Shown here: piece after piece, positions 1 to 64,000 of the stretch
Position numbering within the stretch: position 1 is the first letter of the stretch
Layout of the letters: every line of letters starts with the position of its first letter
Assembly: GCF_947568905.1 (NCBI RefSeq)
Contig: NC_079166.1
Coordinates: 80,972,001-81,036,000, forward strand
Source of the DNA: Ostrea edulis
Lineage: Eukaryota
DNA: 64,000 nucleotides
Direction of reading: 5' to 3'
Notes under the pieces: generated by a model
The model's database searches: none
What the model saw: only the letters and a program-made list of their open reading frames with translations
Told to the model about the DNA's origin: nothing
Program-made: the position numbers and the translations under genes

Positions 1-1029
1 GTACAATTATTGTCGGATGAAATCGAGGAAATTTAGATCTTTTAGATTAAAGAATTCTTCCGACACAAAATATAGTCCTTTCCAAACCCTTTCAAAATTG
101 GAATCGACAAAACTGGAAATGTTCAAGTAGTAAATACATGTATATGATATATCTGAACCATTAGAATAAGTATTGAAGCGTTATCCACACAGTTACGTAG
201 CATACTGCGCAGATATTCTCAAACGCTGAGTAACCCACTTCCTGCATTGTACGTCACACGCGCCAGGGCCAGGCTACTAACAACGGTTAACTTTATTATA
301 CTTAAGCATATAAGGGAAAACATGTCAAAAATTTACATTTGTAGACTTTTTATAGATGAATCATTTTTTGCATAATTACTTCACGGATTCTACTTTAAAT
401 CTCGAAAACATTACAACACACGTTCATGTGGCGCTCTTATTCTTTATTGGGTGAAGTATATGAGGCGCCGTTTTGTTTTGCTTTCATTATTTTGTTTTTG
501 TTTTAATTATATTGAATATTAATTATATATCCCCTTTGAATAAGTGATATCACTTAATGGTGATAAATTCATACCAAAACGATTGTAAGTTCCACAAATG
601 TACGTCCTTTTTGACGAGAAGTTCCATTTTGATTTCATGGAGCGCATGCCAACATCCATGAGAAACGTTGAAGAAGTATGTAAGACAAATTATTGAACAC
701 AATCGTGCTTCCACAACAACAACAAAATAAAATGCTTCCACAACAACAACAAAATAAACAAACAACTTTTAATAGATCTTTAATTTACCCGTCATATGTA
801 AACTTGGATTAAGATATGTGGATTAAAATTGATAATAAAACTTGGGAATTTTTACATTTTTTTTTTACAATACGTTATGCCGACTTTTAAAAGCCAAACA
901 GTAAAACACATATAAAAATACGTTATATCAACTATCATAACACACACGTATATGTTATGTCGACTTCTTAAAACCCAACCAGTATGACTCATATAAATAT
1001 ACTTTATGTCAACTAGAATTACACACATA

Positions 1030-1350
1030 CATATATATACATTATATCTACTAGTGTTACACACATACATGTAAATACGTTATGTCTACTAGTATTACAC
1101 ACATACATGTAAATACGTTATGCATTATAACACACATACATGTAAATACGTTATGCATTATAACACACATTTACATGTAAATACGTTATGCATTATAACA
1201 CACATACATGTAAATACGTTATGCATTATAACACACATACATGTAAATACGTTATGCATTATAACACACATATGCATACAGTACGTTATGCTGACTTGTA
1301 AAGCCAACCAATATGATACACATACATGTATATATGTTATGTCGACTTGT
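1030..1350. repeat. 33-bp minisatellite (cattataacacacatacatgtaaatacgttatg)
   Basis: Direct tandem copies visible, with degenerate flanks from ~870. Confidence 0.9.
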
Positions 1351-2058
1351 TAAACTTTTAAAAAAACTTTTTTAACAACACGCGACTTGTAAATTGACGT
1401 CATACACGTATATAAATAGAGAGTTACAGTGAACTCCGATTTGTAATTTCAGACTATACAAGATTTTCAGTACCTATGTAGACTATGTACGTACATGGCC
1501 ACAAGTACGTCATATGTATAAATATAGACATTGAATGGAATTCGCTGTTCCCTCCGTCATGTTCATTCGGTGGATAACATATACATCGTATTACACAGTG
1601 CACACTATAACATTGCTTTTCCGTATAAATGATGCGGTCATGGGTTCGTTTGATCAGGGAAACAACAATCTAATTGTCTTTATTGGCTAGAAACGTCGGA
1701 AGTACTATCCGATAAAGAACAAACATTAAAATATGATCGTAAGGCTAAACCAGCGACTCGGGATGTTCGTAATAGCGATGATCGAGTTAAAAATGTGTAC
1801 GTATTGATTTCATTAGTGAGAGAATGAAAACAACAATCGACCATCCATACACGTATAATTCTGACTGAGACAAGTGAATCTATCTGATGTGTATGTTACT
1901 TTATTGTGAATGTCACAGTCTTAGGAAATGAATGCTTGTTTGTTTTGTCGGAGTGGAACACAGTTGAATAATTCTGGCATAATCCGTAAACACCTGGTAT
2001 ATTCGATAGAAATAAACTAGACTTTTATCTCAGTTGTCCAAATATTGTTCACTAAACT

Positions 2059-2896
2059 TCACTTAGGCGTTGAAAGGCTGTTTGTACTTGCATCACTGCG
2101 TAAACAATGAAAGAAAAAGAATTCTTTCTGACGCAACATTGGTAAATGAAAATAACATTTTATACAGGCTTTACATATTGTATTCTGCATCACCTACGTC
2201 TGCTTCAACAACTTATATCAGCTCATTGTCGTCTACTTCAACAACTTATATCAGCTCATTGTCGTCTGCTTCAACAACTTATATCAGTTCATTGTCGTCT
2301 GCTTCAACAACTTATATCAGTTCATTGTCGTCTGCTTCAACAACTTATATCAGTACACCGTACGTCTGTTTCAGCAACATGCACCAGCTCATTGTCGTCT
2401 GTTTCAGCAACTTACATCAGCGCCTTGTCCTCTGTTTCAGCAACTTACATCAGCGCATTATCGTCTGTTTCAGCAACATCCACCAGCACATTATCGTTTA
2501 TTTCAGCAACTTACATCAGTTCATTGTCGTCTGCTTCAGCAACTTACATCAGCGCATTATAGTCTGCGTCCGCTACATGTTCAGTGCGGCTGTGAAATTC
2601 TTGTTTTATTACCTTTATGAAATGTATACATTTCCATACATTTTGAAATGGTCATTATACTTCATCTTTGATTCACAAGAGAGATGCAGTGCATGATGGG
2701 ACATGGCAGAATGAGGATGTCGGTAAAAGTTTATTTAGAACCACAATATTGTACAGATGTTTTAAAACTTGGGATATATTTTCTGTATATAGGAAAGTTA
2801 TACTTTTGTGAAAAACAGTAATTGGTGTCCTGTAAAAGTACCTACATGACTGCTTCTTCAGAAAGCACCCGAGATTCAGAATTGGTACAAAATATC
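2059..2896 (-). CDS. Candidate 3' end of an unidentified gene (three small exons)
   Basis: join(2896-2846, 2589-2548, 2095-2059), all phase 2 with GT-AG, gives ...IFCTNSESRVLSEEAVIRTEHVADADYNALIDASTNSLSTPK*. Only this frame stays open. No homology recognised. Confidence 0.33.
2190..2570. repeat. 33-bp minisatellite (tcgtctgcttcaacaacttatatcagctcattg)
   Basis: About 11 tandem copies; the source of ORFs 2070-2696 and 2146-2562. Confidence 0.92.
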
Positions 2897-4350
2897 CTGT
2901 TAGTATGTGTACATGTATTCAATCTATAAATGTAACAATAAGGATGACATTGTATGATTTCATATTGTATCCGATCTTCTCTAATCAGATATGGTAGCAT
3001 AAAATAAATATAATGAGTCCAAACAAACGCATTAAGATAATCTAAAGATTTTAACACCATTTAGGACAACAATTTTCATTAAGAACAATACGCATGGAAT
3101 AAAAAATGTCGAATGGTCAACAACAGCGCCGATAATCACCTTTATATGAATACTTGACAACGCGACTTTGTAGTTTCATGTTGCCTTTTGGCGTTTGTTA
3201 TCATAATTAACATTAATTGTGAGATGGGATTCTCATACATTAATATTCAACAGAATTTTATGTCGCATTACCATAATATATTTGACCTACAATCGTGCAT
3301 ATGTTTTGATTGATTGAAAGCCGGACAGTACAGTAGACGTTTAGTACCTCTCGATCACCCAATAAAATCATGAAAAACTTCATACAGACAGTAAATAATC
3401 TTGATTACATATATTTACCACGTAGAAGCACTAGTAACTACCTTTTTTTGTGGAGCATGATACTTTTTACATTCAGTCACTCAAGAGAGTGTTTGTTTGC
3501 ACTTCTAGAAATCCCTAAAACATTTAAATGGACATGTAGGGGATCCAATTTAAGATGAAGTTTTAACATTGTTCTCCTATGTGGAGAAAACTCTACGTAG
3601 ACGCTGTGTGCTGTAGATTCATTATAACCTCTCCTTATCCTCTCAAACGAAGTTGGGGGGGGGGGGGGCGGGGGAGAGGTTACATGTAAATTTGTTTCAC
3701 TTTGTCCGTCCGTCTGTCCGGAGACACATGTTGTCTCGATTGTTTTTCATTAATTTATACCCAATTTTGTGAAAGTGTTGCATACTATGTAAACCTATGC
3801 ACCGAGCAATCTCAGACTAATTATTTCAATTTTAATCTGAGAAAGTTATGGCCATTTGTCTTTATCTTTTATGATATTTCTGACATTATCTACCCCTAAC
3901 AACTTTTGGAGGCGTATTGCTTTCACCATCTCTGTCTGCATTTTCATTCATTCATCGGTTATTGGGACAATTCACTGGTTTTACCTGGCACAGTGTACAT
4001 TCCAATTGGTGATTAAACAACAATATTGCATTACCGGTACTCAGATTTGTATGTCTTCCCTTTCACTCAATGAATATGATAATAACGAAGCTGAAGGACT
4101 TTAGTGTAGCCTGTAGTATGTAATTAGAGAGAGCATCAATGACGCGTCTTTCTTTTCTTCAGCTATACACTTTTAAGTATGTTCCTACATAGATCCCCCC
4201 ACAGGGGTATCAATTACTCCCGTTAGGACAATTCTAGCTCATATTCCCGAGGTATGCTCGTGGGGACATGATTTTATGGTTGGAAACTTGTTACTGTTTC
4301 TTGAAATTCACTTTCTCTTGCTCATAAATCGAAAATTAACACCCTTCTCC

Positions 4351-4655
4351 ACCGGTCGCAGTAGCACATAGATAAAGTGATTGCTTCGTAATCGGGAGGT
4401 CGTGAGTTTGAGTCCCGCTTGTACCATACCCGCTTCAAAACCTAAGACATAAACATAGGTAGTGATTGCTCCTTTGCCAAACGCTCGACAATCACGGGGC
4501 TTTCGGATATGACCTTAAAAATGGAGGTCCTGTTTAGCGACAGGCTTTTCTAGCAAGTTAAAGAACCCTAACTGCAACGACAGTAAGCGCTAAGCATAGG
4601 TCTAAATTTGTGGTACTTCACCTACAACTGGTGACGTCTTAATATGAGTGAAAAC
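4351..4655 (+). mobile_element. tRNA-derived SINE (degenerate)
   Basis: A-box-like tagcacatagataaag and B-box-like gagtttgagtccc; the body (agcgctaagcataggtctaaattt...ggtgacgtct) is shared with 42520-42776 and 47815-48010. Confidence 0.7.
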
Positions 4656-4964
4656 AAACAACCACTCCCTCCCCAAAGAAAAACATCATATTATAGATTT
4701 TAAACAACACATTCTATGGCCTGTGCTCAGATAGATTTTAGCGCTTCTAATCCTGTTTCCCCGGCTTTCTCCGCGTGATCGTGACTAATAGCCGCGATAG
4801 CAGTGTTATACCCGTTAGTGATAAGCAGTCTTGTAAGATTGGACTTTTCCGATCACAGCTCCGTGTGAGGTGAGTCATTGAACTCCCTGTAAAACTGACT
4901 TAGGACGACGGCACAACCCTAATCTGAAGTAGAACCTTTCCCTCAAGCAATTATATTATGTTTG

Positions 4965-5095
4965 TATTGAACATTGATGTTGCCCTGGATTGTGATATCG
5001 CCCTTGAACATTGATGTTGTCCTGGATTGTGATATCGCCCTTGAACAGGGATGTTGTCCTGGATTGTGATATCGCCCTTGAACAGGGATATTGCT
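4965..5095. repeat. 37-bp tandem repeat (~3.5 copies)
   Basis: gaaca recurs at 4969, 5006, 5043, 5080. Confidence 0.85.
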
Positions 5096-5344
5096 GTGGA
5101 TTTTGATATTGATCCAAATATTGTCTGGACATTGAAAGTGTCTAGGATATTCATATTGACCTGGGCATTGAATTGACTTCGTTGTACAACGACTGTGATA
5201 TGTCAAGTGAAGCTACTGTGGAGTCTAGATTTCGTGGGAGCTCAATTTTTATTGATTTCGTGGATTCTCGTATCCACGAATTTCAAACCACAACGAAATA
5301 TATACTTTATACAATGCTTCAAGGTATAGAAACCATACCAACGA

Positions 5345-5800
5345 AACTACATCCCAACCAAGCAGTAAAATACCCACAACCCATTACAACCAAACAGTAA
5401 AATACCCACAATCCACTACAACCAAACAGTAAAATACCCACAATCCACTACATCCCAAACAAACAGTAAAATACCCACAATCCACTACAACCAGTCAGTA
5501 AAATACCCACAATCCACTACATTCCAAACAAACAGTAAAATACCCACAATCCACTACATTCCAAACAAACAGTAAAATACCCACAATCCACTACAACCAA
5601 ACAGTAAAATACCCACAATCCACTACAACCAGTCAGTAAAATACCCACAATCCACTACATTCCAAACCAAGCAGTAAAATACCCACAATCCCCTACAACC
5701 AAACAGTAAAATACCCACAATCCACTACAACTAAACAGTAAAATACCCACAGTCCACTACATCCCAACCAAGCAGTAAAATACCCACAATCCACTACAAT
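5345..5800. repeat. ~32-36 bp minisatellite (cagtaaaatacccacaatccactacaaccaaa)
   Basis: Tandem copies seen directly. Confidence 0.92.
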
Positions 5801-6439
5801 CGACCCCTCCCCCCACCCTACCCCGTCGGAATTTAAATGATACAAATAGTATCTGATATCATTTAAAAAAAAGTCATGGCCATTATTTACACAATCGAAT
5901 AGCCAGGCTCATTTCTTCGTAAAAAATTGTCTTGAACATTAAGTGATATTTGGGCGGGAAAGAAAACATAATAAATGGCGGGGATTATTGAGAAACGTTT
6001 ATATTATTCACTAAGTAGACATTGTCTCGACAGTTTGTCTCTGACGTCACACTAATTCGATAACGTAATGATTATACCCATAAAGAACAGATGCACGAGG
6101 AAATACTAGATAGTTAAGGCAATAAAAATCATATTTATATTGCTTGGCTTTGCCGCTGTATTCAGTCGGTGCAAATCATACCGTAAGAGTAACAAAGACA
6201 CGCAACGAGGAAATAATATCACATACCATGTATTGAGAGATATTCAGTGTTAGAAACTGGAGAGGGAGAGAGCGACAGAGAAAAAGGTGTCAGCCATAGC
6301 CACGGGGAAGTATGACGGTGTATAAATACAAAGACAACAGATAGTAGGCTATTTTCTGTGGGTGAAAAAAAAATCAAGTAACTTTAAGGGATACACCAGG
6401 TTTATTAGTATTTTGACAGACTATTGGAATATTGAAAAA

Positions 6440-7245
6440 ATGTTGATTTTGAGTTTAGAAACCTTGATGATTTTGAGATTGGAAACCTTGAAGTGATGAT
6501 GATTTAGTTTAGAAACATTGATGAATTAGTGTTTGATAACCTTGACGATTTAGAGTTTAGAGATCTTGATGGTTTAGAGTTTAGAAATCTTGATGATTTA
6601 GAGTTTAGAAACCTTGATGATATAGAGTTTGATAACCTTGATGATTTAGAGTTTAGAGATCTTGATGGTTTAGAGTTTAGAAATCTTGATGATTTAGAGT
6701 TTAGAAACCTTGATGATTCAGTGTTTGATAACCTTGATGATTTAGTGTTTGATGACCTTGATGATTTAGTGTTTGATAACCTTGATGATTTAGTGTTTGA
6801 TAACCTTGATGATTTAGTGTTTGATTACCTTGATGATTTAGTGTTTGATAACCTTGACGATTTAGTGTTTGATAACCTTGATGATTTAGTGTTTGATAAC
6901 CTTGATGATTTAGTGTTTGATAACCTTGATGATTTAGTGTTTGATAACCTTGATGATTTAGAGGTTAGAAACCTTGATGATTTAGTGTTTGATAACCTTG
7001 ACGATTTAGTGTTTGATAACCTTGACGATTTAGTGTTTGATAACTTTGATGATTTAGTGTTTGATAACCTTGATGATTTAGAGTTTAGAAACCTTGATGA
7101 TTTAGAGTTTAGATACCTTGATGATTTAGAGTTTAGAAACCTTGATGATTTAGTGTTTGATAACCTTGATGATTTAGAGTTTAGAAACCTTGATGATTTA
7201 GAGTTTAGATACCTTGATGATTTAGAGTGTAACAACCTTGGTGAC
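6440..7245. repeat. 24-bp minisatellite (ttagtgtttgataaccttgatgat)
   Basis: More than 30 tandem copies; the source of ORF 6529-7275. Confidence 0.95.
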
Positions 7246-7784
7246 ATAAAACGACTGATTTCAGTGGGGACTTAATTTTCGTTTCTTAATTTTTTCGCGG
7301 TTCGGACAAACCAATATATGTAATTTCTTAACAAACTAATTAATGGCAAGTAATTTAATTATTATTGTCCTAGAAAGAGAAAATACAGAAACGACCATAG
7401 ACATACAACACATTCTAATTTCAGCAACTTGTGGATACCCGGAATGGCTTTTCTTAAACTTCAGATTCCGCCATATAATGGGACTTCCACACGAGAGGAG
7501 TCAGTACCCGTTAATGGTCATTCTTGTTAATCTCCTGTTCAGTGGGAAATCTTGTGGAGAGCTGGATGGTGATGTGACATGGCTGGGTTATTAACACTAT
7601 CAGAAGACTCGCTGCAGATCGAAGCAATGCAAAGACTTAAGTGCATAAGGTATTGAATAAGATGTTATTCAAGAAATTATGTCAATTTTAAACATCGATA
7701 CTGTCGGTCACGTGATAAAATCCCTTGGGCTTTATGATAGATTTTGATCACGTACCGACTCCGTCTGTCTAGAATGCGGATCAA

Positions 7785-8086
7785 CAGTGGCGGATCAATG
7801 TCTAGCTTGTCTAGAATGTGTAGTTTGTTTTTGTTTTTTCTTGATTTCCAATGGTTAACACTTGATACTATGACGTCATGGCTAAATCGCGAATCCAGAA
7901 TTAGCTCTTAAGCTGAGACTGGATCCACATTATACATCTATAATTAGGGCGGATTATGAGCCCCTCCCCCCTCCCTGTAATTAAAAATGAAAATAGTTAG
8001 TAGAACAATAGTAAAACCCAGGAGCGCCCCCCCCCCCCGATTCCCAGCCTATTGCCCCCTTGCAACAAATCCTGGATCCGCCACTG
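7785..8086. mobile_element. Non-autonomous TIR element (cagtggcggatc ... gatccgccactg)
   Basis: 12-bp inverted termini, no ORF. Confidence 0.7.
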
Positions 8087-8639
8087 ATATATAATGTTAC
8101 ATCAGGGAAAACATGACCAAACATTACATGTATATTTGTGTATCGACAACGTGTAAAAAATGTCCTTATATAAAAATGTTCGTTACATATACTAATAATT
8201 TAAACTTTTAATAAACACAGGTAAACTGTACAGTTGTTCAGTATGCAGGATATACGTGAATGATGAGAATTCAGACTCCCATCACGAGATAGACTTGAAT
8301 GATGAGAAACGCAAATAGAGAAAACTGGAACATAAACGTGTGCCTTTGATATATTGTATCCAAAAAATATGAAAATGAAAGAATTCGAATTTCTATCCCA
8401 TTTTGTCTTTCTTTGTCAAATAAGGTGTACCCCGTCGCCAGACAGGAATGCTAGTAGATTATATCTCTCTATAGTGTACCTGTGTACTTCCCAGCTTAAT
8501 AAGGAGCAGGAAGTGTAGACCAAGCGGGGAGGGGTGGACGGAAGATCGAGTTCTCATCGACAAGAGGGTGTGTATACGAGGGGGGAAGAACAATGAAGTC
8601 AGTTCAAGTCACCGAGATTGAATTTGAAATTTATAAATT

Positions 8640-9062
8640 TTGTCTTTCTCCATCTGTCTGTCTGTCTTTCTCTGTCTGTCTGTCTGTCTGTCTATCTTTC
8701 TCCGTCTGTCTATCTGTCTTTCTCNNNNNNNNNNNNNNNNNNNNNNNNNNNNNNNNNNNNNNNNNNNNNNNNNNNNNNNNNNNNNNNNNNNNNNNNNNNN
8801 NNNNNNNNNNNNNNNNNNNNNNNNNNNNNNNNNNNNNNNNNNNNNNNNNNNNNNNNNNNNNNNNNNNNNNNNNNNNNNNNNNNNNNNNTCTTTCTCCGTC
8901 TGTCTGTCTTTCTCTGTATCTCTGTCTGTCTTTCTCCGTCTGTCTTTCTCTGTCTGTCTGTCTTTCTCCGTCTGTCTTTCTCCGTCTGTCTATCTGTCTT
9001 TCTCCGTCTGTCTGTCTGTCTTTCTCTGTATGTCCGTCTCTCTCCGTCTGTCTTTCCTTTTC
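8640..9062. repeat. TCTG/TCTC microsatellite containing an assembly gap (N 8725-8888)
   Basis: Seen directly; 164 Ns. Confidence 0.95.
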
Positions 9063-11081
9063 TTAGTGGCGGTGGTCCTCTTGATGATATAAAACTTGGT
9101 GTTAAACCCTTGTCAACAAAACTGGGTGTACCGTGGTACTAAACTACTGCTATATGCATATGTATTGATATTTAGCACACACAGATAAGGAGGCCACTGG
9201 AATCCAAATCCTACCATTGATTTTTGATTTAAAGATGCTCCTTTGGGAATTATCTAAAAATCGGTTTTGAAAAAATAAATTGCTCTGGATAATTTGAATA
9301 ATTTTAACATGTTGAAAAGCCTCAATTTGTGTTCACTTTACGATCAGCCTATTTTTGCTTCGGATTGGATGAGACATGCTGATTGCAACAAAGATACAAA
9401 CGTGTTTACTGTGTTTTAAAATTGGTTGAATTTAAACCGCTTAGTTCTGAGAGAACGCAGTTTCTTTGATCAAGGCCATAGTGATACAGTATCACCAACA
9501 AGTACACAATCTTCTTCTGAAACAGTCTATACATTCTCTGTAATATGAAGACAAAGGCTACCTTTGTTATGAAGTTCGATAAATATTTGTTGAAAATTCC
9601 TTTTACCGATAAACTGTTTTTGAAATGCTTCTGGTGTGATAGTTTAATTTCTTAATCTACGGGATAGTTGTAAGATTAAAAATCGGAAGTATTCGTAACT
9701 AACCTGTTTGTACAGTTCTGAAAAAACGTCATTCGGCATTAAGCTACACTAAGTGTGGAGATGTTTTACATAGAAACTAAATTTCATCGAAAACTATAAA
9801 TTAGCCAGAACTTCTCGCTACAGACAGAAATGAAATCACAGATTGCCCGTGCGTCTCCATTAGAGAATATTTAAAGGAAATCTGCCAAGAATCAATTTAT
9901 TATACGATAAAACAATTTAGTTTATTATCCACTATTCATTGAAATAAGTACATTTCGTGGGTCACATGTGCCAAAGAGGACACCCGGTTCTTAATTCTGG
10001 TATTTCTACAACTTCTCGCCGATCACATGGGACTCTTAGAACCAGTAACAGGTATTGATTCAGTCACGACCTCTCCTTGGATTCTCTAATGTAAACTCTT
10101 AGATTTCCGATTTTGTGCAGAAGATTGAGGCAATGAATCGGCACAGATATCTTTAAATTAAAAACAAATCCCTGTTTATCTCTTTTGTTATGTATCCATT
10201 GTTAAGATAAAGATTACTATAATAAAAACTTTAAATCTAAAACAACTATTTCAAATCAAGGCATGAATTCTTAAGAAAGCATTCCTTAAAATCTGATAGT
10301 AGATGTTTTATCCCGCTATTGTGTTCGTCGCTCTTTTTAGCCTAATCCCAAGGAAAGATGAAATACTAAACGACATTCATTGGCGTGACGGGCGCTATCA
10401 CAGTAAGCATCAATTCGGAAGGTTTCGTGATTCATTGGACAAGGACAATGACAAGGAACGAAAGATAACTCGAATGACCTGATATTGGGACGTATCACTA
10501 ATCGGAGGATCTGATGACTATCCCCTCAGTCATCGGTCCAGATCCGGAGACGCGATGGTAACATTGAATAAACAACAACAGAAAATAATAATTCTATTCA
10601 ATCATCACTGGTACTGTCAAATTGAGATTTTTTTCTTCTTGTTTGATAATTTAACTTAGTGTCTTCAGTTAAAGTGAACACCTGTACGTGACTGTACTCT
10701 TCTAAACGTACATTTGTCTCATAATTTTTTCGTTGAACACAATTTTCTGGAGTATCTGTGCCAAATCGCGAAAGCAAGGGTCAAACTAGGTTTAAGTTTC
10801 GTTCAGAAGGGATTTTTTTTTTCTTTCGTGAAGTCTTGTATAAACAAATTTTTTTTTTTTTTTTTTACGAAATCCAAGATATTTTACACTCATAACAGTT
10901 GGTGAACCCCCATCTATAGGAAGGTGTTGGTGATGCAGAAACACGTGGTGGACTAATCACCCGCCGCGTACAAAGGATTGTTATAGAAGGAGACCCAAGC
11001 TTTTAATCTATCAGTCGTCGAAATTATTTTAACAAGATTTCATCCACTATATTGACGATAGAAAATAACTGTAATGATATC

Positions 11082-11233
11082 GGATTGCTACGCTGAAAAT
11101 ACAGCACCATGGCATTAGAGGATTGCTACGCTGAAAATACAGCACCATGGCATTAGAGGATTGCTACGCTGAAAATACAGCACCATGGCATTAGAGGATT
11201 GCTACGCTGAAAATACAGCACCATGGCATTAGA
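11082..11233. repeat. Perfect 38-bp tandem repeat x4 (ggattgctacgctgaaaatacagcaccatggcattaga)
   Basis: Four identical abutting copies, no spacers. Confidence 0.95.
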
Positions 11234-11541
11234 GCAAAAAAATATCTTCTTTGGAAGTTCAAACGATCTTCGCAGTATGATTTCTATGCCTGGTATATTG
11301 CTTGTACTTTGTTATCTCTTGTCGATGCTAATTTGTCTAAACATAGGATAATGCCCTTGCCTTCAAATACCGAATATCAATTTTATGATTGTGTTTTAAA
11401 TCGTCGCCTTTGTTAAAGATGCTTGGCGTATCCAAATTTTTCTGCAAGTCGAAAATATTCTGGGAAATCAAGATTTTGTACTTTGCAAATAATACACAAT
11501 TACAGGACATGTATGTACGAGTGTTTGCGATGACACACACA

Positions 11542-11596
<55 letters not shown>

Positions 11597-11670
11597 TTTT
11601 ATAACTGTCTAAAGAGGCATTAAAGCCGAAAGCGCTAACAGTGAAATGTTATTCGAGTTTTGTGTTTCTT

Positions 11671-11710
<40 letters not shown>

Positions 11711-12521
11711 ACAATATTCTCTTTGGAAAGTGTGCATATAGCAAACTTCAAACTTATTTTAAAAGCACCCTTACGGTTAAGCAAATCATTCTGTTCGAGA
11801 AATATTAACATCATAGCAAACTACTTGTAGTTTACATAAACAGCCATGCATTGTAACAACGGATTTGCTATTGAAGAGCTCGTCAGTTTCCCATGAAATA
11901 ACTGAAGGAACAGGGGGAGAAACAGCTCAAGGCTGAGGAAATTTGATATCGACCGTAAAACTTCCTCCAAAAATACATCTTGATTTGTAATTTACAGAAG
12001 AAAAACAATCTGGTTGCAATAACATTGATAGGATTTATAATTGAAACGTGATCACCCCGCGGGGGAATAGATCGTCGGAATCAAGATGAAAAAATCATTT
12101 GAACGTCAGGCACCTTGCAGTTATTGGCATTATTGCGTAACTTCAAAGTAGATGGCAAATCATTTTCCAACACTCTTTCACCTGCTTAAGACTTTGATTG
12201 AAAAAGGGCTATAAAAAGCAAGAGCTGGCTGTTTAGCTCCCATCATAAAGTATATTAATTTACGTTTATTGCCGAGAAATAGCGAATCAAACTGTGTTAT
12301 ATGCTCAATGAATTGAATTATATCTCTCAAACTGCTAAAGTAAAAATAATAATAGACAGTTAATATCTGTATAAAACAAGGGTCTTAACACAGGTTTACT
12401 GGGAGAGGAGAAGGGATTAGTTCTATATTATCAGGCTTTTCTCTTTCAGATCCAAACCAAATGAACTACATGTAAATGGACGAAAAGTACTTGCCTTCAC
12501 CAAGGATTTCTGCAAATTATG

Positions 12522-12556
<35 letters not shown>

Positions 12557-12635
12557 CACAAACAAACAATTATAACACCCAACCTTACGTTTACCCCTAG
12601 GATCTAAACGATACATGTGATAATCAATTAATTGA

Positions 12636-12907
12636 TATAAAGCAATAAATAATCACAACTAGGTACTGAAAATTTTCACCCCAGCCCGGGGTCGAACCAG
12701 CGACGTACGGCACCCACCGCCTAGCAAGATTGTCAAACCAGTGCGTAAGTCCACTCGGCCACAACGACAAGGGAAGTCGTTGTGGCCGAGTGGACTTACG
12801 CACTGGTTTGACAATCTTGCTAGGAGGTGGGTGACGTACGTCGCTGGTTCGACCCCGGGCTGGGGCGAAAATTTTCAGTACCTAGTTGTGATTATTTAGT
12901 GCTTTAT

Positions 12908-12908
<1 letters not shown>
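12636..12908. mobile_element. Foldback element: two tRNA-like SINE heads in a 133-bp-arm palindrome
   Basis: Arms 12636-12768 and 12776-12908 with 4 mismatches and a 7-nt loop; each arm has A-box tggccgagtgg and B-box ggttcgaccc; flanked by (TA)n. Confidence 0.8.
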
Positions 12909-12954
<46 letters not shown>

Positions 12955-13611
12955 GTTATATATGGAAACATATTTATCAAATAAAGAACATTCGTTAGAA
13001 ACTATACAGTTGTATTCTCTAGAGACAGTTAATCGATCATATCTGACCAGGGGTTTCTTTAAGAATATTCCAGATATTATTTTGTTAAGCACTTCTACAA
13101 CATTCACAGTATATCACATGATATCAGGTGGTCAAAGCTCTTGATATATAGTGTCAGTCGTAATGTTCACTGTGAGAAAAGCGCTAAATCAAAATGCCGA
13201 ATATCCGTTTTCTGTGACGGAGGATATTCAGCGTCTGTACTTGGGCATAAAAGTTAATTCATAATTCAAAAAAGACTTTTTTATGTTCTAAGAGTGTATA
13301 GTACATTATAGGAGTAAAAATATTAAAAACAGAGTTTTAAAAAAGATTGTTACGGACAATTAAATTCTATGTCCTGCTACTGAACAACTAATTATCTGTT
13401 TATGGTACTTTTCAATCTCCCTATGTAAGGTTGTCAGTCATCAAATCGCTTTACATGTGTTCACCAGTGATTCTACAAACTTTTAAAACTTGTGTTTCAG
13501 ACAAGGGAAATAACTCGTTTCATAATTACTTTTCAGTGATATTTCACGACTGAAATGACATAATTCTTAAGCCACTGTAGAATCATTTTCGTATTAAGCA
13601 ATTGTTGTGGT

Positions 13612-13950
13612 TTTCAGATTGTACTGTATATCTCAGTTCTTCAGATTGTACTGTTTATCTCAGTTCTTCAGATTGTACTGTATATCTCAGTTCTTCAGAT
13701 TGTACTCTATATTTCAGTTCTTCAGACTGTACTCTATATCTCATTATTTCAGATTGTACTCTATATCTCATTATTTCAGACTGTACTCTATATCTCTTTA
13801 TTTCAGATTGTACTCTATATCTCAGATTGTACTCTATATTTCAGTTCTTCAGATTGTACTCTATATCTCAGATCTTCAGATTGTACTCTATATCTCAGGT
13901 TTGCAGATTGTACTGTATATCTCAGGTTTACATATTGTACTCTATATCTC
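13612..13950. repeat. 21-27 bp minisatellite (ttcttcagattgtactctatatctcag)
   Basis: Tandem copies seen directly. Confidence 0.9.
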
Positions 13951-14139
13951 AGGGGGTGGGGATGAATTTGTGCGTATGTTGATATCTTATTACCGCTGGG
14001 TTTTGATGCGGTGGAACAACTCTCTAAATTACATGAATATCTGACCCTCACAATTGATAATGATTATAATTATCATACGCATGCATGTAATACATATTGA
14101 AAAGGATGAACATTTGATACCATAGGCGATAACCAAGTC

Positions 14140-16130
14140 TCAAAAGACTGAAGCCTTCATATTGTAAATGTGGACATTGGTCACGTGTTCCTTGGAGCAC
14201 AGAAAGTAACTCCCCGTCCCACACGAGTACAGTTTGTAAATGGTGTACTGGCTTTCTTCTTGACCACCTAAATCCACAGTAGGGACTTCACACGACACCC
14301 TGAATCCACAGTAGGGACTTCACCACACGACACCCTGAATCCACAGTAGGGACTTCACACGACACCCTGAATCCACAGTGGGGACTTCACACGAACACAA
14401 CACCCCCCCCCCTGAATCCACAGTAGGGGCTTCACACGACTCCCTGAATCCACAGTAGGGACTTCACACGAACAACCCCTGAATCCACAGTAGGGACTTC
14501 ATGTAGCCCTGTGAAAATTTTGTAAATAACTTTTAAGTTTTATGAATAAAAAGAATTGAATTTGCAATTGATAAGATTGTATAATAAAGTTCTACTAGAA
14601 ACTTATGCCAAAACAATGGCAAGCAGCTTTGATTTTATTTAATTTCCAATTTGATGTAATTAGTATTTTCCCGCCAAAAGTTTGGTGAGCATTTGGCGCC
14701 TCTTATAGTCATGTGACTTTAGACCAGGGTTGGATTTTTTTGATATTGTCCAGTGGGTTTGAAGTGTACAGACGTTTGAGTTTTAGTTATAGTTGGAGTT
14801 ATTTCGCCATCGTGTTGCACCAAAGAAGCTTTGAAATATAGTTTACAGCTTTACTTTTGATAAATATCAAGCCTAAAGTCCATAACTTTGGGCATTTCAA
14901 TTTATTCTATTTGAATGAAATATAAACACGAACTTTTAACAAGGATTTACGCTGTTGTTGTATTTCTATCAACGCATCGTGAGTTACATTCACATGAACA
15001 ACCCCTGAATCCACAGTAGGGACTTCACATGAACAACCCCTGAATCCACAGTAGGGACTTCACATGACCCCCTGAATCCACTGTTGGTATTCCTTCTCAT
15101 TATAGGTGGTTTTATTTTATTTTTTTTCTCATGACGAAGACGATGACAGTGGTGAGGGTGATGATGTTAATGATGATTATGATGATTAACGATTAAGATA
15201 CTTGGTGGTTGATTTGACCCTAGCTTTGAAAACTGCACAGTACAGCACATAACATGCAAAAAACAGAAAATGGTTTACAAAATTAGATTGTGAAGGGATT
15301 TCAGTAAATACATGTACGACTTCGGTAGTACCTACGTGTGCAATCTTAGTTCCTTTGACGGTGATGACATTCAAGTCTAAATATTTACATTTCCAACGTT
15401 TTTGCCTTTGATATCTTTACAAATTGTAATGCCGATAGACATTTCCTCCCGAATGCGTGGGAGTTGTGAACAATGCGCGTATGAATACATGTAATTACAA
15501 TACTTCTATTCTAATGACTGGGAACCCCGGTAGAAATGAATGTATCTTATTTCATAATAATTAATAAATAAGATGAAATGAACTTCTACACTTCCCGCCG
15601 ACATACTTTTCATGAAGCGCTTTATCAACGCGATGCATGAAGTATGAAGGCGTGAAGCATTACTGTTCATAACCCTCATGTACATGTATTTCCAACAAAC
15701 AAACAAAAATTATATCCTAATTATCATTATTATCAGAAAAGACAAGTCGCTATCTGTTTGACATCAATATTTTCCCAGATATGCTGAAATCAAAAACTTA
15801 TCATGAAAATGCCCGCCCAAAACAACAATAATGTAGAGTGTCTGCTGGCGACGAGATGTATAGACTGACCTACAAGATCTGCCACAGATCTACATCTCTC
15901 ATGCAGATGTTCCTCGAGAAAAATTATTTCAGAAAATATTTTCACGCTTCTTGAAATGCATGTAGTTTGCAAAGGAAGACAACTCTTATCTAATATCCGC
16001 CTGTTTCTTTAACGTTAGTGACTACAATCGTTGTCTGAATTAAAGTGACCACTTAACTATCTTCGTTATAATGTCAGTGACCTCTCTTGATGCCTTTGTT
16101 ATTGATTTTGAGTATTCCACATGTAGCTCT
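14140..16130 (-). CDS. Candidate exons of an unidentified gene
   Basis: Open, phase-compatible segments 16130-16082, 15989-15870 (DKSCLPLQTTCISRSVKIFSEIIFLEEHLHERCRSVADLV) and a terminal exon 14267-14140 (GQEESQYTIYKLYSCGTGSYFLCSKEHVTNVHIYNMKASVF*). Some splice sites are weak and no homology is recognised. Confidence 0.2.
14270..14500. repeat. ~31-bp minisatellite (ccctgaatccacagtagggacttcacacgaca); further copies at 14995-15085
   Basis: The array is split by ~490 bp of unrelated sequence. Confidence 0.9.
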
Positions 16131-16959
16131 CTGTAAAAGATCGCCCACTAATTTCAACAACAAAAAACCCAGAACCACGTAAAACAGCTCATACATCAAT
16201 GGAACTGCATTCAGTATGAATTCTATCGACAAAATTAAGTTGTAAATTCTGAGTTTTTATATCATAAAGAGCGAGAGAAAAAATCATTTGAATGGTGATG
16301 CATTAAACTATATAGATTAGGCGGGAAAATTCTGCAAATACGGATCTTTGTTGCGTAATGTCTGTCTAAGACAAAATGATGGTGGAATACATTATCGTTC
16401 TCCTAAACAATATGATTTATTTCAAGCTTTGTAGAGAGCAATCAGTTTTCAAGCAAATCTACTGTATAACGACATCACGAGGTCTTAAAGATGTCAATTT
16501 GATACGAGACAATCCCACACTAAGGATGAAATGTTCATCACTGAAATTATATCAATTCATAAATTAATATGTCACGGATATCTATATAGAAAGTAAGTCT
16601 ATATAAAACTACGGCGATATACGAAGATCAATTTAAAAAAATCTCTAATCGACCGGACAAATTGGGTTTTTTTTTTGTGCAAACTGATCAATTCTTGACG
16701 TGGACAAATAACTCTTTCGAACAAATGAATTCAAATTCGTCCGAAATGAAGAACTAATTCGTCCACACGATTTAAAAATATTTTCTGTAAGTGCCGCTTG
16801 GACGCTGCATTATTATTCCCAGGGTTCCCTGTACCTCAGTTCTGAGAGTTGTTATTTTTCTCCTTTAAAAAAAATCTTTTTTTTTTTTTTTTTATCTTGT
16901 TAGGATTTATGAAGTTGATCACTTCCCGCCATTTTCACATGACACATATTCAGTAGATT

Positions 16960-17011
<52 letters not shown>

Positions 17012-17799
17012 CCGTTTAAGTCCTAACCAAAGTACAAAGACGAAAAATATGGATGTCATTTTAACACACAACACACGCATTTTTGCATTGGTAATACAAT
17101 TTAATTGTTGTTTAGCCTTTTTGAGATTAGAATTAGTTTGTTTTCGATTATTGATTTTTAATAAAAGAACATGCACAAGTTTGGGGACCATTAAACTTAC
17201 AATCTAAACTGTAGCTTGTGAACTCTCTCCGGAAAATCCGAAACTGTGATCGTAGACGACGTTCTGTTGTTTTCACCCACCAAGAAATCTAAATCTGAAT
17301 ATTTTTAGAATGTTTTCAAGGAAAAGATAACACTGATCCCTGTAGGTTGTGTTTGCATTTCACATGCCAAGCTTATTCTCAAATCGTCCAAGTAAGTTAT
17401 CATTGATGCAGATAGATAATCTATACTTTTCGGAATTCGTTGACAGCATTGTAGAAGTTACAATGTACATCTTTTATTTGTTACATGTAAGATAAAAATG
17501 AAAACTCAGCAATTCTTCCAAAGTATTTGTTACCTCGAGTTTCTCCATCAACCAGATAATTCGTCCACCTTGCACGATAAAATCAGTTCTTCCGAAAACG
17601 TGCTTCCATTGATAACTTTTCAATTAGTGAGAAATAAACCTCAAAGCAATTAATTCAAAGCAAGAAATGTCCTTAATTTCTATACAGGATGCTATCACTC
17701 GCGAATGAATCTGATTTGGAATCACAGAAAAGCATTTCAAAATAAAAGAGTCAATCACTAGGGAAGAATAAATCACAATAAATATTGGGTTTTTTTCCA

Positions 17800-18592
17800 C
17801 TACACTGTAAACCTTAGAAAGTTGCACGGTAAACCTTAGACAGAAAGTTACACTGTAAACCTTAGACAGAAAGTAACACTGTAAACCTTAGATAGAAAGC
17901 TGCACTGTAAACCTTAGAAAGTTATACTGTAAACCTCAGATAGAAAGTTACACTGTAAACCTTAGACAGAAAGTTACACTGTAAACCTTAGACAGAACGT
18001 AACACTGTAAACCTTAGACAGAAAGTAACACTGTAAACCTTAGACAGAAAGTTACACTGTAAACCTTAGATAGAAAGCTGCACTGTAAACCTTAGACAGA
18101 AAGTAACACTGTAAACCTTAGACAGAAAGTAACACCGTAAACCTTAGAAAGTTATACTGTAAACCTTAGACAGAAACTTACACTGTAAACCTTAGATAGA
18201 AAGTTGCATTGTAAACATCAGACAGAAAGTTACACTGTAAACTTTAGACAGAAAGTTACACTGTAAACATCAGACAGAAAGTTACACTGTAAACATCAGA
18301 CAGAAAGTTACACTGTAAACCTTACACAGAAAGTTACAATGTAAACCTTAGACAGGAAGTTGCACTGTAAACCTTAGACAGAAAGTTACAATGTATACCT
18401 CAGCAGAAAGTTACAATGTAAACCTCAGCAAAAAGTTACACTGTAAACCCCAGACAGACAGTTACACTGTAAACCTCAGACAGAAAGTTACAATGTAAAC
18501 CTCAGACAGAAACTTACACTGTAAACCTTAGACAGAAACTTACACTGTAAACCTTAGACAGAAACTTACACTGTAAACCTTAGACAGAAAGT
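17800..18592. repeat. 26-bp minisatellite (acactgtaaaccttagacagaaagtt)
   Basis: About 30 tandem copies. Confidence 0.95.
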
Positions 18593-19841
18593 TTAATATG
18601 TACCATACATACGTATATCATATACCTAGTAGTGTATCAGCCCTGATACACCTATCTTGGCTAGGGTGGGGCGGTTGCAAGTAGGTAGGGCTGTCTCGCC
18701 CTAAGGGCCGAGATATCTCTGTCTCGGCCCGTTGTCAAGGGGCTGTCTCGCCCTCAAATTTTAAATGGCTATTTCTTCTTTAATCTTTTGAAATCTAACA
18801 TAACTACATGAAAAAATGATGTTAGACACAATTTTTTTCAAATATAATACTTTCTTCCACGACAAAATTTAATTTAAGCAGAAAAATTAAATAAAAACGT
18901 TTTCAAAAACAGCGCTAAATCGTAGCGAGTATCTAAGCAAAGGGGGGTAACCCAAGTAACAATTGTTTATTTAGAACAATAACACGTTTAACTTCATTTA
19001 AAAACAATCAACGTTCTAGGCGACAAAAAATAGTAGGAGGATTATGGAGGTTGAAACTAAAGCATTATTAGAAATTCCCGGTCCTAATGGAGATCAAAAT
19101 GTTAATTTACGGTAATTTTGATGTAGAAAACTGCTTTAAAACGATTTCTGAAATCTAAAATCCCGAGGACTTGGCAATAAAAGGAGAAAAGCAGAACCAA
19201 TATCTTCCGACGTTTTTCAACGACTTATAGATGCTAAACAGATGGGAAACGGTAAAAAAAAAACTTACTTCAGTATAATGTAACATTCCCTAATCAAATA
19301 AATAGCGGCATCAGATCTGTAAACATTCCCGTTCATACGATGACGCCACGTAAACAAAGTTCTACAACTCTTACAAATTATATGAAATAATGAAAACGGG
19401 CGAGTTTGGTAAATCCGAAAAAAGAAATCAAAATAATTCACTTATTTCCAATTTTAGTATTCATAAGCAAGCCCCTAGGAGCTGCTTAATAGAATATACA
19501 TGTACATGAACAGCACAGCGATAAATATGACGAGTTTCTCAGCCAAGCAGTTCAGTTAATTGAAACGTCCAGATTCTAGACCACATGAGGGGATGTCCAT
19601 GATTAATCATCCAATTATTGTGACCAGCAGTGGAATAAAGCTACAAAACTCAGACTTTAGCATGTTTCACAATGCCAATAGTACTGGAAACATAACCATT
19701 AAAGTAAACTCACTGAAGGAATAAAATAGTCAAATATCGTTGTACAGTATACCATGTATTTATGTTTGGGTCAATACCCCCCACCCCAATTTTTAAAAAG
19801 ATGTTTATCAACTTGTTGTGTTTTAGGTATATGATATAAAC

Positions 19842-19937
19842 AATATCACACTCTAATGTTGATCTCGGACCTGGGATTGCCCTTGAGTGATCTCGGGGCC
19901 AATCCCAGGTCCGAGATCAACATTAGAGTGTGATATT
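19842..19937. repeat. Palindrome, ~37-bp perfect arms
   Basis: aatatcacactctaatgttgatctcggacctgggattg / caatcccaggtccgagatcaacattagagtgtgatatt. Confidence 0.9.
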
Positions 19938-21619
19938 CTATATTTATACATGTTTGTGTGATGTTTATATCATGTGTACATTTTGTACATTTATGTTATG
20001 TATATTTGTTTGTATAATGTTTACTATAATTATGTACATGTATGTTATATATACATATCTGTTTATCTATCATACACATTTATTCTAAAAATATCACTTA
20101 TTTATATATCATAGGTATATATTCATTATCCATTGTGTGCTTAACTTATGTGTGATATTTATGCTGAAGTTCATTTATACTAAAATATGATATGCTAGTT
20201 TCACTGCATGGATTATCTGTAATCAATATTTTGGAGTGATTTAATTTTTGTATGACAGTTTACTTTTGAATTTACAGAATACTTTAAATCCTTGTAGATT
20301 TATTTTCTCTTTACAGTTACTGTTAAAGTTGGAAGCTTACTCAATGAAATATCCCTAGAGAAAACTCTGGTGAAATCTAATAGTTTTTTTTTTTTTTTTT
20401 TTTTTGGTTGTTTTTTTTTCAGAAAGAGATTAATGTTTGTATTTCACAATTTCGTTGTTTTGATTTTTGTGTTCCCGATTTTTAAAAATTAACTTATTTT
20501 TTATTTGCATAAAAAAGCCTATAAATCCCGTACATATTTCTTCTTCTGATGTTGATAAATGACGCATATTTCAAATCTTTGACAGTTTACAAAAAGATCG
20601 GAGATTTAGGATTTGCCAGCTGTGAATTATCGAAAACTCTGCATTTAAATCTCAAAAATTGTCTGTGTTTTCTCATTCCAGGTAATTAATGATGATGTTA
20701 CCCATCGGATCCAGTGTCATGATAATTGTTGGAGAAAATTAATACGTAATGACAATGTCTAAGTGGCTACACGTTATATCTTTATAAAACATCTGACGTA
20801 TTTCTTATCATTTTCCAATCTTATTAAAAACAGATCTTTGATCCGCCCCAATATTCTCATGTCGCTAATACAAAGTATTTTGTACTAGCTACATCCGAAT
20901 ATCGAAACAGATCAAAGATCTGGCCTCCAAAATTGCAAAGCATTTTGTATCAGCGACATTAGAATATCGGAGCGGATCAAAGATCTTGTTTTAATCAGCT
21001 TGATCATTTTCACTTTAACATCTATTCCATAGATTTCTGTTGAAGCTAAGTGTTGTTCTGATTCAACGTTAAGAATATCGTAGAACAGATTATTATCCAT
21101 ATCTTAATATCTGTTGGCTCTGAATATCTGTCGGCACAACAGAAATGATAGAACTCAATATTGCTTAATCATTTTAGAAAGAGGAGGAACATTTCGGGGT
21201 AGGGGGCACATGCACTTGTTTTTGTAAATAAGGTATGACCTCTGTATACTAGTAATAACACACGTTATTATACAGAGGTCATAACTTAACTACAGGAACA
21301 AGTGCCCGTTGTAGGGGGGATGTCATTGTCAACCTTTATGATATACCCTAATATGCTCTTAATATTCGTGAAGGATTTAAATTCGCAAATATGTGACGAA
21401 ATCATCGAAAATTGTGCCCCTCCCCCTACGAAAATTAAAAGTTCAGCAGAATCTACTAACAGCTTAAGAGAGTTGAAATCAACAGTACACCCGGGAAATA
21501 CACAACACACAAGTTGATATAGAATTACATGAACACTGTATGTTGCTTGGGGTCGGGGTAATATAGCTCTAACGTTTTCTCACATACAGGCCACATACGG
21601 ATACAGGTGATTTATTAGC

Positions 21620-22215
21620 CCGGATATCAGTCAGGGATCGGAGATATTAGTCAGGGATCGGAGATGTTAGTCAGGGATCAGAGATGTTAGTCAGGGATCG
21701 GAGATGTTAGTCAGGGATCGGAGATATTAGTCAGGGATCGGAGATGTTAGTCAGGGATCGGAGATATTAGTCAGGGATCGGAGATGTTAGTCAGGGATCG
21801 GAGATGTTAGTCAGGGATCGGAGATATTAGTCAGGGAGGGAGATATCAGTGACACGGATATTAGTCAGGGATCGGAGATGTTAGTCAGGGATCGGAGATG
21901 TTAGTCAGGGATCGGATATGTTAGTCAGGGATCGGAGATGTTAGTCAGGGATCGGAGATGTTAGTCAGGGATCGGAGATATTAGTCAGGGAGGGAGATAT
22001 CAGTGACACGGATATTAGTCAGAGATCGGAGATGTTAGTCAGGGATCGGAGATGTTAGTCAGGGATCGGATATATTAGTCAGGGGTCGGAGATGTTAGTC
22101 AGGGATCGGAGATATTAGTCAGGGATCGGAGATGTTAGTCAGGGATCGGAGATATTAGTCAGGGAGGGAGATATCAGTGACACGGATATCAGTCAGGGAT
22201 CGGATATATCAGTGA
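21620..22215. repeat. 20-bp minisatellite (gttagtcagggatcggagat) with higher-order structure
   Basis: About 29 copies; the variant block gagggagatatcagtgacacggat recurs at ~21835, ~21990 and ~22160. Confidence 0.95.
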
Positions 22216-22609
22216 CTAACACCCAGGCTTCTGGAGGATGAGAAACAAACACTATGTCTCTGTTGTAACTCTACAAGCCATGCAAACAAAATACCTCTGT
22301 ATCATCATCAAATTAATATTCCACTTAGCAGAAAATCAACTGGATCCTGTAATAGAATTTCCGATACGACTGCTGGCAATGTACCTGGTTACCGACTATA
22401 AAACTAAACATGTAATATCATATTTATTTTATATTCACCGTTTCGTGGTAAAGAAGGGTTTTACACATCATTAAACATTACGTAATCTCTGTGATAAAGA
22501 GGTTTTACACATCATTAACTATTACGTAATCTCTGACTGTTCAACCTCCCAGTGTATCATGCTACATTGAAATGCTTTTAATGGTTTTTTTGTGTCCGAA
22601 ATGTGGAAT

Positions 22610-22822
22610 ACTCCAATCAGAAGTACTGCTCAAATCAGAAGTACTACTCCAATCAGAGGTACTGCTCAAATCAGAAGTACTACTCCAATTAGAGGTACTG
22701 CTCATATCAGAAGTATTGCTCAAATCAGAAGTACTACTCCAATCAGAGGTACTGCTCCAATCAGAGGTACTACTCCAATCAGAAGTACTACTCAAATCAG
22801 AAGTACTACTCAAATCAGAAGT
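22610..22822. repeat. 18-bp minisatellite (aatcagaagtactactcc)
   Basis: Tandem copies seen directly. Confidence 0.9.
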
Positions 22823-22981
22823 ACACAAATACGTGTACGTCTACCGCTGCAGCTTTTCTTTTATGGATTTTTATGTTTATATCCAAATTTTACAGAAGAA
22901 TGATTTTCTCGTTGGTTAATCTCAATTATACGGTAACCTTTACCTTCCCGCACAAATTATCTAGTCTCCTCCCCTTTATTA

Positions 22982-22983
<2 letters not shown>

Positions 22984-23061
<78 letters not shown>
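22984..23061. repeat. (CT)n microsatellite
   Basis: Seen directly. Confidence 0.95.
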
Positions 23062-23066
<5 letters not shown>

Positions 23067-23102
23067 AGAGCACAATCAGTCAAACTGATGTATTTGATAC
23101 AT

Positions 23103-23325
23103 TATACAGGTTTAATTTGGTCCCATGTTTTTTATTTTCGCCTCTCTACACTTGAAGACGGTTTCGCGCCGATTTAAATTTAACTGAATAAAGTTGTGTT
23201 AAAAGAGAGATACATAACCGTACTGGAAGAAAGAAAAAGTTTCGCCCAGTCGTATTCGCCCTCTGACAACAAAGGCGAAAAGGGGCGAAAATAAAACGAG
23301 GGCGAATATTCCCCTGCACACAGTA
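23103..23325. mobile_element. Degenerate MITE with ttcgcc/ggcgaa internal motifs
   Basis: 3' end ggcgaatattcccctgcacacagta; the 5' end is decayed. Confidence 0.5.
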
Positions 23326-23361
23326 TAAGAAACTTCATGTAGATTCCTGTTTTGTTAACAC

Positions 23362-23517
23362 CAGTGGCGTAGCTTCCATTGAGGCAACCGAGGCAGCTGC
23401 CTCGGTAAAAAAAAAAAAAAACCCACCTTTTACGTTGTTAAAATGTCGATAGCTTTTAGGGGCTGCGCCCCCAAGACCCCCTGCCTCGGTAATATTCGAA
23501 CCCAAGCTACGCCTATG
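23362..23517. mobile_element. Short TIR element (cagtggcgtagc ... gctacgcctatg)
   Basis: Imperfect inverted termini. Confidence 0.6.
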
Positions 23518-25355
23518 AACACTGTGACCCCTAGGTTCCCGACAGGGACACACTCTTCGAAAATCTCAACAGACCCAGAAGGGTATTTCAAATTGAAATG
23601 CAGAAGTTTATACAAAGTGCAGATTAAAGTTTATTCACTCTAAACAAGGGCCTCTTTGGTGAGGGGGAAGACATGTATAATGAACTACACGGGAACGTAC
23701 GGTTCGGGTGAGTGATATCCAAGGGCGACTCGTTTGATTTTGTCAATCAAAGAATATCATGAATTTTAATTGACCAATTACTAATTTGTACAACAGGTTG
23801 AACAGCTGTTAAAATAGATATACATGTATCAAAAAGTGATGGCTGTTGAAATTTTTTCAAGAGTTATGTTTCTTTAAATGTGCACCATCTTTACTTTCAC
23901 AGAATCATTTCATTGCACAAATGGGTAAACGATATGATACAATGTATTTTAGTACTAAATCTAGTTTGTATTTTTAATAAATATATAAAATTATCGACGA
24001 TAAAATGCCTTTCTTTGTTGTTTTATCGGGTGATAGAAAGCATTTATCAAAATTGTATGTACATACACCGACACGAGATGATATGCACCTTTACTCGGGA
24101 GTATGAGCAACATGGGGCGGATCGAGAAATTTTTGCCGCAATCCAATGTCAATGATCCAGCTGGTGATATTGATGTTTGTGCATGGTAACGTGCATGTTT
24201 ATGTTGTAACAGTTTTACTATATTAATCTTTCATCATTACCAACAGCGGCAATCAGCGATGTGCATTGTAAGAAAATAAATGAATTCACAGAACAGGACA
24301 TCTGATACCCCCCCTCCCTGTATTTTTTTTTTTTATAATGTTCAATTTCTTATGTATTTCGGATCAAATATTCAACTTCAGAGGTTATAATTTATTTCAA
24401 TGGTATACACAAACCTCGCATATAGAAACCGTTTTAAAAATGTCATACATTGTATCATCGATCATAATAGTCCATTCCTGTGAGTCCTATTTGATCAGAA
24501 ACATTATTTTGTTGATTCTTTATTTATCAATAATTAATATTCAGTACTAATCGGCATAGATTATCGTTTAGAATGTCCCGTCAGAAGTAGAGAAACTAGT
24601 TGAGTATACTCCATCGACTTTGTGATATTTTTATTATACTACTACTTGTGTAGATTTTTATATACTTATTTATGGATATTATACATGTATATATATATAT
24701 TCCAAATAGAAAGAGTTGATATCACACAATCAAAATAATTGAATAAAAAAGGAGGGAAATATGTGGCTCCAAAATATATTCAAATCATTAACGCTTTCTG
24801 GATTTTAACATCCATCCTCAAGTGAATACAAATATTGAATACCCATTCATTATTTGATATTCGATATTTATATTCATCTGAGGATGGGTGTTAAAATCCA
24901 CAAAGCGCTAGTGATTTGAATATATTGTGGAACTGCATATTTTCCTGCTTATTTATTTAATTATAGAGAGAGAGAGAGGGGGGGGGGGACTCCTGCGTGC
25001 CATTAAAGCAATGGATACCTTAAACACCGACGCATTCCCAATGTCCAACAACACGTGACATTACCGATTATACAAATCGCCCATCAGACACCCATGTGTC
25101 TATCGTTTTTCTGCCCCATAGACAGACAACCTTTAGAAACAGTTGTTCCTAAGCTGGTGACTGATACGTACAGTTATTAAAATCTTTTCTCCGAGGGAAA
25201 AGTCATCTGGACCTCTTAGGCGGCTTATATACGAGGTTTGTTTTCCACCCGGCGGTCAGACAGACGGACAACGGATTAACGGCAGTCAGAAAACTAATCT
25301 AATAAACAAAGACACAGACAATTAAATCACAAATTTTATTGTTCATTAATTCCAT

Positions 25356-25808
25356 TTACACATTCTGCATAGAAGATTGGATACAAAGAAGCATGTTGTC
25401 AATTTCTGCTGAAACACAGCTATCAAACACCTCGTCACTTAAGCCGGTGTCGACATCAGTACCTTTGTCTTCAGGATCGATGATGATACTTTTTATGTAT
25501 CTTCTATCTGAAATGAAAATATAAATTGACAGATATATAGTCAGATATAAACAAAGAAATGTTTGTATGTGCATAGTTCATGAAGAATTTATATGTTGCA
25601 ATGGAGTTTCAAAACATTTTGCTTTTATTGACTTTTAAAACAATTATTAGCAATGCTTGTGCTATGTAAAATCAGAAAAACCTAATGCCTGAAATAGGCC
25701 GTCTATTAATTTTGTACGGTTTATAAATACATAATATGTACCTCTCTTGTTCCACCATTTGTAGGCCTCCATGATCCCCATCACGAACCAAGACGCACAG
25801 GGAAACAT
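25356..25808 (-). CDS. Putative 72-aa microprotein gene, copy A (2 coding exons)
   Basis: join(25808-25742, 25507-25356) gives MFPCASWFVMGIMEAYKWWNKRDRRYIKSIIIDPEDKGTDVDTGLSDEVFDSCVSAEIDNMLLCIQSSMQNV*. GT-AG intron, upstream UTR-exon donor at 25943, AATAAA downstream. It differs from copy B almost only at silent sites. Confidence 0.7.
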
Positions 25809-26072
25809 CTTAAATCAACCCTAAAATGTAATTATGAAGAAAAAACCCATGAAAATGGAAAAACTGCGCGTTTTGAGTAACAAGGACATTTGGAATGGTT
25901 TCTGAGATGACTGATCTGACTAATGGTGTATGGCAATACTTACAGTGGCGGAGCTGATGAACAGTCTATTTATTTATCCACAATGTCAATATCTTCACAA
26001 TGTGGAAATCTTCACACTCAAATATTCCAGATATTCTCAGGACAATGCTTTGTTCTGATGATTGTAAGTAAC

Positions 26073-26255
26073 TATATAGCTTACTTACCAGTGATTATGA
26101 CGTTATAAGTATTATGACGTCACAATGATCCCCGAAAAGGAGGAGTTTACTTCGGGTTTTTTTTTTTAAAGAACAATGTGACGTCATAATGCTTGTTACG
26201 TCATAATCACTGGTACGTCAGCCATAGCTACTACCAACATTTTGCTGGGTATATA
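26073..26255. promoter_or_regulatory. Mirrored bidirectional promoter: TATA-like - CRE - CRE - TATA-like
   Basis: TGACGTCA at 26115-26122 and 26179-26186; variant sites TGACGTTA at 26098 and TTACGTCA at 26196; TATATA at 26073 and 26250. All are placed symmetrically between the two microprotein genes. Confidence 0.5.
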
Positions 26256-26473
26256 GCTAGTGAAAACATTTTTACTCTGAAGATATTGGCATTGTGGACT
26301 ATTAATTAAACCATCTGTTGCTCATCGCCGTCACTGTAAGTACTTTTTACACACCGTTAGTCCGATCAACCATTCCAAATTCCAATGTTACTCAGATTCC
26401 ATGATGTTCTTATCTTCATGTTCCTTTATGAAATACCAACTTGCAGAACTTTATATTTTAGAGTTGATTTAAG

Positions 26474-27099
26474 ATGTTTCCCTGTGCTTCTTGGTTCGTG
26501 ATGGGGATTATGGAGGCCTACAAATGGTGGAACAAGAGAAGTAAGTATTATGTATTGATAAGCCATACAGATGGGTGCTCAATTTTTTTTTTATGAAACA
26601 AACTTCCGTGTAGTTCATCAAATACATGGCATAGTATGGATTCATCTAGTTATTAAATGCTTTCCAGCCAGCACAGCATATAAATTAATTATTTAAGTCG
26701 ACATGTACAGCATATATTTTTTATTTTTCAACTGTTTAGTACAACTATGCAACATTTTTAACTGGTGGGTGGATTTTACTTAATTGCAGAACTCTACAAA
26801 CATTATATTTAGCACTCGGTAAAAGAAATGAAATACCCCCTCCCCCCTCCCCCCTTGAGAGCTACAATTCTTTAGCTAGACTGATATCTGTAGTTTTGAT
26901 ATCTTACACTATGATAATAACTGTATCAATTTATATTTTCATTTCAGATAGAAGATACATAAAAAGTATCATCATCGATCCTGAAGACAAGGGTACTGAT
27001 GTCGACACCGGCTTAAGTGACGAGGTGTTTGATAGCTGTGTTTCAGCAGAAATTGACAACATGCTACTTTGTATCCAATCTTCTATGCAGAATGTGTAA
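26474..27099 (+). CDS. Putative 72-aa microprotein gene, copy B (2 coding exons)
   Basis: join(26474-26540, 26948-27099) gives the same protein with N at residue 23. AAG|ATG context has an in-frame upstream TGA. Donor GTAAGT at 26541, acceptor ttttcatttcag at 26947, UTR-exon donor GTAAGT at 26336, AATAAA at ~27115. Confidence 0.7.
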
Positions 27100-27556
27100 A
27101 TGGAATTAATTAACAATAAAATATGTGATTTAATTGTTTTGTGTCTTTATTTATAGGATTAGTTGTATATCCGATTTCTGACTACCGTTTTTCCATTGTC
27201 CATGGTCGAACGATTTGATGGAGAAGCAACCTCTTTAATTTTTCTCAGATATATGAACCACAAAGTAATGCTCAAGACATATTCTATGCACGTGATGCGA
27301 GAAGAAATTTCTCTTAATTTCCACAACTATAGGTTAATGGGCTTCCATAGTAAAATGTATCATAATTATGCTGTACAAGTGCATGGAATGGAAATAATAA
27401 TGGGAAATAATGGGATGATGGTTTTTATACAACACTGTGACTTTTCTCGAGAAGCCTTAATTAACTGAGCTCAGTCGAAATTAGTAGGGCACATACTGCA
27501 GGTGTTTGACGTGAATGCTGAACTTAATATATATCTGGAGTATTACAAGTGCTTAC

Positions 27557-27854
27557 CTGTAGAACAGGAGTTCTGAGAGAGAGAGAGAGAGAGAGAGGGA
27601 TCGAGAGATCCACTCCTCATAAAAACCTTTGATTTACAGTACCACGTTTTTCTGCGCACGATTAAGATATTCTGTCATCGCTGCCATTGAACTCCTTAGT
27701 TCGAACTTAGACATCGGTTGCGTCCGGGCTGATTCTATAATTTAATTGCACTAACGGCAAGGTGGTAACACAGCCTCCATCTCACCTTCCCTAGCCAAGA
27801 CAAACACCGTGGAGCGTCACCCTTGGCTAGTGAAGATGAATCCGATTTAAGTCT
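27557..27854 (-). CDS. Candidate internal exons of an unidentified gene (69 nt + 16-nt microexon)
   Basis: tttcttcatag|27854-27786|GTGAGA encodes RLKSDSSSLAKGDAPRCLSWLGK; (ct)n-cag|27572-27557|GTAAGC encodes NSCST. Strong splice signals and compatible phase. Confidence 0.28.
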
Positions 27855-28035
27855 CTATGAAGAAAGCATTGAGAAGATTAGATTAATTACATGGTTTATG
27901 GGAAATGATAAAACAAACAATATAGTTATAACACTGTGTAATGTTATAAGCTAATTATGGTAACATATATTTTTGAGACCAACGGGTTTCAGTTGACTTA
28001 TTTCCCTATCTTATAAAACGGTATCACCTATTCTA

Positions 28036-28174
28036 GTGCAGCGGTCAGCCGGGTTCGATCGCAGGTGTCCATATCAAGTTATAGCACAGTTGGTAGAGCA
28101 CCTGACTAGAGAATTCAGGGGGCCCGGGTTCGAATCCCGGTCTGGCCTGTTGCATTTCCTCCCTTCCTGTTACA
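28036..28174 (+). mobile_element. tRNA-derived SINE-like head
   Basis: A-box tagcacagttggtagagca and B-box gggttcgaatccc; the acceptor stem does not close. Confidence 0.65.
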
Positions 28175-28725
28175 TTAGGGAGGGAGGTATCATTCCCAAC
28201 TCCAATAACTGTTCACCGGCGTCTATATACATTAGATCACGCCAGAGTTTTATGTCTCTGACCATGCAAAACCTCTTGACCCACCATTGGTTTTCAAAGA
28301 GAGGGAGGGGACTTAAGAAAACATTACTTCACAATTGCCTGACATTTCTTGACACCCCCCCCCCCCCCCCCCCCCCAAAAGCGATTGGAAGAAATATCCT
28401 ATTTTATCTTATAAAATTGCTTATCCGGAAACAATAACTTCTTTCGAGATTGACTCCACTTTTCGCATGCATTCAAGACTTCTCGTCATTACGCAACCGC
28501 GACTTTTTGAGTTTGTGGACGACACAAGATTTCCAACAAAGCCACGGTGCAGTGGGAGCTCTGCTCGGTAAATATGCTACATGCATTAGAATATGGCTTA
28601 GACTAAACACGTTACATGCATTTTGATTTCTCTTCGATATATCGTCAATAGAATTCTCTCAACTGAGCTGACCAAGCTAACTTCACAGCTCCTTGCTTGG
28701 TGTTTTGACTAATTTGAGTGAAATT

Positions 28726-29925
28726 TAATAGAGGGCGAAGCCCTCTCACGGCCCGAAGGGCCGTGAGAGCGGAGCTCTCCCTATAGGTAACACGTATATA
28801 CATGTTTAAAAGGAAAATATAGGAAAACAATGAAAAATTAAACCATACCTATGGAACTTGAAAATTTTGGTACTAATGGCGTCGATTCGAATACTATCGC
28901 GTGGACATGTATTTCTCCATTTTGAATCTCGTCTACCCTAGTTCACGTCGTTCTGAGATGTTACAAAAATTTCTTAAAAGCATGTAAATCTTATTTTTTT
29001 AATCATATATAATCACTCCACCATTAACGCCATGTTTGTTGTTGTGGTTCAGACGCTATGTTTTTTAGGAAAATAAGATTTACATGCTTAAACGGATTTT
29101 ATGTAACATCTCAGAACGACGTGAACTAGGGTAGACGAGATTCAAAATGGAGGAATACATGTCCACGCGCTAATATTCGAATCGACGCCATTGGTACCAA
29201 ACTTTTCAAGTTCCATAGGTATGATTTAATTTTTCTATATTTTCCTTTTAAACATGTATATACGTGTTACCTATAGGGAGATCTCCACTCTCACGGCCCT
29301 TCGGGCCGTGAGAGGGCTTCGCCCTCTAATATGCTTTATGGCGTGACCGTGTTTGAGGGCGAAGCAAAAAGTATTAGCATTAGTTTGTAGATCCATAACA
29401 GGACAAAAAATATCCCGAAGGTAGCACTTAACGTTTTAGGACAGAGGTCAATCAAAGTATTCTAACTTTAGACATTTCAAGTTGATCCGCCTACTCATTG
29501 AACGCGGGAAACTATATGCAACTGATGTAAACAGTGCATTGTGACGTCATATTCAGCATCGGTGTTTAGCAAATTCATAAACATAGGATGAGACAAGTTA
29601 CAAATTTTGCGTTACTCGAGACCAGGAGTGATTTTAGGGCCTATATGATTAAGAAAATAAAATTTACATGCTTCTACGGATTTTATGCAACATCTCACAA
29701 TGACGTGAATTTGTGTATACGAGATTCAAAATGGAGAAATACATGTCCACGCGATAGTATTCGAATCGACGCCATTGGGACCAAACTTTTCAAGTTCCAT
29801 AGGTATGGTTTAATTTTTCATTATTTTCCTATATTTTCCTTTTAAACGTGTATATACGTGTTACCTATAGGGAGAGCTCCGCTCTCACGGCCCTTCGGGC
29901 CATGAGAGGGCTTCACCCTCTATTA
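28726..29925. mobile_element. Three-armed foldback/MITE with terminal GAA-loop hairpins
   Basis: A ~270-bp arm at 28726-29000 is inverted relative to two copies ending at 29328 and 29925. The termini carry agagggc-GAA-gccctct and ctctcacggccc-GAA-gggccgtgagag. Confidence 0.85.
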
Positions 29926-31515
29926 ACTGTTAATGATAATTTTAGCTCTGATAGATTACTTTAGCTGTGAGGTGAAATATAAGCACAATCTTTATATTTA
30001 GATACATACATGTGGCTGGTTAAGCTATCATGAGAATAGGAAATGTCAACATTCAGAAATAACACAAGCCTGTTAACCAGATAGCCTTTTCTGATGTCAA
30101 ACAATTTAACAAAATTTTATTCACACATTGTCTTAAATTTGCAGTTTCTTCTACTACACTAAAATTGTTGCATTTTGAAAAATAAGCTTTGTATCTTTAA
30201 ATGCCTAAAGATCATTTCAGTGGAACAGGTGAATTTCACTATAATTGGTTACAATATGATCAATATTCAATTCTTTGTACCCTAAGAAAAGTTACTTCTT
30301 CAGTACAAATGAAGATAACTTGCTGGTGCTAAGCCACACAAAAATTTCACATTCCACCATTTGCAGTGACAAATTTATAAATTTGTGAAGGGGGGAGGCA
30401 TGTAGTGAAAGGCCTTCCATTGATCCGAGACAAACAAATAATTGTATGGATTAATAAATGTAAAACATAGCCTGTCTGTTAAACCTGTGGTAAACACGTA
30501 AAAATCATGTTAGGCTTATGACAAGATATAAATAATGGTTGTACATGTATACATTTTTTATAAACTTATGGTGATCGCAATGATTCACGTAACAGTTTAA
30601 AAATCTTTGAAAAGTTGTACAATATTTAATGTCTACTGCAATTATTTTAAAGTTCAGAGTAATGCAAATTTGTCCCAATATATCAAAAAATTCTTGAGGG
30701 TGACACCCCAGCGGGAACACCCTACCTCCCCCCCCCCCCCCCCCAGGCACTTCACAAATTGGTCAAACCTACATCTTTCGGGCCTGCACATTGAAATAGT
30801 CTTAGGTACGCCCCGGACCTTTGTGAATGTCTGCGTCGTTAGCAGTGAAAGCTTTGATTGAATGAAAAAATACACAATGGATTTCATTTGTATTTCTTTT
30901 GTAATAAATTTATATTCATTCAATAGCACATTTTTGAGTTACAGCAGGAACATGTGTATATATATTCTAGATTTTATAAGTATTGTGATTTTATGGTCTG
31001 CCCCAATATTTTCCCAGAGAGCTACAGGTCTCCAGCTAATTTAAATTATGATGTGTGCTATCTTTACAGTAAATCACTAGCTTGATGATCCTAACAACCA
31101 GATCTTTTATCTATAGAATTATATTGTGGGTCTGTGAACATTTCTTATGGGTTAATGCTTCAAAATGTTTGTTGCAGGGACTGTGTATGAACATACAATG
31201 TACATTTTGTTTATTGCACAGTGCTTCACTGTTTTTCACTTGGTATGCATACACATCTGACTTTAAGACCATGAACTGAGAATAGTCTTAAGTCTAGATT
31301 TCAAATCCAGCTAACTTTTGAAACAATTTTCATAAATAAATGACATTTTCAGTATGTGATTGCATTTGAATTTTTTTTTATTAACCTACAGTTTTTTTTA
31401 AACATATGTGCTAGATAAATCTTTAGATATAAGTAATCAAAATTTTGAGTTAAGGTTGTTCTCAGTTTATGGTCTTGGGGCCCGGATCATATTGTGATTC
31501 TAGAATGGTGTCTAC

Positions 31516-32250
31516 AAGTTGTCACCGCCAATCAGTTTACCACAGGTAAACCGAGAAATAAAGTACTCACAAACAAAAGTTGTCACCGCCAATCAGTTTA
31601 CCACAGGTAAACCGTGAAATAAAGTATTCACAAACAAAAGTTGTCACCACCAATCAGTTTACCACAGGTAAACCGTGAAATAAAGTACTCACAAACAAAA
31701 GTTGTCACCACCAATCAGTTTACCACAGGTAAACCGTGAAATAAAGTACTCACAAACAAAAGTTGTCACCGCCAATCAGTTTACCACAGGTAAACCATGA
31801 AATAAAGTATTCACAAACAAAAGTTGTCACCGCCAATCAGTTTACCACAGGTAAACCGTGAAATAAAGTATTCACAAACAAAAGTTGTCACCACCAATCA
31901 GTTTACCACAGGTAAACCGTGAAATAAAGTACTCACAAACAAAAGTTGTCACCGCCAATCAGTTTACCACAGGTAAACCGTGAAATAAAGTACTCACAAA
32001 CAAAAGTTGTCACCGCCAATCAGTTTACCACAGGTAAACCATGAAATAAAGTATTCACAAACAAAAGTTGTCACCACCAATCAGTTTACGACAGGTAAAC
32101 CGAGAAATAAAGTACTTACAAACAAAAGTTATCACCGCCAATCAGTTTATCACAGGTAAACCGTGAAATAAAGTACTCACAGACAAAAGTTGTCACCGCC
32201 AATCAGTTTACGACAGATAAACCGGGAAATAAAGTACTCACAAACAAAAG
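31516..32250. repeat. 61-bp tandem array, ~12 copies
   Basis: Unit aagttgtcaccgccaatcagtttaccacaggtaaaccgtgaaataaagtactcacaaacaa; ends ~30 bp before the acceptor at 32281. Confidence 0.95.
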
Positions 32251-32290
32251 CTGGTTAACCGTATATTGCTTACTTTCACAGTGAAAAAAA

Positions 32291-35200
32291 ATGCCAAAAC
32301 GGAAGTCCTCTGCAGATGATAGGAAATCCAAAAAACCAGTCGCCAAGAAGGCGAAAGCGATGCCACCTGATGAGGAGGATGTTCCCAGTGGAAAGCAGAG
32401 AAAGAACTACCCTAAACTGGTGGACCCGGCTACAAACAAAGAAACGGTAAAACACGAGCTCTAGTAACATAATGCTCAAAAGAATTTTATACACTTTATC
32501 TAAAGGTGACATTGAATATTGCATATGATTTAGATTAATTTTTCGTACTAGATTGCATTTCACTGTAACATTTTCACAAAGAAATCAAGGGCAATTTAAA
32601 ATTCCAGCTCACAGATCTATGCCATATAAGAAATGATACAAAATGATCACAAAGTAATTTGCATTTTTTCCAAAAGATAGATATATTTCAATAAATATTT
32701 TTTCCTCAAATCCTGTGGATGGAAAAGAATAATATGATGTACATGTAAATTGTATGTATAGTAAAATACACATATCATGAATTCATGTTTATTGCAAAGT
32801 GGTATTCATTCTCCTATGAGAGGAAAATAACAAAAATTTTATTAGACATAACAAGGTTTTGTTATGACAAAGTGTTTTTCCCTGACCCAGGAGGTTCACT
32901 ATAACCGTGTTTTACTGTAAATGTTGTTGATAGAGAGGAGGTGTATAGTAAGTGTTGTTGATAGTGAGGGGGTGTATAGTAAATGTTGTTAATAGAGAGG
33001 ATTTCTATAATAGTAAATATTGATAGTGAGAAGGTGACGTGTATAGTAAATGTTGTTGATAGTGAGAAGGTGTATAGTAAATGTTGATAGTGAGGAGGTG
33101 TATAGTAAATGTTGTTGATAGTGAGGAGGTGTATAGTAAATGTTGTTGATAGTGAGGTGTATAGTAAATGTTGTTGATAGAGAGGAGGTGTATAGTAAAT
33201 GTTGTTGATAGTGAGGAGGTGTATAGCAAATGTTGTTGATAGTGAGGAGGTGTATAGTAAATGTTGTTGATAGTGAGGAGGTGTATTGTAAATGTTGTTG
33301 ATAGTGAGGAGGTGTATAGTAAGTGTTGTTGATAGTGAGGAGGTGTATAGGAAATGTTGTTGATAGTGAGGAGGTGTATTGTAAATGTTGTTGATAGTGA
33401 GGAGGTGTATTGTAAATGTTGTTGATAGTGAGGAGGTGTATAGTAAATGTTGTTGATAGGAAGGAGATGTATAGTAAGTGTTGTTGATAAGGAGGAGATT
33501 TACTTGATCTTGCTTTGTGTCTTTCTAGTGTCTGCCTCCCTACATTCAAGTACAAAATAATTATCATTTACAAGTAAACTTAGATAGGATGTAAATACAT
33601 GTTATTTCTTAGTTAGCTTTACTTAAAAGTCTGAACATCATTTTGATTTGATGTGAATGTCACTTACACAGTACAAGTGTCCTCCCATTATGGCAGCTCC
33701 AGTTTACATGTGTGATGTAATTGTGATGATGTCACAATCAAACACTATGTGTATTAGTGTTGGTCATTTTACTGACTCGGAACTCAGGACATACCCCTGA
33801 CAAAATGCTAATTAAATTTTAATCAAAGTTGTATTTATTATTAGATATTTTTTCACTAACATATCAGATAAGATGACAGAAATGCATAGAAACATTTGAA
33901 TACATGTTTGAATTCCATTTAACAGACTGGAGAAATTAAATACACAGCAAAAGAGGCTTCTAGAAACAAAAAAGGAGAATTAATGTTTCCCGATTTCCCA
34001 GAATTCCATCCAAACATGACCCCTAAAGAAGTTCTCCAGGCAGGCAGTTTTGGTGGAACATACTTTCGTCCAATCAAATCATCTGCTACAGGTAGTAATG
34101 GTGAACCAATGATGAATTTAGATGAAAAATCAGTGGATTGTTGGCTCAGATTGGATTTGGAAAAATGTATTTCAGATTAGCAGATGTTTACTTTCATTTT
34201 TAAGCATTGATTGTTGAAGCCAAGACTTAACCAATGATAGAAAAGTTTATCTACACATACGCAGGCTGTATAAATGATAGTATTTCATAGTAAAGTAAAA
34301 TAATTTTACATGAAAGGTACTTTAAAATTCTTTTAAGTCTGAATTCCACTTCATTTATGTTTGGACCACCATATTTGTTTGAGGGAAAGATGGTTAAAAC
34401 ATGTTTCAAAAATTGGTACATATTGACAATATTCATAGGGTGTAAGCCCATTTAAGACATTTATATTTAGGGTTTGCAAGTGAAAATTACAGGGGTTAAA
34501 TCCCACATGTAATTCGGGTTCAGTATAACTATTCTTTTAGGTTGCTATTGTTACATTGACCTGCCAATCAAAATGTGCTTAGACTTCATGGAATTTAAGT
34601 AATTCTTAATTCTATTGGTATGCTTATATAGATAAAGAAATGTATTTCTTTGTTCTTCAGGCAAACAGTACAAAGATGAAGCCTTTAAGGAACTCCCCAA
34701 AGACTGGACAGAGGGACTGAATATTAAAAAACAGGTTCTTTATCCTTCCTATCAATTTCTCAAAATTTGCACTTGTATGAAAGTACAACCTAATAAAGGT
34801 TCCCAGAGAAAATTTACAGCAGTATATAGCAAATCACATTTCTGCACTTCACCCAGAATGTCTGATGTGACAGTGACATGAAACAGTTCACTGCAGCTGT
34901 CAAGTATCTCACTGTACAAATCACACGGGGAAATGTTGATATTTCTCTGTACATATCAGGCAGGGAAATGTTGATATTTCTCTGCACATATCAGGCGGGG
35001 AAATGTTGATATTTCACTGTACTGTACATATCATGGGGGAAATGTTGATATTTCTCTGTACATATCACAGGGGAATTAATGATGCTTCTCTGCACGTATC
35101 CCTGGGAAAATGTGAATATTTCACTGTACATATAACAAGAAAAGTTGATTTGATATTTCTCTTTAGATATGATGAGGGAAATGTTGATATCTCACTGTAC

Positions 35201-37658
35201 ATATCACATGGGGGAAATGTTGATATCTCACTGTAAATATCATGGGGAAATGTTGATATCTCACTGTAAATATCATGGGGAAATGTTGATATCTCACTGT
35301 ACATATCATGCGGGGGAAATGTTTACATTTCACTGAACATATCACAGGGGAAATGTTGATATTTCACCATACAGGGGAAATGTTTACATTTCACTGTACA
35401 TATTTTAGGGGATAATCAAGGAACTGTCTAACATTTTCAATGAGATATCGTAATATTTTTGCCTTTGCTATCTATACACATTGTGATGAGAGCCATTTCC
35501 TTATGGATGTGATATTGTAATATTTTTGCCTTTGCTATCTATACACATTGTGATGAGAGCCATTTCCTTATGGATGTGACGTAGTTGTAAACAATTGGTG
35601 TATGAATCTCGATAATTTCAACAGCTTGGAATTCTGACAGGAATGTACAGTCCACTCCAGTTACATTGAAGTCGGTCATATTGAAATATCTGTTACATTG
35701 AAATATCTGTTATATTGAAATATCTGTTACATTGAAATATCTGTTATATTGAAATATCTGTTATATTGAAATATCTGTTACATTGAAGTTAAAATAAATC
35801 CCCAGTAGCAATATTTGTGTAGTTCAGCATTGGTTATTGGTTATATTGAACTTTGGATATAATGAACAATTCAGGTCAGTCCCCTGGATTTCATTATATC
35901 CAGAGTAGACTGTAAATTGTAAATATAAGAAATAGATTTCTGTTTTGATGATACATGAGGGTGTGATGTGCTTTATTAAGTATACCAGTGTGAAGTGTTG
36001 CAGTTCATACCCTCATGTATTTTCAAAAATGAAATTTATTGTTGAAATATTTACATTTCCAATGTTTTTGTGTTTAATATCTTTACAAATTGTAATGATA
36101 GCATTTCCACATGAAGGTGCTGCCATTGTTGTGCATTTAAATCCTGATGAATATTGTACGTCTATTTCAGTGGTTGGGAATTCTGATAGAAATGAAAGTA
36201 GAATGTAAATATAAGAAATAAATTTCACTTTTGAAAATATACATGTATGGGGTCACGAATATCTGCGCTTCATGCCAGCATACTTTTCATGATGTACTAA
36301 CGCGCTTCATGAAGTATGCCAGCATGAAGTGTCGCAGTTCATACCCTTGTGTGTTTTCAAAAATGAAATTTGTTTCTGAAGTATTATCAACATTTTTCTA
36401 AAAATAACATACATGCATATCAGAGAGTACAATTTTTATCAAATACAAGTAAGCTTTGATTTCAAAAATAATTTGGGGGGGGGGGGGCAAATTAAGTGAA
36501 AACCATGAAAATGTGATATACATTTAAATTTGATGTTTTACCTATAAGGAAGTTACAAACAAAGTACTCTCTGTGATTCTACAGGTAACATCCTCGACGT
36601 ACAACGAGTCAGTGAATACATACAAGGTGAAATGTGGGGGGAGTCTGGAAATGTGGGAGGAGAGCGGGTGGATCCACAAACAGGACCCCTTCGGCTGGTT
36701 CCAGTGGTACTGCAGGTAAACACATAGGTGGATCGAAGATTTTTCTTGTGAAATGAGAGTTGCATGTATAAGGGAAAAGGGGGATGTTGATGTATCAATC
36801 AACAGGAACTTTGTGGTTGTTTCCAGAGTACTGCAGGTAGAGACATAGAAAGATTTCATAACAACATGGGAGTCGTGTGCATGGAGATTTGGGAGGGAGG
36901 GTATAAACAGAGGGGTTGTTAGGAAATCCAAATAAAGGATATTTGATGCTGGCTCCAGTGGTGATGCAGGGAAATGCACACAGAATGTATTATCTGATAC
37001 TAGGTGTGGTGTGACTGTTCGGTGATTATTATATTATAGATCATTTTGACCACAATGGAAACAAGTTTTGCAGGTATGCAAATTAAAATGTAGGTGGATC
37101 TCAGATACATGTATTATGACAATGTGAGGGGTGAATGGTGGCAGAAATGTAAGAGTGAATTTATTTGTATAGATCCATAAAATGTATGAGCTAATGATTC
37201 CATGCAGAACAGGTCCGCGATATATGCATAGATCTGACACTCAGATCTTTCAAAAGTGTGTTATCATATAAATTATGAATTTCCTATGTCTGTTTTGAAC
37301 TCTTTTGGAAATAGGTCTATTATTTATCCCCATCAAAATTTGGATTGAATAATTAAAAGCTGACATTTAAACACCACCTCTACCTGTGATACAGTACAAT
37401 CTACAACCAAACCATTGCAGGTTCTATGGAGGTCGTAGGACCCCAGATGATGAGAGACAAGTAGGGCGATGGTTGAGATGTGCAGGGCCCACTGGAAGGT
37501 GGAAAAATAACCTCATCACCAAGTGTTTCCGGAATGGGGCCCGCTACAATGACCGTAACATCTCCCCAGTGGTCAGGCAGACCCTACAGCACTGGGGGTA
37601 TCGACTGACAGAGGAGGATTATCTAGCCAAGGAGAAACAGCTGAAGAGGAAGACCTAG
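32291..37658 (+). CDS. Conserved uncharacterised protein, 254 aa, 5 coding exons (FGG.Y.R / DP.GWFQWYCR family)
   Basis: Exons 32291-32446, 33926-34091, 34661-34734, 36585-36715, 37421-37658; phases 0/1/0/2 are consistent and it ends in TAG. The protein reads MPKRKSS...FPEFHPNMTPKEVLQAGSFGGTYFRPI...KCGGSLEMWEESGWIHKQDPFGWFQWYCRFYGGRRTPDDERQVGRW...RQTLQHWG. An acceptor at 32281 implies an upstream UTR exon. Confidence 0.9.
32915..33495. repeat. 31-bp minisatellite (gatagtgaggaggtgtatagtaaatgttgtt), intronic
   Basis: Tandem copies in intron 1 of the 254-aa gene. Confidence 0.93.
34910..35400. repeat. ~33-bp minisatellite (ggggaaatgttgatatctcactgtacatatcat), intronic
   Basis: Degenerate tandem copies. 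Confidence 0.88.
35450..35579. repeat. 67-bp tandem duplication
   Basis: Two near-identical copies at 35450 and 35517. Confidence 0.9.
35646..35914. mobile_element. Tc1/mariner-type MITE with TA TSD and an internal 17-bp tandem repeat
   Basis: ta|cagtccactcc ... agagtagactg|ta; internal (attgaaatatctgttac)n. Confidence 0.7.
35935..36375. mobile_element. MITE family with ttcatgaag/agttcatac motifs (relatives at 15375-15700 and 55980-56530)
   Basis: Shares aatatttacatttccaa..atatctttacaaattgtaatg and catacttttcatga..gcttcatgaagtatg with 15375-15700, and gaagtgtcgcagttcatac..tattttcaaaaa with 56 kb. Confidence 0.65.
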
Positions 37659-38113
37659 AAATCAGGGGTAGAAGTGCTCAGTTAGAGAGATCTGAAGAGA
37701 AAAAAAGTGTGAGCTTAGTAATCTCGGGTAGAAGTGGTCAATTAGAGCAATCAGAAGAGAAGGATAGTGTGAGCTTAGCAATATGGAGTAGAACTAGGGG
37801 GATGGTCATGGCAAACAGTCTTTTTGTTATAAACTGTAAAATTGGATTTATTTGGAATATGAATAGAAGCCAGCCGAGTACAGAATATTCTAGTAAGCAT
37901 GAACTTGGGATGGGGACATTGATTGTGGGATAAGATTATGTGAATGCTTGCAAGAAACACACTAGACTGTTCACAGTGCAATGTACACACAAATCAAGTT
38001 TTTACTTACCACTGTAAAAATACTCGCACACGTTTTATTTATAAAATTTTTACCAGTTACTTTTACAATGTATTGTGTTTGGTGGAAAGAAGAAGTACAA
38101 TTGTACTGTGATG

Positions 38114-38970
38114 ATTGTTTACAGTAATTCTGGAGTTGTTTACAGTAATTCTGTTGTGTACAGTAATTCTGATGTTGTGTACAGTAATTCTTGGTTTGTG
38201 TACAGTAGTTCTTGGCTTGTTTACAGTAATTATGGTCTTGTTACAGTAGTTCTAAAGACAACCCCAAAACTATTGTAAACCAGCATAGAACCACTGTAAT
38301 CAACCACAGAATGACTGTAAACAACCACAGAATGACTGTAAACAACCGCAGAATGACTAAACAACCACAGAATGACTGTAAACAACTACAGAATGACTGT
38401 AAACAACTACAGAATGACTGTAAACAACCGCAGAATGACTAAACAACCACAGAATGACTGTAAACAACCGCAGAATGACTGTAAACAACTACAGAATGAC
38501 TGTAAACAACTACAGAATGACTGTAAACAACTACAGAATGACTAAACAACCACAGAATGACTGTAAACAACTACAGAATGACTGTAAACAACCACAGAAT
38601 GACTGTAAACAACTACAGAATGACTGTAAACAACCAGAGAATGACTGTAAACAACTACAGAATGACTGTAAACAACTACAGAATGACTGTAAACAACTGC
38701 AGAATGACTGTAAACAACCGCAGAATGACTGTAAACAACTACAGAATGACTGTAAACAACCGCAGAATGACTGTAAACAACCGCAGAATGACTAAACAAC
38801 CACAGAATGACTGTAAACAACTACAGAATGACTGTAAACAACTACAGAATTACTGTAAACAACTACAGAATGACTGTAAACAACCGCAGAATGACTGATC
38901 AACCGCAGAATGACTGTAAACAACCGCAGAATGACTGTAAACAACCGCAGAATGACTAATCAACCACAGA
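38114..38970. repeat. 21-bp minisatellite (cagaatgactgtaaacaacta) in two opposite orientations
   Basis: Reverse-oriented copies at 38114-38254, forward copies at ~38270-38970. Confidence 0.92.
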
Positions 38971-39631
38971 ATGTAATAAGGACTGTAGACATAATGTGGA
39001 CAAGGACATAATCTGTTGTACACATTTGTAAACTGTAGATGAACTTCATTAACCTTGCATCAGTTTTAAAACAAACACTTTATTTTATAAGAGAATCGAT
39101 TAAGAGTTCCGTACACTGTCTTTGTCTAAATCAAAAATACAACAAAATTATGGTGTAACAAAAATTGTTTGTATGCAAATGTAAAAATGTCACATATAGC
39201 TTTAAATTGTTGAGCCTTGACACTTACACAAATGTTTATCAGCTTTAATTGTGAAACATTTGTAGAAGTTTTCATATAAATGTAACGTCCTGCATGCCAA
39301 TGTTTAATCAAACCAACTCATCTAGGTCACTCTGTCATGTAATTTACAGACAACACACTCAGGTTTCAATATGTTTGTACTTTGTTATGCTTACAAGACT
39401 AAGAATTTTAAAATGTCAGAATTTATGTACACACATGTACATATGATACAATTATTAGACGTTATGTATGTCTCTATACATATAACGGTATTTACCATGT
39501 CAACAGGAGATCTCCAATGATTTATAAAAACAAAAAAAAACCTGCATTTTTCACAAAAATGAAAATGTTTGTTGATGAATGTATTTTGAGTCAGTATTTC
39601 TATTGTAAGATAAAAATTTGAATTATTACAT

Positions 39632-42092
39632 CTATTTCGAAATTATGACAGTCTTCTCTTTAATACTTCGTTTCAAAATACCCCGATGCGTTTTTTGCGT
39701 TGATTGGTTCTCTGATCGTTGCGTCACTGGAGGTTGTGACATATTTGACCTTGCAGTTAAAACGTCTTCCAGCTCCATAGAGTTAGGTCCTTTGACAATT
39801 GTAAATTCATACAACACCCAATAGCGACCCTTTGGGTCTTTTGTACCGGCGATTCGTAAACTGCCCCCGGCAGTGGAGGTCCGAACAGCTGCGCGCCAAA
39901 CACCGCCATTTCCCTTTTCAATTTTCCTTCCGTTAACAACTGCTTTAATAATGTCACGGGACCGAAACCGTATTATTACCCAAGATTCTTCCGGTAGTTC
40001 ACGCATCAGTGGCTCTAAAAGCTGGCAATGGTACTCGGTAGCGGAAGAATACATTGCCGGAAACGGTGAAGCGTTTTCCGTGGCGTGTCTGGTGCAGTCT
40101 ATCAGATACAGTAGCACAGGTTCGAAGTTCCCAGAGTCAGTTTTACAGAAAATTTGTAATTTGTAGAAACCCTTTTCTGGGAAACGACCTCGTATTAATA
40201 ATGCACTCCCATTGTTTTCTACTAAGAAATAATTTTCTAAGTTTTTTATCGTGGATTCAGAATAAGCGACCCGAAAAGTGACAGTAAAGTCTTTTGTTTT
40301 ATTTAACGTTAATTCTAGATCACCATCTTTTGGAGTCATAATTAAAGGCGAATCAACACCAGCATGGAATCCGAAGTCTTTGTAATCAGAGCGTGACCGC
40401 CACACTCCTGAGTGTTTTGGATATAAATAGACCTTTCGCTCCGTCTGTCTGCAACGTAATATGTACGACACAACTGCATAAAGTGTTGCGTCGTTCTTGT
40501 CGACACGCCCGAGTATTGTCAATCGAAACTTCCCGGTACTCGGAGGGCGTACTCGAATTGAGAACAGGTTGTGATCCGGGTTCTGAACCAGTGTGTACTG
40601 TTTGTGAACGTTTCCGCCGGTATCAGTTAGACGTGCAGAAACATTGCTGAGCATTCGTGACGTTCCTTTTATAAACACAGTGGCGGACATCGTCACAGAA
40701 ATCACGGCTTCTTTATGAGATACTAGATCCACGCCCCATTGGAAGGATTTTATCGTCCGTTTCACATTTTTATTAAACGTCTGCAGAGTCAGAGGTTTCT
40801 GGAGAAGCTGCCAGGCCTTACTTTCTCTTTTGTTTTTGTCCATGTACGGAAAATGTGTAGAAATCAACTGGTTAGGGTCAGTAAGAAAATAAAAGTTTTC
40901 GAATTCTCGGTTATAATGACCCTCGTCATTAACAAAACCTGCCCCCAATGTGCAGTCAATCAAACACCACTGACCGACCACGTGAACAGCGTTCCACGCG
41001 TGATTGGTTTGCTGGGTGTATTTGAATGGTTTGGATGGGTTGTATCCGTATCCTTTCAGGTATCCATACAGAGTCCTTACCGGAATGTCTGTTAACCTAC
41101 AGATTCGGAACAAAATGTACATCGTTAAAAAAAAAACCACGTGTGTATTGTGACGTTGTATCAGATGAAAGGTGAAGATAACGAACAATGATCAATCTCA
41201 TAACTCCTATAAAGAAATTAGAGAGTTGTTGAAATAGCGGTGTTGTTTGTATACCTGCAGAGTTCTGCGAAGAGTTCAGCATAACCGTAGCTAAGTGCAA
41301 CCTTAGTGTGCATTGTGAATTCCGCCGCCACGGGCTTCTTGTAGTTGTTGAGGAAAGATCGCACATCCAATCTGCAACATACAGTTGAGAATACAACCTT
41401 ATCCATTATTTTGTTTCTGGTCACCAGCTAAATAAGTTATAATCGCGGGACTCTGGAAGTCGGTCTCCTCATGTCGGCAGGGTTTTTCGGTGTCGTCTAT
41501 ACATGTATATTCAACATTCGGAAAAGTAATTTCCCTTTGCAAGTTAAAACTGGAAAGGGAATCATTAAGGGGTACCATTCGTCAGTTTATTGTTTCCCTG
41601 TGTGACCTTACTATTCAGGGTCATGTTTGGAAAATAAAAACAATATGTGTATTTTCATCCTGCATGTATTTTATAAGATGTTACACGAAAATCGAAGGTT
41701 ACACGGAAAAGGGGATGTAACTTTTATACATAGACAAGTCATGCTCGTACTGGCCCTTATATCAAGGTAATCGTCATTGTAATTTTGTCAGAGCTAAAAC
41801 GTGATCTATATTTGAGTAATACTGTAACAATGGTTGGGGGAAAAAAATGCAGATCGAGGCTCTTTTTAAGCATGCACGTGTAGAAACGTTTTTTCTGACA
41901 TTCTACAATATGTCGGCTTTCCGATATTTATGCCCCCCGAGATCGAAGATCGGGGGGGGGGGGTATATTGTATTTGTTCTGTCTGTAATTCTGTCTAATA
42001 ACTTTTGAACAGTAAGTGATAGAACATTTTTTACCCCTTGACCTTGGAGTTTGACTTACTTTTTGTAAACTTTAACCTTGTTAATTAAGTGA

Positions 42093-42133
<41 letters not shown>

Positions 42134-42164
42134 CCTTTCCGTGGGTACCAACATGTTTGATCCA

Positions 42165-42197
<33 letters not shown>

Positions 42198-44248
42198 GAA
42201 AATTTTAATCTTGCTTATAACTTTTGAACAGTAAGTGGTAGAGCTTTGATATTTCATATGAGTATTCCTTGTGACAAGACCTTTCCGTTGGTTCTAAACC
42301 TTTTGACATTTGACCTACTTTTATTATTATTTTTTACATTGGTCATAACTTCTAAATGGTAAATATTAGAGCTTTCATATTGTACATGAGCATTTCTTTT
42401 GACAAGATTTTTCTACTGGTACCAAGATATTTGTCCTTATGACATTGGCCATTATCGGGGGCATCTGTGTTTCACAAACACATCTTGTTTTGTTTTATTC
42501 TGACGTTCTTATTGTTGCTTGGTTGTATATTGTTTAACGTCCCACACGAGGAGTTTTCATTCCTATGGAGACCATTGCCGGTAAAGGGCTGCAGAATTTA
42601 GACCTATACTTAGCGCTTACGGCCTTTGAGCAGGGAGGGAAATTTATCGTGCCGCACTTGCTGTGACACGGGGTCTCGAGTTTTACGGACTCATTTGAAG
42701 GACCACCGCATTTAGTCGCCTCGCACGACAAGCAAGGGGGTACTGAGAACTTATTCTAACCCAGATCCTCACGGGGCCGTTCTTATTGTAAATTAGATAA
42801 ACCATCATTGTACAATACAGAAATTAGTTTTGATTTCCAATTAACATGTCACAGTCGTGTGGTGGTTTGAGCGCTTGCTAGGCAATCGGGAGATTCGGAT
42901 TCCAGGTTCGATTCTTGCGCTTCTTTAATAGATTATAAACAGACCATTCCGTGGCTATTATTCCTTCGTCAGTCTCCTGACTGTAAAGTGAAAGTCGCTG
43001 GTCACGAGAAGTACCAGTAACCATGGAGCCGTTTTCTGACTAGACCTACATGTAAGTAGTACATGAACTTACTCATTATTTTTGTTATTTTAAGTTATTA
43101 CACATGGTGACATATTAATACTGAACTTACTCCACATAGTGACACATTATTACTGAGCTTACTCCACATGAGAACATATATTGATACATAACTTACTCAC
43201 ATGGCGACATATTAATACTGAGGTTACTCCACATGATGATATATTAGTGCTGAGCTGAAATATCCCGGTGACATATTAATACTGAGCTTACTCCACATAA
43301 CATTAATACTGAACTTACTCCACATGATGACATTAATACTAAACTTACTCCACATTATGACATATTAATACTGAGCTTACTCCACATAACATTAATACTG
43401 AGCTTACTCCACATGATGACATATTAATATTGACCTTACTCCACATGATGACATACCGTATTAATATTGAGCTTACTCCTTATAATGACATACTCTACAA
43501 ACTTAATCCACATGATGACATATTGATACTTTACAAACTTACTCCACATGGTGACATATCCAGTAATAAAAAGCACGGACTCTCCCCAGGTTTGTTTTTG
43601 AGGCTTTGGTCAAATACTTGGCTAGGTTATGGACGGACAGGTCGGTGGATTTTGGAGCCTGGAATTCATTTTTAAAAAAATAAAATTCATTGTAAATAGC
43701 ATTTAAAAATTAAGACTGTTGGCTAAAATTGGGATTTTGAACGACTTCTTGAAGTTAGAAACACATACAGACAGAGGAGACCCCTTTAAGCTATTATTAT
43801 CTAATTCTTGTTGATCTAGCGCATGCATGTTAATTTCAAATAAAGCAAATATAAAATGTTTCTGTAAAAGGTGTAATCATTTACTAGTATTGCATTAAGG
43901 AAGATAAATGGAATATATCGAGAGACACATTTATTTCTATGTCCGAACCGTTGCTATGATTTCAAAAAGCCAAATTCGCTTGAAACTACATAGGATATGA
44001 AACCAAATACATTCAAAATCTCGAACCATTCTACAAGTTAACAAAGATTTTATTTGACTAACTTTGGCTGCATAATTGTCTACTTTTCTAAACTTGGAGA
44101 GATCTGAGATAATCTCATCTCTTCTGAGAGTGGGCGGGACCGTTGTCAAATCCTCGTCAATCACTGGTTGAACACTGATGAGGCGGGACTCCGGGAAAGT
44201 GGTGACGTCAGAGATCTCGCAGCACGGTTTGGAGGAACATCTCCCCAT
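39632..44248 (-). CDS. KY: Kyphoscoliosis peptidase (KY)/hillarin-like transglutaminase-fold protein, 627 aa, 4 exons
   Basis: Exons (minus): 44248-44063, 43658-43543, 41371-41255, 41096-39632; phases 0/2/2 are consistent. Motifs: LAKYLTK..RVRAFYYWICHH, SYGYAELFAELCR, NHAWNAV, WCLIDCTLGAG, FYFLTDPNQLISTHFP, WQLL, then repeated beta-rich C-terminal domains. The family assignment is from motif recognition; orthology to vertebrate KY is not established. Confidence 0.9.
41927..42490 (+). mobile_element. Helitron/Helentron-type non-autonomous element
   Basis: 5' hairpin ccccccgagatcgaagatcgggggg, tctg microsatellite, internal tandem units with gaccttgacc, 3' end tgtgtttcacaaacacatcttgttt. The architecture matches oyster Helentron-associated elements from memory. 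Confidence 0.75.
42520..42776 (-). mobile_element. SINE body fragment (same family as 4351)
   Basis: The reverse complement contains gtaagcgctaagtataggtctaaattctgcagccctt and a simple-repeat tail. Confidence 0.7.
43070..43560. repeat. ~28-32 bp array (cttactccacatgatgacatattaatactgag) at KY-like exon 2 donor
   Basis: The unit contains the reverse complement of CATGTGGA|GTAAGT, the exon end plus donor. Confidence 0.9.
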
Positions 44249-44565
44249 CTGAACCGGCTTGGAAGCAATGTGTGGTGTGCTCTACAGAGAAAATCTACCG
44301 GTAGTAAACCACAGAGTACAGACACAAACTATTAATGAAGAATGAATTTATAATAAACTTTAAGCTTTGTAAATATCATTCTCTCCTTATATATAACTAT
44401 ATGGGGGTTGGGGTGGGGTTGTTCATGGACAACTCTTACTAACCCTTTTCTTAAAAAAAACCGCATTTGTGGCTGTAGGAAAAGTAATGAGATTCCTGAA
44501 AATTAAGATAATTAATAATGTCCTTCCTTCATGATCAGTGCGAGAGTGATTAGGATTATCGTTAT

Positions 44566-44975
44566 CAGTGGCGGATTCAAAGCCCCCCCCCCCCCAATTT
44601 TTTTTTTTCAAATTTAGGGTAAATCGTGGTATCTTGTTTAGAAAAATGTACTAAACGATAAAAGAAGCAATAATTTCCTGCACTCCCGTAGAAATAAATG
44701 ACAAAATCTTTTGATTTCTTGAATTACTCTATTGGAAGAACTTAATTTTTTCGAAAAACTCTTAAAATTTGCGTCATTTTACTAATTTCACCTTATAAAA
44801 AATTATAGAAAATAGTACAAATGACAATATAGGAGACATATTTCAAGCCCTATAAAATCTGTAAAACCCAGGAGTTTTGGGGGGCTGGGCCCCCACCTCA
44901 AGGCGGCCCCCAGACCCCCTGTCTCGTAAAGTGGCGCCCCCCCCCCCGTAACCACAATTCCTGGATCCGCCCCTG
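44566..44975. mobile_element. Non-autonomous TIR element (cagtggcggatt ... gatccgcccctg)
   Basis: Same terminal motif as 7785-8086. Confidence 0.75.
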
Positions 44976-45938
44976 GTTATGTTGGAATAGTAATATTATT
45001 TGTAAATGTGGAATCGTCTTAAATTGGACTACTCTCCTCCCGCGTGAGCTGGACAGATCGACACTTGTAAGGAATGTCGACAGGGTGAATGATGGTGCGA
45101 CTCGTAACATAAAAATCAGTGTGTTTCTATAATTATTGGATTACTTTTCTCTTTGTTTATGCACACACCTCTATTGAGAAATTGTCAGCATTGTCAATTT
45201 TCTTACTTGTAGACATATCTAGATACCCGGCCCCATTATACCTATCTAGATACCCGGTCCCATTTAACCTATTTAGATATCCGGCCCCATTTCTTTCTTT
45301 ATATGGCGCAGGAGAGGGGATTTGACACTCTAACCACTTTACAATATTCATATAGTACATACACCAATATTAAATATATAAATTTAAAATACCCTCAAAC
45401 TTGTATACGATATCTATACACGTCTGTAGACATCAAAATCTATGATTTTCAGATCTGATAGGACTTGAGAATTGTCACCTGTTTTCTCTAACTGCCCGCT
45501 CCTGTACTGTTAATTCCACGTGTATAATATTTACATGTCATTTTCACATCAACAAGAGTCCTGTACATAATCCATCAAGTTTAAACTTCCGTGTGTTCTC
45601 TTATATGACATATGAAATCAGAGAAAATTTTGATTTTCACACACGTTTGATATAATATCCAATGCGAAGAAATAACGAATGAACATGAATTAAGTAAGGT
45701 GGGATTACTTTTTCTTTAACTTGTTATAGAACTGGCGATATTTTCAGTGATAGTGTGCTCGTATACATCGTACCGTTGGTTTCTCTGTAAACATGAAAGA
45801 AAACACTTAGAACATGCATTTAAATTCACTCTACGGATGACTTAGTACGCGCGTAAAACAAAGGATTGTTGTCGATGAATGTCATTTAAAAGGTGCCAAT
45901 GTACTCGCGTGTAATGTCAATTTCAAAAGTTAAAAATA

Positions 45939-45946
<8 letters not shown>

Positions 45947-46006
<60 letters not shown>

Positions 46007-46008
46007 CG
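45947..46008. repeat. (CT)n immediately followed by (CG)9
   Basis: Seen directly; CG run at 45991-46008. Confidence 0.95.
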
Positions 46009-46164
46009 TAAGCATAGACATCAGAAGTAAAGTAAAATAAGGATGCGTGTGTACAGGTCGGCCCGGGGGAAGGGGATTTGTTGTAATTCATGATCAGGAC
46101 AGTCCAACCATTTGTGCATACATGCATTTTTGTCAGCATGACGTAAACAAATTATTTATGACAC

Positions 46165-46590
46165 AACTATTTCTATCCCCCCCCCCCCCCCCCCCCCGTA
46201 AATCGGAGATTCGGAGCCTGCATATAGTTTTCAAATGGTCCGTGCGTCTGTCGTTCTATCTGTTAATTGAGTACGTGTTGTCAGCAAAAGCTATAACCTA
46301 GGCCATAACTTTGAATGGATGTTGATAGGGCTTTCATATGTTTATTCCTTGTAACACTGAAGACCTTCTTTGGGTACTAAACTGATTGACGTCATGACCT
46401 TGACCCTGGAGTTTGCCCTACTTTTGAAAAACAGTAACCTTGGCTACAAATTTTGAATGGTCGGTGGCTATCATGTTTGAGATGTGTATTCCTTGTGACA
46501 AGAATCTTGTTTTGGTATAACAGACCTAGAATTACTAATTTACTTAAATGCTGCCAGAGCATCAGTGTTTCACAAACCCATCTTGTTTAT
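46165..46590 (+). mobile_element. Second, more degenerate copy of the Helentron-type element
   Basis: gaccttgaccctggagtttg and 3' end gtgtttcacaaacccatcttgttt. Confidence 0.65.
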
Positions 46591-47217
46591 ACTTGATTGT
46601 CCTGTGTATGAACATATTAGAAAAATGCATTCAAAACTACTAGATATTAATACCTTATTTTGTTTACTAAATCCACATAACCTTGTATCTACAAAACAAA
46701 CCTGTCTATACATCAGAGACTGTTTTAATGTTAGAAATAAGTTTTCAACAGTTTGATATTTTGTAATGTATCAATATATATGTGTATCTATGTATGGCTA
46801 ACAACACATTCTTATATAATGTGCTTTAGTGCCAATAAAGAATTGAATTGAATTGAATTGAATTATACTGTGCCTATATTATGAAATATATCACATTCAG
46901 ATAGGTTGTTTCTGGCATGGTGAAACGCTGTCCAATCCTCGGTAAAGAGAAGCGAAAATCGATGTCAGTCTAGCTGTTACTAAACACAACGTACAATACT
47001 CGCTGGAATTTTACACAATGAAATGCAAACTCCGTTGTGTGTATGTTTTAAAAACTTTGATGGAGAATCAATATCATCAATCGATCAAATTACATTTTTT
47101 TAATCCTAAAAATCATATAATCATATTCCAAGATTTTGGATGCTATTTATTTTGCATCTAGGATCTCAAACTTTACATAAATAAGATAAACAGAGACATA
47201 CACGTGCATGCATCACC

Positions 47218-47306
47218 AATCTGATTAAAATCAGATCCTTTAATCCACTCACGTAGATCGTAGCGATCTACGTGAGCGGATTAAAGGATCTGATTTTAAT
47301 TAGATT
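47218..47306. repeat. Palindrome, 43-bp arms, 3-nt loop
   Basis: aatctgattaaaatcagatcctttaatccactcacgtagatcg-tag-cgatctacgtgagcggattaaaggatctgattttaattagatt (2 mismatches). Confidence 0.9.
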
Positions 47307-47814
47307 AATGCATAACATGTCTGATACAAATAAAAATTGAGAAATCAACTTTTTGTTTTATTTTTTGTTTATTTTATTGTTATCTTCATTTCTGGAAATG
47401 TTCACATGATATTACAGATCCCCCTCTATTATTAAAGAGGTAGTAAAGCTCATTTTCAAGGAAAAAAAATTCTCTCACCCTAAATAATTTTATTCCTTTC
47501 TAATATCATAAAAAAAAAAGATAAATGTCGGAATGATATTTATCAACTTTGAAATAATTACTTGTGCGTCGAAATTTACACTCTGAGCAAACTTTTGTAG
47601 CAGATTGAATTTTTCTCCAGGAAGCAACAATTCAGGGGACACAAGTTGAAGGTTATTAATTGTTTTCAATGCATTTGGAAATAAATGCAGATAAATTTAT
47701 AATTGTTATTATTTACAGAAAATGACTTGTTTGAGTCAATTGGATTCATTTTAATTCTGGGAAATTATTAACATGGATAAATTAATAAAAGTTAGAAGAA
47801 TATTGGGGATCGTA

Positions 47815-48010
47815 TTGCAACGACAGAAAAAGGCGGCGGTCCACAAAAGTCGAGGCCTCCACTTGTAGCAGCAGGTGTGGCACGATAAAGATATCCCTCT
47901 CTGCTAAAAGGCCGTAAGTGCCGAACATAGGCCTAAATTTTGCGACCCTTCCCCGACAACGGTGACGTCTCGAAATTAGTGAAAAAATTCTCATCCAACC
48001 AACAAAAAAG
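47815..48010 (+). mobile_element. SINE body fragment just upstream of SEC63
   Basis: ggccgtaagtgccgaacataggcctaaatttt...acggtgacgtctc...gtgaaaaaattctc. Confidence 0.65.
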
Positions 48011-48076
48011 AAAAAGGGAACGTGATTTACAGTAAAATAAAATCGAATGAACTTATGGTCGAGTTGTCTCATCGTT

Positions 48077-48084
48077 ACTTCCGG
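48077..48084 (-). promoter_or_regulatory. ETS-type motif (CCGGAAGT) in SEC63 proximal promoter
   Basis: ACTTCCGG about 55 nt upstream of the SEC63 ATG; typical of housekeeping promoters. Confidence 0.4.
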
Positions 48085-48137
48085 TTTGACAGACAGACGT
48101 GTACCATTGAATAACTAGAAAGTTCACTGACGTAAAC

Positions 48138-51100
48138 ATGCCTGGAATGCAATTTGAATACGATGAAGAAGGAGGAACCTTCTTCTACTTTTTGTTTTCT
48201 ATTTGGGGACTTGTTCTCATTCCCACTACGTATTATTTTTGGCCCAGGAAACCTGTAGACGGTGAGAAAATCTTCATTGTTTGTTCACAGCTGTTCGTAC
48301 AGAAACTGACTGACTGAGATTAAAGTTAGTTCGCAAACGAACATTTCAATATATATTTCATACGAAATAACAGTTTTCCTAAATAGATCTCCTGAAGTCA
48401 TCGCTGATTTAATTTAGATTTAAGAAACACATTAACACCGTCTGTTTTGGGAGTGTTATTAATTAAAACTACATCATGATTGAACAACATTGCGGAGGTA
48501 TAAGATACAGTCTAATCAAAACGTCAAATTCTTCTTTGAAAATTACATATATTTGTGTGGAGGCTCAACATGTTCGAAATAAAGATTAAATCGCCATTTC
48601 TTTGCAAAATTATAATTTGTGTGGAAACGAGGGGGATAGGGAAGACCGAATATAAATAACTAAATAACCCCATCGTTTCCACGGAAATTACTGCAATTGA
48701 TACTTAAATGAAACTTAAAATGACTTGATGAATGTTTTTTGGTAAAAGGTGATTTGTAAAAAATATTTAATATTTATATAAAAAGGATTTGTGTTAGAAT
48801 TGACATATTACAATCTTCTGTATGGAGTTTCTCCAATTAGCAGCTTTCTACAACTAAAGGGAAATTTTTACCTGTGAAACCTCAAAGGGGAAATAATTTT
48901 TTTGTCAAAACAGGAAAGGTACCCTTTACCACTAGTGAAAAAACCTTGATAGATCCCTGGAATTGAATTTATTCAACATGTTTAAGTTAGTTTCACAACT
49001 CACAAAACTTAAAGGAAATAAAAATTCATCACATATTTAAATCTTTGGGTATGAAGGTAGCACTCTCGTTTCTCACTGCTACGACCCAGGTTCGATCCCC
49101 GTGATTGGCAGTGGTTATATGTGAGAGGGTATGGTGGTTACTCACTCGAACACGTGGATTTCCTAAGTAAGGATACTCTGGTTTCCTCCCCAATAATGAC
49201 CCCCTAGTGCCAACATTGAACATGTGTGCATGAAAGGGCCCCATTGGAAATAAGCTTTTGAGTTTTCATGGGTTATCCTTTGTATTTTTGTATCACAGTG
49301 TGTATATATGTATGCATGTATTTACCGAATTAACATTTGTTTTTATTCATTTAATTATTAGTTTTTGAATACATGTACTTAAAACAGTTTATATTGTTTG
49401 CTTTGCCTTGGACTAAAATGACATTCTGTTATGGGATAAGATGTGTCACATCATTGCTGACTAAAGTTCTTTGTTGTCTAAGTTTCATTAGACGATGAGA
49501 AGCAAAGTTTAGAAGGTATTGTGGCACCCCAACTGTCTTTTTAATGTTTAAGTAATAATTAGTATCAGTGTAAATTAATTTCAACTGATTAGTTTATATG
49601 GAATAGTCTTGAAACCAAGTAGTGGTGTCCAACCCTAACCCAGACCTCACCAGGCCTGCACTTAATGTTAAACCTATTAATTTAATTAAGTTTTCAGGCT
49701 GTAATGAGTACAATTTATGATTGTGCACTCATTCATCTTCAACTTCGGAATAATCTTAAAATTTTTGCTTACAAAGGGCACTTTCTAAGCACTGATTTTT
49801 TAGCAGAAAATCCAAATTATATTAGTAATTATCTCAAACTCAGTGGGGCCGAGAAAAAACTTTGAGATATCCAAGGGTTCGAGATATTGAAGTTAAAATA
49901 CATTTTTAAAAAATGTAGAACTTGGAAGTTTCTAACTCACATCAACATATCCATGGTATTTTAGACATCAATGTTCAAGATACTGAGGTTACACTGTATA
50001 AGGGAGCACAAGAATGGAGCACACATAGTGACTATTATACATTATATCTATCCCAAGTAATTGATATTTTCTGAACATTTGATTCGACTTTTGTTTGCAG
50101 ATGAAAAAGGAAAAAAGAGACGGGAGTGTAATTGTGATCCTTGTGTTATAAAACGACATCATCTAAAGTCCAGTACAAAATGGACCAAAATGAAAGAGAA
50201 AATATTGTAAGTAATTTATTATCTTTCCCATTGTTATTGTAATGACATTGACGATGATAATGGGTGATAAGGATGCAGTCTAATGGCGTGTAAATATGTT
50301 CATTACGTGCTCGGTGTCGTGTTCTTTTGTGTTTACATGTGTCCGTTTGTGTAGCTCACCTGTGCCTAAGATTCAAGCACGTCATGAATTGTAAAGAGCA
50401 AAGAAAATAATTATGTAACTCTGGATTCTTATGTATTTTGATGTATGTTTAGATTGTTCAAAGGGTTTTTTTAATAAACAATTGAAACCTTATTGGCAAG
50501 GTGGGCCCCTGAACATGTCAACTTTATGGGGCCCACATTGTGTGATCCATGGGTCCACACTAAATATCATTTTAAAATTTTTGAAATAGTAAAGATGTTC
50601 TTTTGATAGTTTATTGCTTTTGACTTTATAAACCAACTGTACTAGTGGAAGCCGTGACGGCCAATTGTAACTCCGTCCTAGTGGAAGCATCTGATAGTCC
50701 TGGCCGATTGTAACGCCATATGTGTGTGTGAAGGACCTCGATATCTCGCTCTCGATAGTCCCGGCCGAGTGTAAAAGGACTTTGATATCTTACTCTCGTA
50801 ATCACTGAAATAAATGAATTTCTCTTTGTGGCCTGGGGTTTTGAGACCCTTAAAAAATGCTACACGCTGCTCTAAGGCTTACTCATACTAAATCACATAC
50901 ACCTTGACACTGTGTAAATAATGCGAATCTTAAATTAGTCAGTATAGTGTTTTATTAATACAGAATACAAGACTTTAAAATACAAAGCAAACAGGACAAT
51001 GTCACAGAAAATATCATTTGCCCTGTGGGCCACCAAGTTTTCAATATCTAATCGCCCACAGGAAATATTACTCGCATTGGCAAGTGGATATTCACAACTC

Positions 51101-54100
51101 TGTCAGTCCAGTCATTGTTCTAGATGTAGTGTTAAAGGGACTGGTTCACATTTTTGGAAAGAAATATTTTAAAATTTTTATGTTAAAAATTTAAAATATA
51201 ACTCATTTAATGTTGACAACCAAAATTTGGACTGTCTGAATACAAGGAAAAGAGCAATATTTTATCTTTGATTTTGTGTCATCTAAACAAAGACTCGAGT
51301 CTTTTTTAATATGTAAACAAACAAACCAGTGAAACATTAATTTTGTAATTTAAAGCACTTTTATTTTGTACAATAACAAAGTTTAACTTTTAAATGACAC
51401 ATTTAACCTGAAGTATACTTGAGATGTGATTTATATAATAAACTTGGATCAATATTTATTTATTTTGAAAACTTCATAAACAATAACACACCTCAATCTT
51501 TGTTTTCAAAACAAAGATTAAACTCTCTATAATGAGCTTCTGTCATGATGATTAACCTTAATTTTTTTTGTGAAACCTTCTAAACATATTAGACTGTAGA
51601 TTTGATCATTTAAAGTGAAAAACAAAATTTTGAGGAAAATCGTGAATCAGTCCCTTTAAGCCCCACCAATGTAGACAGATTTATTTCATTTGTTATATAT
51701 ATAAATATCAATGTAGGCAAAATTTCATTTATTATATACAAATATCATGCATATTTAAAGAGAAGTACATGTATGACAAATTATTTTTTTTTTTTCCACA
51801 GGAAAGCTGCATTTATAATAGCCTGGATAATATTTGCCCTCCTGGCATACAAGGTTTCCCAGATCCACATTGAATACCAGGAGTATGATCCGTACGGAGA
51901 ACTGGGACTGGATGTTGTAAGTGCCGAAGTTCTGTCACAGAGCTCCATGTACCACATACTTAACATAAGGCCATCATTTAAAATACATTTGTTTGAGGTA
52001 CTCCGACCCACGTTTTTCAAGGTGGTTCGGTAGGTAGGTAGGTTTTTTTTTTACGTCATGAAATTTTCTAATATTTTGGAAATTTTTTTAAAATAAAGAG
52101 AATTTTCTATTTTTCAAGGGAACAAAAATAAAAAAAGTAAAGGAATTTTAAATTGCTGAAAAAAATGATCGGGTAGGAGCAAATTTAACGGGTCGGTCGG
52201 AGTACACTGTACATCAAACAAATTAATTTTTATTTTTTTTTACCTAAACCAAGAAAAAGATATATTGAACAATGTACGTTTTACACTTGAATTTTCAATG
52301 AGGCTGGGTTATGACTTTGTTACTGCAAGTGCAAATATTTCATTATTTCTCATGCACAGTGATATTCTTCCAAATTAGAATAATTTTCATTAATTTTGTT
52401 GTATTAGTAAAATTAAAAACTCAAGTTGTATGAGTTATACACCGACATGCACATTTTAAACTGAATTAATTTTTTTATTTTGATATCACTCATCAGTAGA
52501 AACTGTAGTAATATATCTAGATTTAGACTAAATAAGTTAACGTTCCTGTTCGATGTCAGGATGTCTATGAAAATATGCACTTGCATGAGATCCATGTTGT
52601 GTGATTTAGAAGCCTTCACCCTCTAGCAGTGAGGGAAGTTTACTGACACAGACCAATGTCAGTAACAAACTTCTGTCTGTAACCTAGAAGTCAGGTTGTA
52701 AGTAAATAAGTTAGAATGGCTCATCATGTATTTATATCACATGTAGCGTTTTATCAAAATAGGTATATTCTTTGTAAATTTAAGCTTTGTGAATTTCATA
52801 ATAAGTAAAGAGCTCAGCCTGTTGTCACTGGCTGCCTGGATTGAGAACATTTCTGGTCGTCTGCATTTAGAGAATTTTTGGTGTTAGTTGTCTCCCCTGG
52901 CTTCACTATAGACCCAAACCATAAAATTAAAACTGCAATAAGTATATAACCTAGCCATAACAATATATAGAATGACAATGAATGGGCACAAAAATCATGA
53001 ATTCAAAACATCATGAAAATGGACGTACACAAATAAATGAACATAACCAGGAGTAGATGTAAAGCTTTATACGGAATACAAATAATTCATGCAGTCACTT
53101 TCATTTCTTGTCCAGTGATTGAAGAGTGAATCAATGTTAATTTGAAGCTTGTCACTTTCATTTCTTGTCCAGTGATTGAAGAGTGAATCAATGTTAATTT
53201 AAATCTTGTCATTTTAGGGAGCCACAAAAGAAGAAATAAAGAAGGCGTACAAGAAACTCAGTTTGAAGTACCATCCAGACAAACCCACAGGAGACCACAA
53301 AAAGTTCATGAAAATCGCAAAGGCTTATACCGCGTAAGTTTGTGTGACTTTTGTATCATTATCAGCAGATCATGGTGGACATGTATGAATCATCCTGTCT
53401 GGAGTCTGTCTGGAGTTTTCTGAGATCTGTCTGGAGTCCATCTGGAGTTTTCTGAGATCTGTCTCACTCTGGAATCCAGAATCTGTCTGCTTAGATAGAG
53501 ACATTTTTACAGTTGAACACTAGTAAATGAAATATTCTTGGAACATCCTAGTCTTCTAGATGTTTGCAGTCTCACACTAGTCAAAATATCTTTCTAAACC
53601 ATGAATGGTAATCAAAAGGCACTTATATTCCTCATGGTGCTCGGATGTGAATGAGTAATCTAAAAATGGATTGGATCCATTTGAATGCACATTAACATAT
53701 ATAGATGTAACTGTATCTTGTTTGAAGTGCAGGAGTAAATAACATTCACATACAAAACGGTGCTGTACAAGATGAAGGACTGTGTGAGAGTACACATGTA
53801 TGTAGACCGTAAAACATAGTGATTTCTATTTATAGATTGACAGACGAAGAAACAAGGAAGATTTGGGAGGAGAGTGGTGACCCTGATGGACCAGGAGGTA
53901 AGACTTAGGGGATGGATCCAGGAGATTTAGGAGGTGGATGCAAGAAGTTAGATGTACATGTAGATAGTGGATTGATATAGGAAGATTTATAAAGGAAATT
54001 TATGGCATAGAATTTAGGTATGGGACGGAGGGGAAACAAATGCAGGGGTGAATCCAGGATATAAGAGATAAGTAATATTTAGGACGCAGATTTAGAAAAT

Positions 54101-55783
54101 ACTGTAATATTTAGGAGGCAGATTTAGAAGGCAGATCTAGGTAGTAATATTTGGGAAGCAGATTCAGGCAGTAGTAATTAGAACACCAATTTAGAAGTTA
54201 ATAATATGTACTGTGTAGGAGGCAGATCCAGATTGTTACAAATGGCTGATAAAAAAATCTTCACAACAAGCAATGTTCAGAAGTAATCCAAAACCCATGA
54301 CTAAAATCAACAACTTACATGGACCAAAACCCACGACTAAAATTAACAACTTACATGGAAATGAAATGTATTGGTTTGCAGTAACTAAATTCATGGGGGA
54401 AAAAATCTGCTTGCAAAATCTTGGAAGATATGATATTTTTTAAAACTGTAAATCCAATGGTCCTCAGTGATACACAATATCTTATTTCAAAAATGAAGTG
54501 GTGAGGTTTGACGTTTTCTTTACATGTAATTTTTCTTAATGAATTAAAATTATTTTTTAGTCACAAGATTTGGTATAGCCCTGCCTAAGTGGATCGTGGA
54601 GAAGCAGAATTCTATGTGGGTAAGTATTAGGTTATTGGACAAATAACAGGCACATGTTTAAACTAAAATTGTCGTAATTCTGTAGTTATGAGAGGACAAC
54701 GGGGAAAAAACTTAAGGACTTATAGTGTTCATATTGAAATCCTTTTTGTAGTTGATATTGCGTTTTCTGGAATTCCTCATCTTGTTTAATGTTATAAGAG
54801 TTAAGGAACTTCTTAAGTCTTATTAGTGGATAGTAGCAATATTATGTATTTATGTTTAGGGAGAGGGCTCAGATTGACTCGGCCTGATGTCCAATCCTTT
54901 TTAGGTTACCCAGGTAATTTATTGCAGTCCTTGTTTTTGAACACTTTTTACTTCTTGAATTATGCATGGCTAATTTTCACCAAAATTTATGTGAAATGCC
55001 TTTTTGGGATGGGGAGGGGGGGAGGCAAAAAGTTTGAATATCAAGCACAAGAACAGTGCATGCTTTGATGACGAACATGGAGATGTCAACCAGATTTGTA
55101 AAACTTGTGGCTCTAGGGTCCTAGGAAGGAGATCACTGACTGAAAATGAATGAAATTCTGAAATAGTTCTGAAAGTTCCTCTAAAATTCCATTAAAATTA
55201 GAAATTGATAACTCCTAGGTTTCAGTCCCAGCCCTTTTAAACTAAAAACACATTTACATCTTTAACATCTTGAAAATACTCTTTAATGCTGAACATTTAG
55301 TTCTTTTAGATCTTGAACATCATCAAAATACTGTTTAATGCTGAGTATCTAGTTAGTACTTTGACTATGACCAGACGATGTTTCATGATCCTTAGGCTGA
55401 AGTAATGTTGTTTAATTAGGTGAAGGTCATTATTTTAGAAAATGTTCTTTTAGTGTGTTTTTGAATCCTTCTCTAAATATTATTTGATGAACTGTGTAGT
55501 GATATTGACAAATGAAATAATCATTGTTTGAAATAGAAAAGAAATATTTTGTCTTGGCCACAACTTGGCATCTGAGAGATGGCAGCTGCTCATACTCGAT
55601 TCAATACAAGGGATGTTAGGAATACAATCTTGTTTGTTTTTTTGTTGTTTTTTTTTTATCATAACAAAGGGCATCCATTTCTCAGAGTTTTAAACATCCT
55701 CTCTTGTACCATCTGCACACAACACGTTTAACATTTACTTAGTATGATACAGAGGTTACCATTAAGGCCCATGGGCCTCTTGT

Positions 55784-55840
<57 letters not shown>

Positions 55841-58800
55841 GATAGCCATTTTCTCATGAATGTATTGCAGTTGTAAACAATGCACATATGAATACAGATA
55901 AATATAGTACATCTGTATGAATGGCAGGGAATTATAACATTAATGAAGGTATTTAATGTATATTTAAGAAATATTCTTCAATTTTTTTAAAATACATGAA
56001 AGTATGAACTCCAACGCTTCATGCTTCACAAAGTACGCCGAAGTGAGGCATCACAGTTCATACACAAAGTACGCCGAAGTGAAGTGTCGCAGTTCATACA
56101 CAAAGTACGCCGAAGTGAGGCATCACAGTTCATACACAAAGTACGCCGAAGTGAGGCATCGCAGTTCATACACAAAGTACGCCGAAGTGAGGCATCGCAG
56201 TTCATACACAAAGTACGCCGAAGTGAGGCATCGCAGTTCATACACAAAGTACGCCGAAGTGAGGCATCGCAGTTCATACACAAAGTACGCCGAAGTGAGG
56301 CATCGCAGTTCATACACAAAGTACGCCGAAGTGAGGCATCACAGTTCATACACAAAGTACGCCGAAGTGAGGCATCGCAGTTCATACACAAAGTATGCCG
56401 AAGTGAAGTGTCACAGTTCATACACAAAGTACGCTGAAGTGAGGCATCACAGTTCATTCACTCACAAAGTACGCCAAAGTGAAGTGTTACAGTTTATACA
56501 CTCGTGTATTTTCAAAAAATGAAATCTATATCTTAAATATTCAAATATGTTTAGATGTGATAAAGTGAATAAAGTTTTGTTTGAATACGATGCAGTAAGT
56601 TGTATTTTTTGTGTGCAGGTGCTGTTGGTGTACGGCCTGTTGTTTATGGTCCTGTTACCGGTGGTTGTGGTGAGTGGTCATTCAGTAGTTCTACTAACAT
56701 CAGTGTTAAGGAGATCCATCAGTAGGCTCTACTATTAAGTTCTATGTGAAGGAAATCAAGTATCCAGCTTCCCAAGAAGTTTGTCAAATTTGTAAATCTT
56801 CCATGTCAATACATCTTTTAGAAAATTTTACTCCAATTTTCCTTTTTGAAATGCACTTGAAGCAGTCAGAAGGCTGTTATCTGCAATAATAAAATGACAT
56901 TTCTTTGATTTAAAGCTGTGTTTGTTTTGTTTACAGGGTGTGTGGTGGTACCGCTCCATCAAGTTCTCCAAGGACCAGGTTCTGTTAGACACCACCAGGC
57001 TGTACTACTATTTCTTCCAGAAAAACCCAAACATGATTCTCAAACGTAAGTATGACCGTGACTGAAATCTAAACATAATTCTCAAACGTAAGTATGACCG
57101 TGACTGAAATCTAAACATAATTCTCAAACGTAAGTATGACCGTGACTGAAATCTAAACATGATTCTCAAACGTAAGTATGACCGTGACTGAAATCTAAAC
57201 ATGATTCTCAAACGTAAGTATGACCATGACTGAAATCTAAACATGATTCTCAAACGTAAGTATGACTGTGACTGAAATCTAAACATGATTCTCAAACGTA
57301 AGTATGACCGTGACTAAAACCCAAACATGATTCTCAAACGTAAGTATGACTGTGACTGAAATCTAAACATGATTCTCAAACGTAAGTATGACTGTGACTG
57401 AAATCTAAACATGATTCTCAAACGTAAGTATGACCGTGACTGAAATCTAAACATGATTCTCAAACGTAAGTATGACCGTGACTGAAATCTAAACATGATT
57501 CTCAAACGTAAGTATGACCGTGACTGAAATCTAAACATGATTCTCAAACGTAAGTATGACTGTGACTGAAATCTAAACATGATTCTCAAACGTAAGTATG
57601 ACCGTGACTGAAATCTAAACATGATTCTCAAACGTAAGTATGACCGTGACTAAAATCTAAACATGATTCTCAAACGTAAGTATGACCGTGTCTCTTAACA
57701 TGATTCTCAAACGTAAGTATGACTGTGACTGAAATCTAAACATGATTCTCAAACCTAAGTATGACTGTGACTAAAATCTAAGCATGATTCTCAAACGTAA
57801 GTATGACCGTGACTAAAATCTAAACATGATTCTCAAACGTAAGTATGACCGTGACTAAAATCTAAACATGATTCTCAAACGTAAGTATGACCTTGACTAA
57901 AATCTTAACATGACTCTCAAACGTAAGTATGACAGTGACTAAAATCTAAACATGATTCTCAAATGGAAACTGATCGTGACTAAAATCTAAACATGATTCT
58001 CAAACAGAAGTAAGGCCACGACTAAAATCTAAACATGATTCTCAAACCTAAGTATGGCCATGACTAAGACCCAAACATGATTCTCAAACATAAGCATGAC
58101 CGCGACTAAGACCCAAACATGATTCTCAAACATAAGCATGACCGCGACTAAGACCCAAACATGATTTTTTGAACTGTACGCATGGCTGCTACAAAAAGTC
58201 AAAAAAGATTCTAAATTGCAAAACTGTTTTATTCAAATGCCACATTGAGAGATAGTCTGTGCAGAAACATGGTGAATATGTGATCAGCATCATTAATCAT
58301 GTTGATACCGTAATGACTATTAAAGTGGTCCACATACGTATTTTTGTAGCTACATGTATTGAATCATCATGCTTGGTAATGTTGATACCACATTTACTGT
58401 ATACATCAGGACAGTAATGGTGGCGGCTGATCTTCCTTGTTTGAAATAAAACTTTGTGTACCAGTGGCTCGTTGAAATTGATTTTTTTATGTTGAGCAGG
58501 AGTGATAATGGTTCTGGCTGGATCTTTTGAGTTTGATAAATTCCACAATGCAGAGATCATTGAGAGACCAAGTGACAATGAAGAAGTCCCTATGGTAAGA
58601 TTATATTAATGTTGGTGATGAAACTTGACATACATGTAGTTTCATTTCAAAGTATGTATTTTCATAATGCTTAAATGTTTGTGGTTGAAATTAAAGGTTG
58701 CATGTAAGTTACATGATAAATTGTACATGTAAAATGCGTTTCTTTTTGCAGCTCATTAAACGGTTGCCGAATCTGGATGAGAAGAATAAGGAGAAGCCCC

Positions 58801-60209
58801 TGTGTTATCCTTACAGTGTCAAGGCCAGGGCTCTCCTCCATGCTCACTTCCAGAGACTTGACCTACCCCCCGACACACTGGCTGTTGGTATGTACACCCC
58901 TGACACTGGCTTTTGGTATGCACACACACACAACCACCCCCCGAGATACTGGCTATTGGTATGTACATACCCCCCCCCACTGTAACACCTGCTAATTTTA
59001 ATGAAACAGGCAGTACTGTTGACTTCACACATTCAAATGGAGGCAAGTTGTGCATGATAATGTGTAGTATTGTCCAACATTTGTAATTTATGTGTGGTAA
59101 ATTGCACATTTTATACACACACATAATATTTTACCATTACAGATGTGAACTTTAGGCCAAGTAAAATTAATTAGTAGATTATCATTCCCGCCCGCCCCTC
59201 GAAAATCGCCCCACCCCGATTTTTTTTATTTTTCAAAATTACGATTTCCGAATATTTTTATGTCTGGTCCGGTATCGTAAACATACTTTGTTTCACTTTG
59301 CCTTTTAGAAACCCAAATACACATGTAATTATGATTTATAAAGCCTTTTCTCAATGAGAGAAGGCATTTTCGAGGTCAAGAATACCATGGCGAAAAATAA
59401 AAAAATAAAATCCTCCCACCCGCCCCATTTTTTTGTGAAGTTTGAATGATAAACTACTAATTAATTTTACTTGGCCTTACTCCCAGTGTTAATAACCAAT
59501 ATCCTAGTCACTGTTCAAAACCTGGAAATTACTGCAATTTGTGCAATCCCATGAGGAAATATTAAATCTCGATTAGTAACACGTGTAACATTTAGTCAAT
59601 AAGGAAATATTCAGTCTCGACTAGATTTGTAACTCGTGTAACATTTAGTCAATGAGGAAATATTCAGTCTCGGCTAGATTTGTAACTTATGTAACATTTA
59701 GTCAATAAGGAAATATTCAGTCTCGACTAGATTTGTAACTCGTGCAACATTTAGTCAATAAGGAAATATTCAGTCTTGACTAGATTTGTAACTCGTGTAA
59801 CATTTAGTCAATAAGGAAATATTCAGTCTCGACTAGATTTGTAACTCGTGTAACATTTAGTCAATAAGGAAATATTCAGTCTCGACTAGATTTGTAACTC
59901 GTGTAACATTTAGTCAATAAGGAAATATTCAGTCTCGGCTAGATTTGTAACTTATGTAACATTTAGTCAATAAGGAAATATTCAGTCTCGACTAGATTTG
60001 TAACTCGTGCAACATTTAGTCAATAAGGAAATATTCAGTCTCAACTAGATTTGTTGCTTGTGTAACATTTAGTCAATAAGGAAATATTCAGCCTCGACTA
60101 GATTTGTAACAAGTGTAACATTTAGTCAATAATTAAATATTCAGTCTCCACTAGATTTGTAATACATGTAACATTTAGTCAATAAGGGCTATTCCAGAAA
60201 TAAATACAT

Positions 60210-60243
<34 letters not shown>

Positions 60244-63200
60244 AGGCACCTTTTGTATATACCAAGCACCCATAAACTCATTTTACAATGACCCATCTAA
60301 AAAAAAAAATTAAAAAAAACTAACCAGACCCACCACAAAAATATTTTTAAAAATGAAAACGGTACAAATCTCGCAAGGTTTTCGGGACAAACATTCTAGT
60401 CAATGACGCGGTAATGCCTGTGCGACATTGTATCACAGTAGTTCTGAAGAAACGATGTCGCATCAACAATCAAAGGCATCTATGGCGGGAATGTTGGAAA
60501 GATTTGGAGTCCAAACGATGCTATTATCATGAAATGGGTATGGATATGTTTTTCCACGAATCGTTCGTCGTCTAATGGAGCCCGCGCCCGGAGGCCTCTA
60601 TATCACCATCACACCGACTGATAAATATAACGCATCGGTACCCTCGTATAAATCAACTAAGATTTGCCTGTTTTTATTAGAAAACGGAATACCTATTGGT
60701 TTCAAAATATTCCCAAAATCGATGCACTGTAAACTGTAATAATCTACAGAACAGAGTTCGCCGCCATCACGTCCAAAGGGACCCTACTAAACGCGCCTCT
60801 AATTTGAAGAGTGCCGTAATGGAAAGTGATGCGCTGCAAAGAGCGACAACTCGAATAGTTCTATGTTACTTCCGATTTCGAAAGCAGCATTTCGAAAGCA
60901 CGTTTTCAATTTTCCCTCCGACGTATTGTAACCAACACGACAAGAGCGACAATAAAAATATTCTGAAAACTCAACACCCACGTGGCACAAAATAAAACAA
61001 TAGAAACTACCCACTACCCATAATAAATATTTTTTTAACAGTCCAACCACGGACCAATTAAAATATGAAAAAATACGACCACCCACACAAAAAAATATCA
61101 TTTGCCACCCGACCCCCCCATTTGATCATTTCTGGAACAGCCCTAAGGAAATATTCAGTCTCTACTAGATTTGTAACAAGTGTAACATTTAGTCAATAAT
61201 TAAATATTCAGTCTCGACTAGATTTGTAATATGTGTAACATTTAGTCAGTAAGGAAATATTCAGTCTCAACTAGATTTGTAATACGTGTAACATTTAGTC
61301 AGTAAGGAAATATTCAGTCTCAACTAGATTTGTAATACGTGTAACATTTAGTTGATAAGGAAATATTCAGTCTCCACTAGATTTGTAACAAGTGTAACAT
61401 TTAGTCAATAAGGAAATATTCAGTCTCGACTAGATTTGTAACAAGTGTAACATTTAGTTGATATGGAAATATTTAGTCTCAACTAGATTTGTAACAAGTG
61501 TGACATTTAGTCAATAAGGAAATTATTTTCAATGATATTCCTTGAATTTTGCAGACCAAGTCTTTGTGGTGAAGAAGTGTCCTTACCTGATCAATGAAAT
61601 GGTGAATGTGATTGCACAGCTTGTGGCTGGAGCTCACAGAAATGGTATACTACATTCCTCAGTTCTCTCATGACAAAGATTAACCACATATTATTCTCAA
61701 ACTTGTTTAAATTCGGTACTTCTTATGTAAAACTTTGAGTAGACTTTGCTATGAGGATATTCCAAGTTACAAGGAAGGAACCAATGTCTAAAACATGTTT
61801 TAAATTTTGATACCTCTTATGTAAAACTTTGATTAGACTTTGTTATGAGGATATTTCAAGTTTGAAAGGAAGGAAAAAGTTTGTTATAGTAATTGCTAAT
61901 CCTAAGATTGAGTATATCTATGACATCTAAATACGTGTACCCATTTGATGCTAATGCTAAACTGGTCTTTTGTCAGAGAACTTGTACAGTTTAGTGATTG
62001 TTTTTTCTGTAGCGGTTCAGTACAGAGAACTTGTACAGTTTAGTGATTGTTTTTTGTGTAGCGGTTCAGTACAGAGAACTAGTACAGTTTAGTGATTGTT
62101 TTTTGTGTAGCGGTTCAGTACAGAGAACTTGTACAGTTTAGTGATTGTTTTTTGTGTAGCGGTTCAGTACAGAGAACTAGTACAGTTTAGTGATTGGTTT
62201 TTGTGTAGCGGTTCAGTACAGAGAACTAGTACAGTTTAGGGATTGGTTTTTGTGTAGCGGTTCAGTACAGAGAACTAGTACAGTTTAGTGATTGGTTTTT
62301 GTGTAGCGGTTCAGTACAGAGAACTTGTACAGTTTAGTGATTGGTTTTTCTGTAGCGGTTCAGTACATGCCACGGCTGGAGACTGTGGAGAACTGTATGA
62401 AACTGTCCCAGATGTTGATACAGGGCGTGGACCAGAGAACCAGTCCTCTCTTACAGCTGCCTCACCTCACACAGGACATGCTGAAACACTTCACCACCAA
62501 AAAGGTGGGTACCAGTTTATTACTGGGTACCAGTTCATTACTGACAAAAAGTTGGTTTCCATTTCATTACTGACAAAAAGGTGGGTACCAGTTCATTACT
62601 GACAAAAAGGTGGGTACCAGTTCATTACTGACAAAAAGTTGGTTTCCATTTCATTACTGACAAAAAGGTGGGTACCATTTCTTTACTGACAAAAAGGTGG
62701 GTACCAGTTCATCACTGACAAAAAGGTGAGTACCAGTTCATTACTGACAAAAAGGTGGGTACCAGTTCATTACTGACAAAAAGGTGGGTACCATTTCTTC
62801 AGTGACAAAAAGGTGGGTACCAGTTCATTACTGACAAAAAGGTGGGTACCAGTTCATTACTGACAAAAAGGTGGGTACCATGTCTTTACTGACAAAAAGG
62901 TGGGTACCAGTTCATTACTGACAAAAAGGTGGGTACCAGTTCATTACTGACAAAAAGGTGGGTACCATGTCTTTACTGACAAAAAGGTGGGTACCAGTTC
63001 ATTACTGACAAAAAGGTGGGTACCAGTTCATTACTGACAAAAAGGTGGGTACCAGTTCATTACTGACAAGAAGGTGGGTACCATTTCTTTACTGACAGTA
63101 GGCATTTCTAGGGTGAATTTAGTGAATCTTAAGATTATTCTTTTAATCCTCCCAAGGCTGGATCATGATATTTTCTACTGGAATCCAAGCCAATACTGTG

Positions 63201-63566
63201 ACAGATATGAAAAACTCTTAAATCTTCTCTATGAATTTTCAAGGAATTGATTTCATGTACATATGATTGGTTTGCTCTATGAAAACATTGTTTGATATAG
63301 AAACTTTTTTATCTATTCCCTGTTCTTGAAGGGTGCCGCCACCTACCAAGTCCTTAAACACCTGTGGTGTGTTTTTTGTACGATGTTTTAGTTACGTTGA
63401 TGTGTTTGTGAATTGTAGAGACATATTCAGAGAATTCGTGATTTGATTGGCATGAAGGAGGAAGATCGACGCTCACTTCTACGACATATGACATCAGATG
63501 AATATCGTGACATCATCAACGTCTGTGCATCGCTACCATACGTTAAGATGGAAGTTCACTCAACAG
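48138..63566 (+). CDS. SEC63: SEC63 translocon J-domain protein homolog, exons 1-13 (3'-partial, continues beyond window)
   Basis: Phase-consistent GT-AG exons: 48138-48261, 50101-50206, 51802-51916, 53218-53333, 53836-53897, 54561-54619, 56619-56669, 56937-57045, 58500-58594, 58752-58887, 61555-61644, 62356-62504, 63419-63566. The translation starts [29 protein letters not shown], has a J-domain with HPD (KYHPDKPTG), [15 protein letters not shown], then the Sec63/Brl domain ([37 protein letters not shown]). These motifs match SEC63 from memory. Confidence 0.97.
49045..49335 (+). mobile_element. tRNA-derived SINE (degenerate) in SEC63 intron 1
   Basis: B-box ggttcgatccc, a central ggtttcctccc motif typical of conserved SINE core domains, and an AT-rich tail. 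Confidence 0.6.
51132..51659. mobile_element. Kolobok-like non-autonomous DNA transposon (TTAA TSD)
   Basis: TTAA|agggactggttcac ... gtgaatcagtccct|TTAA. Confidence 0.8.
56020..56480. repeat. 30-bp minisatellite (cacaaagtacgccgaagtgaggcatcgcagttcata-type) inside a MITE-like element
   Basis: About 15 copies, bounded by inverted ends aaaatacatgaaagtatgaact / agtttatacactcgtgtatttt. Confidence 0.93.
57028..58165. repeat. 42-bp array at SEC63 exon 8 donor (~27 copies)
   Basis: Unit aaacatgattctcaaac|gtaagtatgaccgtgactgaaatct. Confidence 0.96.
59152..59479. mobile_element. PIF/Harbinger-type MITE (TTA TSD)
   Basis: TTA|ggccaagtaaaattaattagtag ... ctactaattaattttacttggcc|TTA. Confidence 0.85.
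59550..61525. repeat. 53-bp satellite (aaggaaatattcagtctcgactagatttgtaactcgtgtaacatttagtcaat) interrupted by a MITE
   Basis: Tandem copies on both sides of 60186-61143. Confidence 0.95.
60183..61146. mobile_element. PIF/Harbinger-type MITE (TAA TSD), 958 bp, inserted in the 53-bp satellite
   Basis: TAA|gggctattccagaaat ... atttctggaacagccc|TAA; contains a G33 run. Confidence 0.85.
61972..62366. repeat. 49-bp array at SEC63 exon 12 acceptor (8 copies)
   Basis: tgtag|cggttcagtaca recurs every 49 bp from 62013 to 62356. Confidence 0.95.
62495..63095. repeat. 29-bp array at SEC63 exon 12 donor (~20 copies)
   Basis: Unit aaaaag|gtgggtaccagttcattactgac. Confidence 0.95.
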
Positions 63567-63849
63567 GTAAGGGAGGAACCATGGACGTTATTTTGTTTTA
63601 CTTCTAGTGTTAAACATTTGTTAACTCTGTACTCGGTGGTATTTATATCATAAATATCATAGTCAGTAGTGTTTAAATGGCAGGTGCTTTAATGACGAAA
63701 TACTACTCGTACATAAGTATTTGACAGTTGCATCTATTGTACTGCAGAGTGATGCTTTATTAGAGCTATTCAGTGCTTTTGAATTTAAATGATACAAACA
63801 TTGAAGATGTCATGAAATGTACATTCACAATAATTAGAGTGTATTGGAT

Positions 63850-64000
63850 GACTGGGTTTTCCTGTTACAGTAATAAGAGTATTTTGAATAGCTGGGTTTT
63901 CCCTTTACAGTAATAAGAGTATTTTGAATAACTGGGTTTTCCCTTTACAGTAATAAGAGTATTTTGAATAACTGGGTTTTCCCATTACAGTAATAAGAGT
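63850..64000. repeat. 40-bp array (actgggttttccctttacagtaataagagtattttgaata), runs off window
   Basis: Four copies with 40-bp period. Confidence 0.9.

What the first reader, a model, noticed from the sequence alone, without database searches (positions are those of the whole stretch)
25313..27160. Head-to-head inverted pair of spliced 72-aa microprotein genes under apparent purifying selection
Seen: two oppositely oriented 3-exon units (UTR exon + 67-nt + 152-nt coding exons) encode MFPCASWFVMGIMEAYKWWNKR(D/N)RRYIKSIIIDPEDKGTDVDTGLSDEVFDSCVSAEIDNMLLCIQSSMQNV. The 219 coding nt differ at 5 sites; 4 are synonymous (GCT/GCG, ATT/ATC, AAG/AAA, CTA/CTT) and 1 is D/N at the exon edge. The coding introns, by contrast, differ greatly in length (~407 vs ~234 bp) and sequence. 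Splice sites and AATAAA are kept in both. The ORF track misses the gene because it is spliced. Inference: a real, probably unannotated small-protein family with an aromatic/hydrophobic N-terminus, a basic patch and an acidic C-terminus. I recognise no homolog.
Basis: partly seen in the sequence, partly recalled or inferred. Interest (0 to 1): 0.82.

Follow-up and report, generated by a model that had tools for sequence, protein, structure and literature searches.

The report
Head-to-head pair of small-protein genes
Two mirror-image copies of a tiny three-exon gene share one promoter in a bivalve genome; older copies elsewhere show that selection has kept the 72-residue protein, but its expression and function are untested.

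Summary
Two divergent three-exon units encode the same 72-aa peptide. They differ at 5 of 219 coding bases (4 synonymous, 1 D/N in the split codon), while introns and promoter are only 72-79% alike.

It is not a transposon: each exon occurs only twice in the 895-Mb genome.

Protein-level searches found an older family:
- a gene on C1 with the same first exon and three 123-nt phase-1 module exons;
- two decayed copies on C6;
- one foreign homologue in a marine-biofilm metagenome.

Window versus C1/C6 copies: synonymous sites are saturated (pS about 0.9-1.0), pN is about 0.26, and differences pile up at third codon positions. The foreign copy gives pN/pS 0.15-0.23. So the frame has been under purifying selection.

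An exact double CRE-like box occurs four times in the genome, always upstream of family genes.

No RNA run was available, and no Pfam, PDB or Atlas relative turned up. The only protein-database hits were unspliced genomic ORF calls.

My reading is a real, lineage-restricted, probably CRE-driven small-protein gene pair. The product is most likely a secretory peptide precursor, or else a membrane-anchored microprotein. Function is inferred, not shown.

The parts
25266..27201 (.). Whole inverted duplication: two arms of about 0.9-1.05 kb, one gene each, from the shared centre to just past the poly(A) signal.
   Evidence: Inverted repeats I1, I3, I6, I22 and I25; pairwise alignment A1.
26075..26226 (.). 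Shared divergent promoter core: 56-nt inverted arms around a 40-nt spacer.
   Evidence: I6, 86% complementary.
26177..26208 (+). Double CRE-like box of the plus gene (TGTGACGTCATAAT, 7 nt, ACGTCATAATC).
   Evidence: The exact pattern occurs 4 times in 895 Mb, all upstream of family genes, and 0 times in the reversed control. It is 83-86% conserved over 35 nt with the C1 paralogue.
26093..26124 (-). Double CRE-like box of the minus gene.
26250..26335 (+). Plus gene: TATATAG (26250-26256) and the predicted non-coding first exon, ending at donor GTAAGT (26336). The transcription start is not mapped.
   Evidence: Sequence reading; no ATG inside.
26462..26540 (+). Plus gene: second exon, with 12 nt of 5' UTR (in-frame TGA) followed by a 67-nt coding part from ATG 26474; phase-1 donor GTAAGT.
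26948..27140 (+). Plus gene: last exon, with 152 coding nt, stop at 27097-27099 and AATAAA at 27115-27120. The 3' end is approximate.
25944..26078 (-). Minus gene: TATATAG (26078-26072) and the predicted non-coding first exon, ending at donor GTAAGT (25943). The transcription start is not mapped.
25742..25820 (-). Minus gene: second exon, ATG 25808-25806, 67-nt coding part, donor GTACAT.
25315..25507 (-). Minus gene: last exon, with 152 coding nt, stop at 25358-25356 and AATAAA at 25340-25335. The 3' end is approximate.

Best explanation
These are two real protein-coding genes, inverted duplicates of one small three-exon gene. They are transcribed away from each other from a shared promoter of about 200 bp, and each arm carries a TATA box and a double CRE-like box. 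They belong to a small lineage-restricted family. Its other members in this genome are one gene on C1, with the same first coding exon followed by three copies of the module exon, and two decayed copies on C6.

Shown here:
- the reading frame, intron phase and stop position have been kept by purifying selection since a duplication old enough to saturate synonymous sites;
- the promoter box has been kept too.

Inferred:
- bZIP factors of the CREB/ATF type drive both genes;
- the near-identity of the two coding regions reflects selection, probably helped by gene conversion between the arms.

Product: 72 aa with three parts.
- An aromatic, hydrophobic N-terminus (residues 1-13, followed by KWWN).
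- A basic patch with KR and RR pairs.
- A conserved acidic module whose last 24 residues form an amphipathic helix.

The mechanism I commit to, at about 40% given that the genes are real: the N-terminus takes the protein into the secretory pathway and the basic pairs are convertase sites. The acidic module would then be released as a peptide. In the C1 paralogue three such modules lie between G-RKKR sites, which would give 36-residue amidated peptides.

The next most likely reading, at about 30%, is an uncleaved membrane-anchored microprotein.
For: Gene model:
- Both copies have every signal and no upstream ATG. The translations are identical.
- Each exon occurs only twice in the genome at DNA level.

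Family:
- Seven strong module matches on C3, C1 and C6.
- The C1 gene has the same phase-1 first exon and 123-nt phase 1-1 module exons with GTGAGT donors.

Selection:
- Window versus C1/C6: pS 0.83-1.0, pN 0.24-0.29.
- Differences by codon position 10/11/29, chi-square p about 0.001.
- Foreign homologue L029 versus C1/C6: pN/pS 0.15-0.23, third-position excess p 5e-5 to 0.01.
- L029 groups with the C6 copies in the tree, and the window pair sits on a long separate branch.

Promoter:
- 35-nt double box 83-86% identical between the window and C1.
- The exact box is found only 4 times in 895 Mb, all upstream of family genes.

Pair:
- Coding 95.5-98.7% identical against 72-79% for non-coding.

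Product:
- AlphaFold model pLDDT 83, helix at residues 24-47 of the module.
- RKKR or KR/RR sits before every intact module, and Gly precedes RKKR in the later modules.
Against: - No RNA evidence: none of the four runs holding the locus is on record as RNA, and their contigs are unspliced.
- The spliced product is absent from the 5.8-billion and 1.84-billion protein sets. Only unspliced ORF calls on genomic contigs were found.
- The C6 copies are decayed: frameshifted module, lost donor, pN/pS 1.5 between them.
- In the window pair, synonymous divergence (0.11) is lower than intron divergence. Gene conversion may therefore contribute to the 4:1 ratio.
- Against the precursor reading: the hydrophobic stretch is short and only moderately hydrophobic, with residue-specific conservation that is unusual for a signal peptide.
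- The window genes lack both RKKR and the Gly.
- The module is long and acidic.
Confidence: 0.68

Rival explanations
1. The genes are real, but the product is not cleaved. The aromatic N-terminus (possibly with Cys4 lipidated) and the basic patch hold it on the cytosolic face of a membrane. The acidic module and its amphipathic helix then bind a partner there.
For: - The exon-1 peptide keeps specific residues (13 of 22 identical) at synonymous saturation. Its pN of 0.245 matches the module's. Signal peptides usually keep only hydrophobicity.
- Positive charges follow the hydrophobic stretch.
- Hydropathy is moderate.
- The conserved part is an acidic coil plus helix with no conserved cysteines.
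Against: - The uncharged stretch is only 12-13 residues, too short for a normal membrane span.
- RKKR with a preceding Gly recurs between the C1 modules. This reading does not need that pattern, although exon duplication could copy it.
Confidence: 0.3
2. The pair is not functional today. It would be a young or gene-converted inverted duplicate of a dying gene, and the open frames are leftovers.
For: - No RNA holder and no spliced protein in any collection.
- Two other family copies (C6) are clearly decayed.
- Synonymous divergence between the arms is lower than intron divergence, as conversion would produce.
Against: - The window lineage has kept its ORF, intron phase, both splice-site sets, start context, stop position, poly(A) signal and promoter box across a divergence that saturated synonymous sites.
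- Both arms are intact, though non-coding sequence has drifted to 72-79% identity with many indels.
Confidence: 0.15
3. The exons belong to a larger transcription unit, for example a cassette or alternative terminal exon of another gene, rather than to a free-standing 72-aa gene.
For: - In the foreign contig L029, a TspO/MBR exon (Pfam E 4.7e-13) opens about 25 nt after the module's stop, with a phase-1 acceptor that fits the family's phase-1 donors.
- The C1 gene strings module exons together.
Against: - No TspO-like sequence lies within 10 kb of any family copy or in the 64-kb window. TspO matches in this genome lie elsewhere.
- Both window copies have their own TATA box, UTR exon, stop and AATAAA.
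Confidence: 0.07
4. The palindrome is a foldback transposon or a source of hairpin RNA, and the open frames are incidental.
For: Long inverted arms. Sub-threshold microRNA-like matches to the central hairpin. Looser versions of the double box sit in dispersed repeats.
Against: - Only two copies of each exon in 895 Mb.
- The C1 paralogue is not palindromic, yet keeps the frame and the promoter box.
- The third-position bias needs a coding constraint.
- No Rfam family reaches its threshold at the locus.
Confidence: 0.03

Closest known systems
Multi-copy neuropeptide or prohormone precursors (peptides set between Gly plus dibasic or furin-type sites); compared from general knowledge
   Same: Small gene. 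Hydrophobic N-terminus. A basic pair or RKKR immediately before each conserved module. Gly before RKKR between the C1 modules. Three modules in series in C1. A CRE-containing promoter.
   Different: No recognised signal-peptide cleavage motif. The window genes have one module and no Gly-RKKR. The module is long (37-47 aa) and strongly acidic. No Pfam family matches, ELH and CRF included. No peptide or RNA data.
Head-to-head inverted gene duplicates with a shared promoter that are homogenised by gene conversion (for example Drosophila Hsp70Aa/Ab); from general knowledge
   Same: Two divergent copies from a short shared control region. Coding parts are far more alike than the flanks.
   Different: The genes here are spliced and tiny. 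Conversion is only suggested (P about 0.05), not shown. Inducibility is untested.
Taxonomically restricted small-ORF or microprotein genes
   Same: 72 aa, no named homologue, missed by ORF scans, apparently absent from protein collections.
   Different: This one has deep paralogues, a cross-species homologue, clear purifying selection and a conserved promoter element. That is more support than most candidate small ORFs have.
Mussel antimicrobial peptide precursors (signal, then cationic peptide, then anionic C-terminal extension); from general knowledge
   Same: Same order of parts: hydrophobic, then cationic and Trp-rich, then anionic.
   Different: No cysteine array. Here the anionic part is the conserved one, whereas in that family it is the accessory part.

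Membership tests
Prohormone / neuropeptide precursor | Cleavable N-terminal signal peptide | tested here: inconclusive
   There are 12-13 uncharged residues right after Met1 and a Gly helix-breaker. The maximum 11-residue hydropathy is only 1.5-1.85. No predictor was available, and the joined peptide was not submitted anywhere, by rule.
Prohormone / neuropeptide precursor | Dibasic or furin-type sites flanking the conserved peptide | tested here: met
   RKKR precedes the C1 modules and one of the two C6 modules (the other has SKKK); a KR-rich run does so in L029; KR and RR do so in the window genes.
Prohormone / neuropeptide precursor | Gly amidation donor before the basic site; several peptide copies | tested here: inconclusive
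   Met in the C1 gene (two TG-RKKR junctions, three modules). Not met in the window genes (single module, no Gly).
Prohormone / neuropeptide precursor | Processed peptide detected; neuroendocrine expression | not testable with these tools
   No RNA run holds the locus. No proteomics tool was available.
Named protein families (Pfam, including ELH, CRF, PKI, retropepsin, Bcl-2/BH3) | Profile match above threshold | tested here: not met
   No Pfam family at E up to 1 for three modules. Best PDB profile hit is E 0.024 on a 23-residue helix. Atlas gave no usable hit.
BH3-only proteins | Amphipathic helix with Leu four residues before a small residue followed by Asp | tested here: not met
   LSDE(V/Q) resembles the core, but the residue four before Ser is Asp, and that stretch is modelled as coil: the helix starts at module residue 24.
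Transposon / foldback element | Many dispersed copies | tested here: not met
   Each exon occurs only twice at DNA level in 895 Mb. The paralogues share only exons and the promoter box.
TspO/MBR | Pfam PF03073 match in or beside the gene | tested here: not met
   Seen only beside the foreign homologue L029. None lies near the copies in this genome.
CRE-driven (CREB/ATF target) promoter | Palindromic TGACGTCA close to the start site | tested here: met
   One full CRE plus one variant box per arm, 21 nt apart, conserved in the C1 paralogue. Factor binding and cAMP response were not tested.

The most novel reading that the evidence does not exclude
A bivalve-restricted, CRE-driven family of peptide precursors releases a new class of acidic, helix-ended peptides of about 36-47 residues. 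These would be amidated in the three-module C1 paralogue. The window pair would be a duplicated single-module version, kept identical by selection and gene conversion.
Probability: 0.25. Interest if true: 0.65.

Novelty: new member of a known kind. Interest (0 to 1): 0.42.

Why it matters
This is a candidate small ORF with unusually good comparative support. It has deep paralogues, a homologue from another organism, a coding-type substitution pattern and a family-specific promoter box. It gives bivalve annotators at least three probably missing genes. It also gives experimenters a short list of direct tests: two splice junctions, a few tryptic or processed peptides, and a CRE reporter. If the precursor reading holds, it adds a new peptide family to molluscan signalling. 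If the anchor reading holds, it adds a new membrane microprotein. Either way it remains one lineage-restricted family of unknown function among many in bivalve genomes.

Tried and rejected
- Protein collections: the 72-aa hit P0001 looked at first like the spliced product. It is an unspliced ORF that reads through the end of the intron on genomic contigs. P0002 is the same kind of call in another organism.
- P0003 (7526 aa) and P0004 (2382 aa) score only by summing many weak repeats of a 12-15 residue motif. I rejected both as relatives.
- No further homologues came from a second word search, two scans of JGI metagenomes or a viral scan.
- A full-text search for short peptide motifs found nothing relevant.
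- Motif ideas considered by reading and dropped: retropepsin DTG, EF-hand loop, BH3, PKI pseudosubstrate (TGR..RN.I in one decayed copy), SUMO-interaction motif and nuclear export signal. None is conserved across members or backed by a profile.
- I did not run a fold search. The model is a coil plus one helix, so any match would be meaningless.
- TspO link: nothing of the kind lies near the copies in this genome.
- All searches were exon by exon, by reference. dN/dS was summed exon by exon with the split codon left out.
Full report
WHAT IS THERE

The region 25266-27201 is a diverged palindrome. Its best-kept blocks are 226-nt arms (25318-25543 / 26912-27137, 96%) and 119-nt arms (25713-25831 / 26451-26569, 92%). 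A 56-nt inverted repeat sits at the centre.

- The two 66-nt in-frame pieces of coding exon 1 translate to the same 22 residues.
- The two 147-nt pieces of exon 2 translate to the same 49 residues plus stop.
- The split codon 23 reads AAT in one copy and GAT in the other.
- The coding parts differ at 3 + 2 bases. Four differences are synonymous and none is non-synonymous in whole codons.

Both copies carry every gene signal:
- a TATATAG box;
- a non-coding first exon ending in GTAAGT;
- acceptors with pyrimidine tracts;
- an in-frame TGA nine bases before an ATG that has A at -3;
- no other ATG in the predicted leader;
- AATAAA 15 nt after the stop.

Contigs from other runs cross the centre of symmetry, so the arrangement is not an assembly artefact.

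HOW THE TWO ARMS COMPARE

Coding exons are 95.5% and 98.7% identical. The promoter with UTR exon, intron 1, intron 2 and the downstream flank are 79%, 77%, 72% and 68% identical in aligned columns, with many indels.

Five differences in 219 bases, against a background of about 22%, gives P = 2e-17.

The 4:1 ratio is weaker evidence. With 18% of sites synonymous, four or more synonymous changes out of five has P of about 0.005 by my arithmetic. That rises to about 0.03 if transitions raise the synonymous share.

Synonymous divergence (0.11) is also lower than intron divergence (P about 0.05). The immediate intron flanks of exon 2 are identical. Gene conversion between the arms probably helps keep the exons alike. 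The pair alone cannot separate selection from conversion.

NOT A REPEAT, BUT A SMALL OLD FAMILY

Each exon occurs only twice in the 895-Mb assembly at DNA level. Protein-level and profile searches of the same genome find five more good module exons.

C1, at 33.3997-33.4020 Mb:
- There is a first coding exon of 70 nt (MVFPCFSW..., phase-1 donor GTGAGT).
- Three module exons follow about 1 kb apart.
- The first two are exactly 123 nt, phase 1 to phase 1, with GTGAGT donors. The third ends in a stop.
- Read in series, they would give three 41-residue modules, each preceded by RKKR. The second and third are preceded by TG-RKKR.

C6, at 72.045 and 71.201 Mb:
- Each has an open terminal module.
- At 72.046 Mb the upstream exon 1 has lost its start and its GT donor, and an upstream module is frameshifted.
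- The two C6 modules differ with pN/pS 1.5.
- I read both as relics.

SELECTION

Window versus C1/C6 modules:
- pS is 0.83-1.0, which is saturated. pN is 0.24-0.29. Exon 1 behaves the same way (pS 0.86, pN 0.245).
- Differences by codon position are 10/11/29, 10/9/28, 13/11/29 and 12/16/32, with chi-square p of 0.0007-0.004; a fifth comparison gives 14/15/31, p 0.011.
- Intron phase and stop position are conserved.

An exhaustive profile search of 1.84 billion representative proteins found one more true relative, P0002. It is an unspliced ORF call on an 843-bp scaffold (L029) from a marine-biofilm metagenome. The sample appears in PMC6355793.
- L029's module exon has the same acceptor phase and the same stop position.
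- It is 74% identical in DNA to the C6 copy across the exon, and up to 76 nt of the preceding intron align at lower identity with the other C6 copy.
- Against C1/C6 it gives pN/pS of 0.15-0.23, with a third-position excess (p from 5e-5 to 0.01).
- In a maximum-likelihood tree it groups with the C6 copies (96/94). The window pair sits on a long branch of its own.

So the window-type gene has kept an open, spliceable frame over a long period. That is the strongest argument that it is a working gene.

PROMOTER

The centre of the palindrome holds, on each arm, a full CRE (TGACGTCA) and a variant box 21 nt further on.
- The same 35-nt double box is 83-86% identical about 1.3 kb upstream of the C1 start codon. 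A GTAAGT-ended leader exon follows it, with shared short blocks.
- The exact pattern occurs four times in the genome: on the two window arms and twice on C1. The reversed control gives no hits.
- The second C1 site is a tandem duplicate of the promoter plus leader exon.
- With three mismatches allowed there are 62 sites, many inside dispersed repeats. None has family exons nearby.
- I infer, but have not shown, that a CREB/ATF-type factor drives the family.

THE PROTEIN

Exon 1 gives a short uncharged, aromatic stretch and then E..KWWN. Thirteen of 22 residues are shared with C1.

Next comes a basic patch: KR-x-RR in the window genes, RKKR in most of the others.

The module has 19 invariant positions: P.D.GTDVD.GLSD..FD..VS.EI, plus a Lys and an Ile nearer its start. 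An AlphaFold model built with the six-row alignment has pLDDT 83. Residues 1-23 are coil and residues 24-47 form one helix.

No Pfam family matches. There is no significant PDB relative and no Atlas hit. Nothing turned up in viral or JGI metagenome contigs. No Rfam family reaches its threshold at the locus.

MECHANISM AND RIVALS

I put the reading that these are real, selected genes at about 0.68.

On function I commit to a secretory peptide precursor, at about 40% given real genes. The grounds are:
- an N-terminal hydrophobic stretch;
- basic pairs directly before every intact module;
- Gly before RKKR between modules;
- three modules in one paralogue;
- a CRE promoter.

The main rival, at about 30%, is an uncleaved membrane-anchored microprotein. 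What favours it is that the N-terminus is conserved residue by residue and is only moderately hydrophobic. The window genes also lack both RKKR and the Gly.

Lesser rivals:
- a non-functional relic kept alike by conversion (0.15);
- part of a larger transcription unit (0.07);
- a foldback element or hairpin-RNA source (0.03).

WHAT WEIGHS AGAINST

There is no RNA evidence at all.
- No spliced product of this family is present in the protein collections. The only hits are unspliced ORF calls.
- This may reflect what those collections hold, but it is a real caution.

ORGANISM

I did not verify the organism. The assembly has about ten chromosome-sized pieces of 90-112 Mb. Earlier notes of this scan call it a flat oyster.

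LEFT OUT BY RULE

The joined 72-aa peptide was never typed, searched or folded. All work was exon by exon, by reference.

Noticed in passing
L029:409-640 (marine-biofilm scaffold): About 25 nt after the module exon's stop, a TspO/MBR exon opens (Pfam E 4.7e-13) with a phase-1 acceptor, the same phase as the family's donors. In another frame the intervening bases read VFPCYS, like the start of family exon 1 (VFPCFS). Nothing comparable lies near the copies in this genome.
   Followed up: partly
G000 C1:33396169-33396200 and 33398347-33398378 (L034, L035): The promoter box, the leader exon and about 900 bp of intron 1 of the C1 paralogue are tandemly duplicated (88% identity). That gene may have two alternative promoters.
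   Followed up: partly
genome-wide, e.g. C4:19928764, C9:12158574, C8:67225266: Two dispersed repeat families each carry a pair of ACGTCAYAAT boxes at the same 21-nt spacing as the family promoter (62 sites at up to 3 mismatches, 0 in the reversed control). This may be a shared factor-binding layout, or the source of the promoter.
   Followed up: no
window 26484: One low-depth contig (run X4, depth 3.5) reads T for G, which would change the conserved Cys4 of the plus copy to Phe. It may be an error.
   Followed up: no
window 6589-7197: A tandem repeat that reads as LDDLVFDN-type acidic units in one frame; it gave weak chance matches to the module.
   Followed up: no
window 24735-24964 and 28726-29331: Two hairpin-shaped inverted repeats (107-nt arms at 85%; nested 182-nt and 102-nt arms at 91-96%) flank the gene pair and look like miniature transposons. 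GA-rich microsatellites lie at 24965-24990 and 27571-27608.
   Followed up: no
window 28081-28141: A tRNA-like match (Rfam tRNA, 36.7 bits, above the family threshold) lies inside a longer open frame. It is probably a tRNA-derived SINE.
   Followed up: no
window 39632-41188 (-): An uninterrupted 518-aa open frame, by far the longest in this part of the window. It is probably a large exon of the neighbouring gene. I did not identify it.
   Followed up: no
P0003 (7526 aa, from the representative library): A giant protein with about 29 repeats of 217 residues. Each repeat holds a KGK.DVDTALSKPEFD motif that resembles the module core. The per-repeat scores are too weak to claim kinship.
   Followed up: partly
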